This document shows, in pieces, positions 1 through 64,000 of a DNA stretch of 64,000 nucleotides. How positions within the stretch are numbered: the stretch's first letter is position 1; every line of letters begins with the position of its first letter. The notes below the pieces were generated by a model. It made no database searches, had not been told where the DNA came from, and was given only the letters and a program-made list of their open reading frames with translations. The DNA comes from a phage, in the sequence record PZ151149.1; one strand, written 5' to 3'. A program made the translations under genes and the position numbers.

Positions 1-360
1 TTAGTCACGGGAAGACAACCCAGCCATAAAACGGCTTAAAAGCGTGTCACGATAAGCAAAGCATAATTGCTTATCAGGGGCAGTATCACACAGGTTGCGT
101 TTTGTTTTAGCGAAACTGGCAATACTAAGATCCCATGCTCGATTTTTTCGTTTTTCATCTCGGCCTTGTTTATAGGCTTCGTCGAGTTCAAGTGCGATAA
201 AATCGCTACACATGTTATCATCATCACAGAAGGTTTTAATGATCTTTTTGTTGATCTCAAATCCTTTGTATTCGAACTTTGGATAAGGTCGCTCATTACT
301 AGCAAGCGCACCAGCAGAGAACATCATAGCAATCATAGCAATTATTGTCAACTTTTTCAT
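1..360 (-). CDS. hypothetical secreted protein with N-terminal signal peptide (119 aa)
   Basis: ORF with hydrophobic N-terminus MKKLTIIAMIAMMFSAGALA; stop at window position 1-3; directly downstream of the SLT gene. Confidence 0.5.
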   Translation of the reverse strand: MKKLTIIAMIAMMFSAGALASNERPYPKFEYKGFEINKKIIKTFCDDDNMCSDFIALELDEAYKQGRDEKRKNRAWDLSIASFAKTKRNLCDTAPDKQLCFAYRDTLLSRFMAGLSSRD

Positions 361-367
361 ACATTCC

Positions 368-958
368 TCAATAGCGTTTAGTTTTAAGAATGCCTTTACT
401 CTTTAGATGGTTAGCTTTTTTTAGTACGTCATCAGCATAACCTAAACCGGCTTTATAGTTCCACCCTGCATTGTAAGAAGCTAGCGCGAGTCGGATATTA
501 CCGTTTCGAACATCCAGCCAGTATGCTAACTCATCCATCGCGTAGAATGCAGAAACCTCGCGATTCATGATAAAGTTGATAGTCTGGCGATCACTCATTT
601 TAACACCGCGCTTTGCATTTTTCGCTTTCACCGTTTTAAGGTAATTTTGAAATAATCCATAAGCATGATGATTTTTCTTTGGTGATAAGTTTGCACCCGC
701 GCTTGATTCTTGCCATGCGATACCCGCCAAGATGTGACCTAAACCCTTTCCGTTATAGCGAATATTCGGATGGTCCTTTTTCAACTTACCGCTTTTCTCG
801 AATTGCTCGCCGTATTGATAGGCGAAATGTAAATTATCTAGTTGGTGTGCTGTAAAGTTGTCTATCGGCGCTTTTTTGATCGGTGCGCTAGTCGATGCGT
901 GTGTAGCACCAACGGCTAGTGACAGACTCAATACTATCGCTTTTAGAACTTTTAACAT
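368..958 (-). CDS. lytic transglycosylase (SLT-domain) with signal peptide
   Basis: Signal-peptide-like N-terminus; motifs WQESS...YGLFQ...ASYNAG typical of soluble lytic transglycosylase family; RBS AGGAG upstream. Confidence 0.6.
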   Translation of the reverse strand: MLKVLKAIVLSLSLAVGATHASTSAPIKKAPIDNFTAHQLDNLHFAYQYGEQFEKSGKLKKDHPNIRYNGKGLGHILAGIAWQESSAGANLSPKKNHHAYGLFQNYLKTVKAKNAKRGVKMSDRQTINFIMNREVSAFYAMDELAYWLDVRNGNIRLALASYNAGWNYKAGLGYADDVLKKANHLKSKGILKTKRY

Positions 959-992
959 TAATTTCTCCTGTTTGGCTTAACTTTCTGATTCC

Positions 993-1021
993 ATAATATA
1001 GCCCTATCACCAGAAAGTCAA
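993..1021 (-). promoter_or_regulatory. sigma70-like promoter (TTGACT-N17-TATTAT) upstream of the lytic transglycosylase gene
   Basis: Hexamers read on minus strand with 17-nt spacer. Confidence 0.4.
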
Positions 1022-1043
1022 GCATTAATTTAACAAATTTCCA

Positions 1044-1466
1044 TTATTGGTCTACCCTCAAAACAACAGCCGACATTTTACCCGCAAGTCGTTTTGGATT
1101 CTCTATAATCATTCGGCAGCATAGACCGTGATACGGTTTACCCTCTTCGATTAGATCTACTGTCATTCCGATCCACATGTTACCGTCAGTAATTTCTAAT
1201 CGATTAGGTCGGTCTTCCATTTTCAGGAAGTCGAAGATCTCCGGCAAACGAGTTTCTACCTTATTGAATAGTTCCATTGTCTTATGTTCATCGATATGAC
1301 GATCGGTTAATCTGTCGATCATATGTGGACTAAAGCGAATGAAAATATACTCGCCGTAACCATCATTCAAGCACTTTTCTTTGATCTGCGCATTGGTTTT
1401 GCGCATTTCGGTTTCGAAGAATCTGCGCAGCTTACTACGGCGAACATGTACGTTAATTGTTTCCAT
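1044..1466 (-). CDS. hypothetical protein (140 aa)
   Basis: ORF from ATG at 1466 with AGGAG RBS; track ORF extends upstream without RBS. Confidence 0.5.
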   Translation of the reverse strand: METINVHVRRSKLRRFFETEMRKTNAQIKEKCLNDGYGEYIFIRFSPHMIDRLTDRHIDEHKTMELFNKVETRLPEIFDFLKMEDRPNRLEITDGNMWIGMTVDLIEEGKPYHGLCCRMIIENPKRLAGKMSAVVLRVDQ

Positions 1467-1467
1467 T

Positions 1468-1806
1468 TTATTCTCCTTTCTTGAACAAATTGCGAAGCCA
1501 GTATACAAACGGGATTTCTTTAAACTTGAATTTCTCTATAGTTAATTCTTTAGTAGCAAGATGAATACCATAAGAATCATGTGTCACGATATGCCATTTT
1601 CTATAGTCCAAATGTGAACAACCATTTGAATCTAGGTTAATAATAGTTTCTCGCTCACTAGGATTGTTTTTCCACGATTTTGTAATCGGATCGCACATAA
1701 TTCGACCTAGCGTACCATGAATAATCTCGCATTTGTAAACCTTTCCGGCAGTGATATAAGCGCAACCGTCATAGTCGGTATAAACAAACACTTCTTTAAC
1801 ACTCAT
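1468..1806 (-). CDS. hypothetical protein (112 aa), member of small tandem paralog group
   Basis: ATG at 1806 with AGGAG RBS, preceded by conserved promoter-leader module; shares CSHLD..W motif with next two ORFs. Confidence 0.5.
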   Translation of the reverse strand: MSVKEVFVYTDYDGCAYITAGKVYKCEIIHGTLGRIMCDPITKSWKNNPSERETIINLDSNGCSHLDYRKWHIVTHDSYGIHLATKELTIEKFKFKEIPFVYWLRNLFKKGE

Positions 1807-1837
1807 TTTAATACTCCTTTGTAGTTTCGATGGGGGT

Positions 1838-1866
1838 ATATTACTACCCCCGTTTTGACGTGTCAA
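1838..1866 (-). promoter_or_regulatory. early promoter-leader module copy 1 (TTGACA-N17-TAATAT)
   Basis: Consensus hexamers, 17-nt spacer, leader ACCCCCATCGAAAC then AGGAG. Confidence 0.6.
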
Positions 1867-2112
1867 CTACTTTTTCAAGAATTTTTTGAGTACATTCCAA
1901 AGACCTTTATTCTCGGCTTGTTTTGGTTCTTCGATCAGTGTCCATGTTCGACCGTCTAAGTGTGCACAATTTTTAAGGCAAATAAAAATCTGGTGTCCCT
2001 TATCATCACGGATATAACCACTATTCGCAAATCTTTCATGTGGTGTATATTCATACAGTGTATTCGGTGTAATATACTTGCGGTTACTATAAGGTGTCGT
2101 TACATATTTCAT
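1867..2112 (-). CDS. hypothetical protein (81 aa), tandem paralog
   Basis: ORF; motif Y.TP...GYI.DD.G..I...L..C.HLDG..W shared with 2109..2303. Confidence 0.45.
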   Translation of the reverse strand: MKYVTTPYSNRKYITPNTLYEYTPHERFANSGYIRDDKGHQIFICLKNCAHLDGRTWTLIEEPKQAENKGLWNVLKKFLKK

Positions 2113-2303
2113 GGTACTAACTCCCAACGATCACCGCGAAGATGAGAACATCCACCATCAAGAAGGATCGTAATACGAAACCCCGCATCATCTTCAATAT
2201 ACCCGATAGTCGGTGGATGTTCGTCGTCTCGTGTCGGGGTAAAATCATACATCTTTCCCGGTGTGATATCATTGCCTTTATTGCTATTGGTATAAACTTG
2301 CAT
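2109..2303 (-). CDS. hypothetical protein (64 aa), tandem paralog
   Basis: ORF; same motif as neighbour; stop overlaps next start (ATGA). Confidence 0.45.
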   Translation of the reverse strand: MQVYTNSNKGNDITPGKMYDFTPTRDDEHPPTIGYIEDDAGFRITILLDGGCSHLRGDRWELVP

Positions 2304-2324
2304 TTTCTTAATCTCCTACATTAA

Positions 2325-3023
2325 CTAACCACGGGTATAGTGTTCCAGAACAACGGTCAGATGAATATATTCTAATAAATCTTTCCAAAAGTCAACATCT
2401 GGTTCTTCCGGCATACCGTTTTTCTTTGCCTCTTCACGCGCGAGTTTAACACGCTCGTAGAGATCTTTCAATTCTTCCCGCACATTATCAAAGGTTCTTT
2501 CTCCTAACTTACACGCTAAAATAGAAGAACGTCGCGCGAGAGGGAATTGTAGATCACCAGTCTGATAGATTTCAAGTAGCTGATAACCAACACGCAGAGC
2601 ATGAGAAAGGTCTTTCCAGTTACTGAAATACTTTTCAGATTTGGCTACCTGCTTTTTGAGATAACCGGAGCACCCCCACATACCAACATGATAGAATTTA
2701 TCGCGATGTGTTCGGATGTATTCCCATTCTCTGGAGGATTCAATCAACATGTTACTAGGCGCGTGCACCATGTCAATAGCGCCGATATCACCTTTACATG
2801 CCAGATTGATAAACCGTTTTAGACTGAACATATTAACGTCAATATCGTCTTTGGTGTTCTTGATACCTTGACCGCTAGTGCTTTGGTCATAGTGTTCTTT
2901 CATCGATCCTAAGATAATTTCTTTCGCAGTCGGAACAAAGATACCACGATAATCTTTATCGGAATTTTCAGTATCAAGGCCGTATAAGTGAGATCCGAAG
3001 ACCATTTTAACCATTGTATGCAT
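2325..3023 (-). CDS. nucleotidyltransferase-like protein (Pol-beta-type NTase fold)
   Basis: N-terminal GSHLYGLDTENSDKDYRG motif (GS..YG...SD.D) typical of predicted nucleotidyltransferases; start may be one of three nearby Met codons. Confidence 0.5.
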   Translation of the reverse strand: MHTMVKMVFGSHLYGLDTENSDKDYRGIFVPTAKEIILGSMKEHYDQSTSGQGIKNTKDDIDVNMFSLKRFINLACKGDIGAIDMVHAPSNMLIESSREWEYIRTHRDKFYHVGMWGCSGYLKKQVAKSEKYFSNWKDLSHALRVGYQLLEIYQTGDLQFPLARRSSILACKLGERTFDNVREELKDLYERVKLAREEAKKNGMPEEPDVDFWKDLLEYIHLTVVLEHYTRG

Positions 3024-3036
3024 AATTAAACCCTCA

Positions 3037-3567
3037 TTAGTATTTTACGTTACGTCGAACGCCTTTTCGAATCTGACAAATAGCAGACGGTGAAACATTA
3101 TATTTTCTTGCAAGTTCTACACCCTTCATATGGGGAGAAGATAAAATCTCTTCCACTTGGTCGTCGGTAAGTTTTGCGTTTCCGTGGTTCTCTCCCCAAT
3201 TGTTGTTTAATCCTTCTTCCTTCGCATGAACAAGATTTCGGGTATCTGTCGTCCATTCAAGATTATAAAGGTCATAGTTTTGTTTGTTTCCATCCTTATG
3301 ATTAACTACACGGTAGTTATTTGGATTCGGAATAAACGCAACCGCCATAGCTTTATGCATGTTCACGGTTTTTCTAAATCCATCCGGCTTATAACATACT
3401 GTAAATTTAGAATAACCAGTTTTACCATAAACACTAATATAATTTCCGGTCTCTGTATTTCTAACCCTACCATGAGAGCTAATCTCAAATTGAGTGTAGG
3501 GCAACAGCGCATCAATCACTTTCCATTCTTCGACAGGATGGTCATCACAATATCTTTTAATCATCAT
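3037..3567 (-). CDS. HNH homing endonuclease (NUMOD4-like N-terminus)
   Basis: Motif VNHKDGNKQNYDLYNLEW (HNH) and N-terminal W..I....YEIS..GRVRN pattern; sits after a terminator between conserved genes. Confidence 0.65.
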   Translation of the reverse strand: MMIKRYCDDHPVEEWKVIDALLPYTQFEISSHGRVRNTETGNYISVYGKTGYSKFTVCYKPDGFRKTVNMHKAMAVAFIPNPNNYRVVNHKDGNKQNYDLYNLEWTTDTRNLVHAKEEGLNNNWGENHGNAKLTDDQVEEILSSPHMKGVELARKYNVSPSAICQIRKGVRRNVKY

Positions 3568-3575
3568 ATCACCTC

Positions 3576-3607
3576 ATAAAAATAAAGCCAACCCTTTCGG
3601 ATTGGCT
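3576..3607 (-). terminator. rho-independent terminator after the GrcA-like gene
   Basis: Hairpin GCCAATCC-GAAA-GGGTTGGC followed by T-run on minus strand. Confidence 0.5.
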
Positions 3608-3614
3608 TAAAAAA

Positions 3615-4031
3615 TTACATTGCTTCCGTAAAGGTGCGCGAAATAACGTCACGTTGTTGGTCTGGAGTCAGACTATTGAATCTTACGGCATATCCGCTAA
3701 CGCGAATGGTTAGTTGCGGATACTTATCAGGATTAGCAACCGCATCAAGAAGAAGATCGCGACTCATCACATTGATATTCGCGTGCTGACCACCTTCGAC
3801 AACCGGAGCGCCATTATCTACAACAACCGGACGGAAGCTAGTTGTGTGCAGTGCCAGCGAATCGACGTCTTCGGCGGTGATCACATGTTCTTCTGCGAAA
3901 GTTTTACTAACAATTACTTTAGCGCCGATCAGTGCTTTCGGTTCGGATACCAGAATCATAGGCGCGAAGTGTCCACCGATAATAGTACCTTTATGCTCAC
4001 CTTTCATGATTTGAATTGCTTTAAATTCCAT
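3615..4031 (-). CDS. grcA: autonomous glycyl radical cofactor (GrcA/YfiD-like)
   Basis: C-terminal glycyl-radical fingerprint [13 protein letters not shown] identical in type to pyruvate formate-lyase/GrcA; T4 is known to encode a YfiD homolog. Confidence 0.75.
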
Positions 4032-4166
4032 AATTCACCTCTTATAGATCAGGACGTTCGTCATTAACTTTTCCAACCAAAACCCCATAGAGCCTATCAG
4101 GTTGGACTTTACGATTCTTTTTAATTGTAGCACGAAATCGACGAGCTACGCTATCTTTATTTTTCA

Positions 4167-4652
4167 TCAGTTGATACCTAAGCCAATGAAAATAGGTTGG
4201 TCTTCTACATTACCCATCCCAACACTAAGTCGATTTACTTCTAAAAACTGCAATACGCTGTCAGTAAATCCTCGCATGGTAGTATCTAGGATAAAGATTG
4301 TTTTGTCAAGACTACGACCTCGCCAAGTGATCGGATTCAGGAAAGTTCGGATCGAAGTGCAATCTACATTTGAAATGTTGATATTTTCACCGCGACCGCG
4401 TTCTCGGATCGTTTTGGCATGTTCCCGCGTTGTTGAAACGATAAAAACACTATATCCTTTTCGCGTATAATGGTCATATAACTTGATTGTAGCGTCTGTA
4501 TGCCCTGTTTGACGGCCTAAATTGATTGAGACGATGGAATCTAGGTCATCAGCAAAATTACGTCGCTTACGGCGTTCTATGATGCCATCTACGGCAGATA
4601 CACACGCAGCATAAATCAAATCTTTACTTTCTAATTTTACATCAATATTCAT
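4167..4652 (-). CDS. hypothetical protein (161 aa)
   Basis: ORF with ATG start; no recognisable motif. Confidence 0.5.
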   Translation of the reverse strand: MNIDVKLESKDLIYAACVSAVDGIIERRKRRNFADDLDSIVSINLGRQTGHTDATIKLYDHYTRKGYSVFIVSTTREHAKTIRERGRGENINISNVDCTSIRTFLNPITWRGRSLDKTIFILDTTMRGFTDSVLQFLEVNRLSVGMGNVEDQPIFIGLGIN

Positions 4653-4714
4653 GGTAAAGTCTCCAGTGAACGGGGAGAGATCCTTAGATTGTCTCCCCGT
4701 TGATGGTTAATATT

Positions 4715-5104
4715 TTATTTTGGATCTGGGTATTTGCTGTGTGGCAATTGTAGATGAGGACCATCTTTGAAACTAGACCAATCCCCACCCCATTCAACAG
4801 GAACACCCAATTCTCGACCAGCTTGTTTAAATGCATCAGCGATCATGCGGTAATATTTCATGTTCCATGTATCCTTATCTTTAGGATACGCTACAACGTC
4901 AACCGCGAAACCGTGAAGATGACGAGATTTCATAGTCTTAGATTTACCTTCCGCAACATATTTCTTTTGCGTTTCTAGACTACGCACACCTTCCGTAATA
5001 CCAAAATCGACCGGAGTCAGTTCTAATGCACGATGAACGACTTTTACCAGGTCTGGATGTACACCAACAAGCCGATCTTTGCTTCTTTGAGATAATTTAA
5101 ACAT
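4715..5104 (-). CDS. L-alanyl-D-glutamate peptidase endolysin (peptidase M15, T5 Lys-like)
   Basis: Close resemblance to remembered phage T5 endolysin N-terminus (V.P.L.KV..RALEL.P.DF.I..G.R) and SRHLHGFAVDV zinc-binding motif. Confidence 0.7.
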   Translation of the reverse strand: MFKLSQRSKDRLVGVHPDLVKVVHRALELTPVDFGITEGVRSLETQKKYVAEGKSKTMKSRHLHGFAVDVVAYPKDKDTWNMKYYRMIADAFKQAGRELGVPVEWGGDWSSFKDGPHLQLPHSKYPDPK

Positions 5105-5132
5105 TATTCACCCCCTTTGTGAGTGATAATAT

Positions 5133-5324
5133 TTAGATTCCTGTGATCCTGCATAGAGTTCTTGTATTAGCACCAATCAGGATCGCATTAACGGCAACCA
5201 TTCCCCAATCAACCCACGGATTATTATAAATGCTAAATCCGTTTGCTAGGCCAAATACAAGCATTCCGGTACACATACTCAGAGCAATAATCAACATCAC
5301 GGTAAAACCAAATGCAAATCTCAT
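5133..5324 (-). CDS. small membrane protein (63 aa)
   Basis: ORF, two hydrophobic segments. Confidence 0.4.
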   Translation of the reverse strand: MRFAFGFTVMLIIALSMCTGMLVFGLANGFSIYNNPWVDWGMVAVNAILIGANTRTLCRITGI

Positions 5325-5325
5325 A

Positions 5326-5541
5326 TTATTTTCCTTTTCTCTGTTTACGTTTATAAAAGTAATACATTACCTCATCGCGTCCGGTGATCCAACATGCTAG
5401 GGCGGTAAACAGGTTTACAATTCCCAACACACCTACGGATGCGGCGCTGTCAACAGACATAGGAACAGTAAAGGCCATAACTAACATAGCAACGCCACAA
5501 ATGACATTAAGCACCATTATAATAAGACCGAAGAAAACCAT
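5326..5541 (-). CDS. holin-like small membrane protein (71 aa from internal ATG; long form starts 5592)
   Basis: Two hydrophobic helices followed by basic tail YKRKQRKGK; ATG at 5541 lies 3 nt after upstream stop. Confidence 0.4.
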   Translation of the reverse strand: MVFFGLIIMVLNVICGVAMLVMAFTVPMSVDSAASVGVLGIVNLFTALACWITGRDEVMYYFYKRKQRKGK

Positions 5542-5543
5542 TG

Positions 5544-5723
5544 TCAATCCTCCGACACAAGAAAACCAACAATCACGCCAGTGATAAGACATGATGCACC
5601 GCTAATAAGACAACCCGCGCCAAGTGATTCCCACCATATAAGGGAAGCGACGATAACACAGAGTCCCCAGACTACAGCAATCACAACATAGGCAATGGTC
5701 GCCCAAAACATATATTTGTTCAT
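5544..5723 (-). CDS. small membrane protein (59 aa)
   Basis: ORF; ATGA start-stop overlap with upstream gene. Confidence 0.4.
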   Translation of the reverse strand: MNKYMFWATIAYVVIAVVWGLCVIVASLIWWESLGAGCLISGASCLITGVIVGFLVSED

Positions 5724-5908
5724 AATAAATCCCATTCACCAAACAAATAAGAAAAAAGCCATATCAACAGAAACGAGGCGATTGATCCAGCAAGCAAAAT
5801 GATATTAGAGAATCCGCCGTCTATCCAGCCAATCAAACAGAATACGCCAGTATAGAAGCACAACCCCAGCACAAAGCATACTATAATCAACCATAGATAA
5901 AACGCCAT
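5720..5908 (-). CDS. small membrane protein (62 aa)
   Basis: ORF, strongly hydrophobic. Confidence 0.4.
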   Translation of the reverse strand: MAFYLWLIIVCFVLGLCFYTGVFCLIGWIDGGFSNIILLAGSIASFLLIWLFSYLFGEWDLL

Positions 5909-5969
5909 AGAAAGCCCTCCAGTTAGCTAATTTAGTGCGGGTAGTACATTCCCCTACCCGCTTTGTTAA

Positions 5970-6128
5970 TCAACGTAGAGCTTGTTCTAAAGCGATTCCA
6001 AACCATCCGCAAACAACACCCATACAGACAGCGACAAGAAGACTCATTCTCTCTTTAGGGATCATTGCAATCATAACAACAACCATACAGAAAGCCATTA
6101 CCATTGCAGTTAACATTTGTTCAATCAT
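5970..6128 (-). CDS. small membrane protein (52 aa)
   Basis: Minus-strand ORF MIEQMLTAMVMAFCMVVVMIAMIP...; below the ORF-track size cutoff; track shows only an antisense ORF here. Confidence 0.35.
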   Translation of the reverse strand: MIEQMLTAMVMAFCMVVVMIAMIPKERMSLLVAVCMGVVCGWFGIALEQALR

Positions 6129-6130
6129 TA

Positions 6131-6445
6131 TCACACCTTCAAAGTCATAGACGCATAGACATTAATACCAGGCCAGTTAGGATCGCAATTATACTCAACA
6201 TCCCATAGATAAAGCGGTTTAGATGTATCAGCCAGGTTTTTAAAATCTTCTACCCACATTTCAAGGCTATATGAAGGATAAACTAGGCTATCATACCCTC
6301 CGTAACGTTGGCCTACTGGTCGGTCAGTAAAGACTACCTCAAGATCCGGTAATTCTTTTTCTAGGATAACCGCCAGCGCATAAATCAGGCGGTCTTCCTT
6401 GTTACGCTGCCGTAGGACCGTTGTCAGTTGGTTCGTCTGGTTCAC
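6131..6445 (-). CDS. hypothetical protein (about 104 aa)
   Basis: ORF; likely GTG start at 6445 with GGAGG RBS 9 nt upstream; overlaps 3' end of upstream gene. Confidence 0.4.
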   Translation of the reverse strand: MNQTNQLTTVLRQRNKEDRLIYALAVILEKELPDLEVVFTDRPVGQRYGGYDSLVYPSYSLEMWVEDFKNLADTSKPLYLWDVEYNCDPNWPGINVYASMTLKV

Positions 6446-6722
6446 TAGCAACTACCTCCACATTTTCACAGAATGAAATTTTCACAGACACAATTTTACC
6501 ATAAGTGAAGAATGAATATACATTATCGAGATATTCAACGTCACCTACAATCACATCAAACTGCGGATCAGCAACTGCCGCAACATATTCTACCAGTTCA
6601 TCAAGAGAATGCAACTTAATTTCATCAATTCGGCTGTATTTGGTTGCATCTTTGATCTTAAAACCACGTTCTTTCAGTTTATCGATCAGAATTTCGCGCG
6701 GAGTTTCAAACAGTTTACTCAT
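6402..6722 (-). CDS. hypothetical protein (106 aa)
   Basis: ORF with ATG start. Confidence 0.5.
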   Translation of the reverse strand: MSKLFETPREILIDKLKERGFKIKDATKYSRIDEIKLHSLDELVEYVAAVADPQFDVIVGDVEYLDNVYSFFTYGKIVSVKISFCENVEVVASEPDEPTDNGPTAA

Positions 6723-6740
6723 AATATAATCCTCACACAG

Positions 6741-6941
6741 TTAATCAGTATAGTCAATAATCTTGCACATTACAATTGAAAGAACAAAGACCGCAACCCA
6801 CATATAGATCCCAGCAATCAATGCTACTTCAATATCACAATATCCAAGAAGTACAACAGGAATAAAAACAAACATACAGACCAGCGCAATGAAACTAGCA
6901 TATACGCTCGAAAATATGATGGCACTATTATTAATTTTCAT
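6741..6941 (-). CDS. small membrane protein (66 aa)
   Basis: ORF, hydrophobic. Confidence 0.4.
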   Translation of the reverse strand: MKINNSAIIFSSVYASFIALVCMFVFIPVVLLGYCDIEVALIAGIYMWVAVFVLSIVMCKIIDYTD

Positions 6942-6942
6942 A

Positions 6943-7125
6943 TTAACAATCCTCGCGGTTTAAGTCAACTATAATTGCATACAGCATAATGAAAACACTA
7001 GCAGATCCTAGAATCAATGCACCGTCACATTTTGAAACGCGCTCATCAAAATGTAACATTATCCATCCGAGGATGTTAAAGGCGCAGACCGCGCCTATGT
7101 TCGCTAACCAATTAATCTTTTTCAT
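6943..7125 (-). CDS. small membrane protein (60 aa)
   Basis: ORF, hydrophobic. Confidence 0.4.
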   Translation of the reverse strand: MKKINWLANIGAVCAFNILGWIMLHFDERVSKCDGALILGSASVFIMLYAIIVDLNREDC

Positions 7126-7133
7126 AATATACC

Positions 7134-7460
7134 TTAGAAAGAAACAGTTTTCAAGAAATCCAGATTTTCAGTACCGAAAACAGAAAAGTAGTGTTTTCCT
7201 TTTTCGGTTTTAGAGAAAGCGATTGTCTTCTCTACATGGTGACGGAAGCCAGACAGACGATCACCCAGGTCAAGGCGGCAAGCGTAAGTAGTGCCGTTTT
7301 CGAAAGTAACCTCGATTTGAGTTTTGTCATATTCGCTTTCATAGGCTTTTGCTGCCGCGTCCTGTGCTTTACGCTCGAAGTCTTCGAAGTGGAATACTTC
7401 GTTTGCGTTAGCGAATACAGAAGATTCAGAGAAGATAACTTTAACAGATACTGGTTTCAT
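7134..7460 (-). CDS. hypothetical protein (108 aa)
   Basis: ORF preceded by conserved promoter-leader module and AGGAG RBS. Confidence 0.55.
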   Translation of the reverse strand: MKPVSVKVIFSESSVFANANEVFHFEDFERKAQDAAAKAYESEYDKTQIEVTFENGTTYACRLDLGDRLSGFRHHVEKTIAFSKTEKGKHYFSVFGTENLDFLKTVSF

Positions 7461-7502
7461 TTTGATACTCCTTAGTAGTTCGTGTTTCGTTTCGATGGGT
7501 GT

Positions 7503-7531
7503 ATTATGATATACACCCTATCGTGTGTCAA
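7503..7531 (-). promoter_or_regulatory. early promoter-leader module copy 2 (TTGACA-N17-CATAAT)
   Basis: Consensus hexamers plus leader ACACCCATCGAAACGAAACAC. Confidence 0.6.
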
Positions 7532-7539
7532 CAACTTTT

Positions 7540-7728
7540 TTAGTCTTTTTTCATAATTTCTAGGGCAGTTTCTACCGCACCTTTCCAACCTTCCCACATA
7601 ATGGACATAGTGATGAAGGTAAAGCACCCGCAGGAATCAGCCTTTTTAGAAATAAACCATTCTACAAACTCTTCGCTCATACCATGCTCTTTAGCGGATT
7701 CGCGTAATTGTTCAATTTTGTCTTCCAT
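7540..7728 (-). CDS. hypothetical protein (62 aa)
   Basis: ORF. Confidence 0.4.
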   Translation of the reverse strand: MEDKIEQLRESAKEHGMSEEFVEWFISKKADSCGCFTFITMSIMWEGWKGAVETALEIMKKD

Positions 7729-7737
7729 AGTATCACC

Positions 7738-7926
7738 TCAACACTTAACGTTATTCAATCGATTTTGAAAGTACATATAACAAGCATAGTTCTGTTTTGG
7801 TTGTACCGTATCAGATAGACACGCTTTTACAGCCTCGCGGTCCGATGGATCTACACCCTCAGCTTTAAGTAATGCTAAAATCTGGTTATAGCGTACTCTT
7901 AGTTGTACTAATGGTTTCTCCCCCAT
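7738..7926 (-). CDS. hypothetical protein (62 aa)
   Basis: ORF. Confidence 0.4.
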   Translation of the reverse strand: MGEKPLVQLRVRYNQILALLKAEGVDPSDREAVKACLSDTVQPKQNYACYMYFQNRLNNVKC

Positions 7927-7937
7927 AATATACCCTC

Positions 7938-8165
7938 TTACAGTTGATCAGCAATGTATGCGGTGCATTTGCGGAGTTTAGCCATAGCACCACCTTTCAT
8001 GTCGCTTGCGCCTACAATGTTCATGATCTCTAAGCGATCAGCCGGATTCAGTCTAGTAGCCCAGATCTGGTTAGCCAGTTCCATTTTACCCATCTGCGGT
8101 TCCATCTCAAACAGTTCACGCTCAAAGTCGATAATTTCTTTTGCTGCGTCTTTAAAGTTAATCAT
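7938..8165 (-). CDS. hypothetical protein (75 aa)
   Basis: ORF preceded by promoter-leader module. Confidence 0.5.
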   Translation of the reverse strand: MINFKDAAKEIIDFERELFEMEPQMGKMELANQIWATRLNPADRLEIMNIVGASDMKGGAMAKLRKCTAYIADQL

Positions 8166-8194
8166 TTTGATTCTCCCGTTTCGTTGATGGTTGT

Positions 8195-8223
8195 ATTGTA
8201 GGGGAGTTATCCTCCCCTGTCAA
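8195..8223 (-). promoter_or_regulatory. early promoter-leader module copy 3 (TTGACA-N17-TACAAT)
   Basis: Consensus hexamers plus leader ATCAACGAAACGGGAG. Confidence 0.6.
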
Positions 8224-8231
8224 CACTTTTA

Positions 8232-8417
8232 TCAGAAATATGCAATATAGTTTGCCAGTCCTACAGAGTCATCATTCGGCATTGCTTTTACTGCCAGTTC
8301 AAACCCTGCTTCAACTTTCTGTTTAGCGGATTCTTCGTTATAACCCCAAATTACCAGAATAGCTACTACGTTTTCTTTGCTTACTGCTTTCAGTGCTTTA
8401 GTGATGCGACGTGCCAT
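8232..8417 (-). CDS. hypothetical protein (61 aa)
   Basis: ORF preceded by promoter-leader module. Confidence 0.5.
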   Translation of the reverse strand: MARRITKALKAVSKENVVAILVIWGYNEESAKQKVEAGFELAVKAMPNDDSVGLANYIAYF

Positions 8418-8463
8418 AATTTGATTCTCCGTTTAAGAAAGTGTGTTTCGTTTCGATGGGTGT

Positions 8464-8492
8464 ATTATGCTATAGGCGGGGTCTGGTGTCAA
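8464..8492 (-). promoter_or_regulatory. early promoter-leader module copy 4 (TTGACA-N17-CATAAT)
   Basis: Consensus hexamers plus leader ACACCCATCGAAACGAAACACAC. Confidence 0.6.
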
Positions 8493-8520
8493 CAACTTTT
8501 TTCAAAAAAATTTAGGCAAT

Positions 8521-8548
8521 AAAAAAGCCACTCCGAAGAGTGGCTTAT
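8521..8548 (-). terminator. rho-independent terminator
   Basis: Hairpin AGCCACTC-TTCG-GAGTGGCT then TTTTTT on minus strand. Confidence 0.65.
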
Positions 8549-8695
8549 AGGGGAAGGTAGCGAATCTTCCTTGTCTCCAACCTGCTAGCGGCCTAGCAAG
8601 TGAATGCTTTAGCGTACCGGATCACCCCATACGCTGCAATAAATGCGGCTAGGTGACGTCCAAATCATTCTAACCGCGCTGTCTTTAGTTCACTA

Positions 8696-8914
8696 TTATT
8701 TATATCGCTTTCTCTCGCGACGTTTTTGATCTTCTTCCTTGATAGAGTTAAATGCATCAAAAAGACACATGACACTGATCAGGAACATAACCGTATTTTC
8801 TACGATATCCCACGGCTTCGCATCAGTACAGATCCCCCAAACGGTAAGAAATGCAAATAGTGCAGAAGAGATCACAAGCATGATACTTGCTAAGATATAA
8901 AAAGTCATCTTCAT
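8696..8914 (-). CDS. small membrane protein (72 aa)
   Basis: ORF, hydrophobic with basic C-terminus. Confidence 0.4.
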   Translation of the reverse strand: MKMTFYILASIMLVISSALFAFLTVWGICTDAKPWDIVENTVMFLISVMCLFDAFNSIKEEDQKRRERKRYK

Positions 8915-9093
8915 GGTTTTACCTCAATTCTTCGATATTCATCACACATCCACGCAGTAAGCAAGAATCCCAACACATAAGCAACAAAATACGTTAATGC
9001 TTCTTCTGGTTCCGTGCTATGTGTCATCAGTAAACCAGCGAGAACAGTCTTAATAATTACATTTAAAATAATTAGCCACGCAAATAGTTTCAT
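8911..9093 (-). CDS. small membrane protein (60 aa)
   Basis: ORF, hydrophobic. Confidence 0.4.
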   Translation of the reverse strand: MKLFAWLIILNVIIKTVLAGLLMTHSTEPEEALTYFVAYVLGFLLTAWMCDEYRRIEVKP

Positions 9094-9329
9094 CGTTTGC
9101 CCAATTTCGGCCGAGTCTTTTCAAACTTATACATTCCGTAACAATCTCGAATCATCCACGTAACAAGAGCACCAGTCAACACCGACAACACACAGAAGAA
9201 GTAAAACGGTCCGGTTGCATTATCAACATGAGCAAGCCATGTAAAGAAAACACATGCTAAGAATGTAAAGAACATCATAAAGCACAAGAAAGCGAAATAT
9301 TTTATACTACTCATAGAGCCACCATACAA
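9090..9329 (-). CDS. small membrane protein (79 aa)
   Basis: ORF, hydrophobic. Confidence 0.4.
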   Translation of the reverse strand: MYGGSMSSIKYFAFLCFMMFFTFLACVFFTWLAHVDNATGPFYFFCVLSVLTGALVTWMIRDCYGMYKFEKTRPKLGKR

Positions 9330-9417
9330 CAGATCATAAGAAAACCCAACGCAATAAGAATTGCATCAAATTTAGTGAACTCAGGTCCACCTATCAACAT
9401 CATTCGTTCCTGTTCAG

Positions 9418-9615
9418 TCATAGATCACAGATCCATCTAACAACACCACATACAGCGATCAGGAGTGTAGGACCACTTGAGAAGAAAACCAATGTACAAA
9501 AATCATCTAGTGTAATACCGGAATAACTACCGACTGCAATCACACCGATGATCAGACACAGAAAGAAAACAAATGCAATCAGAAACAAAGTATTACTAAA
9601 CAGTTTAGTGATCAT
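9418..9615 (-). CDS. small membrane protein (65 aa from ATG at 9615)
   Basis: ORF, hydrophobic. Confidence 0.4.
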   Translation of the reverse strand: MITKLFSNTLFLIAFVFFLCLIIGVIAVGSYSGITLDDFCTLVFFSSGPTLLIAVCGVVRWICDL

Positions 9616-9808
9616 TAGACACCCCACGACGGTCAATTTCAAAAACTTTCTTATCACCAACGAAGCATGTCACAACTGCCTCGTTGACTTCCGCAAATTG
9701 TTGTGTTACCCACTTAAGGTCAGATCGAAACAATGTTTTGTTAATAACAAATGTTTTACCGATCTTATCCTTACCCATAAATTTTGCGTTAACCATATCC
9801 AATTCCAT
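9605..9808 (-). CDS. hypothetical protein (67 aa)
   Basis: ORF. Confidence 0.4.
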   Translation of the reverse strand: MELDMVNAKFMGKDKIGKTFVINKTLFRSDLKWVTQQFAEVNEAVVTCFVGDKKVFEIDRRGVSNDH

Positions 9809-9817
9809 ATTATAGCC

Positions 9818-9976
9818 TTATTTGCTAATCGCTAAACCTAATCCGAAGAGAGCACCCGACGCTACAGTATACCCGAAAGTTTCAAATGCAGTAAAGATAT
9901 CTAAGCCACCAGCTAACAGAGTTGCAGTAAACAGAGTACCAGCTACGAACATAAAAGTTTTACCGATAAATTTCAT
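9818..9976 (-). CDS. small membrane protein (52 aa)
   Basis: Minus-strand ORF MKFIGKTFMFVAGTLF... with GGAG RBS and promoter-leader module; below track size cutoff. Confidence 0.4.
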   Translation of the reverse strand: MKFIGKTFMFVAGTLFTATLLAGGLDIFTAFETFGYTVASGALFGLGLAISK

Positions 9977-10007
9977 CTTGATTCTCCTTTCGTTTGTTTG
10001 TGGGGGT

Positions 10008-10036
10008 ATCTTACTACCCCCGTTTCATGTTGTCAA
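10008..10036 (-). promoter_or_regulatory. early promoter-leader module copy 5 (TTGACA-N17-TAAGAT)
   Basis: Consensus hexamers plus leader ACCCCCACAAACAAACGAAAGGAG. Confidence 0.55.
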
Positions 10037-10042
10037 CTGTTT

Positions 10043-10420
10043 TTAAGAAAATTTTACTTCGTCTACAATGTCTTTCATGACATTGATTTCCATTCCGGTC
10101 AGAACACGTTGGAACATGTGCTGCACATACGCTTTCAGGTATTCATTTGATGGCTTACTATCGAAAGTCTTTTTAGTGTAGTAGTCATCACCGAAAGCTA
10201 CTGTAATTACATTTTCGTCGTCGTTCCAAGCGATATAAGCAAATTTGCCGTTATCCCAGAAGCGAGCACTAATTGCTACTTTTGTTGAATCGAATCCTAC
10301 TTCGCTGTGAGATTCAAGAACTACTTGCGTACCAGTTTCTTTATGAATGTAGTAGCGGGATACTAAGTCAAAGTTACGGGTGTAGTGACATTCGAATTTA
10401 TCTTTAAACATCATCATCAT
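10043..10420 (-). CDS. hypothetical protein (125 aa)
   Basis: ORF from ATG at 10420 with GGAG RBS downstream of promoter module; track ORF start lies inside the promoter. Confidence 0.5.
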   Translation of the reverse strand: MMMMFKDKFECHYTRNFDLVSRYYIHKETGTQVVLESHSEVGFDSTKVAISARFWDNGKFAYIAWNDDENVITVAFGDDYYTKKTFDSKPSNEYLKAYVQHMFQRVLTGMEINVMKDIVDEVKFS

Positions 10421-10457
10421 TTTGATTCTCCTAAGTGTGTTTCGTTTCGATATGTGC

Positions 10458-10486
10458 ATTATGCTATAGTCGTTTATGGTTGTCAA
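10458..10486 (-). promoter_or_regulatory. early promoter-leader module copy 6 (TTGACA-N17-CATAAT)
   Basis: Consensus hexamers plus leader ATCGAAACGAAACACAC. Confidence 0.6.
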
Positions 10487-10488
10487 CA

Positions 10489-10521
10489 ACTAAAAACAAA
10501 AAACCCCGAAAAATTTTCGGG
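10489..10521 (-). terminator. rho-independent terminator after the 57B-position gene
   Basis: Hairpin CCCCGAAAA-TTTTCGGGG followed by TTTTTTGTTTTT on minus strand. Confidence 0.6.
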
Positions 10522-10529
10522 GTATAAAA

Positions 10530-10994
10530 TTACAGTTTGGTCGTCCACTCCAGGTCTAGATCTTCGACATACTCATGAGATCGGACAATCTCTAAATCGA
10601 ACTCTAGGTCAGTGCCAAATTTACGCGCACCAACATCATAAGAAAGCGTGATATGCGGTACATATTCAGGATAATCCCACGTCGCACCTAAAGCAGTGCC
10701 GATATCGTGTCTGAATTGCATGTAGTCGCTTTCAAATGCCAACACAAGTGCATTAGTACCGGATTGAGTTTCAAACACTTTCAAATGGCATAGAGAGCCT
10801 AAGAACTTCTCCCCTTCTTCTGGGATAAACGGAACATAAACACGAGAATATAAGATAGTGCTATGCAGTTTATCACGAGTAACGGCATTAGGCAGATCGT
10901 AGAACTCCTGCAATTTTTCAATGCGGTCTAGTGTATCCTCAGTGAATTTAACCGCCGCATATGTACCTTTAACGGATTCTCGAAACGGGGTCAT
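10530..10994 (-). CDS. hypothetical protein at the T4 gene 57B position (154 aa)
   Basis: ORF with GGAGG RBS; position immediately downstream of 57A as in T4; sequence identity to 57B not verified. Confidence 0.5.
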   Translation of the reverse strand: MTPFRESVKGTYAAVKFTEDTLDRIEKLQEFYDLPNAVTRDKLHSTILYSRVYVPFIPEEGEKFLGSLCHLKVFETQSGTNALVLAFESDYMQFRHDIGTALGATWDYPEYVPHITLSYDVGARKFGTDLEFDLEIVRSHEYVEDLDLEWTTKL

Positions 10995-10996
10995 AA

Positions 10997-11257
10997 TCAA
11001 GCCTCCGTGATCAGTTCTACTTCCTCTTTAGCGTCTTCTGCTGCTTCGTCTTTAGGGAGAAGTTCTTTTACTTCTTCGACAATAGCATCAAGGGAAACAG
11101 TGCCATTTTCATCTGGCTGAATACCCAGAATGCGTACCAGTTCCATCAAGACACGCTCACGATCTTTCAGTTGGCCTTCTAAGAATGCGGCTTTTTCTTG
11201 AGTGTCGAACAGACGTACTTTCAGGACATTAATCATTTGTTCATGCTGATTGGACAT
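10997..11257 (-). CDS. 57A: tail fiber assembly chaperone gp57A
   Basis: Size and pattern (..DTQ..AA.L...GI..D....EEIVE.VK.L) match remembered T4 gp57A; synteny next to gene 1. Confidence 0.7.
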   Translation of the reverse strand: MSNQHEQMINVLKVRLFDTQEKAAFLEGQLKDRERVLMELVRILGIQPDENGTVSLDAIVEEVKELLPKDEAAEDAKEEVELITEA

Positions 11258-11289
11258 ATTCACATCTCCTACTTGTTGATAACTTTTTA

Positions 11290-11946
11290 TTAAATGTTCG
11301 CGAGAATCGCGCTTTCAAATTCTTCTAATGTACCATTATTTATGATAATGGTTTCACCGTCAATAGGCAAAATTCCTTTTTCGGTGGAGTGAGTCGATAC
11401 AATACCGGTATCACGCTGAATATGCAACACCTTAGCACGCATAGCACGCATGAGAGCAATTTCAATAGGCTGACGCACATCAACTACTACAAAATACCCT
11501 TCTTCACTTTTGCGCTTCATAAACTCATTCACGAAGAGATTACACCAATAAAGCGGATTAATCAAGTTAACCATTATCTCAGTACCGAGAGTGGTTAACA
11601 TAAGACGAATAGACCAGACGTTATTATGTTTTTCGCCGATCTCATTAACGACCTTGTAAATCTCAGCCAGACTATCACAAGTAAAGGAACTACCGCCATA
11701 CTTCGAATCTAGCATAAGCAGACACTGAATAAACCACTTATGCGCGGTATAGGTATCAATACCTAGATCGGCTTCTCTGTCACGCCCCAACCCGTCAAAG
11801 TCAAGATAAGTCAGACCTAAGTCTGGTTGGCATTCGCATAAGATTTCTTTGATCGGTGCTGCCAGTTGATAACTGTGTCCATCAATGATTAACGCGGCAG
11901 TGTCTTTTCCTACGCGCTTTTTACCACAAAGTGCAATCAATTTCAT
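11290..11946 (-). CDS. 1: deoxynucleoside monophosphate kinase gp1
   Basis: N-terminus MKLIALCGKKRVGKDT matches T4 gp1 MKLIFLSGVKRSGKDT P-loop; synteny. Confidence 0.9.
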   Translation of the reverse strand: MKLIALCGKKRVGKDTAALIIDGHSYQLAAPIKEILCECQPDLGLTYLDFDGLGRDREADLGIDTYTAHKWFIQCLLMLDSKYGGSSFTCDSLAEIYKVVNEIGEKHNNVWSIRLMLTTLGTEIMVNLINPLYWCNLFVNEFMKRKSEEGYFVVVDVRQPIEIALMRAMRAKVLHIQRDTGIVSTHSTEKGILPIDGETIIINNGTLEEFESAILANI

Positions 11947-11961
11947 AATATAAGCCTCTTG

Positions 11962-12552
11962 TTACTTTCTAAATGCAGGGTGCATAGCTTTAATACCTTC
12001 CACTCGCTGACGATCCGCCGCCTGAATTGCTGGGCGAGGAACGATCAGTTGACCATCACGTTCAATGCTCATTGTTTTAAATGGAAGAATTGCAGTACAC
12101 ACCAGAGATTCATGCATGTCATCGGTGTATGTTAACTCAAGTTCCCCCAATTGTGAACACCAACAACCATAAAAGTTAAAGGTGCATACAATGTTACGGC
12201 GTTCATTGTCCAGCATGTGAACTTGAACGGCTTCCGGCATTGAATCCTTCCACGCGGTGGAGTTACCGTTATTGTAGTCTACTATAGAAAGCATCCATGT
12301 GTAAAGGTTTAGATAGCTTTCCAAATGCTCATCGACAATAAACCGGACTACCAACGGGTCAAACTCTACATGACTGGAAGGATAATCAGCGACCGCCAAA
12401 CCATATTGACCAGCAACTTGTTTAGTCGGTGGAATGGTTATAGCCGGAAGTGTAACACCTTGACAGTTTAAAGTAAAGCCTTTTGTTAGTTGACCATCTG
12501 GAATGGCAATCTGCCAGTTGCTAGGGTTAGCATAGTTAAAGAGATTGGACAT
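11962..12552 (-). CDS. 3: tail completion / sheath stabilizer protein gp3-like
   Basis: Position between genes 1 and 2 as in T4; size close to gp3; identity not checked residue by residue. Confidence 0.6.
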   Translation of the reverse strand: MSNLFNYANPSNWQIAIPDGQLTKGFTLNCQGVTLPAITIPPTKQVAGQYGLAVADYPSSHVEFDPLVVRFIVDEHLESYLNLYTWMLSIVDYNNGNSTAWKDSMPEAVQVHMLDNERRNIVCTFNFYGCWCSQLGELELTYTDDMHESLVCTAILPFKTMSIERDGQLIVPRPAIQAADRQRVEGIKAMHPAFRK

Positions 12553-12582
12553 TACGATTCCTTAAATGAAAATATTTATCAA

Positions 12583-13116
12583 CTAAAAATTTAAACTAGC
12601 ATAATCTCCAAAATGTTCCTTTGCTGCTTCGTCATAAGCCTTTGCAGCATCAACTTCGTCAAGAAAGACGCCCAAATGGACCTTTCTACGATTGATTGAT
12701 ATCTGAGCACACCATTTGTTATTCTGTGTTCTAATCACTCCTTTATACTTACTCTTACAACCATCAAGTTTTCCGCGATTGAATGCATTTTCCTGAGAAG
12801 TGGATTCTCTCAAGTTATCCGGTGCATTATTTTCTCGGTTTCTATCTATATGGTCGATCATTTTAACTTGCGTACCATGTTCAAGATACCAAACAACCCT
12901 ATGAACTTTAATGACCAAAGAATAGCCATCACTGCGCCAAAACTTAAAACATAGATAACCTCGACTATTTTTATAAACTTTAACCGGGTCTCCTGCCTTA
13001 TACCATCGACCATTCTTTCCACTATCTTTCAAATGGTACAATATACCATTAACGTGTTTATACTTATCTCTAATTTCTTTTTGTGTAAAATCATCCCACA
13101 TCTTAAACCCAGACAT
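12583..13116 (-). CDS. HNH homing endonuclease with C-terminal AP2 DNA-binding domain
   Basis: HNH motif IDHIDRNRENNAPDNLRESTSQENAFN; AP2-like YKGVIRTQNNKWCAQISINRRKVHLGVFLDEVDAAKAYDEAA; inserted between genes 3 and 2. Confidence 0.7.
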   Translation of the reverse strand: MSGFKMWDDFTQKEIRDKYKHVNGILYHLKDSGKNGRWYKAGDPVKVYKNSRGYLCFKFWRSDGYSLVIKVHRVVWYLEHGTQVKMIDHIDRNRENNAPDNLRESTSQENAFNRGKLDGCKSKYKGVIRTQNNKWCAQISINRRKVHLGVFLDEVDAAKAYDEAAKEHFGDYASLNF

Positions 13117-13152
13117 ACATTTTCTCCTGATAATATTATTAATAACAACATC

Positions 13153-13182
13153 AATCTAACATATCTAGTATATAATGTCAAT
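13153..13182 (-). promoter_or_regulatory. possible sigma70-like promoter (TTGACA-N18-TAGATT) for the AP2-HNH gene
   Basis: Hexamers on minus strand; 18-nt spacer. Confidence 0.35.
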
Positions 13183-13232
13183 TGTCGCTTTGCGACGTGC
13201 CGTAGGCACTGACTACTTTTTAACCGAAACAA

Positions 13233-13267
13233 ATTTTCTATATTCTAAAGATCTTTCTTCGTTTTGG
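13233..13267. repeat. intergenic repeat copy A (ATTTTCTATATTCTAAAGATCTTTCTTCGTTTTGG)
   Basis: About 33 of 35 nt identical to 50186..50220; contains palindrome AAAGATCTTT. Confidence 0.6.
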
Positions 13268-13336
13268 TTATGTTTTAACCAATAACTATATTTTTATACA
13301 GTAATAAATAAAACTGGTACTATACGAGGACTTCTT

Positions 13337-13591
13337 ATGACAGAAGACATTTTGTTAAAACTCTATGATCGTTTGGATAACGAATTAGCAACATTGCGGG
13401 GTGAAGTTCTCTATTTGTCTAAATGCAATACAGATCTGATTAAGCAGATTGCCGAAAGGGATGACCAAATAAAATCCCTTTCAGGCGCATTACGTGATCG
13501 CGACAAGGCATTAGAGATTTTACAGCGTGTAACCAATAAAGAAGAGTTGAAAGACTTTCTACATGGTTATGCTCACGCCATCGATCTATAA
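13337..13591 (+). CDS. hypothetical coiled-coil protein (84 aa)
   Basis: ORF with GAGGA RBS; heptad-like charged sequence; followed by strong terminator. Confidence 0.5.
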   Translation: MTEDILLKLYDRLDNELATLRGEVLYLSKCNTDLIKQIAERDDQIKSLSGALRDRDKALEILQRVTNKEELKDFLHGYAHAIDL

Positions 13592-13592
13592 T

Positions 13593-13622
13593 AAAAAGCC
13601 CGTCAATGACGGGCTTAATTTT
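13593..13622. terminator. bidirectional rho-independent terminator
   Basis: Hairpin AGCCCGTC-AATG-ACGGGCT flanked by A-run and T-rich run; convergent genes on both sides. Confidence 0.6.
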
Positions 13623-14649
13623 AATATGTATCAGCTAATTTAATTATGTTATCAAGTTCCGTGATTGGTAAAGTTTCTGTGTATCCATCTTTCAACATGG
13701 ATTTATCAACAACGCCACAATGATAAGTTCTCTTTATTTCCTTTTCAAGTTCCCACGGAATCCAGCCATCAACACTTTGTTTGACGTAAACAAGTTTGTG
13801 AACAAACTTAGATTTCTGCATATGTTGTTTCATTCTGGTTTCCGGTAATTCATTGGTTACACCAAACTTTATAAATTTATCATCTAACGTCTGGATATAA
13901 AAATATCCCATCTCAGATGGACGATAGCCAGAAGAACTACATTTCGGACACCCTTTAGCATTTCTGTTGAACGTACAATATCTTACAGAAAATTCGGCGT
14001 CATGTTTTGTACATTTAAGTTTTATCCATGAATTTGCAGTACCTATCCATTCACCATCGACACCTATATATTCATACCCTAACTTTTTACATTTATCTTC
14101 TATTCTAGATAGTGCATCTTCCACGGGAACGACATATTCCGTCTTAAATTGTTCAGCCGCACATTTCTTACAACCACATGTACCATGATTTTTAAAATCA
14201 AAGAACTTTGTATTCTTCCAAATATGGTCATGTTTCTTGCATCTAAGAATCATCTTAGTAATTTGTGATTTCCAGCCACCAACAAATCCCAAAAATTCAT
14301 AATCAAGATCTTTACATTTTTCTTCAATGAATTTGGTTGCTTCATCTTCTGTCATAACTCCCCTACATTGAGGGCAACCAACAATAACCTTTTTAGCATA
14401 GAAACTATTACTGGAAACATCATAGACAGTTCCATGCTTATTGCATTGGATAACAGATCTAGTCAATTTTCCTTTCCATTCTCCAGTAAATCCTAAGAAT
14501 GTATGGTCGACAAGTTTACATCTTTCAATAACTTTATCTGCAAACTCTCTAGGAGATTTTGTTACCTTGTTTACTCTGTATTCTATTTCTTCCGGTTGAC
14601 GAAGATCATAAACGTGGGGATTTCTCCCCACGGAATTAATATTAAGCAT
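13621..14649 (-). CDS. putative endonuclease-like protein: three tandem Cys-containing repeats plus C-terminal GIY-YIG-like (T5orf172-like) motif
   Basis: Three roughly 85-aa repeats each with FLGF.GEWKG...C.KH...W...GC..C pattern; C-terminal GYFYIQ...KFGVT...R..H resembles a GIY-YIG core; ATG at 14649 just after gene 2 stop. Confidence 0.5.
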   Translation of the reverse strand: MLNINSVGRNPHVYDLRQPEEIEYRVNKVTKSPREFADKVIERCKLVDHTFLGFTGEWKGKLTRSVIQCNKHGTVYDVSSNSFYAKKVIVGCPQCRGVMTEDEATKFIEEKCKDLDYEFLGFVGGWKSQITKMILRCKKHDHIWKNTKFFDFKNHGTCGCKKCAAEQFKTEYVVPVEDALSRIEDKCKKLGYEYIGVDGEWIGTANSWIKLKCTKHDAEFSVRYCTFNRNAKGCPKCSSSGYRPSEMGYFYIQTLDDKFIKFGVTNELPETRMKQHMQKSKFVHKLVYVKQSVDGWIPWELEKEIKRTYHCGVVDKSMLKDGYTETLPITELDNIIKLADTY

Positions 14650-15463
14650 CTTTCCACACCTTCCTTGCATCATAGTTTTTACCTTTAGAAACAAATTTAT
14701 ATGTGTTAAGGTAGATAATATTGCTCCAGTCTTTCGGGCTAATCTCAACAAGTTTTGTTTTAATGTGTCCCGGTAGATATGCTTTGATCATGTGGTCACT
14801 ACCACGCATACCTTTTACATCACTCCATTTAATCTTCAAGCGTGTTTTATTGCTCAAGGTAGGAGTAGATGCATATTGCTTTAAAAGTGCTTCCAGAAAC
14901 TGCTGACGGGCTTTAGGCGTTACATAGTGTAAGTTAAGACCCAGCATTACAGTATTACCCGCCTTTGTCTTAGAATCACCCAGACAAATGATCAGCGGGA
15001 AAACATCCCAATATGGCAAAGTATCTTTATACTTCGCATCATACATAAAGGTATAGATTCGCCCTACTTGCGGTTTTACAATCTGGTGTCCCTTTATTCC
15101 AGCTTTTATTGTTTTAGTAAACCACTCCTGTGATTTTTCTTTAGGACGACTCTTTGATACAGCACGCATAGACGCACGAAAATCATTAATCATCATCATT
15201 GCGCGTTGCTGCTTATTGAGACCCTTTGCACCTTTCCCTTTTAGTTTTTCAACTTCTATTGCTGTTTTAATTTCGCTGGCATAACGAGACATACTTTTAG
15301 TGAAAGTCGCATAGGCTATTCCCTTAGAATCTGCAAATGCTTTAGCTGTCATTCCTTTGGCTTTTGCTTTCGCAAATTCTACACCCAATTCGACCCACTG
15401 TTTAGACTTTCGCTTTTGGGGAGACGGCTTTTCGTCTTCTGTGATTATTTCAAATACGCTCAT
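14642..15463 (-). CDS. 2: DNA end protector protein gp2
   Basis: 273 aa from ATG at 15463 (T4 gp2 is 274 aa); basic N-terminus; position between gene 3 side and gene 4 as in T4. Confidence 0.7.
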   Translation of the reverse strand: MSVFEIITEDEKPSPQKRKSKQWVELGVEFAKAKAKGMTAKAFADSKGIAYATFTKSMSRYASEIKTAIEVEKLKGKGAKGLNKQQRAMMMINDFRASMRAVSKSRPKEKSQEWFTKTIKAGIKGHQIVKPQVGRIYTFMYDAKYKDTLPYWDVFPLIICLGDSKTKAGNTVMLGLNLHYVTPKARQQFLEALLKQYASTPTLSNKTRLKIKWSDVKGMRGSDHMIKAYLPGHIKTKLVEISPKDWSNIIYLNTYKFVSKGKNYDARKVWKDA

Positions 15464-15497
15464 AATATTGTCCTCTATGTTTATGTTTGTTACACAC

Positions 15498-15526
15498 TTG
15501 ACAATCCTCTTTGCTATTGCTAAAAT
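15498..15526 (+). promoter_or_regulatory. sigma70-like promoter (TTGACA-N17-TAAAAT) for the HNH-NUMOD3 gene
   Basis: Hexamers with 17-nt spacer about 65 nt upstream of ATG. Confidence 0.5.
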
Positions 15527-15589
15527 GCAGACGAAAATAAACAGCGATACTTGTTGATAAATATCATTATAACACAGGAGGAACATTAG

Positions 15590-16612
15590 ATGCAAGATAT
15601 TAAGAACAAAATTTTGATGCAGTTTCCGAATGCAGATATCAAGTATTTAGAAAAGTATCTAGAAATTTGTGCAAACCCAGATAAGGATGGGGAATTAGAG
15701 AGGCATCATATTCTACCAAAATCAATTTGGAAGGAATATGAAGACCTTAAAATTCATGATTTTAATGCTGTTCACTTGAACACCGTTCGTCATATGATGG
15801 CACACTACTATTTCAGTAAAGCAACAAATTCCATTTGGAAGTCTGTTGTTATGATGTTTAATACCAGAATTGATATTATGAAGGAATTGCCAGAAGATAT
15901 TGTGTTGAAACTTGCTGGTATATCAGAAGAGGCAAAGCGAAAACATGTATACACGGAAGAATCTAGACTGAAAATGTCGGAATCACAAAAACGTTTCATG
16001 GCTTCTCTTGATGAAGAAGAATTAAAACGTCGCCATAAGAAAAGAACTGATTCCGTTAAAGAACATTTTAGAAACTTGAGCGATGAAGAACGAGAAAGAA
16101 AGTATAAAGAACGTGGCAAGAAAATATCAAAGGCGTTAAGTAATAGATCAGAGGAAAAACTTAAATTACGAAGAGAAAGGCTTCTACAAACTATAAACTC
16201 AAAGTCAGACGAAGAAAAACAAAGAATCGCCAAACTACTTTCAGATTCACAAAAACCGAAAGAAACATGGGGAAAATTTGATGAGTTATATGCATTATGG
16301 ATTGATCTGAATATGCCGGGTCAATATGTATTCAAGCGCGAGGCCATTAAACGTGGATACCCAGATAGGTCATATGATTACATCGTTAAAGAAATGAAAA
16401 ATAAGTACATAAAGGAGAATGGAAACGACATAATAAAATTAAATCCCAGAAAAAATTCTGGTGTCTGGGTATATTATGACGAAATATATAAGCTGTGGAA
16501 AGAAAATGGTATGCCTAGCGATAGAAAAACAAGAAAAATAGCGGTCGAGAATGGTTATCCCGACCAATGCTATCAAACTATAGTAAAAGACTTTAAGAAC
16601 TCACTTATTTAA
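15590..16612 (+). CDS. HNH homing endonuclease with NUMOD3-like repeats
   Basis: HNH motif ERHHILPKS...N.V.L....H..H; several S/T-EE-x-[RK]-x-K-x-S repeats resembling NUMOD3; opposite strand to flanking genes 2 and 4; own sigma70-like promoter and AGGAGG RBS. Confidence 0.7.
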   Translation: MQDIKNKILMQFPNADIKYLEKYLEICANPDKDGELERHHILPKSIWKEYEDLKIHDFNAVHLNTVRHMMAHYYFSKATNSIWKSVVMMFNTRIDIMKELPEDIVLKLAGISEEAKRKHVYTEESRLKMSESQKRFMASLDEEELKRRHKKRTDSVKEHFRNLSDEERERKYKERGKKISKALSNRSEEKLKLRRERLLQTINSKSDEEKQRIAKLLSDSQKPKETWGKFDELYALWIDLNMPGQYVFKREAIKRGYPDRSYDYIVKEMKNKYIKENGNDIIKLNPRKNSGVWVYYDEIYKLWKENGMPSDRKTRKIAVENGYPDQCYQTIVKDFKNSLI

Positions 16613-17074
16613 ACCTTTAAAACCGAACACCTTTTTTAATGTGTGTTCGGTTATGATTTTAAATTCCATATTATGTTTTTTACACAATGCTACTGCCGCT
16701 GCCCACTTTTCGGTATTTTTCGTCCACGTCCAAGCCTCCATCATATAACGCTGCTTTGTTTTAGTCGTTAATCGCTTTGGCTTTTCTGGTGGTCTAGTCT
16801 CTTTGGCTGGCTTAATTTCCCATAAATGCTCTTTTCCATCATCAAACTTAACATAAACATCAACAAAATATCTGTGACGCTTACCGTCTGTTGATGAATT
16901 GTAAGGAATTACAACGGTCTCAGATCCCCATTTAACCACATGAGGATTACGGTCACACCATTTAAAAACATGCAATTCCCAGCTTGAACGGTATGTGATT
17001 TTCCGTATATCCCCTTTATACTTTTCCTTATTCTCAGGAACATACTTGCCCTTATAAGTGTTAGATCCTCCCAT
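16601..17074 (-). CDS. 4: head completion protein gp4
   Basis: Size (157 aa) and divergent position next to gene 53 as in T4. Confidence 0.75.
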   Translation of the reverse strand: MGGSNTYKGKYVPENKEKYKGDIRKITYRSSWELHVFKWCDRNPHVVKWGSETVVIPYNSSTDGKRHRYFVDVYVKFDDGKEHLWEIKPAKETRPPEKPKRLTTKTKQRYMMEAWTWTKNTEKWAAAVALCKKHNMEFKIITEHTLKKVFGFKGLNK

Positions 17075-17089
17075 TTTAGCACCCTTTAT

Positions 17090-17097
17090 TATAAATA
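17090..17097 (+). promoter_or_regulatory. T4-type late promoter TATAAATA upstream of gene 53
   Basis: Exact TATAAATA 33 nt before ATG. Confidence 0.6.
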
Positions 17098-17129
17098 CAT
17101 AATACTATTTATCAATTGAGGGTGCTAAA

Positions 17130-17684
17130 ATGCTCTTTTCTTTCTTCCCTGCCATTGAATACAACGGCAAGATGATTACTGACATTGTGCGCAATTACCG
17201 CGCATATTTCAATGCAATAATTTCTGATTATAACATACAAACATATTACATTCAAGGTAGTCCACGACCGGAACAGGTTGCATATGAAGTATACGGAAAC
17301 CAGCAACTTTATTGGATCTTGCTGATGCTTAATGACGTATACGATCCGTTTCATGACTGGATCACCGATCAAGAGACAGCATACGAATCAGCCGAACAAC
17401 GATATGCAAACGTAGGAGGAAATCAAGTATTATACCACGTTGATATTGACGGAAACAAGTATTGGAATCTTACCGAATATCCGAAAGGATCAAGCAATTG
17501 GTATGATAAAGGGGATATTCATCATCGTCATTTGCAGTTTCATGGTGCACTGTCGGCGGTAGACACACTGGAAGATGCGATCCTCCGCAACGAGGAACGA
17601 CGCAAGATCAAGATCATAGATCCTACACAAATTAAACAATTTATTAACGCATTCATTCGAGAAATGGAAAAGGCTGATGTGTAA
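17130..17684 (+). CDS. 53: baseplate wedge protein gp53
   Basis: Synteny and size (184 aa vs 196 in T4). Confidence 0.8.
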   Translation: MLFSFFPAIEYNGKMITDIVRNYRAYFNAIISDYNIQTYYIQGSPRPEQVAYEVYGNQQLYWILLMLNDVYDPFHDWITDQETAYESAEQRYANVGGNQVLYHVDIDGNKYWNLTEYPKGSSNWYDKGDIHHRHLQFHGALSAVDTLEDAILRNEERRKIKIIDPTQIKQFINAFIREMEKADV

Positions 17685-17695
17685 GGTGATTAATT

Positions 17696-19495
17696 ATGCT
17701 AATGTTTAATAACTCCGTTAAATGGTTTACCGGAATTGTAGAAAACAGGGAAGATCCATTAATGCTGGGGCGCGTTCAGGTTAGGATTCATGGTATACAT
17801 CCTTCGCTATCCGCACACGGTGACATTCAAGGTCTCCCAACCGAAGATCTATTATGGATTACGCCAGTACAAGACATTACAAGCGCGGCGATCTCCGGTA
17901 TAGGTCAAAGTCCTACTGGTATTGTTGAAGGTTCAATGGTATTTGGATTGGCTTTAGATGAACGTTATTTAAACTGCGTTATTCTGGGTACTATTGCCGG
18001 ACAATATACAGAGAAACCACTCACTACAGAAGGTTTTTGTGACCCTTCGGGTGCATATCCTCGTTATATTGGTAATGATGTTAATATTCTTGCCCGTGGC
18101 GGTATTAACCCAGAAACCGGACAAACAACAAAACCTGATAGTGTCTATATTCGAGATGAAAACACTGGAGTTGCAGTAAATCCAGACGACGAGCCATTAG
18201 ATCAAATTCCGGTTGATGATAATCCTGATTTTACAATAGAAAAAATGCTTCGTGGCGATGAGGGATATCGTGAGAAATGGTATCTTGATTCAGAAGGATA
18301 TCCGACAATAGGCATCGGGCATTTGATCATTTATAAGAAAACCAGTGATCTGGGTATTATCAATAATGAACTTTCTAAGCTGGTAGGGCGTGAAGTTACA
18401 AACGGAAGACTTACCGCCGAAGAAGTTAGTAAAGTATTTGCCGACGATATAGAAAAGACCCGTCGTGATATGCGCAAACATCCACGAATTGCACCTGTCT
18501 ATAATAAATGTAATGCTTCTCGTCGTATGGCATTAGAAAATATGGCGTTTCAAATGGGCGTTGGTGGATTGGGTAAATTTAAGAATAGCCTTGCTGCAAT
18601 GCTAGCAGAAGAATGGAAACAAGCCTATGATGGATTACGTCAATCGGTATGGGCTAACCAAACTCCAGGACGCGCCAACCGTGTTTCTAAAATTATTCTT
18701 ACTGGTAACTTAGAATCATATGGCGTAATTGCTCCTAAGAAAGAGGAATCAATTTCTGATGATCCGAGAGCACGTTTGAGAAAAACCCGTATTGCTGCAT
18801 ATAAGACGCAGAGAGCAGAAGAAGACCCAGAAGCACCGTTTACCCCACAAGATACACGAATCATGTTTAAAGAGCCTAAGAGTTCGTATTCTGCAAGGTA
18901 TCCATATAACCATGTGTACGAGTCAGAGAGCGGTCATATTATCGAGATTGATGATACTCCTTCTCATGAGCGATATCATCGTAAACATCCTTCTGGTACA
19001 TTTGAAGAAACCAGACCGGACGGAACGAGGGTAGAAAAGATTGAAGGTGATGATTATCTGATCGTTAAACAAGGCCGGAAAGTAAACGTTAAGGGTAATT
19101 TGCAAGTTGTTGTTGAAGGTGACGCGCAAGTTTATTATATGGGTAATGTGATGCAAACCGTTGATGGTAACGTCACGGAATTTATTCGTGGTAATGTTAA
19201 TCAGACCGTTGAGGGTACAGCTAATATGCATGTTGTAGGTGATGTTACCGCTCAGCTTGACGCTAATTTAACGGCTAATGTCAAGGGTAATGCTGAATTA
19301 ATGATCGAGGGTAACACTACCGAAACAATTAAAGGTAACTATGATTTAACCGTTGAGGGTAATTTTAATATGACCGTCAATGGCACTAAATCAGATCAGG
19401 TTAATGGTGACTGGTCCCGTAATTGTGGTGCAAGCGTTAAAGATATTGCATCGGGTACAGTTAAAATTGATGGTAGCCGTATTGATCTTGGGTGA
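17696..19495 (+). CDS. 5: baseplate hub / tail lysozyme gp5
   Basis: Lysozyme core YLDSEGYPTIGIGHLI; C-terminal V.G repeats of a beta-helix; size 599 aa. Confidence 0.9.
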   Translation: MLMFNNSVKWFTGIVENREDPLMLGRVQVRIHGIHPSLSAHGDIQGLPTEDLLWITPVQDITSAAISGIGQSPTGIVEGSMVFGLALDERYLNCVILGTIAGQYTEKPLTTEGFCDPSGAYPRYIGNDVNILARGGINPETGQTTKPDSVYIRDENTGVAVNPDDEPLDQIPVDDNPDFTIEKMLRGDEGYREKWYLDSEGYPTIGIGHLIIYKKTSDLGIINNELSKLVGREVTNGRLTAEEVSKVFADDIEKTRRDMRKHPRIAPVYNKCNASRRMALENMAFQMGVGGLGKFKNSLAAMLAEEWKQAYDGLRQSVWANQTPGRANRVSKIILTGNLESYGVIAPKKEESISDDPRARLRKTRIAAYKTQRAEEDPEAPFTPQDTRIMFKEPKSSYSARYPYNHVYESESGHIIEIDDTPSHERYHRKHPSGTFEETRPDGTRVEKIEGDDYLIVKQGRKVNVKGNLQVVVEGDAQVYYMGNVMQTVDGNVTEFIRGNVNQTVEGTANMHVVGDVTAQLDANLTANVKGNAELMIEGNTTETIKGNYDLTVEGNFNMTVNGTKSDQVNGDWSRNCGASVKDIASGTVKIDGSRIDLG

Positions 19496-19500
19496 GGTAA

Positions 19501-20070
19501 TTGATGGTTGAAATTCTTCCTATGAGTTCAAAATTGGAGGATATCAGCGAGCGAGAAATCTTTGAGGTGGTGTTCTCTTATAAAGCAACGCCACCGGATG
19601 CAAATACCACATACACGATTAAAGAGTTTAAGATCAGCGAGTATCGCCCTAATAAGGGCGTTACCGTTGAAGAAACTAAAATATCTGGTGAGTATCGGGA
19701 TAGTTTTTCGCTTGGCGCGGATTCTCTTAAATATATAACGAAAGATAGAATTAAAAAATCTGCCGGAAGTTTTGACGATTTACCAGATCCAACTACAGCA
19801 GATCTATATTATTTTAACGCTCCTACACGTCTACAGGAGGTTTATACTTATAAAGTAACCCTAACCTATATCCAATCTGTTTCAGAGTCTTCTGGCGGTT
19901 CTGGTGAAGGAAATAGTGGTGGTTCCAATAGCCGAGAGGGTGCTGGTGAAACTAATACTCCTCCGGTAGTAACCGAGCACACAATAGAGAAAGTTTATAC
20001 TCAAACCGTTTTTGGAAATTGGGATGTGTGGGCGCAACAACTAAGAGATTATGTACATAGGGGTGTTTAA
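19501..20070 (+). CDS. 5.1: gp5.1-like protein
   Basis: Position between 5 and 5.4. Confidence 0.6.
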
Positions 20071-20363
20071 TGGCTGGATTATCCTACGATAAAGCTAAAA
20101 CTACAGGGCATGGTAATTACGGTCCTACGGTAATTAATGCAACTCAATCTAAGGTATTTGTTGAGGGTATCCCTGTATTAGTCGAAGGAGACCCAATTAC
20201 ACCACACACAAAAACAACAAAGCCTTATGATACACACGGGGGAACTACGGTCGCCAGTACCCCGAAAGTATTTGTTACCGGAAAGAAAGCAATTCAAATG
20301 GCAGATCGTATTAGCTGTGGCGATACCGTCGCTATGGCATCACCGAAGGTATTCATAAAATGA
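20070..20363 (+). CDS. 5.4: PAAR-repeat spike tip protein gp5.4
   Basis: 97 aa exactly as T4 gp5.4; Gly/Pro/His-rich PAAR-like sequence. Confidence 0.8.
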
Positions 20364-22264
20364 CAAAGCAAAAGATTACACAAATTCCTGATATTTTTAA
20401 TGCTGCTACATTCGATGAAATTAAAAGCGCATTAACAGACTGGATGAGAAACCAGGAAGAATTTAAAGATTTTGATTTTAATGGTGCTGGTATTAACGTA
20501 TTGATGGACTTGCTCGCATATAACACTCTGTATATTCAGCAATTCGCTAACGCCGCGCTATATGAATCTTTTATCAGAACGGCAATTAAGCGTAGTTCAG
20601 TTGTTCAAGCCGCGCAAGATTTAGGATATTTGCCAGCGAGTAAAACTAGTGCATCAACTACTATTATGTTGCACGTATCACATCCACGAAATCCGGCAAG
20701 TATTCGAATCCCACGAGGAACTAAATTTATTGCAAGTGTGGATCGCCAGACGTCTTACCCGTTTGTGACTACAGAAGACGTCGTGAGTGTTTTAGGTTCA
20801 AATGGTTTATATACGCCTATGCTTAAAGTCGCACAAGGTCGTATTGTTCGTACAGAAATGTTATTTGATCCGAAGAAACAAATTCTGATCCGCGATCCTG
20901 ATATTGACCGCGCTCAGGTTAAGTTGTGGGTAGACGGTGCTGAATGGAAAGACTGGACACGAGAAAGTATTGTTAATGCAACTGGTGCAAGCAATATTTT
21001 CTATATGCGTGAAACCGTAGACGGTCATACAGAAATCTTCTTTGGTGAAGGTGAATCAACTTTATCTGCTGCTGGCGGTGCACTGGAAGCAAATTATATT
21101 GGTGGACTTAAGCCGTCAACTGGTGCTAATATTGTTATCGAATATATCAGCACTAAAGGCGCGGAAGCAAACGGTTCAGTTAATTTCACATACGCGGATA
21201 CCCTTGCATCTATCTCTATTGTTACAATTATTGAGAATCCGACAAATGACCGTGATTATGTCGGTGCAGATGGTGGCGGTGATCCTGAATCAATCGAACG
21301 TATCCGTGAACTTGCTCCGGTAATGCGTGAATCTCAGCGTCGTTGTGTTACTGCTTCCGACTATGAGGCTTTTGTGTCTAGCCGTTTTGGTAGTATTGTT
21401 CAGGCGGTACAATGTTTCACCGACCGAGAAAAACCGGGTTATGCTTTTGTTGCTGTTAAGCCGAAATCTGGCTTGCGCTTGACAACTGTTCAAAAAGAAG
21501 ATATGCGTGATTATCTGGCAAAATATAACCTTGCCCCTATCACACCGAGCATCATTGACCCCAGCTATCTGTATATTAAACAGAATATTAAAGTTTCCTA
21601 TTCGATCAATGACTTATCAGAATCAGAGCAGTGGTTGCGCGGTGCGGTTATTGATCAGATTGACGCATATTATACCGACGAAGTGGAAATTTTTAACCAG
21701 ACCTTTAGTAAGTCTAAAATGCTTGCGCGTATTGACAAAGCTGATGTATCGGTGATAGGTTCTAGTGCAGAGATCGAGATGGTGCGAGAGATCGACAACT
21801 TCTATAAAGCGCCTATGGCTGGAATCAAGTTTTTAAACCAGTATAAGAGCGGAATCAAGTCTAGTTCATTCAACTTCGAAAAGGACGACAAGCAATATCC
21901 GATCCATTATGTAAGTACAGAAATGAACAAAGAATCCGGTTTAGCTAAATTGCTGGTTGGACCTTTCCCTGTTGGTTCTGTAATCGCTTTACCGCACTAT
22001 TCCGGCACTGATTTTGATAAAGAGGTTATCGACGGTGCGGACCTATACTTTGAGGTTGGAGAGGTTCAGCATTATGAAGACCTTATTTCATGGGATCTGG
22101 GTAAACTGAATATCAATAGCGATCGCTTTACTGGTTCATATATTGAGTTGACAGCTAAACCGATTGCTGATAACATCTTTACTAAAGACGGTTCTTTGAT
22201 CGTGTTTGAAAACGATCTCCGTCCTCAGTACACAACTATTAGTCTGGAGGCAATTGCTCAATGA
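20360..22264 (+). CDS. 6: baseplate wedge protein gp6
   Basis: Synteny, size 634 aa. Confidence 0.85.
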
Positions 22265-25200
22265 TTAAAGCGCCTAGTGTAACTAGCTTGACAATAGAAA
22301 AATTGTCTGCTAATCAGGCGTATATCACATGGGATGACGTAGGTGAAAACTTCTTTTATTTTGTGGAGTTAGCCGAAACCAGAACACGAGACGGGGAGAT
22401 CATCCCCGTCGATGAGTTAAGCTGGGTAAACCTGGGATATACTGCCGAACAAAACTGGTTTGAGGATAAAAACCTTTTTCCAGAATATTATTACAAGTTT
22501 CGTGTAGCAGTAGCCGCAGAAGGATTTGAACAAAGTAAATGGGTTGAGACAGAAGAGTTTCAGACATTTAAAACAAACGCATATAATTTTTCTATGATGC
22601 GAGAGTTCAACCTTGCAAACGAGTTTATAAAGGAAAAATTTACATACGATAATCGAGAGTATGTCAAGTTTAATACCGACCTTATTCAAGCATCATTGAT
22701 GAAGGAAGATTTTGTCTTTAGTCCTGAATATGCAAACATGACAAATATCTCAAACTACATTGTAGTTGATGAGAACTTTCATGAAATACAGGACCACATA
22801 GAAAAAGTTTGTACCGATATAAACCGCACCATGTTAGCGGAAATGAACGGTGTTTTGTACCTTTTCGAAAGGTTTCAGCCGATCGTGAAAGTATCAAACG
22901 ATAAAGGTCAATCATGGAAAGCATACAAGGCTTTTAATGACCGTGTAGGCAATCCGGTTTCCAGTACATGCGTTTATCAGTCTAAGACTACTACTTACGT
23001 TTTAGGTTATGACCGAATCTTTTACGGACGACAAGCGAGCGATACCCGATGGAGTGCGGACGATGTTCGATTTAGTGATGATACGATCACTTTTGCAAAG
23101 GTTGGTGACGAAAACGACTTAGGGTTTGATGTTGAGGTCTTTGGTGTATTTTCCAGATTAACAGGTGATACCACAAAATACGCCGAAGCTATGGCGTGTA
23201 GTGACGATTATTTGTGGGTTGGTGCTAAAGATGTTATTCGCCGGATTCGTCTTAAGAATACTCCTGTTGATACCGTACAGGGTTCGCCTACGTTTGGAGA
23301 AAAAATATTCGATCCTGATGTTATCCGAGTAACAGGAAATGATAAAGCTGTCATTCAGAAAATGGATGTGATCGACGGTAAATTGCTTGTATTTGTTACT
23401 GGTGAAGTTAAACAGCGTTATCAAGATCCAACTAAACCAGAAAACGTTGTTCCGTCAGATGATGCGGGTGTATACTTAATCGAGAGTGATGGTCTGTCTT
23501 TTCAGAGAGTATTTGGCAACACTCCGCAGGAAAGGGAATATATTCAGCATGGGTTCAGTAATATGTCAACCAATGGTGATGAGGTGTTCATAAGCCATTA
23601 TAATCATCACTTCGAAAGCATTTTACCTGATCCAGAAACTGCCGCGAAATATGAATTAAGCGAAGCTGTAAAATATTCTCAGGAGCCAACTTATCTAACT
23701 GATAAGAAAATACATCAAACTACTTTCAGGGCAAGTTATGATGATTTGCGTATCTGGGAGTTAGGACCGCAAGCGTATTATAATGAGGCCGATTATACAT
23801 GGATGCGTCGAAACGGTGTCCGTGTGTGGATCACAAATGATAATCGCCCGTTGGTTGTTTATCCAGAGGTTATCTATACTCAAGAAGTTGATACGTCTGG
23901 CATTCTTGACCAAAATAGGGTTAACCGAGAAGTTTATGATAAAGGGACCGTGACCTGTTATCTGAACAATGTTAAATTTGAAGGATTCAAACAATATGCA
24001 TCCGGCGTAATGTTCCATAAAAACACGGGAGAGATCATAGGATTCTATCAATTTAATTACCGTGTTCGTGATCAAGTTGGTGTATATTGGAAGCCAACAA
24101 ATGTAGCATTTGTTGCAGAACTGCAAAATCAGGTTCGGGAGGTTCCCTGGGTTCCGGTTCACTACGATCAAGAGCAAGTTCCAGATTTACGGCCTTTATT
24201 GAATAAAATGACGCCGGACAGCTTTTTGCTTGAAAATGAAAATTTCAGAAAATTCTCTGAATATTATCTGCAATTCTTAAGTGATGGTTCAGGAACATAT
24301 TATAATAAACTAAAAAATCTGATTAAAAACAAATACCCACGCGAGCAAGATGCATATGAGTATCTTTGGTCAGAGATGAACAAACGAAACATCTATGCAG
24401 ATAAAAACAAGCGAGATGCGGTAGTAAGATTCTTTGAATCCCGCAAATCAGATTTTTATTCCACTAAGGGCGTGGAGGCTTCTTATAAGTTCTTGTTTAA
24501 GTTACTTTATAATGAAGATGTGGAAATTGAGGTTGAATCACAAGCCGGACTAGAGTATGATATTGTTGTTAGTTCAACGAACATTGACGAGGATATCGTA
24601 GGTCGCACTATTTATACTCCAACCGGACGGGCTAACGTGACGTATCTTGAAAGGGAATATGAAGGTGGTCGCCTACGCTGGCGAGTAACCATTCATAACC
24701 TGATCGGGCGGTTTGAAGAAGGTCAAGTGATCAAATCAGAGAAAACAGCGTTTGAGGGGATGATCCTTGTTGGTGTACGTGGTAAAGAGTTGTTGAGTAG
24801 TTCAATCGACTATATCAACCGCTCACGAAGCCAATACACCATGAAGATTAAAAGTGCATTGCCAGTTTCTCGCTATGCAAATGATGTAATGCGATTCGTT
24901 CATCCTGTCGGCTTTGGGTTTATCGGTGTTACCCTGCTTACGATGTTCATTAACAGCGGGTTAAGCATGAAACACACAGAGACGATAATTCAATCTCTAA
25001 AAAATTATAAGTTTGACAGCGGATTGCCTAGCGTGTATCCTGATCGGGTGGCAGACCTTGACGTTGACGGAAACATTAAGAAAGACCCGCTTACCGGAAA
25101 AGCATTATATTTGACTTCACCTTTAATTGGTGAAGAATTTCCGGTTCCCCCTGAATATGATCAGGAGAACAGCGAATTGTTCCACGGACTTAAAGCAAGC

Positions 25201-25347
25201 GAACGAAGATTTGCAATGAGTCCACTGTTTGACCAGTCGGCGGTAACATTCTCTATGTTCCGTGAACTTGTAGATAAACGGTTGAAGGATAATATAGGGA
25301 ATCCACGCGATCCGAAGAATCCGACACAGAGGAAAATTAATGGCTAA
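22261..25347 (+). CDS. 7: baseplate wedge protein gp7
   Basis: Synteny, size 1028 aa (T4 1032). Confidence 0.85.
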   Translation: MIKAPSVTSLTIEKLSANQAYITWDDVGENFFYFVELAETRTRDGEIIPVDELSWVNLGYTAEQNWFEDKNLFPEYYYKFRVAVAAEGFEQSKWVETEEFQTFKTNAYNFSMMREFNLANEFIKEKFTYDNREYVKFNTDLIQASLMKEDFVFSPEYANMTNISNYIVVDENFHEIQDHIEKVCTDINRTMLAEMNGVLYLFERFQPIVKVSNDKGQSWKAYKAFNDRVGNPVSSTCVYQSKTTTYVLGYDRIFYGRQASDTRWSADDVRFSDDTITFAKVGDENDLGFDVEVFGVFSRLTGDTTKYAEAMACSDDYLWVGAKDVIRRIRLKNTPVDTVQGSPTFGEKIFDPDVIRVTGNDKAVIQKMDVIDGKLLVFVTGEVKQRYQDPTKPENVVPSDDAGVYLIESDGLSFQRVFGNTPQEREYIQHGFSNMSTNGDEVFISHYNHHFESILPDPETAAKYELSEAVKYSQEPTYLTDKKIHQTTFRASYDDLRIWELGPQAYYNEADYTWMRRNGVRVWITNDNRPLVVYPEVIYTQEVDTSGILDQNRVNREVYDKGTVTCYLNNVKFEGFKQYASGVMFHKNTGEIIGFYQFNYRVRDQVGVYWKPTNVAFVAELQNQVREVPWVPVHYDQEQVPDLRPLLNKMTPDSFLLENENFRKFSEYYLQFLSDGSGTYYNKLKNLIKNKYPREQDAYEYLWSEMNKRNIYADKNKRDAVVRFFESRKSDFYSTKGVEASYKFLFKLLYNEDVEIEVESQAGLEYDIVVSSTNIDEDIVGRTIYTPTGRANVTYLEREYEGGRLRWRVTIHNLIGRFEEGQVIKSEKTAFEGMILVGVRGKELLSSSIDYINRSRSQYTMKIKSALPVSRYANDVMRFVHPVGFGFIGVTLLTMFINSGLSMKHTETIIQSLKNYKFDSGLPSVYPDRVADLDVDGNIKKDPLTGKALYLTSPLIGEEFPVPPEYDQENSELFHGLKASERRFAMSPLFDQSAVTFSMFRELVDKRLKDNIGNPRDPKNPTQRKING

Positions 25348-26335
25348 TGAAAATAGTGTGATCTATCGCTCAATCATTACTAGTAAATTCAGAACGGAAA
25401 AACTTCTGAATTTCTATAATTCTGTAGGCGATGGAGCAAATCAAATTACAATTTATGGAACGTTTGGACGTTCGGAGCCGTGGTCAGAAAACGAAAAAGA
25501 GGTGGGCTTTGCCCCACCTTATCCGACCGATTCAACGGCTGGCGTTGTTGATATGTGGACCCATATGATGGGTGCGGTTAAGATTAACAAATCACTTCTT
25601 GATGCGGTCATCCCCCGTAAAGATTGGGGTGATACCGGACAGGATAACCCGCGCACGTTCTTTATCAATGACATTGTTGTTGTAAACTCAGCACCATATA
25701 ACCGTACAGATGTTGGTAGCGGCTGGATGGTGTATCGCGTAACCGATGTTCCTGATCGCGGTTACTGCTCGATTTCAAGCATTGATGCTAAAGTAGAGTG
25801 TTTGAAGTTGGGCGGAAAGTGGACCCCAACTCATGAATCAATTGCGCCACCTGTAGGAAAGGGCGATTCTATTGATATGGGTGATGGGTATCGTTGGGAA
25901 TATCTGTACACAATTCCACCTGATGCGGCGATCAACCGTTGCACCAATGAACATATTGTTGTACCGTTCCCCGATGAACTGCGACAAGATCCGGCGCGTT
26001 GGGGCTATGACAATGTGATCACCTGGTATAATGACTATAATCTGCTTTATCGGCTGAAAGTAGTAACTTTGCGTTTTCAGGCTTATATGGACTCTGCGCA
26101 ATTCCCAACTACCGCGTTAGTGGGTAATACTGGTTTCCGTCAGTTAAGCATTATCCTTAACCCATTGGAAAAGAAAGCACGCCCTAGCGATCCAGACGTT
26201 AAAGCGGTTAACGATAAGTACCGACCGCAAGACTTAGAGCCACACTCAGGAGAAATGATCTACATGGAAAACCGACAACCTATCGTTCGTTCACTGGATC
26301 AAACAGAACTTGTTTCTGTATTATTTGAGTTCTAA
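25340..26335 (+). CDS. 8: baseplate wedge protein gp8
   Basis: Synteny, size 331 aa (T4 334). Confidence 0.85.
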   Translation: MANENSVIYRSIITSKFRTEKLLNFYNSVGDGANQITIYGTFGRSEPWSENEKEVGFAPPYPTDSTAGVVDMWTHMMGAVKINKSLLDAVIPRKDWGDTGQDNPRTFFINDIVVVNSAPYNRTDVGSGWMVYRVTDVPDRGYCSISSIDAKVECLKLGGKWTPTHESIAPPVGKGDSIDMGDGYRWEYLYTIPPDAAINRCTNEHIVVPFPDELRQDPARWGYDNVITWYNDYNLLYRLKVVTLRFQAYMDSAQFPTTALVGNTGFRQLSIILNPLEKKARPSDPDVKAVNDKYRPQDLEPHSGEMIYMENRQPIVRSLDQTELVSVLFEF

Positions 26336-26348
26336 GTATATGATTTTA

Positions 26349-26376
26349 AAGCCAATTCGTGAGAATTGGCTTTTTC
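26349..26376 (+). terminator. rho-independent terminator after gene 8
   Basis: Hairpin AGCCAATTC-GTGA-GAATTGGCT then TTTTTC. Confidence 0.65.
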
Positions 26377-26387
26377 TATTTTGGGTG

Positions 26388-26415
26388 TTGACAATCTTGT
26401 CTGGTGAGGTATAAT
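26388..26415 (+). promoter_or_regulatory. sigma70-like promoter (TTGACA-N16-TATAAT) for the methyltransferase cassette
   Basis: Consensus hexamers just downstream of the gene 8 terminator. Confidence 0.55.
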
Positions 26416-26444
26416 GCTCACATCTAAACAACGGAGGATAAATT

Positions 26445-26702
26445 ATGGCACGTCGTAAATTTACAGATAATTGTGAAGCAATTCAGGTATCCCCTTGCGG
26501 TTGGGATGTGATTGCGAACGGTGAAAAGATCGGAGAGATCATCGATCATACTCATTCATCATTAGCTGATTACACCGATGAACTGTGGGAAGGTATCAAC
26601 TTCATGAATGACACTAAGCGATTCAAGACTATTGACGAAGCTATCTATTTTGTATACAATCCAACTTTCGGTATGTGGAGTGATAGAAAATGGCACGCGT
26701 AA
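26445..26702 (+). CDS. hypothetical protein (85 aa), first gene of inserted cassette
   Basis: ORF downstream of sigma70-like promoter. Confidence 0.5.
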   Translation: MARRKFTDNCEAIQVSPCGWDVIANGEKIGEIIDHTHSSLADYTDELWEGINFMNDTKRFKTIDEAIYFVYNPTFGMWSDRKWHA

Positions 26703-27022
26703 ATATTAAATTGCATTACACAATGAATAAAGCTAAGTTCCCAATGCAAAAGCATTACTATGGTCTACGTGCACAAGATCCTAAACTCTATGGTACTCAT
26801 TGGTTTTGTAAACATGATAACCAATGGCACACATACGAAGAAATGCACGAGATGATGAAACAGGGTATTGAATTTAGTTATTCTAATTATGACCATCGTA
26901 TAACTTGCATTCGAAAATTGAAACGATGGATTCGTAAGAATCCGCAATTTAAAAACTATGTGTTCTTTATGTCTCATACTTATCTGGGGCATAGCGTTAC
27001 CGTAACAGCAAAGGTTAAATAA
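26690..27022 (+). CDS. hypothetical protein (110 aa)
   Basis: ORF, His/Cys-containing; overlaps neighbours. Confidence 0.5.
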   Translation: MARVNIKLHYTMNKAKFPMQKHYYGLRAQDPKLYGTHWFCKHDNQWHTYEEMHEMMKQGIEFSYSNYDHRITCIRKLKRWIRKNPQFKNYVFFMSHTYLGHSVTVTAKVK

Positions 27023-27861
27023 TGGCACGACTTTCTAAACAAGAACAAAAATTACACGACCGAGCAATGGAGTTGATTAATTCAGATCGTCCATTGACAT
27101 TTGAAGAAAAAGAATTTTGCTATAATAACTATCATGGCGATGGGCTAGGTGGTTCCGGTGCATTCTTTACCCCAGAATGGCTTGCCTGGGATTTTACCAT
27201 TGACGCACACTGCACAGGAAAAGTATTGGACCTTTGTGCTGGGATCGGTCGTTTATCTTTTTGTATGTTGCATCGTTGTAAGCCAGAAAAGATCGTATGC
27301 GTCGAACTCAATCCAGAATTTGCGCGGATTGGCAAGCGACTATTACCGGAGGCAGAATGGATCACCAGCGATGTATTCGAATTTGAGTCAAACGAGAAAT
27401 TCGATGTTGTAATTAGCAATCCACCTTTCGGGAAAATCAATACTACCAACACAAAGGATGTATTTGAATATACTGGCGGTGAGTTTGAATTTAAGGTTAT
27501 GACGTTAGGCCAGAAGTTTGCCGATGTAGGTTACTTTATTGTTCCTTCTAGTTCCGCTGGTTTTGCCTATTCCGGCAGACCTTATTATGATGAATCAGTG
27601 AAGTCTAATAAATATCTAAAATGGAGCAAACAAACTGGTTTGGTGACTTATGCCGGATGTGGGATCGATACATCAGTCTATCGCGATGAATGGCATAATA
27701 CCAACGTTTTAACAGAAGTGGTTGAGGTTCGGTATTACGAGAAAGAAGCCGTAGAAGCGCCTAAATCGCGTCCTAACGAACAAATAGAAGAAAGTAAGGA
27801 GATTACCTTACCGAAACAGGAAAGCGAGTCTGGGACGCTCTCAGATTTGTTTGACATTTAA
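27022..27861 (+). CDS. SAM-dependent methyltransferase, probable N6-adenine DNA methyltransferase (gamma-class motif order)
   Basis: Motif X-like FFTPEW, motif I VLDLCAGIGRLS, motif IV VISNPPFGK in that order. Confidence 0.65.
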   Translation: MARLSKQEQKLHDRAMELINSDRPLTFEEKEFCYNNYHGDGLGGSGAFFTPEWLAWDFTIDAHCTGKVLDLCAGIGRLSFCMLHRCKPEKIVCVELNPEFARIGKRLLPEAEWITSDVFEFESNEKFDVVISNPPFGKINTTNTKDVFEYTGGEFEFKVMTLGQKFADVGYFIVPSSSAGFAYSGRPYYDESVKSNKYLKWSKQTGLVTYAGCGIDTSVYRDEWHNTNVLTEVVEVRYYEKEAVEAPKSRPNEQIEESKEITLPKQESESGTLSDLFDI

Positions 27862-27865
27862 TTAT

Positions 27866-27893
27866 AAGCCGTCCTTGTGGGCGGCTTTTTTGT
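27866..27893 (+). terminator. rho-independent terminator after the methyltransferase gene
   Basis: Hairpin AGCCGTCC-TTGT-GGGCGGCT then TTTTTTGT. Confidence 0.65.
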
Positions 27894-27901
27894 ATGTATT
27901 T

Positions 27902-27909
27902 TATAAATA
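27902..27909 (+). promoter_or_regulatory. T4-type late promoter TATAAATA upstream of gene 9
   Basis: Exact TATAAATA 28 nt before ATG. Confidence 0.6.
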
Positions 27910-27936
27910 ATACATCATAACATGAGGAATTAAACA

Positions 27937-28791
27937 ATGGCACAAGTTCCAAAGAAAAGAATAGACACAGGTACGGTCGGCAATCCATCGACTGGCGATA
28001 TCTTATATGATGGCGGTAATAAAATTAACGATAACTTTGATTCAATATATGACGCATTTGCTGATCAACGGTTTAAAGACGTAGACCACGGCGTAGGAAG
28101 AATGGTTATTCATGCAACCGGATACTATCAGAAGCATCCACGTCAAAGCTACTCGGGTTCCGCTGTTGAGATTGGGAGTCTACACGATATCGATACAACT
28201 CAAGGCGCACTTATTGCTATTCTACCTAAAGCAAAGGTCGGAGAGGGTGTTGTATTCATAAATAGTAACGGTAGCCTTTCAACGACGACACCGCTCAATA
28301 TTCGAACTCAAGCAGGTGATTCTATTAGCGGTTATTCCGGTGATGCTACAATAACACAACCATTTTCAAAAGTCACTGTTTGGTGTACTGCCGTTGAAGG
28401 TAGTCGCGTAACATGGCGATTGGGTATCGAAAGTATGTTTACCGATACAACAACGCCAGTAGATAAAACTGTTAACGTAACTGGAGTAGCAACAAACGTT
28501 GCTATTGCCGCAAAAACAGAATATGTTTCCATCAAATTATTAACTACCGCTAGCAATACATCCGGTTCAAAAATGCGTTCAAGTGAAACGCTACTGATGA
28601 TTGATTCTAAAGCCGGAAAAGTTTATGCGACGGAATATGCAGTTTTGCAGAAGACAGAAGATGAACTATACACGGTTCGTTATTTCATCGGTTCCGGCGA
28701 TAAAGTATATGCAGAGTATAAGGCTACTGGCGAAAATATTCGTTTAGCAGTTAAAGCCGTAGACACTATTAAAATCGGGGTTGCTACATGA
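27937..28791 (+). CDS. 9: baseplate wedge tail fiber connector gp9
   Basis: Synteny, size 284 aa (T4 288); late promoter upstream. Confidence 0.85.
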   Translation: MAQVPKKRIDTGTVGNPSTGDILYDGGNKINDNFDSIYDAFADQRFKDVDHGVGRMVIHATGYYQKHPRQSYSGSAVEIGSLHDIDTTQGALIAILPKAKVGEGVVFINSNGSLSTTTPLNIRTQAGDSISGYSGDATITQPFSKVTVWCTAVEGSRVTWRLGIESMFTDTTTPVDKTVNVTGVATNVAIAAKTEYVSIKLLTTASNTSGSKMRSSETLLMIDSKAGKVYATEYAVLQKTEDELYTVRYFIGSGDKVYAEYKATGENIRLAVKAVDTIKIGVAT

Positions 28792-30590
28792 AACAATTAA
28801 TTAATATCGGTAACGTTGTTGATGACGGTACAGGTGATTATCTAAGAAAAGGCGGTCAAAAGATTAATGACAACTTTTCTGAACTTTATACTAAGCTGGG
28901 GGATGGTGATATCCCTCACGCATCCGGTGCATGGAAAACGCACACAGATCCATTATTAAAGCCTAATTTTGGTGATGCGTGGGCGATTAATACAACGAAC
29001 AACGCTGTTTCTGTTGAATTGCCTAAAGGAAGCGCGAGTGATTACAATAAAACAATTAAACTTCGTGATGTTTGGCGCTCATGGGCTGCACATAACGTAA
29101 CATTGAAGCCAGCACAAGGTGATACCATTAAGGGATCTCCAATCGACCGTGAGTTGTATAAAGATTTTATGGATGTTGAACTGGTTTATTGTGCGCCTGG
29201 ACGTTGGGAATATATCGAAAACAAGCGAGTTGACACGATCACCACGTCTGACCTAAGCACAGTTGCTAAGGAAGTTTATATTGCAACCGAAGGACAAACA
29301 GACTTCCCTAATGTATTTGGTTCTAACACATATAACATTCGAAATGTTGAAGTATATTATCGAGGAAACCTTTTATATTATGGCAAGTCTTTTAGTGATG
29401 ACTCTAACTACGGTTCAATTGGCGAGGATGGATCACTTGTTGAACTTGATGGCAAAAGTATAAAACTTCGTTTTCCTTGTTCGGCTGGGGATACCGTTCA
29501 AATCATCACATATATGGATGGAATTGCGTCTTTCCGTTCTAGTTATATCACACACACAATTAGAGTGTATGATACCGGAATGACAGCACTAGAAACTATT
29601 CCGGGTGAAGTGTGGGTAGGTGATTTATCGACGAAAAAAGAATTTACCAATGCTGATTTGGGAGTTAGTAAACGTGATATAATTAACCCAAATTCATTTG
29701 AGTTATTAATAAATGGTACTCAAATGATTAAAGCTGGTGATGCTGATCTTCCTTCGTTTGTTTGTGAAGGTGCTGACGGAGAAACCGAAGAGAGTTGCGC
29801 ACTTGCTGGCGGTCAGTGGGTACAGTCTGGAGAAGATTATTCACTGGTATTTGATGAGAATAGCATTGTAACAGGGATTAAATTAGCTAAAGCGTTGGAC
29901 AATAGAGATACTATAACAATTCGTTGGTTTAATAACGATATCGGAACTCTATTAGAATGGGATGGTGTCGGCGGAATTAAAGAAAAAGCAGACAAGATTT
30001 ATCTCAATAACGAAGACGAAGTTAATTTAACAAAACAAATTGAATATACCGACTTCCAGAATCCTAGCCAGAAAAACACTCGTCCGGCAGAAGAGTATTC
30101 AGGTCGAATTATGGATATATATGCACTGTTTGATATTTTCCATCCAATCGGCACGATATACGAAAACGCACATAACCCAGCTAACCCAGCGACATATATG
30201 GGTATTGGTATCTGGGTTCGGTATGCGGAAGGAGAATTTCTTGCTGGTTGGTCTTCCGATGCCAGCGACCAGAATTTTGCATTAAACAATAACGATCTTG
30301 ATATTCATGGACAACCTACACACACCGCTGGTGGTACTGGTGGTGAAGTTGCCTATCAAATCAAGAAAGATATGATTCCTGAATTACAATCCAGCGATCG
30401 TGTTTTGGTGAAAGACGATACAGGGTCAATTATCATTGGTGGCTGTCAAGTTGATCCTGATGCGGCAGGTCCAGCGTTTACGAAATATAGAGAGGATATC
30501 GTAAAAGTTAATTCTGGAAATGCTGATCCATCAATGATGGGTATTCTTCCTCCATATCGCACCGTTCATCGCTGGTTAAGGGTAGGTTAA
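28788..30590 (+). CDS. 10: baseplate wedge protein gp10
   Basis: Synteny, size 600 aa (T4 602). Confidence 0.85.
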   Translation: MKQLINIGNVVDDGTGDYLRKGGQKINDNFSELYTKLGDGDIPHASGAWKTHTDPLLKPNFGDAWAINTTNNAVSVELPKGSASDYNKTIKLRDVWRSWAAHNVTLKPAQGDTIKGSPIDRELYKDFMDVELVYCAPGRWEYIENKRVDTITTSDLSTVAKEVYIATEGQTDFPNVFGSNTYNIRNVEVYYRGNLLYYGKSFSDDSNYGSIGEDGSLVELDGKSIKLRFPCSAGDTVQIITYMDGIASFRSSYITHTIRVYDTGMTALETIPGEVWVGDLSTKKEFTNADLGVSKRDIINPNSFELLINGTQMIKAGDADLPSFVCEGADGETEESCALAGGQWVQSGEDYSLVFDENSIVTGIKLAKALDNRDTITIRWFNNDIGTLLEWDGVGGIKEKADKIYLNNEDEVNLTKQIEYTDFQNPSQKNTRPAEEYSGRIMDIYALFDIFHPIGTIYENAHNPANPATYMGIGIWVRYAEGEFLAGWSSDASDQNFALNNNDLDIHGQPTHTAGGTGGEVAYQIKKDMIPELQSSDRVLVKDDTGSIIIGGCQVDPDAAGPAFTKYREDIVKVNSGNADPSMMGILPPYRTVHRWLRVG

Positions 30591-30591
30591 T

Positions 30592-31236
30592 ATGATTTCT
30601 AAAACACGTTCTAAAGCAAGCGTATTTTCTAGCGACGCAGCATTCATTTCATACGATCCGGGGTCTAAAGACCCCGTTATTGGCGACATTCGCCCAATTG
30701 GTGGATTAAACGTAGACCAATCTCGCAAAGGTTCTTTTATTAACAACGTACAATCAGCCATTGATGATTTGTATAGCATTTCTATGCTTAATGTCGGTGA
30801 TGTATTGGTAACTACAAATTCAACTCCACCGGAAGCGGCGGGACAAATAGAAACTCTTTCTTTCACTGGAACGGTAACAAATAAACACGATCCAGCCGCG
30901 ACAAAAGTTGTAATTGAAGTTTTGGGTTATCCATTTGTTGTTAATGTTGGAACATCGAATGTTGCATTATGCGAAATGGTCACAACAAAATTTACTGAAT
31001 TGAAAGACAAAAGTATTCTGTTCTCTAAAGTTGAGAGGAAAGGTACTGGCAACGATCAAATAGAGATTCAGTATATTGATTCAAACGCACACGAAGCAAC
31101 GGTCGTAGAAAAATATGGTATTAGCGTTCGTGGGGAAATAAATTCCCCTGCTCGTTATGGTTATGGTGCATGGTCCAGATTGGGAACGGAAGAAAAATTT
31201 GATTCAACACTATTTTATTTTAAGCGTATTGCGTAA
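30592..31236 (+). CDS. 11: baseplate wedge protein gp11
   Basis: Synteny, size 214 aa. Confidence 0.85.
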   Translation: MISKTRSKASVFSSDAAFISYDPGSKDPVIGDIRPIGGLNVDQSRKGSFINNVQSAIDDLYSISMLNVGDVLVTTNSTPPEAAGQIETLSFTGTVTNKHDPAATKVVIEVLGYPFVVNVGTSNVALCEMVTTKFTELKDKSILFSKVERKGTGNDQIEIQYIDSNAHEATVVEKYGISVRGEINSPARYGYGAWSRLGTEEKFDSTLFYFKRIA

Positions 31237-31247
31237 GGTGTAAAATT

Positions 31248-32651
31248 ATGAATAACACTATTAATCACGTAAAAGACGATGCACAGTATGTTAAGTTTGA
31301 CCCTACCGGAAATTGGCCTAGCAATATAAAAAACGTACAAGCGGCATTAGCCGCTATTCAGGGATTTGCTATTGCAGGTCTTCCAACGGCAACCGAAGAA
31401 ACAGCGGGTATTGCTGAAATTGCTACTCAACAAGAAGTAGATGATGGGTTGGATGGAACTAAAATTGTTACCCCCAAAACATTGGCTGTTAAGCTGTCAA
31501 GACCGGACGCAACAAAACTTGCCAAAGGGATCACTCGCTATGCTAATAACGATGAAGCTATGGGCGATACTCCAAATATTGCAATTGGTCCTGATACATT
31601 AACCCATGTATTCGAGAATAAGAAAGCAACGGAAACCGTACAGGGTACAATTAAAATCTGTTCTATGGATGCTGCAAAAATTGGTAGTGATGACACTATG
31701 GCAGTAACGCCTAAAAAGATGCACGCTGCTATTGCTCAGATTGTTCCTGGGTTGATTCCAGAACAAAACACGGCGACCGAGTCCCGTGAGGGTTTAGTTA
31801 GACTGGCGACAAGCCAACAAACGCTTGCTGGTACTATCAGAGAAGGATTTGCCGTTAGTCCATATGCATTTTCCAACGCAAGAGCCAATGAAAATCAGGC
31901 GGGTACGGTTAAAATTGCCTCATCCCAACAAATGATTGACGGTAATGACAACACAGTAGTAGTATCAGCACAAAAATTTGCGAACACTAAAGCAACCACT
32001 GGACAATTCGGTGTTGTTAAGCTAACAGATAACCCAGGATCAGGCGAGGCAAACGCAGCACTGTCGGCAAATGCTCGTGTATTGCCTCTAAGTGGTGGTG
32101 TCGTTACTGGCGATGTGTATCGTCATAGTGGAGGCGACGGAAACCAGTTTATCATTAAAAATGAACTGGATGGTCTTTGTATGCCTATTGGTGGCATCAT
32201 TCTTACAGCATTTAACAGTTTCGACCACGCACAATTCAAAATCTGCAACGGTCAATGGTTAAATAAACACCAATATCCAGTATTATTTTCACGAATCGGT
32301 TTCACTTACGGCGGAGATGGCGGAGACAACTTTGCTCTACCAGATATGCGAGGGCTTGTTGCTAGAGGATGCGACCACGGTCGAGGACTAGACCCAGGTC
32401 GCGGATTTGGTACTTATCAAGACGACACCATGCAACATATGACAGGTAACTTCCCTGTAGCTAACCGTTGGCGCGGTTGGACTGGTGGTGTATTTGCCAT
32501 CACAGGCGGTCAATGGAGCACGAACTATAAAAACGGTGGTGGTGATGATTGGGGTAGTATTGTTAACTTTGACAGCGCAAGACAGGTTAGAACGTCTGGC
32601 GAAACTCGCGTTAAAAGCCTTGCATTAAACTACATGATAAGGGTACAATAA
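31248..32651 (+). CDS. 12: short tail fiber protein gp12
   Basis: Synteny; C-terminal collar/receptor-binding-like region with FALPDMRG motif. Confidence 0.85.
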   Translation: MNNTINHVKDDAQYVKFDPTGNWPSNIKNVQAALAAIQGFAIAGLPTATEETAGIAEIATQQEVDDGLDGTKIVTPKTLAVKLSRPDATKLAKGITRYANNDEAMGDTPNIAIGPDTLTHVFENKKATETVQGTIKICSMDAAKIGSDDTMAVTPKKMHAAIAQIVPGLIPEQNTATESREGLVRLATSQQTLAGTIREGFAVSPYAFSNARANENQAGTVKIASSQQMIDGNDNTVVVSAQKFANTKATTGQFGVVKLTDNPGSGEANAALSANARVLPLSGGVVTGDVYRHSGGDGNQFIIKNELDGLCMPIGGIILTAFNSFDHAQFKICNGQWLNKHQYPVLFSRIGFTYGGDGGDNFALPDMRGLVARGCDHGRGLDPGRGFGTYQDDTMQHMTGNFPVANRWRGWTGGVFAITGGQWSTNYKNGGGDDWGSIVNFDSARQVRTSGETRVKSLALNYMIRVQ

Positions 32652-34420
32652 TGATCGAACAGTTAAACATTCGAAAGATCCCTAACGTCGATGGTGTCCC
32701 TGGAGAGGGACAGCATTCTATTAGCTGGATTAAAAATGGTGAATGTCTAAGCGCAGCAACCACAGAAACAGGACACGAGGGGACGCTTAACCGCGCCCCT
32801 TATGCTATTCAAGAAAATATTGTTCGTCTGGATGAAAATTCTAAGACAACGGTAACAAAAGTTAACGAAGTTGTTACCGCAGTTAATGATATTAAAACTA
32901 CTTTAGGCGCGGTTTCTGATGGTAGTATTATTGATATTGTCAATCAAACTATTGCAAAGGTTGAGTCTGTAGAAGAAAATTTAGGAGAAACTTCAAGGAC
33001 ATTACAAACCACAGTAGATGAACTGGCGGAGACAGGAAAGAAAATTGGTGTTCGTCCGGCAGCAGATCCGAGTACACGAACAATATATGATGATATTTCT
33101 TTCATCAAACAAGAATTGGGCGCTTTCCCTAACTTCAATATCAACGGTTATCCAGATCCAGGTAGTTCCGGTTCCGGTATCAAATATCGAGTTATCCAGA
33201 ATACGGAAGCATTAAACAACCACGGTCAGCGAATCCTCCAACTAGAAAACGACTGGCAAGATTCTGACGTTGGAGAGCTAACAAAACAAGTTAACAAAAT
33301 GCGAAGCGAGCTAGGCGATACATCACTAGCAACACAGGACAATGTTTATCTTCGTCTTCGCACAAATACTCGCAATATCGCTAGTATATCAAACGAAGTT
33401 CAGGAAGTAAAGAAAGCGATTCTATTTGAATCAATTCCTGATATCGGGACTAAAGTAACTAAGCTACAATCTGATTATACACAGCTTAATGATGAAGTCA
33501 ACGGCGTTGACGCTGGTATCCGTCCTCGTTTAACTCTTCTGGAAAATACGATTGGCAGTCCTCAAGCCGCTGGAAGTATTGATTATCGATTGACTAATCA
33601 AGAACGGGAATTTGTAGATCTTAAATCTATTGTCGGTGTTAGTGGTGCTGATGGTCTACGTGGTGAGGTTGCACGAATCTCTAACACAGTTGGTACTGAT
33701 AGTGAGCGTCATACTATCGCAGGTCGTCTAAAAATTGTAGAAAACACACAGGGACGACTAGAAGCTAGCGTACAGGATATCGAGCAAATGATCGGCGATC
33801 GAGATTCCGGTCTAACCGCTGGGGTTATTAAGCTGTCAAGCGACATGTACGGCAATCCAGAAGGAAGCACGCAGCTTGAACAAGATGGGATCGTGAAAAC
33901 TGTTAAGGAATTGAGCACATCAAATGCAAGCAAGGTAACAGACGTTCCTGATGATGGTTTCCATTATCTACGTAAGCACGGGGAATGGGTTCAGGTCGCA
34001 TGGGCGGCTGGTGCATTTAAAAACACCGCTCAGATTGATATTACTCTCGACGGACAAGATCAATACAAAGGAATCCCGCTAAACGATATGACCGAAGAAG
34101 TTCCTGCGCGTGGAATGGTTAAGAGCGAATCTCTTGTTACGGTTAACGACAAAGGCTTATTCCGTTGTGATTTCCGTTGTTCTGTAAATGCGGCACATAA
34201 CGCTACTTTCGTAGTCGGTATTGCTAAAAATGGTCTGATTGTACATGAGGTACGAAATGGTCATTATGGACCTGATGATTTAATTAGCTATTCTACCAGT
34301 GCTTTCCTAAATATTGAAAAGGGCGACCGGATCGATATTCGCATTAAGGGCGTATCCGAAGAAGCATTAGCGCAACAGCTACAAATTAAAGAGTTCCTCT
34401 TTGGAATTTCTCCGGTATAA
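32651..34420 (+). CDS. wac: fibritin (whisker) Wac with foldon and extra C-terminal domain
   Basis: N-terminus VDGVPGEGQHSISWIKNGE matches T4 Wac; foldon-like YLRKHGEWVQV near residue 440; about 138 further residues follow. Confidence 0.85.
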   Translation: MIEQLNIRKIPNVDGVPGEGQHSISWIKNGECLSAATTETGHEGTLNRAPYAIQENIVRLDENSKTTVTKVNEVVTAVNDIKTTLGAVSDGSIIDIVNQTIAKVESVEENLGETSRTLQTTVDELAETGKKIGVRPAADPSTRTIYDDISFIKQELGAFPNFNINGYPDPGSSGSGIKYRVIQNTEALNNHGQRILQLENDWQDSDVGELTKQVNKMRSELGDTSLATQDNVYLRLRTNTRNIASISNEVQEVKKAILFESIPDIGTKVTKLQSDYTQLNDEVNGVDAGIRPRLTLLENTIGSPQAAGSIDYRLTNQEREFVDLKSIVGVSGADGLRGEVARISNTVGTDSERHTIAGRLKIVENTQGRLEASVQDIEQMIGDRDSGLTAGVIKLSSDMYGNPEGSTQLEQDGIVKTVKELSTSNASKVTDVPDDGFHYLRKHGEWVQVAWAAGAFKNTAQIDITLDGQDQYKGIPLNDMTEEVPARGMVKSESLVTVNDKGLFRCDFRCSVNAAHNATFVVGIAKNGLIVHEVRNGHYGPDDLISYSTSAFLNIEKGDRIDIRIKGVSEEALAQQLQIKEFLFGISPV

Positions 34421-34426
34421 GAAATT

Positions 34427-34450
34427 AAAGGGGCGTTAAGCCCCTTTTCC
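34427..34450 (+). terminator. rho-independent terminator after wac
   Basis: Hairpin AGGGGC-GTTA-AGCCCCT then TTTCC. Confidence 0.5.
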
Positions 34451-34466
34451 GTTTATAGGTGATATT

Positions 34467-35399
34467 ATGTCAGGATATGTAACCAATAACCCAAGAGAAT
34501 TAAAAGACGCTATTCTGCGTCGTTTAGGCGCACCAGTAATTAACGTAGAAGTCACAGAAGACCAGATTTACGATTGTATTCAGAGAGCACTAGAACTCTA
34601 TGGGGAATATCATTTCGATGGTGTGAATAAAGGATATAAAGTATTTCGTGTTAGTGCAGAGCAAGCTCAACACGGGGTATTCGATTTAAGCGATTCTGGT
34701 GTATTCGCAGTAACTAAAATAATTCGAACAAACGTAGGTAGCGCGGCTACGATGGATGGCACTGCCGTTTATCCGTGGTTTACTGACTTTCTGTTGGGTT
34801 TAGCGGGTGTAAATGGCGGTTTAGGATCTGGCTGTAGTAAATTTTATGGTCCAAATGCAATGGGCGGTGATCTGGGATATTTCGAACAGCTTATGAGCTA
34901 TCGCGCAACTATGCAAAATATGCTCAATCCGCTTCCAGATTATTGGTATAATAGCGCAAACGGACAACTTAAGATTACAGGAAACTTCCGAGAAGGTGAT
35001 CTCATTGTTGTTGAATTATATGTTAAAAGCTATATAGACGTTCCTGATATGATCGGTGCGGTTGCTGGTTATGCTCATGCGGGAGGATGTTCTACCGCTG
35101 GCGGGATTAGCGCCGTTTATGATAACCCAACTGCTGGTTTAAGCGGGATTGTTGCTGGCATGGGACCGATCCGTGATAACAAGCAGGGCGCATATAATAA
35201 CCGTTGGGTTAAAGACTGCGCGACCGCGTTTACTCGTGAGCTATGGGGGCAGATCTTAGCTAAACATCAAGGGTTGCAATTACCAGGTGGTGTAACAGTT
35301 GATGGTGTCAGAATCATCGAAGAAGCACGCGCCGACATTGAGAAATTGCGACAAGAACTACTTGACTTAGATCCACCATTTGGTATACTAATGATTTGA
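34467..35399 (+). CDS. 13: neck protein gp13
   Basis: Synteny, size 310 aa (T4 309). Confidence 0.85.
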
Positions 35400-35436
35400 T
35401 TTATTGGGGGGAGTATTCCCCCATTTGGAGTAACAT

Positions 35437-36177
35437 ATGTTTAACAACACTCTTTTTGCTCGCCTTGAATCGCAAAAGGATTATGAGAATACACGACAAA
35501 CCGAGATTCTTAATCCTTACGTGAACTTTCACAAATATACAAATACTCAGACGTTAGCCGACGTTATGGTCGCCGAAGCTATTCAGATGCGAGGTGTAGA
35601 ATTATATTACATCCCTCGTGAATTTGTCAAACCAGACATGATCTTTGGTGAGGATGTTCAGAGCAAATTTACTAAAGCATGGAAATTTGCGGCCTATATT
35701 AATTCATTTGATGGTTATGAAGGTGTTGGTAATTTCTTCTCTAGTTTCGGTTATCAAGCCAATGATGAACTAACTTTTACGGTTAACCCCAACCTATTCA
35801 AGCATCAAGTAGATGGAAACGAGCCGAAAGCGGGTGATTTGATTTATATTCCTATGAGTAATGATTTATTTGAAATCAATTACTTAGAGCCATATCAGCC
35901 GTTTTTTCAGGCTGGCAAAAATGCCATGCGTAAAATCATTGCAGAGAAATTCGTGTATAGCGGTGAGGAATTGCGACCAGAATTACAACGCAACGAGGGA
36001 ATCAACGTTGATGAGTTCGCGGATCTGGATCTTGCACCGATCACTAATCTGGACGGGTTAACAGATATCAACTTAGATCAGTACAAAGAAGATAAGCAAT
36101 TCAGAAGCGAAGGACAAGATTTTATTGACCCGTTTGATCCTATTAATGGCAAGGGTTCACCTTTCGCCGATTTTTGA
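35437..36177 (+). CDS. 14: neck protein gp14
   Basis: Synteny, size 246 aa. Confidence 0.85.
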
Positions 36178-36203
36178 TAAATACTCATAAACAAGGGGGT
36201 CAA

Positions 36204-37037
36204 ATGTTCGGTTGGCACTATAATTCGTCAATTAGAAGGTATATTGTATTGCTGGGTAATTTATTCTCCGGCGTACAAATTAAAAGGGTGCGTAGTGACG
36301 GTGAGCGTTATATTAAAGTTCCAATTACCTACGCAAAGAAAGAAAAATTCATGATGAGTCTGGACAAATATAACAATATCTCCAGTGAGGAAGACGTAGC
36401 AAAGGTAGAAACTATTTTACCGCGCATGTGTCTTTCTTTGATTGATATGACATACGCCCAGAACTTTAAAACAAATATTGCAAATAAGACAGTACCAAAA
36501 TATACGGCTGATGGAATCAGGAGTGTGACACAATATAATCCTGTACCATATAAGTTTACTTTCGAGTTAGGGATTTATACGCGTAACGAAGATGATATGT
36601 TTCAGATAATTGAACAGATTCTTCCTTACTTCCAGCCTCATTTTAACTGTAAGATTAAAGAACTACACGGTAATGATGTATGGATTGATCGAGATATTCA
36701 GGTCACAATTAGTTCTATTACTCCAGATGAACAGGTAGGCGAAGATAAGTTTTCTCGTCGTCGTCTTGAGTGGACCATTATGTTTGAGTTCATCGGGTTT
36801 ATCTATCCTCCAGCTACCGACGTTAAGGGGGAAATTAGAACGATTTATCTTGATTTTCATGCCAATTCTCGTGAATTGAATCCTAGCGGTAATTTTGAAT
36901 CTGTGGATCACGAGGTCGTTAAACGTGACGTCGAGCAAGAAGAATGGGACGGAACTATCAAAGAATCATATTCTAGTGATATTCCAATACCAGTTGCACC
37001 GACTCCACCAGGTCCACGTATTGTAAGAGAATTTTAA
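36204..37037 (+). CDS. 15: tail sheath stabilizer gp15
   Basis: Start MFGWHYNSSIRRY matches T4 gp15 MFGYFYNSSFRRY; RBS AAGGGGG. Confidence 0.9.
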   Translation: MFGWHYNSSIRRYIVLLGNLFSGVQIKRVRSDGERYIKVPITYAKKEKFMMSLDKYNNISSEEDVAKVETILPRMCLSLIDMTYAQNFKTNIANKTVPKYTADGIRSVTQYNPVPYKFTFELGIYTRNEDDMFQIIEQILPYFQPHFNCKIKELHGNDVWIDRDIQVTISSITPDEQVGEDKFSRRRLEWTIMFEFIGFIYPPATDVKGEIRTIYLDFHANSRELNPSGNFESVDHEVVKRDVEQEEWDGTIKESYSSDIPIPVAPTPPGPRIVREF

Positions 37038-37050
37038 GAGGTAATTTATT

Positions 37051-39371
<2,321 letters not shown>

Positions 39372-39402
39372 CGATAATGCATAAAAAGATGAGGAAATTC
39401 TA

Positions 39403-41406
39403 ATGACTCTATTATCACCGGGTTTCGAAACGAAAGAAACTACTCTCTCCACTACCATTGTGCAATCTGCGACTGGTCGCGCGGCGCTGGTAGGTAAATT
39501 TCAATGGGGTCCAGCTTTCCAGATTGTTCAAGTAACTAATGAAGTTGAATTAGTTAATAAATTTGGTCAGCCGGATAATAACACCGCAGACTATTTCATG
39601 AGCGGGGCTAACTTCCTCCAGTATGGCAATGACCTGCGTGTTGTTCGTGTACTCAATAAAGAAAAAGCAAAAAACGCAACTGCCCTAGCTGGTAACGTCG
39701 AGTTTGAAATCACAAACGAAGGTTCAAACTATGAAGTAGGCGATACCATCAAGATTAAACATAACCGTCAAGATATTGAAACGGCAGGTAAAGTAACTAA
39801 AGTTGATGGTGATGGTAAAGTTAAGGGAGTATTTATCCCAACTGGTAAAATTATCGCTCACGCTAAAGCAATTGGTGTTTATCCAGAACTTGATGGCGGT
39901 TGGACGGCAGAGTTCACTTCTTCGTCAGGTAACGGTAGTGCGGCGCTGTCAGTAACTAAAATTGTTACTGATTCCGGTCTTCTGTTAACGGATCTGGAAA
40001 CTTCCCGAGCCAATATCACAAATCAAACTTTCTTGACTAAACTCCAGAAGTATGATATGCCAGCGGTAAGCGCGATCTATGCTGGTGAGATTGGCAACTC
40101 GCTGGAAGTTGAAATTCTGGCACGTAGCTCGTTCAGTGGCGCGGTAGCACCTGAATTAACTATGTATCCGTTCGGCGGAACTCGTGCCGCAGCACGCAAC
40201 CTAATTCCATATGCACCGCAGAATGATAATCAATATGCGTTTATTGTTCGTCGAGATGGTGTTGTGGTAGAATCCTATGTACTGTCTACTCTGAAAGGGG
40301 ATAAAGACGTATACGGCAATTCTATCTACATGGACGACTTCTTTGCTCGTGGTTCTAGCCAGTACATCTATGCAACCGCTCAGGGCTGGGTCGATGGTTT
40401 CAGTGGCGTTATCTCTCTTGCTGGTGGCGTTTCTGCTAACGAAGCAACGACTGGTGGAGTTGGTGCTGATCCGTTCATCGGTGCGATGATGCAAGGTTGG
40501 GATCTGTTTGCTGAACGTGAATCTATTCACGTAAACCTGTTGATCGCTGGTGCATGTGCTGGCGAAGGCGATGCGTTCTCTACCGTACAGAAACATGCTG
40601 TTTCCATCGGTGATGAGCGTCAGGATTGCTTAGTAATGGTTTCTCCGCCGCGTAGCACTGTTGTTAATATTCCGGTGACTACTGCAATTGATAACCTGAT
40701 TGCATGGCGCGAAGGTTCAGGAAACTATAATGAAAACAACATGAACATTAATACCACTTACGCGGTTATTGATGGTAACTACAAATATCAGTATGACAAA
40801 TACAACGACGTAAACCGTTGGGTTCCGTTGGCTGCTGATATTGCTGGTTTGTGCGCTCGTACTGATGCTGTATCCCAGCCGTGGATGAGTCCGGCAGGTT
40901 ATAACCGTGGTCAGATCATGAACGTGGTTAAACTGGCAATTGAGCCTCGCAAGGCGCACCGCGATCGTCTGTATCAGGCCGCAATTAACCCGGTGATCGG
41001 TGCTGGTGGTGAAGGGTTTATCCTGATGGGTGATAAAACAGCTACGACTGTTCCTAGCCCGTTTGACCGCATTAACGTTCGTCGTCTATTTAACATGCTG
41101 AAAAAGAATATCGGCGATTCAAGCAAATACAAACTGTTTGAAAACAACGATAACTTTACTCGCGCTTCCTTCCGTATGGAGGTTTCGCAATATCTCAGCA
41201 CGATTCGCTCTCTGGGTGGCATTTATGACTTCCGAGTACAATGCGACACCACGAACAACACGCCGGATGTAATTGATCGTAATGAATTTGTTGCTAGTAT
41301 GTTCATCAAACCAGCAAAATCGATCAACTATATCATGCTCAATTTCACTGCTGTTGCAACTGGTGCTGATTTTGACGAAATTATCGGTCCAGCTAACCAG
41401 GCATAA
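39403..41406 (+). CDS. 18: tail sheath protein gp18
   Basis: Synteny, size 667 aa, late promoter upstream. Confidence 0.9.
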   Translation: MTLLSPGFETKETTLSTTIVQSATGRAALVGKFQWGPAFQIVQVTNEVELVNKFGQPDNNTADYFMSGANFLQYGNDLRVVRVLNKEKAKNATALAGNVEFEITNEGSNYEVGDTIKIKHNRQDIETAGKVTKVDGDGKVKGVFIPTGKIIAHAKAIGVYPELDGGWTAEFTSSSGNGSAALSVTKIVTDSGLLLTDLETSRANITNQTFLTKLQKYDMPAVSAIYAGEIGNSLEVEILARSSFSGAVAPELTMYPFGGTRAAARNLIPYAPQNDNQYAFIVRRDGVVVESYVLSTLKGDKDVYGNSIYMDDFFARGSSQYIYATAQGWVDGFSGVISLAGGVSANEATTGGVGADPFIGAMMQGWDLFAERESIHVNLLIAGACAGEGDAFSTVQKHAVSIGDERQDCLVMVSPPRSTVVNIPVTTAIDNLIAWREGSGNYNENNMNINTTYAVIDGNYKYQYDKYNDVNRWVPLAADIAGLCARTDAVSQPWMSPAGYNRGQIMNVVKLAIEPRKAHRDRLYQAAINPVIGAGGEGFILMGDKTATTVPSPFDRINVRRLFNMLKKNIGDSSKYKLFENNDNFTRASFRMEVSQYLSTIRSLGGIYDFRVQCDTTNNTPDVIDRNEFVASMFIKPAKSINYIMLNFTAVATGADFDEIIGPANQA

Positions 41407-41479
41407 TCAGTAAATTAGCATAGATTAAAAGTTAAATCAAGCGGGGATTTTCTCCCCGCTCTATTAAGGAATATCAATT

Positions 41480-41974
41480 ATGGCACTCGATTTGAATGAT
41501 ATTACACGCGGTTTCGAGTCTGGCGATTTTGCTCGTCCTAACCTGTTTGAAGTTGAGATCCCGTATCTGGGGCAAAACTTTAAGCTGATGTGTAAGGCTG
41601 CGACTGTCCCGGCTGCAACCGTAGAAAAAATTGCTGTAGGCTATCAAAACCGTAAAATTAACATCGCTGGCGACCGTGTATACGACGACTGGACCATCAC
41701 TGTATTCAACGATGACGCACACAAGATCCGTGATGCTATCGTTGCATGGAGCGATCAGACACACGGCACTGGTTCGGCGATCACTGGTGCAACTCCTGCA
41801 CAATATAAGAAACAAGCTATTGTTCGTCAACTTAACCGTAACACCGAATCAACTAGCGAAAAAACATTGTACGGTATTTTCCCGACCAACGTTGGTGAAG
41901 TAACCCTCGATTGGGAACAAAACAACGAAGTTGAAACGTTTGAAGTTACTTTTGCTATCGATTGGGTAGAATAA
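41480..41974 (+). CDS. 19: tail tube protein gp19
   Basis: Strong match to T4 gp19 (TRGFESGDFARPNLF, KINIAGDR). Confidence 0.95.
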   Translation: MALDLNDITRGFESGDFARPNLFEVEIPYLGQNFKLMCKAATVPAATVEKIAVGYQNRKINIAGDRVYDDWTITVFNDDAHKIRDAIVAWSDQTHGTGSAITGATPAQYKKQAIVRQLNRNTESTSEKTLYGIFPTNVGEVTLDWEQNNEVETFEVTFAIDWVE

Positions 41975-42032
41975 ATATATTATCATGCGGGGAGAAGTTC
42001 CCCGCTTAATTTCTCCCAATTCGAGGTGAATA

Positions 42033-43598
42033 ATGTTTAGTAGATTAAAAATGCTTGCGCGTTGGGCTGATTTTGACAACGACAAATACGAAGAACAAAT
42101 TAAAGATAAAGCAGAGTCTATCGCCGCACCTAAAAACAATGATGGTGCTACGGAAGTAGAAATTAATGATAATTTACCTGCTAGCTCGTGGAACTCTCTT
42201 ACCCAGCAATTTTACAGCACCGACCAGAAAATCAGCACAACTAAGCAATTAGTTAACACATATCGCGGTTTGATGAATAACCATGAAGTCGAAAACGCTG
42301 TACAAAATATAGTTAACGATGCGATTGTATTTGAAGAAGGTCATGAAGTTGTTTCATTAAATCTTGAGGCGACTGGCTTTAGTGAATCTGTAAAAGAGCG
42401 CATTCATGAAGAATTTAAAGATCTTTTAAACACTATCCAGTTTGATAAGCGTGGTCAGGATATGTTCCGTCGCTGGTATGTCGATTCTCGTATTTTCTTC
42501 CATAAAATCATCGGCAAAAATCCAAAAGATGGTATCATAGAATTACGCCAGCTTGACCCACGTAATCTTGAATACGTTCGAGAGATCATTACAGAAGACA
42601 CACCGGAAGGTAAAATTTATAAAGCAACGAAAGAATATTTCATTTACACTGTAGGCAATAGCTCTTATTGCGCAGGTGGTCAAGTATTCTCTCCTAATAG
42701 TCGCGTTAAAATCCCGCGTAGTGCTATTACATACGCTCACAGCGGCTTGATGGATTGTGATGATAAATATATCATTGGTTATTTGCATCGGGCTGTTAAG
42801 CCAGCAAACCAGCTTAAATTGTTGGAAGACGCAATGGTCGTTTATCGTATCACGCGTGCACCGGAACGCCGAGTGTTCTTTATTGATACCGGAAACATGA
42901 ACAACCGCAAGGCTGCACAGCACATGAACTCAGTGGCACAGTCTTTTAAAAACCGCGTTGTTTATGATGCATCGACTGGTAAACTTAAAAACCAGCAAGC
43001 AAATCTATCAATGACAGAGGACTACTGGTTACAGCGTCGAGATGGTAAAGCAATCACCGACGTTACTACTTTACCGGGTGCATCCGGTATGAGTGATATC
43101 GATGATATTCGCTACTTTAACCGTAAATTGTATGAAGCGTTGCGTGTGCCATTGTCACGCAGCAATCTCTCCGATGCTAATATGGTGATCGGTGGTGACG
43201 GTTCAGAAATTACTCGCGATGAGTTGGAATTTTCGAAATTCATTAGAACTCTGCAATCACAGTTTTCGGAAGTATTGCGCGATCCGCTTAAATACAATCT
43301 GATTCTCAAAAATGTAATTACGGAAGACGATTGGGATCGTGAAATAAATAATATCAAGGTGGTTTTCCATCGGGACTCTTACTATACAGAAGTTAAAGAC
43401 GCGGAAATTTTAGAGCGTCGAATCGGTCTAATCGAACGTATTACACCTTACATTGGTAAATATTTCTCTAACCAGACAGTGATGCGTGACATTCTGAAAT
43501 ATACCGATGACCAGATGGACACCGAGAAGAAACAGATCGAAGAAGAAGCGAACGATCCGCGCTTTAAACAAACTCCCGATGAAATAGAGGATTTTTAA
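42033..43598 (+). CDS. 20: portal vertex protein gp20
   Basis: Strong match to T4 gp20 (HFRRWYVDSRIFFHKII, YLHRAVKPANQLKLLED). Confidence 0.95.
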   Translation: MFSRLKMLARWADFDNDKYEEQIKDKAESIAAPKNNDGATEVEINDNLPASSWNSLTQQFYSTDQKISTTKQLVNTYRGLMNNHEVENAVQNIVNDAIVFEEGHEVVSLNLEATGFSESVKERIHEEFKDLLNTIQFDKRGQDMFRRWYVDSRIFFHKIIGKNPKDGIIELRQLDPRNLEYVREIITEDTPEGKIYKATKEYFIYTVGNSSYCAGGQVFSPNSRVKIPRSAITYAHSGLMDCDDKYIIGYLHRAVKPANQLKLLEDAMVVYRITRAPERRVFFIDTGNMNNRKAAQHMNSVAQSFKNRVVYDASTGKLKNQQANLSMTEDYWLQRRDGKAITDVTTLPGASGMSDIDDIRYFNRKLYEALRVPLSRSNLSDANMVIGGDGSEITRDELEFSKFIRTLQSQFSEVLRDPLKYNLILKNVITEDDWDREINNIKVVFHRDSYYTEVKDAEILERRIGLIERITPYIGKYFSNQTVMRDILKYTDDQMDTEKKQIEEEANDPRFKQTPDEIEDF

Positions 43599-43841
43599 AT
43601 GAAACAATTTATCGAAGCAATTAAAACTCGCGATCTAACGCTGATCGAAAAAGAATTTGATAAGATCATGGAGGCTAAAAAAGCCCAGATCATCGAATCC
43701 CAGCGTGTCGAAATCGCATCCAGTATCATGATCGAAGGTGAAGAAGAAAAAGACCGCGATGATGAAGAAGATATGGAAGATGAGGACGACGAAGACGAAG
43801 ATCGCAAAGACGATAAAAAAGACAAAGAAGACGACGAATGA
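43599..43841 (+). CDS. 67: prohead core protein gp67
   Basis: 80 aa as in T4 gp67; acidic C-terminal tail; synteny. Confidence 0.8.
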   Translation: MKQFIEAIKTRDLTLIEKEFDKIMEAKKAQIIESQRVEIASSIMIEGEEEKDRDDEEDMEDEDDEDEDRKDDKKDKEDDE

Positions 43842-43853
43842 TAGGAAGCCAAC

Positions 43854-44261
43854 ATGATTAAAGATTTTACTCCTAAAGCTGACTTAGAAACTTTTCTGCC
43901 GGAAGCACAGGAAAAATTAGACATGTTGGCTATGTTTGAGTCAGAAGAACTATTGAAAATCGTTGAAGGTATCTCCGAGGATGAGCCGGAACTGGCGGTA
44001 GCAATGCTGTCTATCATCGACGGAATTACTGTAAATGAAGCAATGGTTAAACATGTAAACGCACGCGGGGAAGTTGCACGTAAGAAAGATCGCAAAACCC
44101 GTGAGCGTAATGCTTACATGACTACTGGCCTAAGCAAAGCTAAACGCCGTCAAATTGCCCGTCGTGCTGCAAAAACCAAACGTGCAAATCCATCTATCGA
44201 ACGTCATGCGGAACGTAAGCGCAAAAAAGCAATGCGTAAACGTAAGGCGTTAGGATTATAA
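43854..44261 (+). CDS. 68: prohead core protein gp68
   Basis: Synteny, size 135 aa, basic C-terminus. Confidence 0.8.
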   Translation: MIKDFTPKADLETFLPEAQEKLDMLAMFESEELLKIVEGISEDEPELAVAMLSIIDGITVNEAMVKHVNARGEVARKKDRKTRERNAYMTTGLSKAKRRQIARRAAKTKRANPSIERHAERKRKKAMRKRKALGL

Positions 44262-44272
44262 CAGGAAACAAC

Positions 44273-44968
44273 ATGGAAAAGAACGAATTACTGATCGAAC
44301 AATGGGGCGTTCCTTGTGCTCGCGGTAGTTCGTCATTGCTTGAATCATTTGATGATAAGGCTACAGGAAATCTCTATATTCAAGGGATTTTCCTGCAAGC
44401 CGAAACGGTAAACCGCAATAAACGCTGGTATCCTCGCAGTGTTCTAGAAAATGCGGTTACTAAATACATACATGAACAAGTTGAGACACATCAAGCTCTA
44501 GGCGAACTTAATCACCCAGCAAGAGCAATGCCAGATCCATCTAATGCTTGCATCATAATTGAAAAATTATGGTGGGAAGGTAATAACGTGATGGGTAAAG
44601 CCCGTGTTATTGAAGGGGATAAAGGCGCAGGTGATAAACTTGCTGCACTGATTCGCGCTGGCTGGATTCCTGGCGTTTCCTCCCGTGGGTTGGGTCGGTT
44701 GAAAGACTCTGGTCGCGGATACAATATTGTACAGGAAGGTTTTGTGTTGACGGTTGGTGTTGATGTTGTTTGGGGTCCGAGCGCACCAGATGCGTGGGTA
44801 ACTCCGGTGGTTGAGTCAACGGATAGCGATTCTAGCGCGTCAGACGCACCAGAAAGCGATAAAACCGAAAAAGTGACTAACCCTACAGCCTCACAACAAA
44901 ACATCGTAGAATCGAATAATAGCGCGTTTATGGCGCTCGCAGAAGCGTTATCTAAACGCTATAAATAA
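44273..44968 (+). CDS. 21: prohead core protein and protease gp21
   Basis: Strong match to T4 gp21 (ALGELNHP, AGWIPGVSSRGLG, WGPSAPDAWVTP). Confidence 0.95.
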   Translation: MEKNELLIEQWGVPCARGSSSLLESFDDKATGNLYIQGIFLQAETVNRNKRWYPRSVLENAVTKYIHEQVETHQALGELNHPARAMPDPSNACIIIEKLWWEGNNVMGKARVIEGDKGAGDKLAALIRAGWIPGVSSRGLGRLKDSGRGYNIVQEGFVLTVGVDVVWGPSAPDAWVTPVVESTDSDSSASDAPESDKTEKVTNPTASQQNIVESNNSAFMALAEALSKRYK

Positions 44969-44999
44969 TAACGTCGTTATCAACAAGAAGGTTATAACC

Positions 45000-45794
45000 A
45001 TGCTTAAAGAAATGCTGCTCGAAGAAGCAAAACAGATCACCGTAGACGTTGCTCTCGATGACCTGTTTGAATCCGTCGAACTGTCGCCGGAAGTAAAAGA
45101 AAATTTTGGTGCTATCTACGCTCAGGCGGTAAAAGCTAATGCTGTTGCACTGGCAGAAAGCCACATTGAAAAAATCGCCGCTAAAGCCGATGAACTGGTA
45201 GAATCAAAGGTCGAAGAAGCACGCACCGAGATTGAAACCAAACTGTACGAAGATGCAGATAAATTCCTGAATCACTTAGGCGCTAAATGGCTGGCAGAAA
45301 ATAAAGAAGCCGTCACCCGTAATATTAAAGCGGATCTGTGCGAATCCCTGATTGGTTCTCTGAAAGATGTTTTCGTTACTCACAATGTTGTAGTACCGGA
45401 AGAATCTGTAGACGTTGTTGCTGAACTTGACGAAGCACTCAAAGAAGAAAAAGAAAAAACCTCTGAACTCTTTGATGCCAAACTGCAACTTGAAAGCGAA
45501 ATTCGTGGCATGAAGCGCGAACAAGCGATCAATGAAAGCACTCGTGATCTTTCCGATACTCAGAAAGAAAAAGTAACCGCGCTGATTGAAGGTCTGGAAT
45601 ATAGCGAAACTTTCGATAAGAAATTAACTGCAATTGTCGAAATGGTTGCTAAGAAAGAAGACAAACCAGCGAAGATTGAAGAATCACTAAATACTGATGC
45701 TGACAAGCTGAATGTTATTGCAGAAGCTGTCGAAAAATCAGATAAAAAGGCAACTGTAGATTCCGGCGTATCCCGCTACCTGAATTTCATCTAA
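45000..45794 (+). CDS. 22: prohead core scaffold protein gp22
   Basis: Synteny, size 264 aa, acidic coiled-coil composition. Confidence 0.85.
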   Translation: MLKEMLLEEAKQITVDVALDDLFESVELSPEVKENFGAIYAQAVKANAVALAESHIEKIAAKADELVESKVEEARTEIETKLYEDADKFLNHLGAKWLAENKEAVTRNIKADLCESLIGSLKDVFVTHNVVVPEESVDVVAELDEALKEEKEKTSELFDAKLQLESEIRGMKREQAINESTRDLSDTQKEKVTALIEGLEYSETFDKKLTAIVEMVAKKEDKPAKIEESLNTDADKLNVIAEAVEKSDKKATVDSGVSRYLNFI

Positions 45795-45812
45795 TGTAAT
45801 TCAAATCTACTT

Positions 45813-45820
45813 TATAAATA
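45813..45820 (+). promoter_or_regulatory. T4-type late promoter TATAAATA upstream of gene 23
   Basis: Exact TATAAATA 34 nt before ATG. Confidence 0.65.
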
Positions 45821-45853
45821 CTTTAGGTTAACAACAAACAAGGTTTAAAGAAC

Positions 45854-47440
45854 ATGAAAACTACCAAAGAACTGATGGAAAAATGGTCCCCGCTGCTGGA
45901 GAACGAAAAACTGCCGGAAATCGCAACTGCGTCTAAGCAGAAACTGGTTGCTAAAATTCTGGAATCTCAGGAAGCGGACTTTGCTGTAGACCCGATCTAT
46001 AAGGATGAAAAAGTTGTTGAAGCATTCGGTGGCTTTATCGCAGAAGCCGAAGTTGCTGGCGACCACGGTTATGATGCATCTCAGATCGCGGCTGGTCAGA
46101 CTACTGGTGCAATCACCAACGTAGGTCCGGCTGTTATCGGTATGGTTCGCCGTGCTATCCCTAACCTGATCGCATTTGATATTTGTGGCGTTCAGCCGAT
46201 GAGCACCCCGACTAGCCAGATCTTTGCAATCCGTTCTGTATACGGTCCTAACCCGCTGGCATCTCAGGCTAAAGAAGCATTCCATCCGATGTATGCTCCT
46301 GATGTGTTCCATAGCTCTCTGGCTGCTAAAGGTGCAACCACTGGTTCCCCGACTGGTACTCCGTTTGCTAAACTGGCAATCGGTACTCAGATTGCAGCGG
46401 GTGATATTGTTCACCACACCTTCGCAGAAACTGGTATTGCATATCTGCAAAACGTTACCGCAGACGCAGTAACCCCTACCAAAGCAGGTCAAGAAACCGC
46501 AGACGAAACTGTTATGAAGCTGATGGAAGAAGGTAAGCTGGCTGAAATCGCTTATGGTATGGCTACTTCCATCGCGGAAATTCAGGAAGGCTTTAACGGT
46601 TCTCAGAATAACCCGTGGGCTGAAATGTCAATGCGTATTGACAAACAGGTTGTTGAAGCGAAATCTCGCCAACTGAAAGCCCGTTACTCTATCGAAGTTG
46701 CACAGGATCTGCGTGCTGTACATGGTATGGACGCTGACGCTGAACTGAATGCGATCCTGGCTAACGAAGTTCTGCTGGAAATCAACCGTGAAATCGTTGA
46801 TGTAATCAACTTTACCGCTCAGGTTGGTAAAACTGGTATGACTCAGACCGTTGGTTCTAAAGCTGGTGTATTTGACCTGCAAGACCCGATCGATACTCGC
46901 GGTGCTCGTTGGGCTGGTGAATCCTTCAAATCTCTGATCTACCAGATCGACAAAGAAGCTGCTGAAATCGCTCGTCAGACTGGTCGCGGTGCTGGTAACT
47001 TTGTTATCGCTTCCCGTAACGTTGTAAACATTCTGGCTTCTGCTGATCAGGGTATCAGTCTTGCTATGCAGGGTGCTGCAAAAGGTCTGAATACCGACAC
47101 CACTAAAGCTGTTTTCGCTGGTGTTCTGGCTGGTAAGTACAAAGTATTCATCGACCAGTATGCTCGTCAGGACTACTTCACCGTAGGTTACAAAGGCGAC
47201 AACGAAATGGATGCTGGTATCTACTATGCTCCGTATGTTGCTCTGACTCCGCTGCGTGCAACTGATCCGCAGTCTTTCCACCCGGTTCTGGGCTTCAAGA
47301 CTCGCTACGGCATCGGTATTAACCCGTTTGCAGACAGCAAATCCCAGGCACCGTCCGCTCGCATCACCTCCGGTATGTTGAGCAAAGACAGCGTAGGTAA
47401 AAACGCATACTTCCGTCGTGTATGGGTTAAAGGTTGCTAA
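45854..47440 (+). CDS. 23: major capsid protein gp23
   Basis: Strong match to T4 gp23 throughout (GMVRRAIPNLIAFDICGVQPM, YYAPYVALTPLR); late promoter TATAAATA upstream. Confidence 0.97.
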   Translation: MKTTKELMEKWSPLLENEKLPEIATASKQKLVAKILESQEADFAVDPIYKDEKVVEAFGGFIAEAEVAGDHGYDASQIAAGQTTGAITNVGPAVIGMVRRAIPNLIAFDICGVQPMSTPTSQIFAIRSVYGPNPLASQAKEAFHPMYAPDVFHSSLAAKGATTGSPTGTPFAKLAIGTQIAAGDIVHHTFAETGIAYLQNVTADAVTPTKAGQETADETVMKLMEEGKLAEIAYGMATSIAEIQEGFNGSQNNPWAEMSMRIDKQVVEAKSRQLKARYSIEVAQDLRAVHGMDADAELNAILANEVLLEINREIVDVINFTAQVGKTGMTQTVGSKAGVFDLQDPIDTRGARWAGESFKSLIYQIDKEAAEIARQTGRGAGNFVIASRNVVNILASADQGISLAMQGAAKGLNTDTTKAVFAGVLAGKYKVFIDQYARQDYFTVGYKGDNEMDAGIYYAPYVALTPLRATDPQSFHPVLGFKTRYGIGINPFADSKSQAPSARITSGMLSKDSVGKNAYFRRVWVKGC

Positions 47441-47524
47441 TATAAGCCATTCCTGAAAACTCCTGTCGGGTGCAATGCCCGACTTATCATAAACCTTATG
47501 ACAGTGTAAAGTGTTAATTCCAAA

Positions 47525-47555
47525 GGGAAGACTCGAAAGGGTCTTCCCTTTTTGC
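47525..47555 (+). terminator. rho-independent terminator after gene 23
   Basis: Hairpin GGGAAGAC-TCGAAAG-GGTCTTCCC then TTTTT. Confidence 0.7.
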
Positions 47556-47569
47556 GTATCATACCCCGT

Positions 47570-47577
47570 TATAAATA
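47570..47577 (+). promoter_or_regulatory. T4-type late promoter TATAAATA after the gene 23 terminator
   Basis: Exact TATAAATA; long leader to gene 24. Confidence 0.5.
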
Positions 47578-47842
47578 AGGTTGCAAGCCTATATTCTATT
47601 GGGAGCGAAAATAGATACACACAACAAACAATTCCACCAATTTTCGTAGTAACTGCATGGCAAAGGGACCAATGAATGAAATGAGCGTTCATGTTGATAT
47701 TGGGTCGGATAGATTTGGTAGATATACAAATCTGGTGTATGCCGACCTTGTTATGACACTCCAGCGTGACGCTAGCGGTAATTTTTGGTTTTGGTACGCT
47801 GTTCCCTGAATTAACCACAAATTCTCCATAAGGAGGAAATGC

Positions 47843-47995
47843 ATGAGTAAGAAAGAAAACAGCTATGTTATGACTCGTAAGGAATACAACGAATTGATGT
47901 TAGCATTAGCTTATGCAATTATTCGTTCTGATCATGCAATTAATCTGGTAAACAAAGTTAACCGTAGCGTTGATAATGTTTCTAGGAAGAAGTAA
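47843..47995 (+). CDS. hypothetical small protein (50 aa)
   Basis: ORF MSKKENSYVMTRKEYNELMLALAYAIIRSDHAINLVNKVNRSVDNVSRKK with strong AAGGAGG RBS 6-8 nt upstream; below track size cutoff. Confidence 0.45.
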   Translation: MSKKENSYVMTRKEYNELMLALAYAIIRSDHAINLVNKVNRSVDNVSRKK

Positions 47996-48078
47996 GTTTA
48001 TTTTGGAATCCTTCGGATTCCTTTTTCTTTTTGTATAAATATGATATATCCATTAAGGCAAATACAGGATTCATAAAC

Positions 48079-49320
48079 ATGACTCATATTTTTACTGAAC
48101 TGTTGCGGGAATCTACTTCCTCAGTAGCTAACCAGACAGCGCGACCGCAACTATTATCATTAACTCGCGCGGTAAACAACCTGATTTTCTCTGATCTGGT
48201 AGCAATCCAGCCAACGGATCAACCAGTATCTGCATTGTACGGCCTACGTTATCTTAACCGTGATGGTCAGATGACTTTCCGAACTGCTACAACCTATGGT
48301 GGCGCGGCTGGTGATCGCACAGAGATTGAAGAGTTTTCAAAAGAAAAATCTTATAACGAAGGCGCACTATTCAAATCAGACGATGTTGTATACGAAGTTG
48401 TGACCGCTGGTACAGTCGGTGAAGATGCCGAAACTCCAGAAGCTGCAATCTTTAAAGGCATAATGACAAACAAAATTCGTTTCTATAGCGATTGTGCATC
48501 GGTAGAATACTTTGAAGATAAAAACACCGAAATTTCGTCTACCTCTATGCAGTTTGATAAATGGCAGGTTAATGTAGGTTCTCGTAAACTGAAAACCTCA
48601 TTCACGACCGAATTGATGCAGGATCTTGAGGCAAGCCAAATCAACTCTGAAAACTCTGTAATTGATCTTCTGGCTACTGTTGCTTCCGAAGAGATCAACA
48701 AAGATATTATTCAGAAGTTGATCACTGTATCATCTCGCTATAAAATTAAAGGGATCACCCCTGATGGCGTACTTTCTCTCGTTAGCGTTCAGGATGCACC
48801 AACACAAGCGCGTGAACTTTACCGCTATGCTTGCGAAATGAGCAATCAAATGTTGCGGACTTCCTCCTTTGCTGGTACATACGTTTTGGCGTCTTCTCGC
48901 GTGGTTGGCCTCCTGCAATCTACCGGATGGATGGAAGAAACCGACAATGCTCTAAGCGAAGGTCGTCTACGTTGCGGTCTGGAAGTGTACGCAGACACGA
49001 CAACACCTTTCGATTATATGCTCGTTGGTTGTAAGCACATGATCGGTGATATGGAGAGTGTAGGTTCTCTGTTCTACTCCCCATATACAGAAGCCGACGG
49101 CGCTGGCGCGTATAAGAGTGTAATTGACCCTAATAGCTTCCAGCATCATGTAGCTATTATGAATCGTTATTCACTCTCTGTCAACCCATATACATCAAAA
49201 GTTGATCAGGAAGAACACCAGGTCATCAAGGGTGACGATTGGGGTAAAATGGCTGGACGTTCAGAAATGTCCTACATTTTAGGAATCGAACTGCCACCGC
49301 TTGAGATTGACAACGCTTAA
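48079..49320 (+). CDS. 24: capsid vertex protein gp24
   Basis: Match to T4 gp24 from ELLREST onward; start at ATG 48079 rather than track start 48031. Confidence 0.9.
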   Translation: MTHIFTELLRESTSSVANQTARPQLLSLTRAVNNLIFSDLVAIQPTDQPVSALYGLRYLNRDGQMTFRTATTYGGAAGDRTEIEEFSKEKSYNEGALFKSDDVVYEVVTAGTVGEDAETPEAAIFKGIMTNKIRFYSDCASVEYFEDKNTEISSTSMQFDKWQVNVGSRKLKTSFTTELMQDLEASQINSENSVIDLLATVASEEINKDIIQKLITVSSRYKIKGITPDGVLSLVSVQDAPTQARELYRYACEMSNQMLRTSSFAGTYVLASSRVVGLLQSTGWMEETDNALSEGRLRCGLEVYADTTTPFDYMLVGCKHMIGDMESVGSLFYSPYTEADGAGAYKSVIDPNSFQHHVAIMNRYSLSVNPYTSKVDQEEHQVIKGDDWGKMAGRSEMSYILGIELPPLEIDNA

Positions 49321-49907
49321 CTAAATATCTAACCAAGACAAGTCAGATCCGCCCAAGATTTTTTCGACGGCGGATCTATTTTCTTGATGATATAAGTTAA
49401 AACATGGTATCCCATGTCTACGGGCAACATAAACAGCAATTCTAGTTCCTCCCGAAACGATTCCATTAACTTCTTTCGCCCAAAATAACACACAATCTAC
49501 AGGATCATCAAGTGTCTCACCTAAGACTTGAGCAACATTTCTAGAAAACAGATTTTGCATGTATAACGGTATAGAACGAGGATTATCATAAACGTGTTCT
49601 AATTCATCCATCGCCAGATTTTTTGTTCTAAGGTTTGCCATGCAATAACATCATGACCGTTATGCTTGTGGTCATAAAACTTCCAATTTGGAATGAAAAT
49701 TTTTCTATAATCTGGATCGTAATACTTCATGAAAGCATTGTCCATACCGTAAGCCCCTCCAGAATGCGCTACAACGCGATTTTCTGACAATACCCTCCCA
49801 ATGGTACTAGCCATTATCAAAATGTCGCTAGGCGCTTTTCTAGAGCCTATTAAAGCACATCTACGAAGTGGTTTTACTCCAAATAGATCTTGTAACTGGT
49901 CAAACAT
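49321..49907 (-). CDS. DprA/Smf-like Rossmann-fold protein, split into two overlapping reading frames at an A6 run (frameshifted, possibly pseudogene)
   Basis: N half ALIGSRKAPSDI...AHSGGAYGMDNAF and C half IVSGGTRIAVYVARRHGIPCFNL together resemble one DprA/Smf-type domain; track ORFs 49599..49907 and 49321..49641 overlap around AACAAAAAATC. Confidence 0.45.
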
Positions 49908-50044
49908 AATATTTCCTCCATAGAAAGCAATATCATACTACAAGTTAATAACAAATACAAGTATCCGCGTAGCGGAAGCGAGCACAGCGAGCAATAAAAC
50001 ACTTCCAGTAATTGATTAATAAATGTTCGAAACAAATTTTTATT

Positions 50045-50100
50045 ATTCTATAAGATAAGTCTTCGTTTTGATCATAATTTAATCATACATGTAAAAACTA
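50045..50100. repeat. intergenic repeat copy C (core CTTCGTTTTGATCATAATTTAATCA)
   Basis: 25-nt core identical to 50210..50234; 149 bp spacing. Confidence 0.6.
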
Positions 50101-50185
50101 CACAAAAGGATATCGCTTCGCGAACTCCTACGGAGTATAACATTTGTGTTACAATATGTAGTGAGTAATAATTAACCAAAGATAC

Positions 50186-50245
50186 ATTTTCTATGTTCTA
50201 AAGATCTTTCTTCGTTTTGATCATAATTTAATCAAACAGTATTAA
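50186..50245. repeat. intergenic repeat copy B (ATTTTCTATGTTCTAAAGATCTTTCTTCGTTTTGATCATAATTTAATCA)
   Basis: Combines the copy A segment and the copy C core. Confidence 0.6.
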
Positions 50246-50286
50246 TATTGTGCACATGTAAACTAAAATTATGTTAATAACATATA

Positions 50287-50313
50287 CAAAAAAGCCGCCC
50301 AGAAGGACGGCTA
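50287..50313 (-). terminator. rho-independent terminator after 50321..50758
   Basis: Hairpin AGCCGTCC-TTCT-GGGCGGCT then TTTTTT on minus strand. Confidence 0.6.
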
Positions 50314-50320
50314 ATGTTAA

Positions 50321-50758
50321 TTATTTGTTGATAACGATCTGATTTCGGCGAATGGTAACATTACTCTTAGAGATGATCAGATCATCCGGCACGACGTTAG
50401 TTTTGTATGGTTGGAAGCGAACAAGCATCTGATTGCGTTTAGACCCTTCCTTAATCTTGATCTCCATCTGGATATTGTTGCCTACGTGAGCAACCGCAAT
50501 TTCACCTTTATTCTCATAGACCCACTTGATGGTAACGTCTCCAGCAAAAGCCTTAATAACTTGCAATGCTTCGTCGTATGCGGTAGAGCTGTGAACTTTC
50601 AGAAGTCCAGCCGTAGCAAGACGGGAGCAGGTGATCGCCGGAGATTGCCAAACATCAACATTAATTTGCTCAATCAGAGTAACACCGCCCTGATCAACTG
50701 CTTTGAATGCTTCGAACATTGCCTTTTTCATTGCTACGTGGTTTTTACGGAATTTCAT
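50321..50758 (-). CDS. hypothetical protein (145 aa)
   Basis: ORF; followed by rho-independent terminator. Confidence 0.5.
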   Translation of the reverse strand: MKFRKNHVAMKKAMFEAFKAVDQGGVTLIEQINVDVWQSPAITCSRLATAGLLKVHSSTAYDEALQVIKAFAGDVTIKWVYENKGEIAVAHVGNNIQMEIKIKEGSKRNQMLVRFQPYKTNVVPDDLIISKSNVTIRRNQIVINK

Positions 50759-50804
50759 AATTAGTCACCTCTATTGATTAGTTATTCAGAATATTAATTA
50801 CAAA

Positions 50805-51080
50805 TCAGGACATTGCCCGTTTGAATGCGTCCATTATAACAGTGTTATTTGGCTTGTCAACACGTTTTTGAACTTTATTTTTAAATTTTTTGTTGATGTG
50901 GTGTTTACGATAAACAACCTTTTCACGGCTGGCGTAAGCCTCGCGTGCATCTTTTACCATCAACCATGCCTTAGCCGCATCTTGTCCGCTGATCCCGCCA
51001 ATCTTTTTAGCAATATCAACAAAATTAAGACCGTGGTCTTCGCGTAGCATGTAAACCATTAACGCTGTTTTCTTGTCCAT
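50805..51080 (-). CDS. small basic protein with helix-turn-helix-like segment (91 aa; long form would start at 51188)
   Basis: LNFVDIAKKIGGISGQDAAKAW resembles an HTH; Lys-rich C-terminus; start ambiguous. Confidence 0.4.
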   Translation of the reverse strand: MDKKTALMVYMLREDHGLNFVDIAKKIGGISGQDAAKAWLMVKDAREAYASREKVVYRKHHINKKFKNKVQKRVDKPNNTVIMDAFKRAMS

Positions 51081-51277
51081 CACTTCGCCCCATTGACGAT
51101 TAACAGGATAGTGATCAGTACCGGAAACTGGATCATGACAGTACCAAAAAACCGGATAAACGCATTTTCTGATTTCCATACATGACATGCGACTAGCTGA
51201 TAGACCATTGTTGCAACCAAAGCCAGAAAATACATCTCGATTGGTGTTTCTTTGATCAATCGTACAATCTCATTCAT
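51080..51277 (-). CDS. small membrane protein (65 aa)
   Basis: ORF with GAGGTGA RBS, downstream of sigma70-like promoter; hydrophobic. Confidence 0.45.
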   Translation of the reverse strand: MNEIVRLIKETPIEMYFLALVATMVYQLVACHVWKSENAFIRFFGTVMIQFPVLITILLIVNGAK

Positions 51278-51403
51278 ACTTCACCTCATACATTCATAAA
51301 CACAACAACGAATAATACAGTAACAGTTATCAACGCCATTTTCAACCCCACATTCATAATATTTTCTTCGCCTCACTATGACAGTAGCATGTCGATGCGT
51401 GCC

Positions 51404-51431
51404 ATTATAGGCATCTAAATAGCTCTGTCAA
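51404..51431 (-). promoter_or_regulatory. sigma70-like promoter (TTGACA-N16-TATAAT) for the module downstream of hoc
   Basis: Consensus hexamers on minus strand right after the hoc terminator. Confidence 0.55.
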
Positions 51432-51451
51432 GCACTAAAAACAAAAAAGCC

Positions 51452-51476
51452 ACCCCGAAGGATGGCTGATAGATTT
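51452..51476 (-). terminator. rho-independent terminator after hoc
   Basis: Hairpin AGCCATCC-TTCG-GGGTGGCT then TTTTTTGTTTTT on minus strand. Confidence 0.65.
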
Positions 51477-51478
51477 CA

Positions 51479-52693
51479 TTAAGCAGGATGCGTTTCACGA
51501 ATGCATAGAACTCGCTCTAACGTATCTCGGTCCAGTTTATGTAAATCTTTGGAATGATACATGAAACCATTGCGAGATTCCATGCAAGTGCAATCACTAT
51601 ATTTTTCTTCCGCTGCCGCGATTGTCTCCAGATCTTTGGCGTACTTGCTGGTAGAATAAACTTCTCGGTCACGCCACTCTAACCCAGCCTCATTGAATTT
51701 AACAATCTCGTCAAATACCCACCATCCAATGTAGATAAATGAAGTTTTGCGCCACGGGATCGGGTGTACGTAACGAAACATTTTAACAACTTCAATGGAA
51801 CATTTTCTGCTTGTACTTGCTGCAACTTCTACTGTTTCATTTTCGATCTGTTGATATAGTTTAGCAACACACCAGAATTTGGCTGTGTCATCGTAAGTAG
51901 CACTCTCTTTGAACAGATGACCGTCTGGAGTGATAGAAAATCCTTCCAGTTCTTCGCCGTCCTCACTACCGATTAGAGTCGGTGACAGTTGCCCTTCGCG
52001 CTGCAAATACCAGTTATGTTTGATCGTCAATTCAGGCATACCGCTAGAATCGCCTACAATGTCCTCTGACACAACATAATTAAGTAAGATCTCATTACCT
52101 AGTGCCACGGTCTTTGATTCCACCACATCCTGATCTACGTTCATTGTTGCCAGCATGATTTTAGTCGATGCGCTATTGGCTGAATTTTCCGACTCACCCC
52201 ACACTTTTACAGTATACACGCCGTTTTTATCTGCTGTAAATTTTTGGATTGTAGTATTCTGTTTTGTGTCTATAACTTCTTCGCCCTTACTCCAACTATA
52301 ATGTAGTTCATAGTTGTCTGCTGGAGTCTTCCCACCCGAAAATTTTACTGTTGCATGTAATTCTACGTCTTTTTGTGATGATACGTAGAAATGCGGCGGT
52401 TCGGTGATATTTACGATTAATTCCGCTTCTTCCATGAGGAAAACTTCAGATTCTACTGATTCCGTCGTATCGGTATCTTGTACCGTTACTTTATAGCTAC
52501 CCGCATTTTCACTTGTTGCGCCTTCTACAGTTAGCGTAGCTGTGCTATTTTCATGCGGTTTGTCGTCTTTTGTCCATGTATATGTCAAATTGCTGGGTAA
52601 TGGTTCGTCACCCTCTACAGTCGCCGTTAAGGTGAAACCATCGCCAGCAAGAAAACATCTTTTGTCAGATTTAATTGATACTGTGAAAGCCAT
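51479..52693 (-). CDS. hoc: Hoc-like outer capsid decoration protein with Ig-like domains
   Basis: Repeated Ig-like segments (YTWTKDDKP...ATLTVEGATSENAGSYKVTV); position after gene 24 as in T4; terminator immediately downstream. Confidence 0.65.
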   Translation of the reverse strand: MAFTVSIKSDKRCFLAGDGFTLTATVEGDEPLPSNLTYTWTKDDKPHENSTATLTVEGATSENAGSYKVTVQDTDTTESVESEVFLMEEAELIVNITEPPHFYVSSQKDVELHATVKFSGGKTPADNYELHYSWSKGEEVIDTKQNTTIQKFTADKNGVYTVKVWGESENSANSASTKIMLATMNVDQDVVESKTVALGNEILLNYVVSEDIVGDSSGMPELTIKHNWYLQREGQLSPTLIGSEDGEELEGFSITPDGHLFKESATYDDTAKFWCVAKLYQQIENETVEVAASTSRKCSIEVVKMFRYVHPIPWRKTSFIYIGWWVFDEIVKFNEAGLEWRDREVYSTSKYAKDLETIAAAEEKYSDCTCMESRNGFMYHSKDLHKLDRDTLERVLCIRETHPA

Positions 52694-52788
52694 ATAAAGC
52701 CACTCCCATAGAAAATCCGAATTTAATTAATTGAAATAGTTGATTGCCATCAACCAGATAACCATTGCGAGATTCTAATACATGAGTA

Positions 52789-52953
52789 TTAGAATAGTGA
52801 TGCAACGAGGCCGAAATAGTATCGATCTCGTCTGGGTATTTGTTCTGCTATAAAGTCTGCTGTACTCACAACAATCTTTAACAGAAGTGGATGACCAACG
52901 GAGCCATAAACCGGACCTTCTGTTTGATGCAATACATTGATTTTGTTAGACAT
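52789..52953 (-). CDS. hypothetical protein (54 aa)
   Basis: ORF with GAGGA RBS. Confidence 0.35.
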   Translation of the reverse strand: MSNKINVLHQTEGPVYGSVGHPLLLKIVVSTADFIAEQIPRRDRYYFGLVASLF

Positions 52954-53032
52954 GTAGTATCCTCTTTTTAATTGCATAACGGAACTACAATTAAAATTAT
53001 AACAAATATTTCACAACTTTTATCACCCAAAA

Positions 53033-53758
53033 TTACTTGAGTGTGTGGAATTGGCTATGTTTAGTCTCTCGCACCTTGACAGACCCATCGCGTTTGATAT
53101 AATAGATCAGTGACTTGAGGGTGTCGTGTACATACGCGTGCGGGAAACGCTCTGGATACTTCTTCCAATCTGGAGTATTAACGATCCAGTCGAAGATCCA
53201 CCACGGGCAGGAGTAGTAACCACGACCGCCACCGATCAAGCAAATGGTCGGACGGAAGCCAGTAAGATCGCAAAATGAATCAGTGTCATGTGCGGGGGGA
53301 CGATGTTCTGCTTCGTCAGAGAAAATGTTTGCTACCGGAGATTCCACTTTAACTTCCGGTGCTTCTTCAACATCTGACTTAACTTCTTCAACCACTGGTT
53401 CAACTGTTGGAGATTCTTCTTTTGTTTCTTCAATGACGATCTCAGGTTCTTTCATTGCTTCAACCAGAGACGGGTCAACTTCGTCGAATACCACTTTATC
53501 ATCTGCGGTGTCTGTTGCCAGAATAAGATCGTTAATACTGGTTCCTTCTGCCGGAGTTTCTTCTTCCATTTCGGAAGCCAGTTTAGTTAATTCGGTTTCT
53601 ACGAACTCGATCATGTTCTCTAGTGATAAAGTCTTTTTGACCTTAATATCAAATTGTTTTGCGTAGTCCGCTAATTCTGTTTTAGCTGTTTTCTGTGCTT
53701 CTTTGTCGTCGGACGCCGCAATAGCGCGGAGTTCTTCGAAATATTCTTTATCAAACAT
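53033..53758 (-). CDS. hypothetical acidic protein (241 aa), at the T4 inh position
   Basis: ORF, Glu-rich central region, Trp-rich C-terminal domain; homology to Inh not verified. Confidence 0.5.
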   Translation of the reverse strand: MFDKEYFEELRAIAASDDKEAQKTAKTELADYAKQFDIKVKKTLSLENMIEFVETELTKLASEMEEETPAEGTSINDLILATDTADDKVVFDEVDPSLVEAMKEPEIVIEETKEESPTVEPVVEEVKSDVEEAPEVKVESPVANIFSDEAEHRPPAHDTDSFCDLTGFRPTICLIGGGRGYYSCPWWIFDWIVNTPDWKKYPERFPHAYVHDTLKSLIYYIKRDGSVKVRETKHSQFHTLK

Positions 53759-53784
53759 GTTATTCTCCTGATTGGGGGTGTTTG

Positions 53785-53792
53785 TATAAATA
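53785..53792 (+). promoter_or_regulatory. T4-type late promoter TATAAATA upstream of uvsW
   Basis: Exact TATAAATA 37 nt before ATG. Confidence 0.55.
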
Positions 53793-53828
53793 TTTGTATA
53801 CTGTATTTATTGAGTGAGGCTATTCGCT

Positions 53829-55331
53829 ATGCAAGATATTAAAATTCACTTTCTGAACTATTCCCATGTTCAAATTGAATGTAGCGATTCAATTTTATTA
53901 GAAATGCGAGATTATTTTAGTTTTGAAGTCGAGGGAGCAAGATTTCAAAAACGAGTAAAATACGGCGGCTGGGATGGGCGTATTCGTCTTTTAGACTACA
54001 ACGGAAAGTTGCCAATCGGCCTAACTAAAACCGTTGGCATCTTCGCTAAAAATATGGGTTATTCTGTATGGGTAGATCCTCGCTTATTCGAAAAAGAACA
54101 GGTTACAGAAGAAGAGATCACAAAATGGTGTAACGACTTGGAATTATATTCCGGTGCTAACAGGATCACCCCGCACTGGTATCAATCAAAGGCTGTCTTT
54201 GAAGGTATTCATCATAAACGCCGTATGTTAGTTTTGCCTACGTCCGCTGGTAAATCTGCAATTGCTTGTATGTTGTCTCGCTGGTACTTAGAGAACTACG
54301 AAGGGAAAGTGCTGATCATCGTTCCTACCACGTCGCTAGTGCTGCAAATGCGTGATGATTTTGTTGATTATCGCCAGTTTCCGTATGAAGCAATTCATAC
54401 TATCATGAGCGGTACTAGTAAACACGTAGGTGATCGCCTGATCGTTGTTAGTACGTGGCAATCAGCATGTAAACAGCCGAGTGAATGGTTCCAGCAATTT
54501 GGGATGGTTATTGTTGATGAATGTCACAAGGCCACTGCTAAAAACCTGCTAAACATCGTTACTGATATGGATCATTGCCAGTTTAAGATCGGTATGACTG
54601 GTTCCCCTCGTGACGGGAAAGCTAACATGATGCAGTATGTCGGTCTTTTCGGTGATATTTCTAAGATCGTGAGTATTGACCGCCTGATGGAAGAAGGTCA
54701 AGTGACGAAACTGAAAATCAACTGTCTTTTCCTTCGTTATACCGATGAGGAATGTAGCTCGGTTAAGGGTAAAGAATATGCGGAAGAGATCAAGTATATT
54801 ACGTCTAACCCACGACGTAATAAGTTTGCTTGTAATTTGGCGCTAAAACTCGCTAAGAAGGGCGAAAACGTATTCCTGATGTTCCGCAATACTAAGCACG
54901 GAAAACTTATGTATGACGCGTTACAGAAGGTACACGACAAGGTTTATTATATTGACGGTGGAGTTAAGACAGAAGAACGTGATGAATTTAAGAAATTAGC
55001 GGAAGGGGAAACAGGGATCATTTGCGTTGCATCCTATGGTGTGTTCTCTACTGGTGTTTCAATTAAGAATTTGCACCATGTTATTTTCGGTCATCCAGTG
55101 AAGGAATCAACTATCGTTCGTCAGAGTATCGGTCGTGCATTGCGTAAACATGGTTCTAAGGATATTGCAACGGTCTGGGATCTTATCGATCATTTGGCGG
55201 TTAAGACAAAGAGCAAGAATGCTAAGAAACAGTTTAGCCACCTTAATTATGCTCTTAAACATGCCCTTGAAAGAATAAAAATTTACAACACAGATCGATT
55301 CGAATATGTCACGAAAACAATCGAGATTTAA
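53829..55331 (+). CDS. uvsW: UvsW DNA/RNA helicase
   Basis: Strong match to T4 UvsW (MQDIKIHF, PTSAGKS, IVDECHKA, IATVWDLID); late promoter upstream. Confidence 0.95.
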   Translation: MQDIKIHFLNYSHVQIECSDSILLEMRDYFSFEVEGARFQKRVKYGGWDGRIRLLDYNGKLPIGLTKTVGIFAKNMGYSVWVDPRLFEKEQVTEEEITKWCNDLELYSGANRITPHWYQSKAVFEGIHHKRRMLVLPTSAGKSAIACMLSRWYLENYEGKVLIIVPTTSLVLQMRDDFVDYRQFPYEAIHTIMSGTSKHVGDRLIVVSTWQSACKQPSEWFQQFGMVIVDECHKATAKNLLNIVTDMDHCQFKIGMTGSPRDGKANMMQYVGLFGDISKIVSIDRLMEEGQVTKLKINCLFLRYTDEECSSVKGKEYAEEIKYITSNPRRNKFACNLALKLAKKGENVFLMFRNTKHGKLMYDALQKVHDKVYYIDGGVKTEERDEFKKLAEGETGIICVASYGVFSTGVSIKNLHHVIFGHPVKESTIVRQSIGRALRKHGSKDIATVWDLIDHLAVKTKSKNAKKQFSHLNYALKHALERIKIYNTDRFEYVTKTIEI

Positions 55332-55333
55332 TA

Positions 55334-55360
55334 AATAGGGGCTTTAATGCCCCTTTATTC
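55334..55360 (+). terminator. rho-independent terminator after uvsW
   Basis: Hairpin AGGGGC-TTTAAT-GCCCCT then TTATTCT. Confidence 0.5.
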
Positions 55361-55374
55361 TACGGAGATTAAAA

Positions 55375-55611
55375 ATGATTAGCTTTAAACGTTTTTTGGT
55401 TGAGGCCGCTATTGACGGTTTTATGAGTAAGATTTATTCTTGTAATACTATCGAGGGATTAAATGAACTTGAGGCATATTATGAGAAGCGCAAGAAAGAA
55501 ACAGAATTGAAACCTGCTGATGATATTTCGATCCGTGATGCCATCGCTGGACGCCGTAAGCAACTGGAAGCGGACAACGAGCCAGAAGAGGAGCCGGAAG
55601 AGGATTTTTAA
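55375..55611 (+). CDS. uvsW.1: UvsW.1-like protein
   Basis: 78 aa ORF directly after uvsW as in T4 (UvsW.1 is 76 aa). Confidence 0.75.
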   Translation: MISFKRFLVEAAIDGFMSKIYSCNTIEGLNELEAYYEKRKKETELKPADDISIRDAIAGRRKQLEADNEPEEEPEEDF

Positions 55612-55616
55612 GATAT

Positions 55617-55645
55617 AAAAAAGCCCCATCAATGATGGGGCAAAA
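55617..55645 (-). terminator. rho-independent terminator at the convergence of uvsW.1 and the uvsY operon
   Basis: Hairpin GCCCCATC-AATG-ATGGGGC; T-run on the minus strand. Confidence 0.55.
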
Positions 55646-55679
55646 TAAACCAATTAAAATCGGTTATCAACAAATTACA

Positions 55680-55851
55680 TTAACAGCATTGTTTGCTCTA
55701 CGAGTTGTTCTTGTTCTTCGCCGTTCGCATCTTCACTAATCGAACGTTCTGTTACTAGCTGTAAGCAGTAGCCAGTGTGAACAACGCCGTTTTCTGTCTG
55801 GACGGCTAACGCATCCTCGACAGGTTGTTTACAACAAATACAGATTTTCAT
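55680..55851 (-). CDS. small Cys-rich protein (57 aa)
   Basis: Minus-strand ORF MKICICCKQPVEDALAVQTENGVVHTGYCLQ...; C..CC...HTGYC suggests metal binding; below track size cutoff. Confidence 0.4.
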
Positions 55852-55872
55852 AAAAATTCCTCCTGCATGTAT

Positions 55873-56280
55873 TTAGCGACCAGATTCCAGCATACGCAAT
55901 TCTATAGCATTCTTGATCGCAAAGCCACGAGATTTAACGATATCAAGTGCGCGACCAGCAAAGTCCATTACCATCTGGTAATATGCAATTTTCGTATCAA
56001 GCGGTAAGATCTCGTCGTCTGCTGCCATGACAACTTTCAATTCTGATTTCTCATATTCAGCGCGACACCAGTCATCACTACGGTTAGTGTAAAAGTCAAG
56101 ACGATTTTTCATAGCCTTTTTCTTTTTAGCCTCAAGAGCAATCGTCTCTCTTTTCGCCTCGCTGTAAATCCTTAACCACTTTGAGTATACTACCGGATTA
56201 TTCAGCGCCTCCCATTGCAACTTAGTTGCATCGATCTTCATGTCAGCTTCTAATTGTTCTTTCAAATCGTTTAGGTCCAT
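55873..56280 (-). CDS. uvsY: recombination mediator UvsY
   Basis: Match to T4 UvsY along the length (KSRGFAIK, YSKWL). Confidence 0.9.
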   Translation of the reverse strand: MDLNDLKEQLEADMKIDATKLQWEALNNPVVYSKWLRIYSEAKRETIALEAKKKKAMKNRLDFYTNRSDDWCRAEYEKSELKVVMAADDEILPLDTKIAYYQMVMDFAGRALDIVKSRGFAIKNAIELRMLESGR

Positions 56281-56327
56281 AATATCCCCTTATTCACACT
56301 AAGACCTATATCATATCACACACAAAA

Positions 56328-56714
56328 TCACTTTGCAAGTCTTATGCGTAGTTGTTCAAGATCATCTGGGTTATCTATTACTGAAAAGTAGATTGATACT
56401 ATGATTGAGTTATCGTCGTACTGCGGAGTTACTTCTACTGTCAGGTTTCGGACCCGTGGTTCATAGTTTCGGATCGCCTCATTAATGTTTTTTGATAAGG
56501 TATCCACTGTCAGTGGGTTCATGTTCTCAAACAGTGATTTATTGAGATCGCATCCAAACAGTGGATCAAATGGACGAGATCCCTTGCGAGTAGTCACGAT
56601 CAGTAGAATAGAATCCTTAACCGCTTTAATACCTATGTTCTTTTTAACGTCGTTATTCCACGATCTGGATATATTGAGATCCAAATCAGTATACATCTGA
56701 TTAATAGTTGCCAT
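56328..56714 (-). CDS. 25: baseplate wedge protein gp25
   Basis: Near-identical motifs to T4 gp25 (TTRKGSRPFDP.FGCDL, IRNYEPR, FSVIDNPDD); ATG at 56714. Confidence 0.95.
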   Translation of the reverse strand: MATINQMYTDLDLNISRSWNNDVKKNIGIKAVKDSILLIVTTRKGSRPFDPLFGCDLNKSLFENMNPLTVDTLSKNINEAIRNYEPRVRNLTVEVTPQYDDNSIIVSIYFSVIDNPDDLEQLRIRLAK

Positions 56715-56722
56715 GTTATACC

Positions 56723-57352
56723 TCAAAGAATTTTAAGGAAACTGGATAGACCTGATAATGAATATACACCAGATTCCCCGCATTCGCACTTGATCGGTAC
56801 TGCCAGCGTGATTTGATTTCTTGTTAGCTCGTCGATCACTTCTTCCACTTTATCCGTGGTAAGCATATCCAGCACGCGGTCAAAGTCCTGTGCGTTCAGG
56901 TCGTCTATATTGAATTGCTGATCGCCGATCACGATATATTCGATACATGCAATTACCATCTGCATAATATCAACATCTTCTGTAAACTTAGGTTGACGAA
57001 ATTTGATTTTTACTTGTCCTAAGTCCAGAATATACGGTTCAACTTCTGGTATCTGTGTGCGTGAAACATCAAGAGAGTATACTTTCTCTTTATTGCATAC
57101 ACCACACACCCAAGTAGCATCAATTTTCATCTTATTGAGGCTGTGACACCATAAGAGAAGAAAAATATATTCTGCTTCGCATTTCTCTAGCTCTAATGCA
57201 TTGATCCCCGTACATTCATGTATGATCTTTATAACAACCTCTGACAGCTTGCCAGTCTCTTTTGCTGCTACCAGTTTTTGAAATTCGCCGAAGGTGAAAG
57301 CACGGGCGTGTATCAACTTTTCGCCTAATTGGATCTTGAAAAAGTATTGCAT
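56723..57352 (-). CDS. 26: baseplate hub protein gp26
   Basis: Synteny, 209 aa (T4 208). Confidence 0.85.
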   Translation of the reverse strand: MQYFFKIQLGEKLIHARAFTFGEFQKLVAAKETGKLSEVVIKIIHECTGINALELEKCEAEYIFLLLWCHSLNKMKIDATWVCGVCNKEKVYSLDVSRTQIPEVEPYILDLGQVKIKFRQPKFTEDVDIMQMVIACIEYIVIGDQQFNIDDLNAQDFDRVLDMLTTDKVEEVIDELTRNQITLAVPIKCECGESGVYSLSGLSSFLKIL

Positions 57353-57394
57353 AATAAAACACCCTTTATAAACACATAGAATTATTTAGTATTT

Positions 57395-57402
57395 TATAAA
57401 TA
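57395..57402 (+). promoter_or_regulatory. T4-type late promoter TATAAATA upstream of gene 51
   Basis: Exact TATAAATA 21 nt before ATG. Confidence 0.55.
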
Positions 57403-57422
57403 CCCGAAAGGGGGATTATACC

Positions 57423-58193
57423 ATGAATATTATCCGAATAAAACTACCGGAAGGTGTGCAGAGATTTAAACCATTCACGGTAAAAGATTATAGAGATTTC
57501 CTTCTGGTGTCAACTGAAATTAAGATGAATCCAGAAGAAGAACAAACGATTCTGGATGAGCTATTAGAAGAAATATATCCAGACGTAGATCCGGCATTTC
57601 GTGAATATATTTTCCTGAATGTCTTTACTAGTTCAATTGGTAAAACTAAGATACCGCTTTGTTTTACTTGCCCGACTTGCAACAAAGAAAGAAAAATGTT
57701 GCTTAACTTACAGGTTGAAGCACTAAAACCAATCGTTCTAGAGGCCGCAGGGCTTAAAATAACTTTCCGGTATGTTAAACCATCAACCGACTATGCAAAA
57801 ACGTTTCTGGATGCGATAGAGCGTGTATCTGATGGTGTTAATGATTATCTATGGACTGAATTACCGGAAGAAGTTAGAGAACAGGTTATAGATTCAATCT
57901 CATTTGCTGAATTTGAAGAAGTTGTTAAGCAGATGCACACAATCAAGATCGAACAAAAGATATCTTGTTGTGAAAGTCATGACCTGAAATACATAGGTCT
58001 TCTTCCATTATTCAAATTGTTGTTGAATCCAGATGAGTTATTCATCTTTTATCGAATAAACCATCTATTGGCAAAATCAAATTATTCTATCAGTGATCTT
58101 ATGGACATGTTACCCGTCGAGAGAAACATTGCACTGACACTGGTCGAGAAAGACGTAAAAGAGGCAAACAATGCAAAGAACGGGGTTTCCTAA
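57423..58193 (+). CDS. 51: baseplate hub assembly protein gp51
   Basis: Synteny, size 256 aa, late promoter upstream. Confidence 0.8.
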   Translation: MNIIRIKLPEGVQRFKPFTVKDYRDFLLVSTEIKMNPEEEQTILDELLEEIYPDVDPAFREYIFLNVFTSSIGKTKIPLCFTCPTCNKERKMLLNLQVEALKPIVLEAAGLKITFRYVKPSTDYAKTFLDAIERVSDGVNDYLWTELPEEVREQVIDSISFAEFEEVVKQMHTIKIEQKISCCESHDLKYIGLLPLFKLLLNPDELFIFYRINHLLAKSNYSISDLMDMLPVERNIALTLVEKDVKEANNAKNGVS

Positions 58194-59280
58194 TGTCTCA
58201 ATAAAACTTTATCAGGATTATGAGGCATTTCTAAATCATCGCTTTATAGAATTGGGTGCTACCTTTGTTACAATGACTCTGCGTGATTCGATTCGTGGGG
58301 TGAACGAAGGATTGTTGCAATTCTATGATAATAAGGCGATGCATACAAAATTAAATGGACGAGAGATCATTCAGATTTCGCTATCCACTGCTAATACAGA
58401 TGAAGTGTTTAACCGAATCTATGGGATCTCTCATAGTAATGTAACGATTGACCAAAAATCTGACAACATTTTAACATTCCAGTTAAAGAGCTATCACGAA
58501 ACACTAAACCTTAAATTTTCTCGCTCATTAACAAATAACGCTGTTAATAACGTAACTAGCATGATCGATGCCATCTATAAGGAAGTTCCTTTATGGAAAC
58601 CTACTATAAAGGGTGATAACGTTGTTATTCCTCGTTGTCCGTGGGTTAGTACCATAAATGACTATATGGATTTTGTTAGGGCATACGGGCAAAGCGTAGA
58701 AACCGAGTCTTTCGTGTATTGCTGGGAAGATTTTGATGGTATAACGATCGCTGGACACGATACAATATTAAAAAATGAGCCAATACCAGCTATAATCTGT
58801 GAGCCTAGACTCATGGGGCAATTTATTGATATGTCGCCTAATCTGATGGTTTTTAATTTCGAGTGGCAGACTAAGAGCAATGCTAAAGTTAAAAATTCAT
58901 TTAGCAATGTGACATACACAACTATTGATTTTGTTACTAAGCAGTATAATAAAATTGTTGTTGGTAATGGGGATAATATTGCACACTTTGCTCATGGTGG
59001 CGCTTATGGTAATTTAACTTATAAGAATGCGTTTTTGGAAGGTTCTAAACTTGCCACAATAGAACAATATGATTCATATGCTACCGCAGTGTGTCACGGT
59101 AATTTTTCGTTGCGACCCGGTATTGTTATTCGATTCTTTGATGAGAAGCAACAAGCACGCAATGATTTTATTGTTGACGAAGTGGTGCATGAAATTAGCC
59201 GAGAGCAATCATTAACTCACCTGTATATGATCGGTAACAGCGAAGAATTACAGGAAGTCAAATTTGAAGGTAAGATATAA
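58171..59280 (+). CDS. 27: baseplate hub protein gp27
   Basis: Synteny, size 369 aa. Confidence 0.85.
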   Translation: MQRTGFPNVSIKLYQDYEAFLNHRFIELGATFVTMTLRDSIRGVNEGLLQFYDNKAMHTKLNGREIIQISLSTANTDEVFNRIYGISHSNVTIDQKSDNILTFQLKSYHETLNLKFSRSLTNNAVNNVTSMIDAIYKEVPLWKPTIKGDNVVIPRCPWVSTINDYMDFVRAYGQSVETESFVYCWEDFDGITIAGHDTILKNEPIPAIICEPRLMGQFIDMSPNLMVFNFEWQTKSNAKVKNSFSNVTYTTIDFVTKQYNKIVVGNGDNIAHFAHGGAYGNLTYKNAFLEGSKLATIEQYDSYATAVCHGNFSLRPGIVIRFFDEKQQARNDFIVDEVVHEISREQSLTHLYMIGNSEELQEVKFEGKI

Positions 59281-59798
59281 TGACAGAAACTAAACCTATG
59301 TTAAAATTTGTTGTTCCTGTAAAAAAATTAGAGATAAACGGGAAACATATCAAGATCCCAAAAATGGGGATTAAGCAACATCGATTATTAAAAGATGTTC
59401 GTAGCTGTGATGAAACATTAAAGATTCTTCTTGATTCAATCTGTCCTGGGTTAAACGCTGCCGAGTCTGAATTGGTTATGCTTAACCTTTGTGCGTTTAA
59501 TGGTAAGTGTCTGGAAGAAAAAGATGGTCTTAAGCTGTCTGATGTGTATATTTGTACAGAGACTGAATTTACTTTAAATGGTAAAGTCTTTAAATTTAAA
59601 AATCCAATGTATACTTCTGACCCCATTATCGATGACGCTGATTTCTTGAGTCATCATTATCACGGTCCTAGCGTAGACTTCCATGATTTCCCAGCTTTTA
59701 TTATGGATTGGGCTACAGGATTAAGAAAAACTATTGCACTGGATACACCGGAAGGTACTATCTATGGTGGAATTAACATATTGGATCGCCTATCATGA
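59280..59798 (+). CDS. 28: baseplate hub distal protein gp28
   Basis: Synteny, size 172 aa (T4 177). Confidence 0.8.
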   Translation: MTETKPMLKFVVPVKKLEINGKHIKIPKMGIKQHRLLKDVRSCDETLKILLDSICPGLNAAESELVMLNLCAFNGKCLEEKDGLKLSDVYICTETEFTLNGKVFKFKNPMYTSDPIIDDADFLSHHYHGPSVDFHDFPAFIMDWATGLRKTIALDTPEGTIYGGINILDRLS

Positions 59799-61528
59799 AT
59801 GACGCATTAACATCATTTCGCGGGATGCGCAAGGAAGCGGAAGAAAACCCGATTGATAAACTTAACAAATTAGATAAACTTGATTCTATTGATAATTTGC
59901 AAGCCGCTACCGAATTGGTAGCGGAGACAGTAGAACAAAAATCTAATGAAGTTGTTGGAGCGGTAGAGGATAACACCGCAGCCAATGAATTGACGGCAGA
60001 AAATACACAATCTACCGCTGGCAATACCCAAAAAACTTATGAAGAATTGCAAAAACTCAATAATTTCTCTTCTCAGATGAATGAGAAATTACGTGGTTTT
60101 GGTGTTATGATGGAACGTAGATTTGGTGTTGTCAGTAAAATGGCTAGCGGTATTGGTGCGATTGAAGAAGCACTGAAAAAACCGGAACAACCGCAAACAA
60201 TGCCATCACCTCAGCCAGTTTTGCCTACTGTACCGGAACAGCCTAATAATGACAACTATCAAGGTCTTCCAAAGAAAAAACCAGATGTTGATGACCGAAA
60301 GAAAAAGAACGCCACAGATAAGCGTAATGCGGATTCTATGGAAAATCTTCTTAAAGTTGTTCGTGGAGGATTTAAAGAAACCATAAGTATCTCTAATAAG
60401 GTCTTAGGGATGTTATTTAAGATCACTTTGACCGCTATGGCAGAAGCCGCAAAATGGGGTGCTATTTTGATGGGTATTGTTTTTGTCATTGATACCCTGA
60501 TGGTTCATTTCAGATATTGGAGTGATTTATTCGAAACAAAATTCAATGAATTTATGGATAAGGCTGGAGGATGGGCTGGTCCTATTAGCGATATTTTAAC
60601 TACTGTTCGTCAGGTTCGAGATTATTGGTCTAAAGGCGAATATGGAGAGTTAATTAAATCTCTTGTTATGGGTATTGGTGATGCATTCTATAAAACCTTT
60701 ATCCAACTTGATCGAATTATCACTACGGGTATTGCTAAAATTCTTCGTATGATCCCTGGTATGGGTGATTATGCCGATAAGTTAGAATATGGTGCTTTAA
60801 AATCTGCTGTCGCTCAAGGCTATACGCCAAATGAAAGAGAACTCGAATTAATGGATAAGGTCGAGTCTGAACACGAAGAAGACAAATATGGAGAGCGTAC
60901 TGGTTGGACCGGAAAAGCCCGTGATATTGGCGAAGCTATTGGGGATTCTATTAAGGATAAAGTTAACGAAGGTCTTGTTAGTCTGGGTTGGCGAGATCAA
61001 AAGGATGTTGACGCAGAGAAACGACAAGAAGAATTAAAACGCGGGGAATACAAGTCTGTTTCTGCTGAACAACGATCTGCTAGTCGTAAACTTAGAATTA
61101 AAAGCGAGGGCGCGATCAATAATATTAATGAAGTTATGGAGAATTTGAGCGGTGACTATGACAAAGAAAGAATGGGAGAGTTGAAAAAGGATATTGATGT
61201 TTACCGTGAGCAAGTTCAAGATCCTACATTAGTTGAAAGTGATCGTTCTCAGTTAGAGCGTCTTATTGAAAAATTTGATGAGATGTATGCTGATAAAACT
61301 AAGGGTGTTGTGCAAACACAGCCGGTTCCTGCAACTGAAACGGAAACAGCAAAACAAGCGGAACGTACTGAACAAATGCAGAAACAAGCTGCAATCCAGC
61401 AACAAACGACAAATCAGACCTCAAACGTAAATAATACACAAATTGTAACAAACAATAGAACTATTAAACAGGGTGCACCAACAACTAGAATTGATGCCCC
61501 AGGTACAATTAATATGGGGAACTTTTAA
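59795..61528 (+). CDS. 29: tail length tape-measure / baseplate hub protein gp29
   Basis: Synteny, size 577 aa (T4 590). Confidence 0.85.
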   Translation: MNDALTSFRGMRKEAEENPIDKLNKLDKLDSIDNLQAATELVAETVEQKSNEVVGAVEDNTAANELTAENTQSTAGNTQKTYEELQKLNNFSSQMNEKLRGFGVMMERRFGVVSKMASGIGAIEEALKKPEQPQTMPSPQPVLPTVPEQPNNDNYQGLPKKKPDVDDRKKKNATDKRNADSMENLLKVVRGGFKETISISNKVLGMLFKITLTAMAEAAKWGAILMGIVFVIDTLMVHFRYWSDLFETKFNEFMDKAGGWAGPISDILTTVRQVRDYWSKGEYGELIKSLVMGIGDAFYKTFIQLDRIITTGIAKILRMIPGMGDYADKLEYGALKSAVAQGYTPNERELELMDKVESEHEEDKYGERTGWTGKARDIGEAIGDSIKDKVNEGLVSLGWRDQKDVDAEKRQEELKRGEYKSVSAEQRSASRKLRIKSEGAINNINEVMENLSGDYDKERMGELKKDIDVYREQVQDPTLVESDRSQLERLIEKFDEMYADKTKGVVQTQPVPATETETAKQAERTEQMQKQAAIQQQTTNQTSNVNNTQIVTNNRTIKQGAPTTRIDAPGTINMGNF

Positions 61529-62586
61529 TGAAAATTAGTGTTATCAATGATGCCGTTGATAGCTTTAAAGCGGGGGTTAAAACCTCCGCTGGTTTTACCT
61601 CAAAAAATAAAGGGAAAACATTAACCGCTCAATTCCCCGCTGAACGTGCTAGCGGTAATGATGCTAGCGGTTATTATATCAACGACTTATATAATAATGG
61701 TCTGTTATTCACTGCATACGATTACACATCTCGTACTACTGGATCGTTGCGTGATTTCAGGAAAAAGAAAAATGTTGCTAGCGGTTTTGGCGGTAGCGTT
61801 AATATCGCTGGTTTTGATTTAAATTTGGGTGGGAGAAATGCTGCATTTGACCGAGAGGCAATTGCTAATATTCTTCTTCCTCGTAGTCAATCTGACGTTG
61901 ACGCTGCCAGCCATAAGTTTAATGATGTTGGTGAATCTGTTATTTCTCGCGGCGGTGGTACTTTAGGCGGTGCTCTTTCTAATATGGCATCTACTGCCGT
62001 TTTTGGTGGTATCGAAAGTATTACTGGTGGATACCTTGCCGATCACGGTGAACAGATTTATAATACGGCGCGAAGCATGTATGCGGGTGCTGACGCACGA
62101 ACGAAAAACTACGTATGGCATCTAACCCCACGTAGTATTGAAGACCTTCGCAATATTCTGATCATATACGAAACGTTTTTAGAGTTGTCTTATGGTTCTA
62201 GTGGTATTTCCAGCACCGCAAAAGAATTAAAAGCGGAAGTTGATGCGTGGTATAAAAATACACTATTGAGCAAATCCACTCCAGCCGAGGCAAAGAGAAA
62301 TGATACGCTGTTTGAAGGGATCACCGATTTTCTATCAAACGTAATTACTGTATCTAACCCGACAATATGGATGATCTCTAACTTCGGTAAGCGTACATCA
62401 TTTGAAGGGCGTAGCGATGCATTTGGTCCCGCTCAGATCTCAAGTGTACGTCTGGACAAGTCGCCTGATGGTAAGTTTAATGGTCTTGCTATTTCTCCTA
62501 ACTTGCCTAGTACATTTGTTCTGGAAGTATCATTTAGAGAGATCTTGACACTTTCCCGTGGTACTATATTTGGGAGTGCGGCATAA
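61528..62586 (+). CDS. 48: baseplate tail-tube junction protein gp48
   Basis: Synteny, size 352 aa. Confidence 0.85.
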   Translation: MKISVINDAVDSFKAGVKTSAGFTSKNKGKTLTAQFPAERASGNDASGYYINDLYNNGLLFTAYDYTSRTTGSLRDFRKKKNVASGFGGSVNIAGFDLNLGGRNAAFDREAIANILLPRSQSDVDAASHKFNDVGESVISRGGGTLGGALSNMASTAVFGGIESITGGYLADHGEQIYNTARSMYAGADARTKNYVWHLTPRSIEDLRNILIIYETFLELSYGSSGISSTAKELKAEVDAWYKNTLLSKSTPAEAKRNDTLFEGITDFLSNVITVSNPTIWMISNFGKRTSFEGRSDAFGPAQISSVRLDKSPDGKFNGLAISPNLPSTFVLEVSFREILTLSRGTIFGSAA

Positions 62587-63518
62587 TGTTTGATTTAAAT
62601 GATTTTAACGAACAAGCCGCTAACCTTGACTTTCAGCGATCTAACTTATTCAGCGTGGCATTTGCCACCACTCCAAGTAATAAGACACAAGCGATCCTAG
62701 AAAGTATGGGTGGTGCGGTATATGATATTATACCAAATGCATTAAATGACTATTTCGGGATTACTCGTGGTGATTATACTGACGCATTAACAAATCTTGC
62801 TGTACAGGGTGTTAGGCGTGCTGTTGATTCATCCGGTGTCAAAAAGTATCTTTTAGGTGCAATGTCATCCCGTGTAGTTCAATCTCTTCTGGGGCAATTT
62901 GATGTTGGTACATATGCGCTTGACTGGTTCAATATGGCATATAAGACAAGCGGTCTTCTGGTGTATGCTGTTAAGGTTCCAGAAAACAGATTGAATTATG
63001 AAATGGACCGTAACCACAATGCGCCAAACATTCGAATTACCGGACGTGATTTTGATCCGCTTGTATTGAGCTTTAGAATGGACTCTAGCGCATCAAACTA
63101 TAGAGCAATGCAGGATTGGGTTAACTCAGTAGAAGACCCCGTTACAGGGCTTCGTGCGCTTCCTGTTGACGTTGAAGCAGATATTCAGGTTAACTTACAT
63201 AACCGAATGGGAGTTCCTCACACGATCATGATGTTTAATGGTTGTGTTCCTGTTGGTGTGAGTGCACCGGAATTAAACTATGAAAACAACAACGAAATCA
63301 CAACATTCGATGTTACTTTCGCATATCGTTCTATGCAAACTGGTGCTGTAGGAGAGCAAGCCGCGCGAGAATGGATTGAGGATAAGGCAATAAACGCAAT
63401 AACAAACACTTTCGGCAATAATTTACTTGATAGTGGGTTATCTGCTGCTGGTAATGCTTTATCGCGTCTAAATGGCGTTGGTGGGCGTGTGGTGAATACT
63501 GTCACTAACTGGTTCTGA
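62586..63518 (+). CDS. 54: baseplate tail-tube initiator gp54
   Basis: Synteny, size 310 aa (T4 320). Confidence 0.85.
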   Translation: MFDLNDFNEQAANLDFQRSNLFSVAFATTPSNKTQAILESMGGAVYDIIPNALNDYFGITRGDYTDALTNLAVQGVRRAVDSSGVKKYLLGAMSSRVVQSLLGQFDVGTYALDWFNMAYKTSGLLVYAVKVPENRLNYEMDRNHNAPNIRITGRDFDPLVLSFRMDSSASNYRAMQDWVNSVEDPVTGLRALPVDVEADIQVNLHNRMGVPHTIMMFNGCVPVGVSAPELNYENNNEITTFDVTFAYRSMQTGAVGEQAAREWIEDKAINAITNTFGNNLLDSGLSAAGNALSRLNGVGGRVVNTVTNWF

Positions 63519-63523
63519 TAATC

Positions 63524-63555
63524 GAAAGGCGGGGATAATCCCCGCCTTTTTATTT
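63524..63555 (+). terminator. rho-independent terminator after gene 54
   Basis: Hairpin GGCGGGGAT-AA-TCCCCGCC then TTTTTATTT. Confidence 0.65.
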
Positions 63556-64000
63556 GATTAAATCATCACATTGTTTGCGTAGTTTATAGCGATACTGTTT
63601 TGATTGTAGCAATTGAAGTTTTTCATAATCCCCTTCCTCATATGCAGCCGAAAGATCATCTTGATACGCTGCCTCCGTACCAATCACACATATACCAAAT
63701 TGGCGACGTTTACGCGCGTCTTCTTCTGCTTTACGGTTCATTTCTTCAATTGAATTTTCATGGCCATAATAATATTCGTAAATGCGTTTCTTCTCTGCTT
63801 CTTTATCTGCCTTAATCTTTGCGATCTGTTCTGCTGATTCCGGTTGACGACCTAAACGCTGTAATGAGGCGTCTTTCTTTTCAAGGTAGTCAATCACGCA
63901 ATCTTCAACGCTATTAAATGGAAAACGTGACTCTTTCTGCCATCGTTCACATGACCGTACAAACTCGTGTGTATTCTTAGATGCCAGTGTCAGATCATGC
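63550..64000 (-). CDS. hypothetical protein, partial (5' end beyond window)
   Basis: Minus-strand frame open to the window edge; Glu/Lys-rich. Confidence 0.45.
   Translation of the reverse strand, partial: HDLTLASKNTHEFVRSCERWQKESRFPFNSVEDCVIDYLEKKDASLQRLGRQPESAEQIAKIKADKEAEKKRIYEYYYGHENSIEEMNRKAEEDARKRRQFGICVIGTEAAYQDDLSAAYEEGDYEKLQLLQSKQYRYKLRKQCDDLIK

Follow-up and report, generated by a model that had tools for sequence, protein, structure and literature searches.

Introduction

Vs of phage T4 binds the cytoplasmic valyl-tRNA synthetase (ValRS) according to the classical literature, and in classical genetics vs interacts in vivo with valS, including in valS(ts) hosts. The purified ValRS-modifying factor was reported at about 10 kDa. 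VirB1, P19 of plasmid R1, IpgF/IagB and EtgA, which are small 'specialised' lytic transglycosylases secreted in the context of secretion and conjugation systems, are composed of a signal peptide and a bare SLT domain within about 150-200 aa, and are thought to open local gaps in the cell wall. For T4 vs.1, the SLT similarity has been in print since 2006 (PMC1524935), and a review-level statement names e and 5 as the only lysozyme genes of T4 (PMC7650644). The T4 vs.1 and vs transcripts belong to the early RNA class, and both proteins have been detected (PMC9697503). [quoted passage not shown]

Transposon data are available for T4, in which both vs and vs.1 were called non-essential (10.1101/2025.11.20.689424). 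In LB liquid culture, insertion reads were 26.6 for vs and 22.6 for vs.1, compared with 178.6 for regB and 289.6 for tk.4, and insertions in the pair were thus about 10-fold below the reads of the neighbours. In M9 glucose, a further drop was reported for vs (log2FC -2.19, adjusted p about 0) and for vs.1 (log2FC -0.87, p=0.0055) (10.1101/2025.11.20.689424). Our literature search found no experiment on vs.1, and on vs.1 and the localisation of Vs, Nolan 2006 and the HIDEN-SEQ preprint were all that it yielded.

Herein, two ORFs at the beginning of a phage DNA of 64,000 nucleotides (record PZ151149.1; this whole stretch is called the window) were compared with these systems. The secreted SLT protein, as it was put in the original prediction for this DNA, is already known, with the similarity of vs.1 to SLT on record since 2006 (PMC1524935). 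What is new is the presence of export signals in every examined member of the Vs family, the four invariant cysteines, and the adjacency of vs.1 and vs.

Identification of the vs.1–vs locus

The window belongs to a Krischvirus, i.e. an RB49/JSE-like T4-type phage. It shows 96-97% DNA identity to Krischvirus phages in which the genes are labelled vs.1 and vs, and the proteins of about 59 sequenced Krischvirus phages are 97-100% identical to both ORF products. Both ORFs are confirmed as real genes at the coordinates listed in Table 1, and the pair represents the Krischvirus orthologues of T4 vs.1 and vs. Full-length profile matches were obtained for Vs.1 with PHROG 600 (E=4.9e-60, residues 6-193) and for Vs with PHROG 1256 (E=1.8e-33), and PF26829 was found precomputed on homologues 97% identical to the window Vs. 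The gene order regB–vs.1–vs–tk.4 is that of T4 and is the same in GEC-3S. The PHROG 600 profile together with the position between regB and vs places Vs.1 in the orthologous group of T4 Vs.1; the profile, the four cysteines and the position directly 3' of vs.1 place Vs in the T4 Vs family. The identity of the two ORFs as T4 vs.1 and vs had been missed in the original prediction.

Vs.1 is 48% identical to T4 Vs.1 (T4p112, P13311), and the two share a similar length, a predicted signal peptide, an SLT domain and the position between regB and vs. The Krischvirus protein differs in that 13 residues (STSAPIKKAPIDN) are inserted behind the signal peptide, and the gene has its own predicted promoter in the 85-nt spacer that follows regB on the same strand, whereas the T4 spacer is 7 nt. 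Vs and T4 Vs (T4p111, P13310; PHROG 1256; PF26829) have in common a predicted signal peptide, the four invariant cysteines and a conserved G-L C-terminal motif; they are only 30% identical, and their orthology is established by profile and synteny. T4-type Vs was not reached by tblastn with the window Vs. The vs.1–vs junction is a 7-nt gap in Krischvirus and an 8-nt overlap in T4.

Table 1 Features of the vs.1–vs locus, in window coordinates.
Feature	Coordinates	Strand	Description and basis
vs	1..360	-	119-aa precursor, predicted small secreted four-helix four-cysteine protein; PHROG 1256, synteny, model
Four invariant Vs Cys codons (span)	61..228	-	C45 (228..226), C51 (210..208), C91 (90..88), C100 (63..61)
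Vs signal peptide (Sec, predicted)	301..360	-	Residues 1-20, cleavage between ALA and S; rule-based, family conservation
vs.1 stop / vs Shine-Dalgarno junction	361..370	-	TGA 370..368 overlaps GAGG 369..366, 7-nt spacer
vs.1	368..958	-	196-aa precursor, predicted secreted SLT/GH23 peptidoglycan glycosidase; ORF, PHROG 600, T4 Vs.1 identity, synteny
SLT (PF01464) domain	458..733	-	Residues 76-167; Pfam, GH23 structure matches of model
GAA codon of Glu84	707..709	-	Predicted catalytic acid, W-Q-E-S-S motif; invariant in two family alignments
Vs.1 signal peptide (Sec, predicted)	896..958	-	Residues 1-21, cleavage between THA and S; rule-based, family conservation
GGAG within vs.1 Shine-Dalgarno	965..968	-	Possible RegB cleavage motif; sequence
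Early-type sigma-70 promoter, 5' of vs.1	993..1021	-	TTGACT-17-TATTAT; consensus scan, 10/12 matches
regB (endoribonuclease)	1044..1466	-	Upstream neighbour; Pfam REGB_T4 E=2.3e-48

Vs.1 is a predicted SLT/GH23 enzyme

The Pfam SLT family (PF01464) matched Vs.1 over residues 76-167 with 26.2 bits (E=6.5e-6) against a gathering cut-off of 21.3; at the sequence level, this match is weak. E84, S86, G101, Q104, S161, Y162 and G165 are invariant in both Vs.1 family alignments; W82 and N163 reach full conservation in one of them and 90% or more in the other. The GH23 motifs are found in Vs.1, with the predicted catalytic Glu in E-S followed by G-L-x-Q and (A/S)-Y-N-x-G. The AlphaFold model (pLDDT 83) displays a lysozyme-like alpha-helical fold. 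The top Foldseek matches of this model in the PDB are all GH23 structures (3wyh, 8rhf, 3w6f, 5ohu and 1sly), which include goose-type lysozyme, MltD and Slt, with probabilities of 0.91-1.0 and modest E values of 8.5e-3 to 0.33. The SLT-family motifs originally noticed in this ORF are thus borne out by a Pfam match above the cut-off, the invariant Glu84 and the GH23-type model, and Vs.1 is predicted on these grounds to be an SLT/GH23 enzyme. Searches of the PDB by sequence, with the single Vs.1 and Vs proteins and with the Vs.1 profile, gave no meaningful match, and no NCBIfam family model was found for Vs.1 or Vs.

Slt of E. coli and P. aeruginosa, MltD and goose-type lysozyme share with Vs.1 the lysozyme-like fold, the motifs and one catalytic Glu. 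However, Vs.1 is very divergent from this GH23 group and has no accessory domains such as the superhelical domain of Slt or the LysM of MltD. Vs.1 does not retain the Asp residues of goose lysozyme, as it carries K95 and Y106 at the positions that we take to be equivalent. One conserved acidic residue is compatible with a lytic transglycosylase, an enzyme that cleaves without hydrolysis and leaves 1,6-anhydro-MurNAc ends, and is no proof of one; because GH23 also includes true hydrolases (goose-type lysozyme), the transglycosylase chemistry of Vs.1 is something that we only infer.

In size and architecture, Vs.1 resembles VirB1, P19, IpgF/IagB and EtgA, and the homology is confined to the SLT core. 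Unlike these enzymes, Vs.1 has no envelope-spanning machine encoded alongside and no plasmid relatives. A tblastn search of a plasmid collection with Vs.1 gave no match, and there is therefore no link to the transglycosylases of conjugation systems. The SLT core is also shared with T7 gp16-type internal virion proteins and lytic tail proteins (PHROG 342 and 2013; E=0.004 and 0.0017, residues 76-171). Those proteins are large and structural and have no signal peptide, whereas Vs.1 is small, early and predicted to be secreted, and has no structural-protein region. Homology to a virion structural protein, which had been named as possible counter-evidence, was not encountered beyond these matches over the SLT core. 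More than 2,000 sequenced phage records, with T4-like, Vi1-like and Felix O1-like phages among them, contain secreted SLT enzymes of the Vs.1 type, and no experiments on these enzymes were found in the literature.

Export signals are conserved in both families

Signal-peptide calls were rule-based and considered a positively charged n-region, an h-region of 10-15 residues, and small residues at -3/-1. By these rules, type I signal peptides are present in both Vs.1 and Vs. The N-terminus of Vs.1, MLKVLKAIVLSLSLAVGATHA, combines an n-region that contains two Lys with a hydrophobic core of 12 residues and a T-H-A site, which places the predicted cleavage after A21 (21/22), in front of STS. For Vs, the N-terminus is MKKLTIIAMIAMMFSAGALA, and cleavage is predicted after A20 (20/21), in front of SNE. 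T4 Vs.1 and Vs carry signal-peptide features as well. A hydrophobic signal-type N-terminus was found in 67 of the 68 Vs.1 relatives, and all 40 Vs-family proteins have a signal peptide or a lipobox; in seven Vs relatives, which form one subgroup, a lipobox (L-x-G-C) replaces the ordinary signal. Among the annotations, one Vibrio phage relative of Vs.1 is labelled a lipoprotein, and the Vs.1 of Klebsiella phage Mineola is labelled 'non cytoplasmic'.

The signal peptides proposed earlier for both ORFs are upheld by these features and by their conservation in the two families. The periplasmic site of action proposed for Vs.1 follows from its predicted signal peptide. The N-terminus may act as an SAR-like signal anchor instead of a cleaved signal; the cleaved signal is likelier because AXA-type sites are present in nearly all members.

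Structure and family of Vs

C45, C51, C91 and C100, which lie in the mature part of Vs, are invariant in 40 sequences. The Vs model has four helices, and the cysteines flank the H1-H2 and H3-H4 loops and fall in two short C-x(n)-C loops. An exhaustive profile search with Vs recovered only 28 representative clusters of single-domain proteins with about 100-134 aa, and no Vs-SLT fusion that would link Vs to Vs.1 was found in this search. The profile search also returned a protein of 513 aa in which seven short stretches matched. The annotation of Vs and its homologues is 'valyl-tRNA synthetase modifier' throughout.

Vs resembles T4 Spackle as a small early T4-type protein that is all-helical, with a signal peptide (predicted in Vs) and disulfides (probable in Vs). 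Spackle differs in having one disulfide and five helices, and its target is the GH24 gp5 lysozyme of the incoming phage. An hhalign comparison of Vs with Spackle gave a probability of 0.9% in which the signal peptide alone aligned, and Vs does not belong to the Spackle family.

Transcription and translational coupling

The two ORFs had been described as a two-gene operon. The coupled, adjacent pair stands, but it is not self-contained and belongs to an early transcription unit that is longer. The window stops precisely with the vs stop codon; in relatives, the tk.4 phosphatase gene follows 15 nt past vs, with no terminator annotated in between. On the upstream side, GEC-3S carries a promoter annotation at the place homologous to the sigma-70 promoter of Table 1. 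Because the Shine-Dalgarno sequence of vs overlaps the vs.1 stop codon, vs is translationally coupled to vs.1. Related loci were searched in IMG/VR with the Vs.1 alignment as the seed, and the vs.1–vs junction measures -8 to +7 nt in all 38 loci that contain vs. Control by RegB through the GGAG of the vs.1 ribosome-binding site was considered and rejected, as T4 and several other genera do not share this motif.

Discussion

The features described above can be arranged in one model. Both genes would be transcribed early from the sigma-70 promoter at 1021..993, read-through from regB would probably add transcripts across vs.1–vs, and the transcripts would run beyond the edge of the window into tk.4 and tk. 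The 196-aa Vs.1 precursor would be exported by Sec and cut after Ala21, and the mature form, basic and about 19.7 kDa in mass, would consist of little more than the GH23/SLT catalytic domain. Glu84 would serve as the single catalytic acid; the enzyme would most probably be a lytic transglycosylase rather than a hydrolase, and would cleave MurNAc-GlcNAc bonds in the sacculus of the infected cell itself, working from the periplasm. It would remodel the wall in an accessory, non-essential way, apart from end-point lysis by the M15 endolysin and entry by gp5. Vs would be exported in the same way, with a cut after Ala20, and would therefore reach the same compartment as Vs.1; the mature form would be a 99-aa four-helix protein, probably stapled by the local disulfides C45-C51 and C91-C100. 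The whole model, with an early, coupled and exported Vs.1 transglycosylase and an exported Vs, is one that we consider likely; the biological role of the pair we infer. As graded from the T4 transposon data, the pair is accessory but useful in T4, and the low insertion counts of vs.1 could partly be a polar effect on vs.

The SLT enzyme had been set apart from the phage endolysin and from the virion lysozyme, and both distinctions hold: the protein encoded at 4715..5104 is a Peptidase_M15_4 that matches PHROG 465 'endolysin' (E=9e-69), and that at 17696..19495 carries Gp5_OB, Phage_lysozyme and Gp5_C. Vs.1 as the phage endolysin itself was rejected in view of the early promoter, the early RNA and non-essentiality in T4, and the separate M15 endolysin. 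Vs.1 as a virion-associated peptidoglycan hydrolase was rejected in view of the signal peptide, the matches over the SLT core alone, and gp5 as the virion lysozyme. Vs.1 might nevertheless assist lysis as a second endolysin, secreted or of the SAR type, that accumulates in the periplasm and contributes to the breakdown of the wall at the end of infection. Its predicted nature as an exported peptidoglycan-degrading enzyme is in line with this, rI lies about 2 kb from the pair in T4 and within about 1 kb in Acinetobacter phages, and 'some role in cell lysis' was proposed by Nolan et al. (PMC1524935). However, the promoter here and the RNA in T4 are early, a dedicated endolysin is already encoded, the T4 holin gene t is essential and vs.1 is not, and the AXA-type cleavage sites in nearly all members speak for a protein that is cut; we consider an auxiliary lysis role unlikely. 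A function of the pair in superinfection exclusion, which the original prediction had raised for the SLT enzyme along with cell-wall remodelling, or in resistance to lysis from without, with the early timing and predicted periplasmic location of T4 Imm and Spackle, appears very improbable. A wall-cutting enzyme is expected to weaken the wall and not to protect it, no similarity to Imm or Sp and no reported phenotype were found, and none of the present findings favours such a function.

Vs could also act on Vs.1 as its partner in the periplasm, be it to inhibit or regulate the enzyme or in another way, by analogy with T4 Spackle, for which binding to a lysozyme domain gives a precedent (PMC7650644). 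Several observations are consistent with this. In all 38 IMG/VR loci in which vs was detected, vs lies directly 3' of vs.1, and the same adjacency is found in Gelderlandvirus, Jiaodavirus, Karamvirus, Bragavirus, T4 and Acinetobacter-phage examples. The pair is kept where regB is absent, and both proteins are predicted in one compartment. In M9, insertions in vs are more harmful than those in vs.1, as would be expected if the unopposed enzyme is harmful. Yet the depletion in LB is about equal for insertions in the two genes, at odds with a simple toxin-antidote relation. Relatives of Vs.1 without Vs are present in Ackermannviridae, Felixounavirus, Aeromonas T4-likes and jumbo-size contigs, and the enzyme therefore does not need Vs; in Citrobacter phage Miller, a terminator and one further gene lie between vs.1 and vs. 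We regard the partnership as a somewhat unlikely, Spackle-inspired possibility.

The classical ValRS binding and valS genetics argue for a cytoplasmic Vs. Vs would then be a ValRS binder whose N-terminus is not used for export, or which acts before export, and the adjacency to vs.1 would reflect conserved gene order only. All relatives carry the 'valyl-tRNA synthetase modifier' annotation, and Vs is listed as ValRS-binding in a T4 study that cites Müller and Marchin 1975/1977 (PMC8076793). The depletion in minimal medium is strongest for T4 vs, and the authors tie it to translation (10.1101/2025.11.20.689424). Against a cytoplasmic Vs, an export signal is retained in 40 of 40 family members, the switch to a lipobox in seven of them makes sense only outside the cytoplasm, and four invariant cysteines in two C-x(n)-C loops are a pattern typical of oxidised periplasmic proteins. 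The predicted masses of T4 Vs are 11.0 kDa for the mature form and 13.1 kDa for the precursor, and the factor of about 10 kDa would fit processed Vs. The sequence record of 1986 names the ORF only 'ORF 60.9', and the name vs was therefore attached later. Full-length His-tagged Vs was insoluble upon cytoplasmic expression (PMC8076793). We hold a purely cytoplasmic ValRS binder to be possible but doubtful.

The ValRS-modifier label is hard to square with the conserved export signal predicted for Vs, and the sequence features suggest a periplasmic function for Vs, possibly together with Vs.1. We propose only tentatively, and with less than even confidence, that the Vs family as a whole is an exported periplasmic protein, in some genera a membrane-anchored lipoprotein, and that it acts jointly with Vs.1 or next to it. 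The export signal, the lipobox variants and the four invariant cysteines contradict the textbook function, and the re-assignment of a classic T4 gene is at stake. The localisation of Vs is timely, as vs came out of a recent transposon screen in minimal medium as the T4 gene with the strongest conditional importance. If the proposal is true, the ValRS label, half a century old, would stem from assignment to the wrong ORF, from an association formed only after cell breakage, or from a secondary activity, and the recently reported requirement of T4 for vs in minimal medium would have to be read as a phenotype of the envelope, not of translation.

Gene identity and order

The phage is a T4-type Krischvirus of E. 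coli resembling RB49, JSE and GEC-3S, and window bases 1-3000 share 96-97% identity with 59 Krischvirus genomes by DNA comparison. In related genomes, the two ORFs are labeled vs.1 or "hypothetical protein" and vs, "valyl-tRNA synthetase modifier", respectively. These identities were confirmed by profile search, in which Vs.1 matched PHROG 600 (unknown function, E=4.9e-60) and Vs matched PHROG 1256 (valyl tRNA synthetase modifier, E=1.8e-33); Vs.1 and Vs are 48% and 30% identical, respectively, to their T4 counterparts. The order regB – vs.1 – vs – tk.4 phosphatase is identical in T4 and the Krischvirus relatives. The SLT similarity of vs.1 has been in print since 2006 (Nolan et al., citing earlier PSI-BLAST matches; PMC1524935), and some GenBank records already read "transglycosylase SLT domain-containing protein" or "non cytoplasmic". 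Because these genes are well catalogued, the feature is already known and its interest is modest. The original prediction of two signal-peptide proteins, one of them with SLT motifs, is correct as an observation; its interpretation was reasonable but incomplete.

Coordinates of the features discussed (window positions unless a related locus is named)
Feature	Position	Strand	Remark
vs	1..360	-	ORF, 119 aa
vs.1	368..958	-	ORF, 196 aa
vs.1 stop codon	370..368	-	overlaps GAGG ribosome-binding site of vs
GGAG in vs.1 ribosome-binding site	965..968	-	from sequence
Sigma-70 early-type promoter, TTGACT-17-TATTAT	1021..993	-	predicted; in 85-nt spacer after regB
regB	1044..1466	-	140 aa, ATG at 1466; agrees with Pfam REGB_T4 match and GEC-3S annotation
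regB, mechanical ORF list	1044..1508	-	154 aa, TTG start
nrdC.11	2325..3023
HNH/NUMOD4 homing-endonuclease ORF	3037..3567	-	176 aa; between nrdC.11 and vs.6
GrcA-like vs.6	3615..4031
M15 peptidase	4715..5104		PHROG 465 "endolysin", E=9e-69
Five small, very hydrophobic ORFs	5133..6150	-	54-88 aa, in a row
gp5	17696..19495		OB, lysozyme and C-terminal repeat domains
Third signal-peptide gene after vs, other T4-like genera	L004:1740-2132; L005:1737-2156; L003:1818-2219; L006:1722-2141; L007:1827-2258; L013:2379-2819		130-146 aa
Felixounavirus wV8 gene 3	L008:1501-2094		secreted, Vs.1-like
IMG/VR ORF with SLT core	L079:1-4719		1,572 aa

Vs.1 as a divergent GH23 enzyme

The SLT motifs were borne out by HMM search: the Pfam SLT score of 26.2 bits exceeds the gathering cut-off, which is 21.3. 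The family-1 transglycosylase motifs W82-x-E84-x-S86, G101-x-x-Q104 and S161-Y162-N163-x-G165 are invariant or nearly so in the family alignments. When the AlphaFold model (pLDDT 83) was used in a PDB fold search, the top matches were all GH23 structures with a probability of about 1.0, including goose-type lysozyme, MltD, Slt and a GH23 chitinase. Sequence and profile searches of the PDB gave no match, NCBIfam holds no model for Vs.1, and a plasmid search found no homologue; the family is very divergent. The chemistry is most likely that of a lytic transglycosylase, since Vs.1 does not appear to keep the additional Asp residues found in goose-type lysozyme. The architecture resembles that of small secreted transglycosylases serving secretion and conjugation systems, enzymes that make local openings in the wall.

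Vs.1 is separate from the phage endolysin, a role filled by the M15 peptidase, and from the virion lysozyme in gp5, as was originally proposed. Its matches to virion SLT proteins (PHROG 342, 2013) are weak and limited to the SLT core. The five small ORFs sit directly upstream of the gene for the M15 endolysin, and each has one or two predicted membrane spans.

Export signals and the synthetase label

By rule-based analysis, both N-termini are built like cleavable Sec signal peptides, and conservation strongly supports this part of the prediction. Cleavage is predicted between MLKVLKAIVLSLSLAVGATHA and STS in Vs.1, and between MKKLTIIAMIAMMFSAGALA and SNE in Vs. N-termini of the same kind are found in T4 Vs.1 and Vs, in the orthologues sampled from Gelderlandvirus, Jiaodavirus, Karamvirus, Bragavirus, Pseudotevenvirus and Biquartavirus (Straboviridae) and from two Acinetobacter phages, in 67 of 68 Vs.1 relatives in IMG/VR, in 40/40 Vs-family proteins from a large protein database, and in all full-length Vs representatives from an exhaustive profile search. 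A lipobox (LSGC, LFGC, LLGC, LVGC), the hallmark of extracytoplasmic proteins with a lipid anchor, takes the place of the AXA cleavage site in seven Karamvirus-type Vs relatives. The Vs model, based on a 40-sequence alignment, predicts a four-helix protein (pLDDT about 80-94 over residues 40-119). Four Cys are invariant: one pair, C45 and C51, stands on either side of the H1-H2 loop, and the other, C91 and C100, is within the H3-H4 loop. The universal export signal, the lipobox variants and the paired Cys indicate that Vs probably works outside the cytoplasm.

The family was, however, named for binding the cytoplasmic valyl-tRNA synthetase (PMC8076793). In the 1986 T4 sequence record the ORFs appear only as "ORF 60.9" and "ORF 61.4", which means that the name vs was given afterwards. 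The computed mass of T4 Vs is 13.1 kDa for the precursor and 11.0 kDa for the predicted mature form; the purified synthetase-modifying factor was reportedly about 10 kDa, which fits processed Vs. In classical genetics, the vs locus is linked in vivo to hosts carrying valS(ts), which argues against dismissing the label. No paper discussing the Vs export signal was found in the literature searched on its localisation. An extracytoplasmic Vs would be of the same kind as T4 Spackle, a secreted helical protein of small size that contains a disulfide and binds to a lysozyme domain (PMC7650644); profile comparison detected no homology between them.

A coupled pair within a longer early unit

The vs start lies 7 nt past the vs.1 stop codon, and the overlap of this codon with the GAGG ribosome-binding site of vs is a classical layout for translational coupling, judged from sequence. 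The site homologous to the predicted promoter carries a promoter annotation in GEC-3S. The window edge coincides exactly with the vs stop codon, which explains the apparent closure of the operon. In relatives, tk.4 starts 15 nt past that stop; in the GEC-3S stretch, no terminator is annotated until after tk and rI. In T4, vs.1, vs, tk.1-tk.4 and vs.3-vs.6 all give early RNA and detected protein (time-resolved omics, PMC9697503). These features support the coupled pair but place it in a longer early transcription unit, not a self-contained two-gene operon.

The regB gene sits just upstream of the GGAG in the vs.1 ribosome-binding site, and GGAG is the cleavage motif of the RegB endoribonuclease. 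GGAG is also found at this site in GEC-3S, two Acinetobacter phages and Aeromonas phage AhFM11; it is absent there from T4, STP4-a, Mineola and CC31, which have GAGG.

Distribution and neighbours

Relatives of Vs.1 occur in 2,086 phage records, across T4-like phages (Straboviridae), Felixounavirus and Ackermannviridae, the last represented by Kuttervirus and a Vibrio phage whose relative is annotated as a lipoprotein. The 69 IMG/VR loci include contigs of 240-264 kb. Vs is far narrower: in a collection of 1.84 billion proteins it accounts for only 28 representative clusters (50% identity). Apart from one 513-aa match with seven short matched stretches, these are single-domain proteins of about 100-134 aa. 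Vs is present at 38 of the 69 IMG/VR vs.1 loci, in every case directly downstream on the same strand (junction -8 to +7 nt). Acinetobacter phages without regB at this position still keep the pair. The sole exception seen is Citrobacter phage Miller, with another gene and a terminator in between. The more distant Vs.1 relatives had neither Vs nor a consistent secreted neighbour at the loci examined.

Several side observations were made. In Felix O1-like phages, represented by wV8 gene 3, the Vs.1-like gene comes straight after rIIA-rIIB, which in T4 are also associated with lysis and membrane phenotypes. The SLT core at one IMG/VR locus lies within a very long ORF, presumably a structural protein, so the pattern search also catches non-orthologous SLT proteins. 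The third signal-peptide gene, absent from the window and T4, directly follows vs in several other T4-like genera; its product usually has two Cys and a mature part with an N-A-W-E-K-L-P-G-Y-P-like start. The gene hints that those phages carry a more extensive cassette of secreted proteins. Of the 59 Krischvirus records, only 5 (JSE, Whisky, 011D4 and phiS among them) have a full-length match to the homing-endonuclease ORF, a pattern that marks the ORF as a mobile insertion.

Fitness in T4 and proposed role

Both genes were called non-essential in a T4 transposon-sequencing preprint (10.1101/2025.11.20.689424). In its liquid LB competition, mean insertion counts were 26.6 for vs and 22.6 for vs.1, against 178.6, 289.6 and 652 for the neighbours regB, tk.4 and vs.3. 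In M9 glucose, vs fell further (log2FC -2.19, adjusted p about 0), highlighted by the authors as the strongest depletion in this medium; the drop of vs.1 was smaller (-0.87, p=0.0055, adjusted 0.155). The adjacent genes therefore share a fitness phenotype missing in their neighbours. Polarity of vs.1 insertions on vs may contribute to this shared phenotype.

In the most likely mechanism, Vs.1 would be made early and Sec-exported, and the mature protein, a basic, roughly 19.7-kDa bare GH23 domain, would be released and, using Glu84 as its only acid/base, cut glycan strands in the sacculus of the infected cell. Vs would be co-translated and co-exported, probably oxidised, and share the compartment of Vs.1, where it would act together with that enzyme or on a different envelope target. 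Candidate purposes include wall loosening that aids the infected cell in slow growth, priming for lysis, or something linked to the nearby rI lysis-inhibition gene. The one point that a specialist may not expect is that members of the "valyl-tRNA synthetase modifier" family appear to be secreted and coupled to a wall enzyme that is secreted too.

Follow-up and report, generated by a model that had tools for sequence, protein, structure and literature searches.

Six early-promoter repeats of a Krischvirus-type phage, very probably PeSL cassettes, share a recurrent transcript start and a RegB-like Shine-Dalgarno block

The 64-kb stretch of phage DNA analysed here (the window) belongs to a Krischvirus of the RB49/phi1/JSE group, with whose genomes it has 95-96% identity. 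It carries six minus-strand repeats, all found where an earlier note had placed early promoters fused to a conserved leader. Each unit runs in the order TTGACA, 17-nt spacer (exactly 17 nt in 6/6), -10 hexamer, short A-rich leader, GGAG and ATG, and the reading as sigma-70-type early promoters joined to a conserved leader, Shine-Dalgarno sequence and start codon is upheld. The unit length of 70 bp given at the time is only approximate, as the distance from the A-tract upstream of the -35 to the ATG is about 75-95 bp. The features are as follows.

10418..10529 (-), unit A: intrinsic terminator 10523-10503, then an A/T tract; -35 10486-10481; -10 CATAAT 10463-10458; predicted +1 10451; leader ATCGAAACGAAACACACTTA; GGAGAATCAAA 10431-10421; ATG 10420-10418; ortholog, phi1 intergenic region 126/125, i.e. 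57B/ORF125
9974..10050 (-), unit B: stop codon of the upstream gene inside the A/T tract; -35 10036-10031; -10 TAAGAT 10013-10008, in the loop of hairpin GGGGGTA-GTAAGA-TACCCCC 10021-10002; predicted +1 10001; GGAGAATCAAG 9987-9977; ATG 9976-9974; phi1 125/124
8415..8546 (-), unit C: intrinsic terminator 8546-8525, then an A/T tract; -35 8492-8487; -10 CATAAT 8469-8464; predicted +1 8457; leader of 40 nt; GGAGAATCAAA 8430-8420; ATG 8417-8415; phi1 118/117
8163..8240 (-), unit D: -35 8223-8218; hairpin AGGGGAG-GATAA-CTCCCCT 8218-8200 filling the spacer; -10 TACAAT 8200-8195; predicted +1 8188; GGAGAATCAAA 8176-8166; ATG 8165-8163; phi1 117/116
7458..7550 (-), unit E: -35 7531-7526; -10 CATAAT 7508-7503, in the loop and 3' arm of hairpin GGGTGTAT-ATCATA-ATACACCC 7518-7497; predicted +1 7496; GGAGTATCAAA 7471-7461; ATG 7460-7458; phi1 114/113
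1804..1885 (-), unit F: upstream TAG stop abutting the -35 1866-1861; -10 TAATAT 1843-1838; hairpin GGGGGTA-GTAATA-TACCCCC 1851-1832; predicted +1 1831; GGAGTATTAAA 1817-1807; ATG 1806-1804; phi1 096/095
1044..1466 (-), regB: just downstream of unit F; Pfam PF10715, E = 2.3e-48
26340..26450 (+), a further, more diverged cassette of the same type, outside the region of the earlier note: terminator hairpin upstream; TTGACA (26388)-N16-TATAAT; leader GCTCAC followed by ATCTAAACAACGGAGG and, further on, ATG

The pattern TTGACA-N15-19-TANNAT matches 15 times in the 64-kb window against 1.58 expected, and a longer pattern that includes the discriminator matches 10 times against 2.63, its five matches without mismatch being units B-F. 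A repeat search of the window recovers the units as repeat families D1-D3, and GGAG(A/T)AT(C/T)AA occurs 7 times on both strands of the 64 kb, six of these occurrences being the units.

JSE, RB49 and phi1 each have all six units at the orthologous sites, with identities of 92.6-100% (92.6-99.3% for unit A). In the GEC-3S record, the orthologs of units C, D and E carry promoter annotations, and the hairpin that precedes C is listed as a terminator. We consider it highly probable that the units are PeSL (promoter-early stem-loop) cassettes of an RB49/phi1/JSE-type T4-like coliphage, working along the lines proposed below. Cassettes of this kind, about 50 per genome and recombining with each other, were described by Arbiol et al. 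2010 (PMC2839356), and the finding is thus already known; the earlier note had the promoter, leader and palindrome right but missed this published identity. Arbiol et al. interpret the stem-loop as a terminator/attenuator and see in the repeat a recombination substrate; promoter strength, mini-circles and, for one spacer-type stem-loop, terminator activity were all documented on PeSL copies other than these six (PMC2839356). The RB49/phi1 consensus is TTGACA-N17-TATAAT with a Gn-loop-Cn stem (Comeau et al. 2014, PMC4122927). The phi1 genome has 50 TTGACA-N16-18-(-10)-SD-ATG sites, most of which have the A-tract, palindrome, leader and GGAGAATCAAAATG in common. The published cassettes (PMC2839356, PMC4122927) belong to the same phage genus, sit at the same six loci and have the same anatomy: an A/T tract with the upstream stop, a TTGACA-N17-TATAAT-like promoter, a Shine-Dalgarno sequence and ATG, with a Gn-loop-Cn stem that is placed either upstream, within the spacer or across the -10; no structural differences separate them from our units. 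These two papers do not discuss the discriminator/initial transcribed block or the RegB-like Shine-Dalgarno sequence, contain neither the word "RegB" nor "leader", and do not report the motif outside the T4-like phages.

Exact alignment, which the earlier note had set as a test of leader conservation, leaves that conservation standing, but unequally among the copies. Units A, C and E have 15 nt in common (ATCGAAACGAAACAC, beginning 7 nt after the -10), of which F keeps the first 8; D has a 2-nt deletion (ATCAACGAAAC), B has diverged (ACAAACAAACGAAAG), and indels change the leader length between copies, from 23 to 40 nt. The block stressed in that note, ACCCATCGAAACGAAACAC, is part discriminator and part initial transcribed sequence, and the discriminator ACACCC doubles as the 3' arm of the hairpin. 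Across phi1, C at -5, -3 and -1, A at +1 and T at +2 each carry 1.1-1.7 bits, like the positions of the -10 itself. Nolan et al. report that 5'-end mapping bears out the predicted RB49 early consensus, in which -3 to -1 are C.

The same leader start, ATCGAAACGAAAC, always positioned 6 nt after the -10, also opens early transcripts elsewhere: in lambdoid phages of the phi80 type, in T1-like phages and in other T4-like phages. The motif is found at at least 120 loci, 98% of them with a -10-like hexamer, whereas the reversed motif used as a control gave 21 loci, 12% with T at hexamer position 1. In phi80 pL, ATCGAAACGAAAC comes 6 nt after the annotated -10, as in the units, with no gene start near the leader block at +1; in the T1-like phage SU57 the arrangement is TATTAT-tactcc-ATCGAAACGAAACGAAATTACTAAGGAATACAAAATG, again like the units. 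T7 A1 starts ATCGAGAGGG after ..CAGCC, T7 A3 starts ATGAAACGACAG, and T7 A2 (TTGACAACATGAAGTAACATGCAGTAAGATAC) has TTGACAACATGAA and AGTAAGATAC in common with unit B. Unlike the units, the phi80 pL, T7 A1/A2/A3 and T1-like promoters have neither a Gn-Cn hairpin across the -10 nor the GGAGAATCAAA block, and the pL transcripts run into nut/put sites rather than a gene start. That the first 13 bases of transcripts recur in unrelated phage families seems to be an undescribed point. Since phages that lack RegB also have ACCCATCGAAACGAAACAC at +1 of promoters, the block points to a role in transcription initiation or at the RNA 5' end rather than as a processing site.

Could the conservation of leader and Shine-Dalgarno sequence instead be a by-product, without function of its own, of recent copies kept alike by recombination or gene conversion between PeSLs? 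Mini-circle crossovers do map between the -10 and the Shine-Dalgarno/ATG of flanking PeSLs (PMC2839356), the paralogs are mosaic-like (A and C retain a 3' arm region of the ACACCC type but no 5' arm to match it), and orthologous leaders differ between phages (A and F are each 92.6% identical to phi1). However, homogenisation within a single genome cannot account for a 13-14 nt start that recurs, at the same 6 nt from the -10, on promoters of phi80-type lambdoid (pL), T1-like and other T4-like genera with unrelated -35, spacer and -10 sequences, nor for the excess over the reversed-motif control; we regard this explanation as possible but rather unlikely.

The G/C-clamped palindrome that had been noticed over the spacer and -10 in several copies is borne out as a perfect 7-8 bp stem in four of the six units (B, D, E and F), with arms GGGGGTA/TACCCCC in B and F, GGGTGTAT/ATACACCC in E and (A)GGGGAG/CTCCCC(T) in D. 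Units A and C have no palindrome inside the promoter, but a canonical 9-bp terminator stem upstream, with 7 (A) and 5 (C) T among the 8 nt that follow. In a shuffled unit, a perfect stem of 6 bp or more that includes 4 or more GC pairs arises with p = 0.003, and the shuffles put the probability of four or more such units out of six at about 1e-9. Among paralogs the stems are 100% and 97.5% paired and show compensatory changes (one pair goes from GC to AU, three pairs have double changes; 0/500 shuffles reach the observed score), and the three wobble pairs are all G.T on the sense strand only. The 8 nt after the promoter-embedded stems contain 0-1 U (B, E, F) or 1 (D), and these stems are consequently not canonical intrinsic terminators. 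In the published PeSL assay, a stem of the spacer type, followed by UAUAAU, terminated in the sense orientation (PMC2839356). A hairpin (B, D, E, F), even lacking a U-tract, or a terminator just upstream (A, C) may act on the RNA of the previous cassette, which would insulate neighbouring units.

Two other roles for the hairpins deserve consideration. The stems might stop antisense transcription into the early region, or act as DNA hairpins/cruciforms that stimulate recombination or open-complex formation, rather than on sense read-through RNA. The plus-strand tails are indeed T-richer (B TTCATGTTGT, flagged as terminator-like; F GTTTTGACG), those on the sense strand have no U, and the loop contains the -10 hexamer in B, E and F. 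Against such roles, each G.T wobble would become an A.C mismatch on the plus strand, the assay just cited showed termination in the sense orientation, and our analysis gave no evidence of antisense promoters; all told, such roles appear unlikely. Still more doubtful, to the point of being very improbable, is that the palindromes are operators at which a dimeric phage or host protein, bound over the spacer and -10, would switch early promoters off or target recombination. A palindrome overlapping the -10 or -35 is a classic operator layout, and Arbiol et al. speculate on a GGGG...CCCC-binding recombination protein (PMC2839356), but the arms vary in sequence (GGGGGTA, GGGAGTA, GGGTGTAT, GGGGATAT, GGGGAG, GGGGATC, GCGGTTA), in register (i+j = 57 vs 55) and in position while compensatory changes keep the pairing, which is the signature of a nucleic-acid stem and not of a sequence-specific site; moreover, the wobbles are confined to one strand and two of the six units have no palindrome. 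Finally, that the leader is a structured cis-regulatory RNA of the six genes (riboswitch-like, or an RNase III/RNase E processing signal) has nothing for it beyond the sequence conservation first seen and is scarcely credible for indel-variable leaders of 23-40 nt with predicted MFEs of 0 to -2.6 kcal/mol (weaker than shuffles in 5/6, D alone folding slightly better) and no Rfam family in the units even at E < 0.5.

The proposal of post-transcriptional control or a processing site in the leader is not favoured for ACCCATCGAAACGAAACAC and gains specific, if indirect, support only at the leader 3' end, which is RegB/S1-like. RegB is the endoribonuclease of T4-type phages that cuts early Shine-Dalgarno sequences at GG/AG, with the T4 RegB/S1 consensus GG/AGRAYARAA (Durand et al. 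2006, PMC1702504; Uzan and Miller 2010, PMC3014915). In all six units the GGAG(A/T)AT(C/T)AA block matches this consensus at 9-10 of 11 positions, and the Shine-Dalgarno sequence of regB itself, GGAGAATAAAA, at 11/11. Like the T4 sites, the units have the invariant GGAG as an early-gene Shine-Dalgarno sequence followed by an A-rich 7-mer in single-stranded RNA, but at position 8 of this putative site, where T4 strongly prefers A, all six have C or T. The RB49-type RegB has itself diverged from that of T4, being one of three diverged RegB sequences; the RB49 regB Shine-Dalgarno sequence, GGAU, is reported to be cleaved in vivo, and that site is the ortholog of the regB site in the window. RegB-like matches are enriched at promoter-proximal Shine-Dalgarno sites in phi1 (35/49 vs 18/125, p = 9e-13) and in the window (p = 0.005), both values being confounded because the cassettes are themselves copies of each other. 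On sequence grounds, the block is likely a target of the phage RegB together with ribosomal protein S1, and unit F is predicted to drive an ORF095-like gene and regB downstream.

Right after infection, unmodified host sigma-70 RNA polymerase would use the A-tract, TTGACA, 17-nt spacer and -10, and would start at the A after the C-rich discriminator, 7 nt after the -10. The resulting leader of 23-40 nt, roughly 50% A and unstructured, would favour fast ribosome loading on GGAG, and cleavage by RegB/S1 would shut the promoter-proximal genes off later in infection. On this reading, every unit is a compact module between genes and launches a small early operon. As roughly 100 bp common to about 50 copies per genome, the cassettes would also be sites of homologous recombination. 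The three indels that distinguish the window phage, JSE, RB49 and phi1 in 12.5 kb (3037-3561; 4730-4754; 6738-6937) fall at none of the six units, so that a shuffling role is not visible in this comparison. Arbiol et al. drew the analogy with integron gene cassettes and lambdoid "morons", likewise small single-gene modules with their own expression signals that are gained or lost as whole units. Unlike the integron, PeSLs have no integrase or attC-type site, and their mobility is proposed to come from homologous recombination between the regulatory repeats themselves, which would shuffle the small genes that they flank.

The six minus-strand repeats of the window, each consisting of a TTGACA, a spacer, a -10 hexamer, a leader and a GGAG–ATG ending, were all recovered both by reading of the strand and by a pattern scan of the minus strand (TTGACA and a -10 hexamer set 16–18 nt apart, then a Shine-Dalgarno sequence and an ATG). 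We call them units A to F and list them by the start of the TTGACA, with the -10 hexamer, the Shine-Dalgarno block and the equivalent intergenic site of phage phi1:

10486, minus strand: unit A; -10 CATAAT; block GGAGAATCAAA; phi1 intergenic 126/125
10036, minus strand: unit B; -10 TAAGAT; block GGAGAATCAAG; phi1 intergenic 125/124
8492, minus strand: unit C; -10 CATAAT; block GGAGAATCAAA; phi1 intergenic 118/117
8223, minus strand: unit D; -10 TACAAT; block GGAGAATCAAA; phi1 intergenic 117/116
7531, minus strand: unit E; -10 CATAAT; block GGAGTATCAAA; phi1 intergenic 114/113
1866, minus strand: unit F; -10 TAATAT; block GGAGTATTAAA; phi1 intergenic 096/095

The observation made in the earlier note thus holds as a whole. 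The TTGACA and its 17-nt spacer are present in all six units, the -10 agrees with TATAAT at four or five of its six positions (A2 and T6 being constant in 6/6), and the GGAG is followed, after 6–8 nt in every unit, by an ATG that opens a minus-strand ORF. The repetition far exceeds chance: the window holds 15 matches to TTGACA-N15-19-TANNAT where 1.58 are expected, and when the pattern is lengthened to take in the discriminator it holds 10 where 2.63 are expected, the five perfect ones being units B to F. A repeat search of the window returns the units as its top repeat families, and six of the seven occurrences of GGAG[AT]AT[CT]AA in the whole 64 kb lie within them. The conserved leader that the note had also described survives exact alignment overall, most strongly in A, C and E, which have ATCGAAACGAAACAC in common starting 7 nt after the -10, but the conservation is uneven: unit F shares the first 8 nt with these three, unit D has a 2-nt deletion and unit B has diverged.

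Promoter-early stem-loop (PeSL) cassettes were described in the RB49 group of T4-like coliphages by Arbiol et al. 2010 as repeated intergenic motifs upstream of small, functionally uncharacterised genes in plastic genome regions, with 52 copies in phi1 and 51 in RB49 (PMC2839356). An A/T-rich tract holding the stop codon of the upstream gene, a sigma-70 promoter with consensus elements and a polyG/polyC stem-loop precede the Shine-Dalgarno sequence and the start codon; the stem-loop takes one of five positions, most commonly in the space separating the -35 from the -10 or over the -10 (PMC2839356). Comeau et al. 2014 restated the RB49/phi1 consensus as TTGACA-N17-TATAAT plus a Gn-loop-Cn stem (PMC4122927). 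Of all the copies, activity in vivo is reported for two: very strong promoter activity for PeSL206/205, and terminator-like activity for the stem-loop of PeSL211/210 (PMC2839356).

The first 12 kb of the window have 95–96% identity to the Krischvirus genomes Whisky, JSE, phi1 and their relatives, with the gene order vs, vs.1, regB, nrdC.11, vs.6, vs.8, endolysin, many small ORFs, dmd, 57B, 57A and gene 1. Every structural component of a PeSL is found in the six units: the promoter, the stem-loop, the Shine-Dalgarno sequence with its start codon, and the A/T-rich region, here an AAAAAG(T)TG 5′ of the TTGACA (in units A and C a terminator occupies the region 5′ of the -35 instead). Their setting is also intergenic, at orthologous sites upstream of small genes in JSE, RB49 and phi1 (92.6–100% identity), and promoter annotations for the orthologs of C, D and E, with a terminator annotation for the stem 5′ of C, are already present in the GenBank record of GEC-3S. 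When the entire phi1 genome was scanned, 50 promoter-leader sites came out, about 40 of them sharing the A-tract, palindromes, leader and GGAGAATCAAAATG, as compared with the 52 PeSLs reported for that phage (PMC2839356). Since structure, orthologous sites and existing annotation all fit, the six units are published PeSL cassettes and the feature is already known; as such it has little significance, its recognition serving to annotate six predicted early promoters and their putative insulators in the window. The gene driven by unit E (7134–7460, minus strand) has a match (E = 3e-14) to Pfam LPD25, large polyvalent protein associated domain 25. Further, looser PeSL-type sigma-70 early promoters lie elsewhere in the window:

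26388, plus strand: promoter with a terminator upstream and a ATCTAAAC.. leader
50860, minus strand: promoter
35362, plus strand: promoter whose leader contains a GGGGGGAGTATTCCCCC hairpin
1021, minus strand: promoter

The palindromes reported in several copies are real: units B, D, E and F carry perfect 7–8 bp G/C-rich inverted repeats inside the promoter, and the chance of perfect stems in at least four of six shuffled units is about 1e-9. No internal palindrome was found in units A and C, which have a canonical intrinsic terminator just upstream (10523–10503 for A, 8546–8525 for C). The stem lies over the -10 and discriminator in B, E and F, in the spacer in D and upstream in A and C, and the best stems of 43 units from the window and phi1 fall into upstream, over -35, spacer and over -10/discriminator classes. 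In the last of these, represented by B, E and F, the -10 hexamer is in the loop and the 3′ arm is the discriminator ACNCCC. Among paralogs in the GGGNGTA/TACNCCC register, five sequences have AU at one pair, four have GC and one has GU, and 100% of the cells are paired; in the other register two-sided changes occur at three pairs, 97.5% of the cells are paired and 0/500 shuffles reach the observed score. A protein operator was rejected on this covariation together with the variable sequence, register and position of the arms: all of these differ and the pairing is kept, which argues for selection on a nucleic-acid stem. The three wobbles among the paralogs are all G.T on the sense strand, a hint that sense RNA or sense single-stranded DNA is the acting form. 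In B, D, E and F the stems within the promoter are not canonical terminators, because the U-tract looked for directly 3′ of them amounts to only 0–1 U in 8 nt; unlike them, the stems that stand apart, upstream of A and of C, do combine G/C-rich pairing with a U-tract. The stem tested in the literature was of the spacer type and followed by UAUAAU (PMC2839356), and those of B, E and F differ in having the -10 in the loop. Possible roles for such hairpins are attenuation, 3′-end protection, action on the antisense strand or a function at the DNA level.

Flanking PeSLs are known to recombine into mini-circles, with crossovers mapped to the stretch from the -10 to the Shine-Dalgarno sequence or ATG (PMC2839356). 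When the window phage, JSE, RB49 and phi1 were compared over 1–12.5 kb, no PeSL-bounded indel turned up near the six units. The indels in this region are:

3037–3561: homing-endonuclease gene (3037–3567, minus strand) between nrdC.11 and vs.6, present in the window and JSE, absent from RB49 and phi1
4730–4754: site of a 644-bp insertion in JSE
6738–6937: 200-bp segment (66-aa ORF) replaced by 397 bp (ORF110, ORF111) in RB49 and phi1

JSE aligns through the last segment, and there is no PeSL at its junctions. With no indel at any unit, a shuffling role therefore rests on the literature and is not visible here; association with indels is a reported tendency of the family, not a strict criterion for a PeSL. 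In the same region, the vs.6 product ends in RVSGYAVRF, which by reading of the sequence resembles a glycyl-radical motif, and a “pyruvate formate-lyase” product is among the features listed for these 12 kb in phage JEP8.

Between an ORF118-like gene and unit C there is a non-coding gap of about 175 nt (8520–8700, minus strand), unannotated in JSE, RB49 and phi1, whose fold comprises three to four hairpins besides the terminator (MFE -64.8 kcal/mol, z = -4.2). Within Krischvirus it is 97–100% conserved, as against the regional 95–96%; no homologs were found outside the genus, the gap has no match in Rfam, and ARAGORN finds no tRNA or tmRNA anywhere in the window. We consider it a candidate small stable RNA.

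When the predicted +1 is placed at the A lying 7 nt beyond the -10, the six units have leaders of 23–40 nt that are about 50% A. Their predicted MFE is 0 to -2.6 kcal/mol, weaker than that of shuffled sequences in five of the six, D alone being slightly better. Rfam in permissive mode over 1–12.5 kb gave four matches. All score well under the gathering threshold, none covers the promoter, leader or Shine-Dalgarno sequence of a unit, and the most that their 3′ ends reach is the terminator and A/T tract upstream of C and A. A structured leader was rejected on length and folding, and a structured regulatory RNA is unlikely, given leaders that are unstructured by prediction and match no Rfam family.

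The end of the leader is another matter. T4 RegB, an endoribonuclease helped by ribosomal protein S1, cuts GG|AG in the 11-nt single-stranded sequence GGAGRAYARAA and thereby inactivates early mRNAs (PMC1702504, PMC3014915). The GGA followed by G (or U) that is invariant for RegB/S1 occurs as GGAG in 6/6 units, whose Shine-Dalgarno blocks agree with the consensus at 9–10 of 11 positions and have no forbidden C at positions 5, 6 or 9. They depart from it at position 8, where T4 RegB strongly prefers A and the units have C (A to E) or T (F), and at position 5 (R), where E and F have T. By prediction, from the leader MFE of 0 to -2.6 kcal/mol, the site is single-stranded. Shine-Dalgarno sequences with GGAG that score at least 9/11 are enriched near early promoters (within 90 nt), both in phi1 (35/49 against 18/125 elsewhere, p = 9e-13) and in the window (8/15 against 7/47, p = 0.005), an enrichment confounded by the fact that the cassettes are copies of each other. 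The enzyme itself is encoded in the operon driven by unit F:

1044–1466, minus strand: regB (Pfam REGB_T4, E = 2.3e-48)
1467–1481, minus strand: Shine-Dalgarno sequence of regB, GGAGAATAAAA, agreeing with the T4 RegB consensus at every position

In RB49, JSE and phi1 the latter reads GGATAATAAAA; of the sites discussed here, it is the RB49 regB Shine-Dalgarno (GGAU) alone whose cleavage in vivo is reported (PMC1702504, PMC3014915). Together these observations support, concretely though indirectly, the idea of a processing site in the earlier note, and the block is plausible as a putative RegB target. If true, such a RegB/S1-like, promoter-proximal Shine-Dalgarno would tie the cassette to the timed shut-off of early genes and go beyond its published description. 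The earlier note had read the conserved leader as a sign of post-transcriptional control or a processing site, not just a promoter. Of that interpretation, the combination of promoter and leader stands and the palindromes are structural; processing is plausible at the Shine-Dalgarno end only, via RegB, and the 5′ block points instead to initiation or to the 5′ end of the RNA.

This initial block of the transcript is not confined to Krischvirus. In blastn searches with unit E, the promoter-leader also appears in Cronobacter phage S13, of another T4-like genus, and the leader with its Shine-Dalgarno in T1-like Drexlerviridae. An exact scan of IMG/VR (A at -11, T at -7, five free bases and then CATCGAAACGAAAC, so that only A2 and T6 of the hexamer were imposed) found at least 120 loci, with about 104–106 distinct contexts among the matches listed. 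In 98% of the contexts among the matches listed (104) the hexamer is within two mismatches of TATAAT, and in 86% it has T at position 1. When the hexamer was moved by 4 nt the control gave 53 loci, none of them -10-like, and the reversed motif gave 21, with 41% within two mismatches and 12% with T at position 1. In every promoter-like case among the matches listed the motif stands exactly 6 nt after the hexamer. The transcript start ATCGAAACGAAAC is found 6 nt after the -10 in the pL of phi80-type lambdoid phages, in T1-like phages and in several T4-like genera (loci L008–L129 and L204), and in the window at 10451, 8457 and 7496.

Of the 106 contexts among the matches listed, 76 are homologous and form one family, that of the pL leader in phi80/HK-type lambdoid phages; in phi80 the motif comes directly after the annotated pL -10, with nutL boxA 65 nt later. 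The other 30 contexts listed belong to T1-like phages, T4-like contigs of 174–183 kb, a few others and three G+C-rich contigs, and 24 of these 30 have a Shine-Dalgarno-like sequence and a start codon with a leader of 25–37 nt (57 nt in one), much like the leaders of PeSLs. In T7, the transcript of A1 starts ATCGAGAGGG (ATCGAG..) and that of A3 ATGAAACGACAG (ATGAAACGAC..), and A2 (locus L205, 181–225) has TTGACAACATGAA and AGTAAGATAC in common with the core promoter of unit B, TTGACAACATGAAACGGGGGTAGTAAGATAC (10036–10005). In a scan of GTDB (596 Gb), 82 of 118 motif matches are not promoter-like, mostly chance matches as expected at such a size; the promoter-like ones come mostly from Enterobacterales prophages and one Vibrio promoter family.

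The Vibrio family (L220, L227, L296, L322), ..ctccaTATACTctctcc, has the same start ATCGAAACGAAACA followed by a small hairpin. In other T4-like genera (Cronobacter phage S13 and contigs of 174–183 kb; loci L073, L076, L084, L107 and L009) the -35 lies inside a terminator hairpin whose T-run serves as the promoter spacer; these composites have the same transcript start and are PeSL-like with a different geometry.

Either selection or the exchange of promoter-leader modules may account for the shared start. Pure homogenisation within a genome is argued against, since the start is common to unrelated promoters, including those of phages without RegB and those with no nearby gene start. The shared start points to a role in the initiation of transcription or in escape, or else to some property of the 5′ end of the RNA. 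A full-text search for the motif string found it in none of the papers covered, and no description of the shared motif was found, and a search for Krischvirus transcriptomics returned nothing relevant. The residual novelty is this cross-family initial transcribed motif and its pairing with a RegB-like Shine-Dalgarno.

As a tentative proposal, which we hold to be possible rather than probable, the first 13 nt (the A+1 TCGAAACGAAAC, after a discriminator ending in C) would be a distinct element selected in early or strong sigma-70 promoters of unrelated Enterobacterales phages, and in Krischvirus it would be joined to a RegB-cleavable Shine-Dalgarno and an upstream hairpin in a “start strongly, insulate, then switch off” module. 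Besides Krischvirus, the phages sharing the element may include other “pseudo-T-even” genera, T1-like Drexlerviridae and the phi80/HK-type lambdoid phages with their pL. Its step of action would be transcription initiation, promoter escape or, at the 5′ end of the RNA, stability or the loading of ribosomes or S1. Should the shared start prove functional, promoter strength or mRNA fate in E. coli would have a compact and portable determinant, which would interest work on phage gene regulation and on the design of expression cassettes; should it only reflect that promoter-leader modules are exchanged, the transfer of cassettes across families proposed by the PeSL authors would gain direct evidence.

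Follow-up and report, generated by a model that had tools for sequence, protein, structure and literature searches.

The question raised by this locus is whether an endolysin gene and the two small membrane-protein genes beside it form a compact lysis cassette, or whether they merely adjoin one another. The window analysed here (the whole 64,000-nucleotide stretch of phage sequence record PZ151149.1, one strand) is assigned by its sequence to an RB49-like T4-type coliphage of the genus Krischvirus, since 59 Krischvirus records match the region at 90–98.5% identity. The three open reading frames (ORFs) concerned were all present on the minus strand:

4715..5104, minus strand: lys, an endolysin of 129 aa, predicted to be a Zn-dependent L-alanyl-D-glutamate endopeptidase of family M15C; orthologue of EndoRB49 (RB49 ORF102)
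5133..5324, minus strand: ORF A, a predicted small inner-membrane protein of 63 aa; orthologue of RB49 ORF103
5326..5541, minus strand: ORF B, a predicted two-TMD hairpin of 71 aa with a basic C-terminal tail; orthologue of RB49 ORF104

The lys product matched Pfam Peptidase_M15_4 (PF13539) with an E value of 6e-12 and 46.4 bits (curated cut-off 25) and PHROG 465 'endolysin' with an E value of 9e-69. It is identical to PDB 23ri at 128/129 positions, the single substitution being S110 here for T110, from which no functional difference would be expected, and is ~95% identical to PDB 8q2g, 'Peptidoglycan L-alanyl-D-glutamate endopeptidase'. The predicted metal-ligand and catalytic residues are H62, D69, D114, and H117 by our own residue count along the alignment to T5 Lys (38% identity, E 2e-28): the alignment pairs SKHITGDAID with SRHLHGFAVD of lys, giving H62 and D69, while D114 and H117 were read off the protein sequence at DGPH, which lies mostly past the end of the alignment. 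The motif GGDW gives W109, a residue named for EndoRB49 in PMC10487532, and the RB49 mutagenesis primers in the same paper encode VEWGGDWTSFKDGP, which matches the lys product. EndoRB49, whose activity is published (PMC8140593, PMC10487532), has been described as the L-alanoyl-D-glutamate peptidase endolysin of the pseudo-T-even phage RB49 (Mikoulinskaia et al. 2018, J Gen Virol 99:402, as cited in PMC10487532 and PMC8140593). The RB49 enzyme (ORF102; 23ri, 8q2g) shares with lys its length, its Zn-ligand and catalytic residues, W109, and its position upstream of vs.8.

Profile, residues, and near-identity together place the lys product among the Peptidase M15C L-alanyl-D-glutamate endopeptidase endolysins (EndoT5/EndoRB49), and the HMM search proposed in the initial annotation bears out its claim that the locus encodes an M15 L-Ala-D-Glu peptidase and not an e-type lysozyme. 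The further description of the enzyme as 'T5-type' is apt insofar as it is an M15 peptidase of the EndoT5/EndoRB49 kind, but T5 Lys is a distant relative at 38% identity compared to 63–64% for the endolysins of P2-like and Nonanavirus phages, the closest relatives found outside Krischvirus. EndoT5 is also regulated by Ca2+, while EndoRB49 is not (PMC10487532). A pooled pN/pS of 0.27 across eight Krischvirus genomes speaks against lys being a chance ORF. Kyte-Doolittle and Hessa scans of the lys product found no hydrophobic segment, TMD, or signal sequence, and the enzyme would therefore need a large-hole holin.

The position of lys corresponds to that of the T4 lysozyme gene, and is anchored by the gene that follows it:

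4167..4652, minus strand: vs.8 homologue, directly downstream of lys; a synteny anchor shared with T4 (from the Phi1 annotation and the T4 map)

The T4 order is 57B...e-ipIII-ipII-denV-vs.8-vs.7-vs.6, and the order in both Phi1 and the window is 57B...lys-vs.8-ORF100-vs.6. Thus, T4 and this phage both carry their endolysin in the early 57B–vs.8 interval, and lys takes the place of e between 57B/dmd and vs.8. The two enzymes are non-homologous, that of T4 being a muramidase, and the surroundings differ as well: lys lies directly against vs.8 with small membrane-protein genes before it, where T4 has nudE/e.2-e.8 instead. A tblastn search for T4 e homologues in the window and the rest of Phi1 matched only 18236..18721, which by position lies inside baseplate-hub gene 5.

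If the holin had been exchanged along with the endolysin, ORF A or ORF B might be expected to be the only holin in the genome, but this is not what we found. T4 T as query identified Krischvirus kvi T (48.5% identity, E 8e-63), and kvi T in turn found exactly 59 records at 95% identity or more, annotated as t/holin and equal in number to the records holding the endolysin region. A T-type holin is present in 59/59 Krischvirus records with this region, its sequences sharing at least 97% identity among themselves and its gene following the tail-fibre gene gp37 ~100 kb from lys; the closest relative, PHB13, carries the T4 t homologue at 79592..80245, and tblastn found no T4 t within the window (best E 0.06). 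In Phi1, lys lies at 54.4 kb, pseT.3/pseT.2 at 128.6–129.4 kb, and t at 154.9 kb, and rI is annotated in its T4-like place. The spanin candidates have recognisable features, with an N-terminal TMD and charged helix region in PseT.3 and an internal lipobox, LSSC, in PseT.2. This layout is shared with T4, where t likewise follows the distal tail-fibre genes, rI lies beside tk, and pseT.3/pseT.2 lie beside pseT. Phage SSG23 shows a similar dispersal, its holin (ORF 227), endolysin (ORF 101), and spanins (261/262) being separate and distant (PMC12533011).

The locus is not a contiguous holin-endolysin-spanin late operon, with vs.8 downstream of lys and with t and the spanins distant in Phi1. What was replaced is T4 e only: because the T4-type holin is kept ~100 kb away, this is an endolysin swap rather than a compact holin-endolysin cassette. 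The initial annotation had named, as evidence that would speak against a cassette, a canonical t holin and e lysozyme elsewhere in the genome (with the small genes dispensable for lysis) or a lack of TMDs in the small proteins. The holin is indeed present elsewhere (59/59); beyond the gp5 domain there is no e lysozyme in the window or the rest of Phi1, and TMDs are predicted in both ORF A and ORF B.

The proteins themselves had been described as having two hydrophobic helices each and one basic tail. This stands for ORF B, which has hydrophobic segments at residues 6–24 and 34–52 and the tail YKRKQRKGK (basic part KRKQRKGK). ORF A has one strong TMD at 9–27 and a weakly basic C-terminus; its second, weaker hydrophobic stretch (~37–54) falls below the Kyte-Doolittle and Hessa thresholds, although TMHMM called TMDs at 5–27 and 37–54 in the RB49 orthologue, ORF103c, as it did at 2–24 and 34–53 in ORF104c, the orthologue of ORF B (PMC1524935 Additional File 2). 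Both genes evolve under purifying selection, with pooled pN/pS across eight Krischvirus genomes of 0.24 for ORF A and 0.13 for ORF B.

In Pfam, PHROGs, and NCBIfam, neither protein reached the threshold for any holin family. ORF A had no Pfam match and falls in PHROG 15016 (unknown function); ORF B falls in PHROG 15232 (unknown function), and its best holin match in Pfam, Phage_holin_3_5, reached an E value of 0.011 and 16 bits, under the cut-off of 27, beside equally weak matches to unrelated hydrophobic families. A word-indexed search of 5.8e9 proteins returned only six clusters for ORF A, all at 88% identity or more, and an exhaustive HMMER search of 1.84e9 representatives returned for ORF B only its own cluster and one marginal hydrophobic match. 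A tblastn search of 50,697 phage records with the concatenated proteins of ORFs A–E (for which identity values are unreliable, as BLAST ran across reading frames) recovered the same 59 genomes and no homologue outside Krischvirus. These searches mark ORF A and ORF B as genus-restricted orphans, and there is no sign of their co-transfer with lys since neither has a homologue outside the genus.

By gross features, ORF B would be the best 'holin-like' candidate. Class II holins and pinholins are exemplified by S21 of phage 21, a 71-aa protein with two TMDs, and ORF B shares with them its size class, two-TMD hairpin, charged C-terminus, and position upstream of an endolysin. One could thus propose a compact cassette in which ORF B acts as a class II holin or pinholin, permeabilising the inner membrane for the enzyme encoded beside it; it would have been gained with lys as a module, would replace T or be redundant with it, and might have ORF A for a partner or antiholin. 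Its strong conservation, its place directly upstream in the lys transcription unit, and the sub-threshold Phage_holin_3_5 match are compatible with this, and a conserved ATG farther upstream in the same frame, at 5592, could resemble a dual-start motif. However, ORF B differs from class II holins and pinholins in having no family membership and no functional dual start, in lying in an early unit, and in accompanying an endolysin without a SAR domain in a genome with a canonical holin. A pinholin could not free a soluble endolysin lacking SAR, and early expression of a holin would risk premature lysis. T, rI, and the spanins are all kept, and the closest relatives of the endolysin have other neighbours. 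We consider this cassette reading very unlikely.

The 88-aa long form of ORF B that would start at 5592, the end of the interval first annotated, was considered as a dual-start antiholin and rejected on its substitution pattern. Three nucleotide changes in the extension in phage E26 alter three residues in that frame and one in the frame of the overlapping upstream gene, as would a segment non-coding in the ORF B frame; the start at 5592 is therefore probably not used. A GGAGGA Shine-Dalgarno sequence precedes the start at 5541.

The combination of small size, TMDs, and a charged C-terminus by which a holin might be recognised is present in both ORF A (one to two TMDs) and ORF B, but its specificity is low because many neighbouring ORFs have it too. 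A run of seven small hydrophobic ORFs occupies 5133..7125, with ORF A and ORF B as its final members; it was overlooked when the pair was treated alone. The other five are:

5544..5723, minus strand: ORF C, 59 aa, two predicted TMDs; its start overlaps the ORF D stop (ATGA); PHROG 16151
5720..5908, minus strand: ORF D, 62 aa, two predicted TMDs; PHROG 19354
5970..6128, minus strand: ORF E, 52 aa, two predicted TMDs; PHROG 16035
6741..6941, minus strand: ORF F, 66 aa, two predicted TMDs; PHROG 15379
6943..7125, minus strand: ORF G, 60 aa, two Kyte-Doolittle hydrophobic segments, of which the second (35–53) alone also passes the Hessa-scale threshold; PHROG 16425

Two or more TMDs are predicted in 10/22 small ORFs of the first 12.6 kb, and basic tails occur in three. 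Some members of the run vary among phages: a frameshift alters the C-terminus of ORF D in Cognac and Whisky, both of them viable phages, and ORF F sits in a variable stretch where Phi1 carries two ORFs instead. Comparison of ORFs A–G with one another, and with the holins or neighbours of the P88, SP-062, GAP161, and T5 endolysins, gave nothing below an E value of 0.2. Being short, orphan, and uncharacterised, the small ORFs could conceivably be chance reading frames in hydrophobic-looking, T-rich DNA, but we regard this as extremely unlikely: pN/pS is 0.13–0.43 with frames intact in eight Krischvirus genomes, the ORFs have Shine-Dalgarno sequences and tightly coupled starts and stops, and each ORF represents a conserved PHROG family, with the ORFs seen on more than 100 contigs. 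With features shared so widely among small early ORFs, no holin-family membership, and T, rI, and pseT.3/pseT.2 kept elsewhere, the 'holin-like arrangement' of ORF A and ORF B loses its force.

The transcriptional context of lys also bears on the question, with four elements identified along the unit:

7503..7531, minus strand: predicted early promoter, TTGACA-17-CATAAT in the extended context typical of the genus; equivalent of RB49 Pe:57746 (PMC1524935 Additional File 3)
5519..5547, minus strand: sigma-70-like match, TTGACA-17-TATTAT, spanning the ORF C/ORF B junction
4669..4701, minus strand: predicted RNA hairpin just 3' of the lys stop, dG -21 kcal/mol, z -3.84, no U-tract
3585..3608, minus strand: predicted intrinsic terminator after vs.6 (a GrcA-like gene)

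Transcription of the whole unit, from 7460 down to ~3600, most likely depends on the early promoter at 7531, and the terminator at 3585..3608 is likely the end of the unit. In RB49, Pe:57746 was predicted with no further early promoter until Pe:52389, and no late promoter was predicted between 48756 and 64518 (PMC1524935). The site at 5547..5519 was considered as an internal promoter for ORF A and lys but is probably a chance match, since it lacks the extended early context and is absent from the RB49 predictions (PMC1524935). The hairpin is kept in 5/8 genomes, with an AP2-HNH gene inserted in its place in JSE, JK32, and Whisky.

The minus strand from 3500 to 8696 contained no TATAAATA, the sole near-match being the one-mismatch TCTAAATA at 5137..5130. 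Although 8/8 genomes conserve this site, we did not adopt it as the late promoter of lys, since it is unproven, overlaps the end of ORF A, and departs from the T4 late-promoter consensus at a strongly conserved position. Thus, lys appears to lie in an early unit (7531 to 3608..3585) without a recognisable late promoter, and the motif-based early promoter heading the unit gives no indication of late expression of ORF A or ORF B. T4 e differs in having a late promoter. The apparent lack of one here counts against the explanation favoured below, as protein stability alone would have to account for the late supply of endolysin. Since t is retained in 59/59 records, and ORF A and ORF B are confined to Krischvirus and belong to an early unit apparently lacking a late promoter, the inference of a 'swapped lysis module' is not supported.

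Related M15 endolysins in other phages lie beside unrelated genes. In P88 (a P2-like Xuanwuvirus), whose endolysin, gp11, is among the closest outside the genus (63% identity), the holin/antiholin gp10 and endolysin form a true contiguous cassette. The P88 holin is 107 aa long, and neither ORF A nor ORF B is similar to it or to the T5 holin. T5 provides a parallel in one respect: like the phage studied here, it combines an M15C L-Ala-D-Glu endolysin (T5p039, EndoT5; 38% identity) and a T4 T-family holin (T5p040; 28.6% identical to T4 T). In T5, however, these two genes are adjacent and overlapping, whereas here the T-type holin is ~100 kb off and unrelated small membrane genes lie by lys.

Small membrane or periplasmic regulators of lysis, such as RI and RIII, are used by T4-type phages, and ORF A and/or ORF B might similarly be auxiliary regulators that tune T triggering or lysis inhibition, or tether or regulate the endolysin. 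Such a role would explain their position and co-transcription with lys, and would be consistent with the high conservation of ORF B. Yet neither protein resembles RI, RIII, or other known regulators, Phi1 already has an RI homologue, and the T4 regulators do not adjoin e. The adjacency is also missing in GAP161, another T4-like phage that has an M15 endolysin, where the upstream neighbours are soluble. (A vs.8 homologue following that endolysin would have carried the synteny into Pseudotevenvirus, but the gene found there is not one, its E value being 8.1.) A regulatory role seems to us very unlikely.

The explanation we favour, with a probability of roughly 0.85, is that EndoRB49 stands in place of e within a lysis set dispersed in the T4 manner, and that the holin is neither ORF A nor ORF B. 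Endolysin made from the early unit would stay in the cytoplasm until T acts, with T forming large holes late in infection, the RI antiholin modulating its timing, and the spanin pair PseT.3/PseT.2 then disrupting the outer membrane. ORF A and ORF B would be the end of a set of seven closely spaced genes in the early unit for small inner-membrane proteins, specific to the genus and for the most part coupled in translation, adjoining lys through operon packing and not through shared function. Judging from context, ORFs A–G are most likely accessory early proteins acting on the host envelope, with superinfection exclusion, host takeover, and interference with a membrane-bound host factor as candidate roles.

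Two features of ORF B count against this explanation: its generic resemblance to a class II holin (two TMDs within 71 aa, a very basic C-terminus, co-transcribed upstream of lys) and its standing as the most conserved gene in the run (pN/pS 0.13). There is a slim chance that ORF B, alone or with ORF A, is an early-expressed holin-like or lysis-timing protein acting alongside T and co-transcribed with lys. If so, it could allow T-independent release of the endolysin, or tune lysis when lysis inhibition blocks T.

The replacement of T4 e by an M15 enzyme in RB49-like phages is already published, the enzyme having been purified, assayed, and structurally solved, and annotations of these phages routinely place the holin, antiholin, and spanins at other genomic locations. 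Our analysis adds a correction: a small two-TMD protein beside an endolysin is not evidence of a holin in T4-type genomes, because their early regions are packed with such genes. The role of the ~10 small, conserved, genus-specific membrane proteins in the early region is an orphan-gene question of a general kind, not one peculiar to the lys locus.

Megablast of window 4500..6200 returned 59 phage records at 90–98.5% identity, all of them RB49-like T4-type coliphages of the genus Krischvirus (Straboviridae), with vB_EcoM_PHB13 as the best match. In the annotated Phi1 and W115 records, the region sits in a long leftward early-gene block, flanked by gp55.3/dmd upstream and by vs.8, vs.6, regB, vs, tk, and rI downstream. 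The three ORFs that the initial annotation read as a compact holin-endolysin cassette are all present on the minus strand: the endolysin gene (lys) and ORFs A and B, which end a run of seven small hydrophobic ORFs (A–G) packed at 5133..7125 that the annotation did not mention. Our data indicate, with a probability of roughly 85%, that the holin for this endolysin is the T4-type holin T rather than A or B.

4715..5104, minus strand: lys, 129 aa, M15 peptidase endolysin
5133..5324, minus strand: ORF A, 63 aa, one strong transmembrane domain (TMD) and a weaker second segment
5326..5541, minus strand: ORF B, 71 aa, two hydrophobic segments, tail KRKQRKGK
5544..5723, minus strand: ORF C, small hydrophobic ORF of the run
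5720..5908, minus strand: ORF D, small hydrophobic ORF of the run
5970..6128, minus strand: ORF E, small hydrophobic ORF of the run
6741..6941, minus strand: ORF F, small hydrophobic ORF of the run
6943..7125, minus strand: ORF G, small hydrophobic ORF of the run

The lys product matches Pfam Peptidase_M15_4 above threshold, falls into PHROG 465 ('endolysin'), is identical to PDB chain 23ri_A at 128 of 129 residues, and is ~95% identical to 8q2g_A ('Peptidoglycan L-alanyl-D-glutamate endopeptidase'). Its RB49 orthologue, EndoRB49, was purified in a 2018 study cited in PMC8140593 and PMC10487532. The assignment as an M15 peptidase was thus correct, yet already published in detail. No hydrophobic segment was found in the lys product, which is therefore a cytoplasmic endolysin needing a hole-forming holin.

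T4 e matches the window only at 18236..18721 (43% identity), which is the lysozyme domain of baseplate hub gp5, given its position after genes 3, 2, and 4; neither the window nor the Phi1 segments covering the rest of the genome gave any other match to the e lysozyme. The leftward order in T4 is 57B, ipI, tRNAs, e.8-e.2, nudE, e, ipIII, ipII, denV, vs.8, vs.7, vs.6, whereas Krischvirus has 57B, dmd, many small ORFs, 55.3, the small membrane-protein run, lys, vs.8, ORF100, vs.6. The M15 peptidase gene thus lies directly against vs.8 in the early interval that holds e in T4; only the endolysin has been replaced, in place and by a non-orthologous enzyme.

Outside the genus, the closest endolysin relatives come from a P2-like Xuanwuvirus and a Nonanavirus (63–64% identity), and together with these the endolysins of other non-T4 phages are 59–64% identical to the Krischvirus protein. 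Serratia ChiX (PDB 5opz) also matches (E 7e-37). The Krischvirus endolysin is nearer to this group than to T5 Lys (38%) or to M15 endolysins from other T4-type genera (~45%), and this greater proximity to non-T4 phages suggests that M15 endolysins were acquired separately within Straboviridae.

The initial annotation also proposed a swapped lysis module. ORFs A–E were present only in the 59 Krischvirus records and were not found outside the genus; B has no relatives among 1.84 billion representative proteins outside the cluster to which it belongs, and A forms six near-identical clusters among 5.8 billion proteins. Each of the seven products falls into a PHROG family of unknown function whose profile is as long as the protein itself, or nearly so. 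The gene upstream of the endolysin encodes a 107-aa holin/antiholin in P88 and a T-family holin in T5, while soluble proteins are encoded upstream of the M15 endolysin in GAP161 (Pseudotevenvirus); no similarity was found between A–G and these neighbors, or among A–G themselves. Genus restriction of A–E, unrelated endolysin neighbors in the relatives, and retention of the T system all argue against a swapped module, and at the sequence level we see no sign of module transfer alongside the endolysin.

A T4 T query (tblastn) retrieved a gene from Krischvirus phage kvi (48.5% identity, E 8e-63) that is annotated as a putative holin and lies just 3' of the distal tail-fiber genes. The kvi protein matches exactly 59 records at ≥95% identity, the same count as for the endolysin region and the small ORFs, among them PHB13 (the closest relative), RB49, and Phi1, in which the gene is called t. 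The gene was not found within the 64-kb window; in Phi1, t lies at 154.9 kb and the endolysin gene at 54.4 kb. A canonical T4-type t, distant from lys in Phi1, thus occurs in all 59 records, contrary to the proposed partnership with an adjacent holin; of the canonical pair sought elsewhere, t was found and e was absent outside the gp5 domain. Phi1 also carries rI and rI.-1 beside tk, and pseT.3/pseT.2 beside pseT. An N-terminal TMD precedes a charged, coiled-coil-like region in PseT.3, and PseT.2 contains an internal signal-lipobox (FALSSC), features that fit an i-spanin/o-spanin pair. In SSG23, which is 97.4% identical in the studied region, the holin is ORF 227, the endolysin ORF 101, and the spanins ORFs 261/262 (PMC12533011).

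The frames of A and B are intact across eight Krischvirus genomes, with pooled pN/pS of 0.24 and 0.13, respectively, so both are real genes; purifying selection refutes the idea that the small ORFs are spurious, to which we give almost no credence. A and B show less synonymous divergence (pS 0.08 and 0.06; few sites) than flanking lys, C, and E (0.14–0.24), which could reflect a recent sweep, recombination, or overlapping nucleotide-level constraint. The two hydrophobic helices and basic tail described earlier are evident in B; the second segment of A is weaker, though TMHMM calls two TMDs in the RB49 orthologues of both (PMC1524935 Additional File 2). Among 22 minus-strand ORFs of ≤100 aa in the first 12.6 kb, 12 carry one or more predicted TMDs, 10 of them two, and basic C-terminal tails occur in three, so this architecture is a local norm and not a holin mark. 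Stop and start codons in the run overlap or lie 1–2 nt apart.

In gross features and position B would pass for a genuine class II holin or a pinholin, but it belongs to no holin family, is genus-restricted, resembles many nearby ORFs, and would be expressed at an unfavorable time in phages that retain T; a pinholin, moreover, would be unable to release this endolysin, which lacks a SAR domain. We consider this unlikely, and equally so a role for A and/or B as lysis regulators, for which the only support is an adjacency that other T4-type phages with M15 endolysins do not share. A conserved in-frame ATG at 5592 was considered as a dual-start antiholin and rejected: three substitutions in E26 alter as many residues in that frame but only one in the overlapping frame of C, so the extension is not under protein-level constraint.

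Elsewhere among the small ORFs, a second cluster of four two-TMD ORFs (8696..8914, 8911..9093, 9090..9314, and 9418..9615, minus strand) includes two with basic tails (EDQKRRERKRYK and KFEKTRPKLGKR). A 1-nt deletion in D alters its last ~10 residues in Cognac (L011 1620..1807) and Whisky (L010 1721..1908), and in Whisky the result is an annotated ORF of 101 aa continuing into C; since both phages are viable, the D C-terminus is dispensable. Window 6737..6938 is a variable cassette within the run, with one ORF (F, 66 aa) here versus two of ~65–69 aa (ORF110/111) in Phi1, E26, and Cognac, and no DNA-level alignment to Phi1 (L001 11238..11636).

Timing was assessed from promoter motifs. Four strong minus-strand matches (10486, 8492, 8223, and 7531) share an extended context of an A-rich tract, GTTG, TTGACA, 17 nt, and CATAAT (TACAAT at 8223), then a leader, ACACCCATCGAAACGAAACAC (shifted and variant at 8223); the extended early-promoter consensus is AAAAGTTG-TTGACA-N17-CATAAT. 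That the transcribed leader is conserved points to a common element in the 5'-UTR, for instance a signal for processing or translation. The match at 7531 is the counterpart of the RB49 early promoter Pe:57746; the next listed downstream is Pe:52389, with none between, and the stretch from 48756 to 64518 contains no listed late promoter (PMC1524935 Additional Files 3 and 5). No exact TATAAATA occurs on the minus strand from 3500 to 8696, the sole near-match being TCTAAATA (one mismatch), 31 nt before the lys start; the early region's only exact minus-strand copy is at 8704..8697, at the stop of ORF 8696..8914. Two further elements were located:

5547..5519, minus strand: fifth promoter match, across the C/B junction, without the extended context
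3608..3585, minus strand: good intrinsic terminator, after vs.6

Based on the promoter context, the RB49 lists, the absence of an exact TATAAATA, and this terminator, the unit most likely runs from 7531 through an LPD25-domain ORF (7134..7460), G, F, two 106-aa ORFs, E–A, lys, vs.8, ORF100, and vs.6. A holin driven by a strong early promoter would, on this motif-based argument, sit poorly with lysis timed to late infection.

Directly after the lys stop, a stable hairpin (4669..4701, minus strand; dG −21 kcal/mol, z −3.84) without a U-tract is kept in five of eight genomes, followed by GGAG, the vs.8 Shine-Dalgarno and also a RegB-type motif. In JSE (L014 2960..3535), JK32 (L013), and Whisky (L010), a 191-aa HNH-AP2 endonuclease gene between lys and vs.8 (window ~4653..4714) replaces the hairpin. 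Strong divergence of the last ~27 lys codons (...VICGVDWVTFKDGPHMELDKKVYPDPV) is confined to these three phages and resembles a co-conversion tract that arrived with the endonuclease. Other nearby genes include:

2325..3023: nrdC.11, RlaP-family nucleotidyltransferase
3037..3567, minus strand: 176-aa free-standing HNH/NUMOD4 homing-endonuclease-like gene, between nrdC.11 and vs.6
3615..4031, minus strand: vs.6 homologue, a GrcA/YfiD-like autonomous glycyl-radical cofactor (Pfam Gly_radical, E 5e-15)
12583..13116, minus strand: second free-standing HNH-AP2 endonuclease gene, 177 aa, just after gene 3

A 525-bp stretch (3037..3561) is wholly missing from Phi1 and W115, as is a ~600-bp stretch around 12583..13116 from Phi1. 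T4 vs.6 is likewise annotated as GrcA/YfiD-like, and the C-terminus of the homologue presumably differs very little from the one in E. coli GrcA. Outside the window, Phi1 carries an isolated early-strand gene annotated as gp38 adhesin (L001 1..563; record 44989..45765), placed in the early region ~10 kb from the endolysin gene and far from the tail-fiber cluster at 145–155 kb.

Taken together, EndoRB49 would be made early and wait in the cytoplasm until T, under RI control, forms holes late and releases it, with the spanins finishing the outer membrane. ORFs A–G may be accessory early inner-membrane proteins acting on the host envelope, outside the lysis pathway; superinfection exclusion, host takeover, or a similar role is our best guess. 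The holin and module half of the initial annotation is not supported, and the endolysin region is an ordinary, already known feature of the genus Krischvirus.
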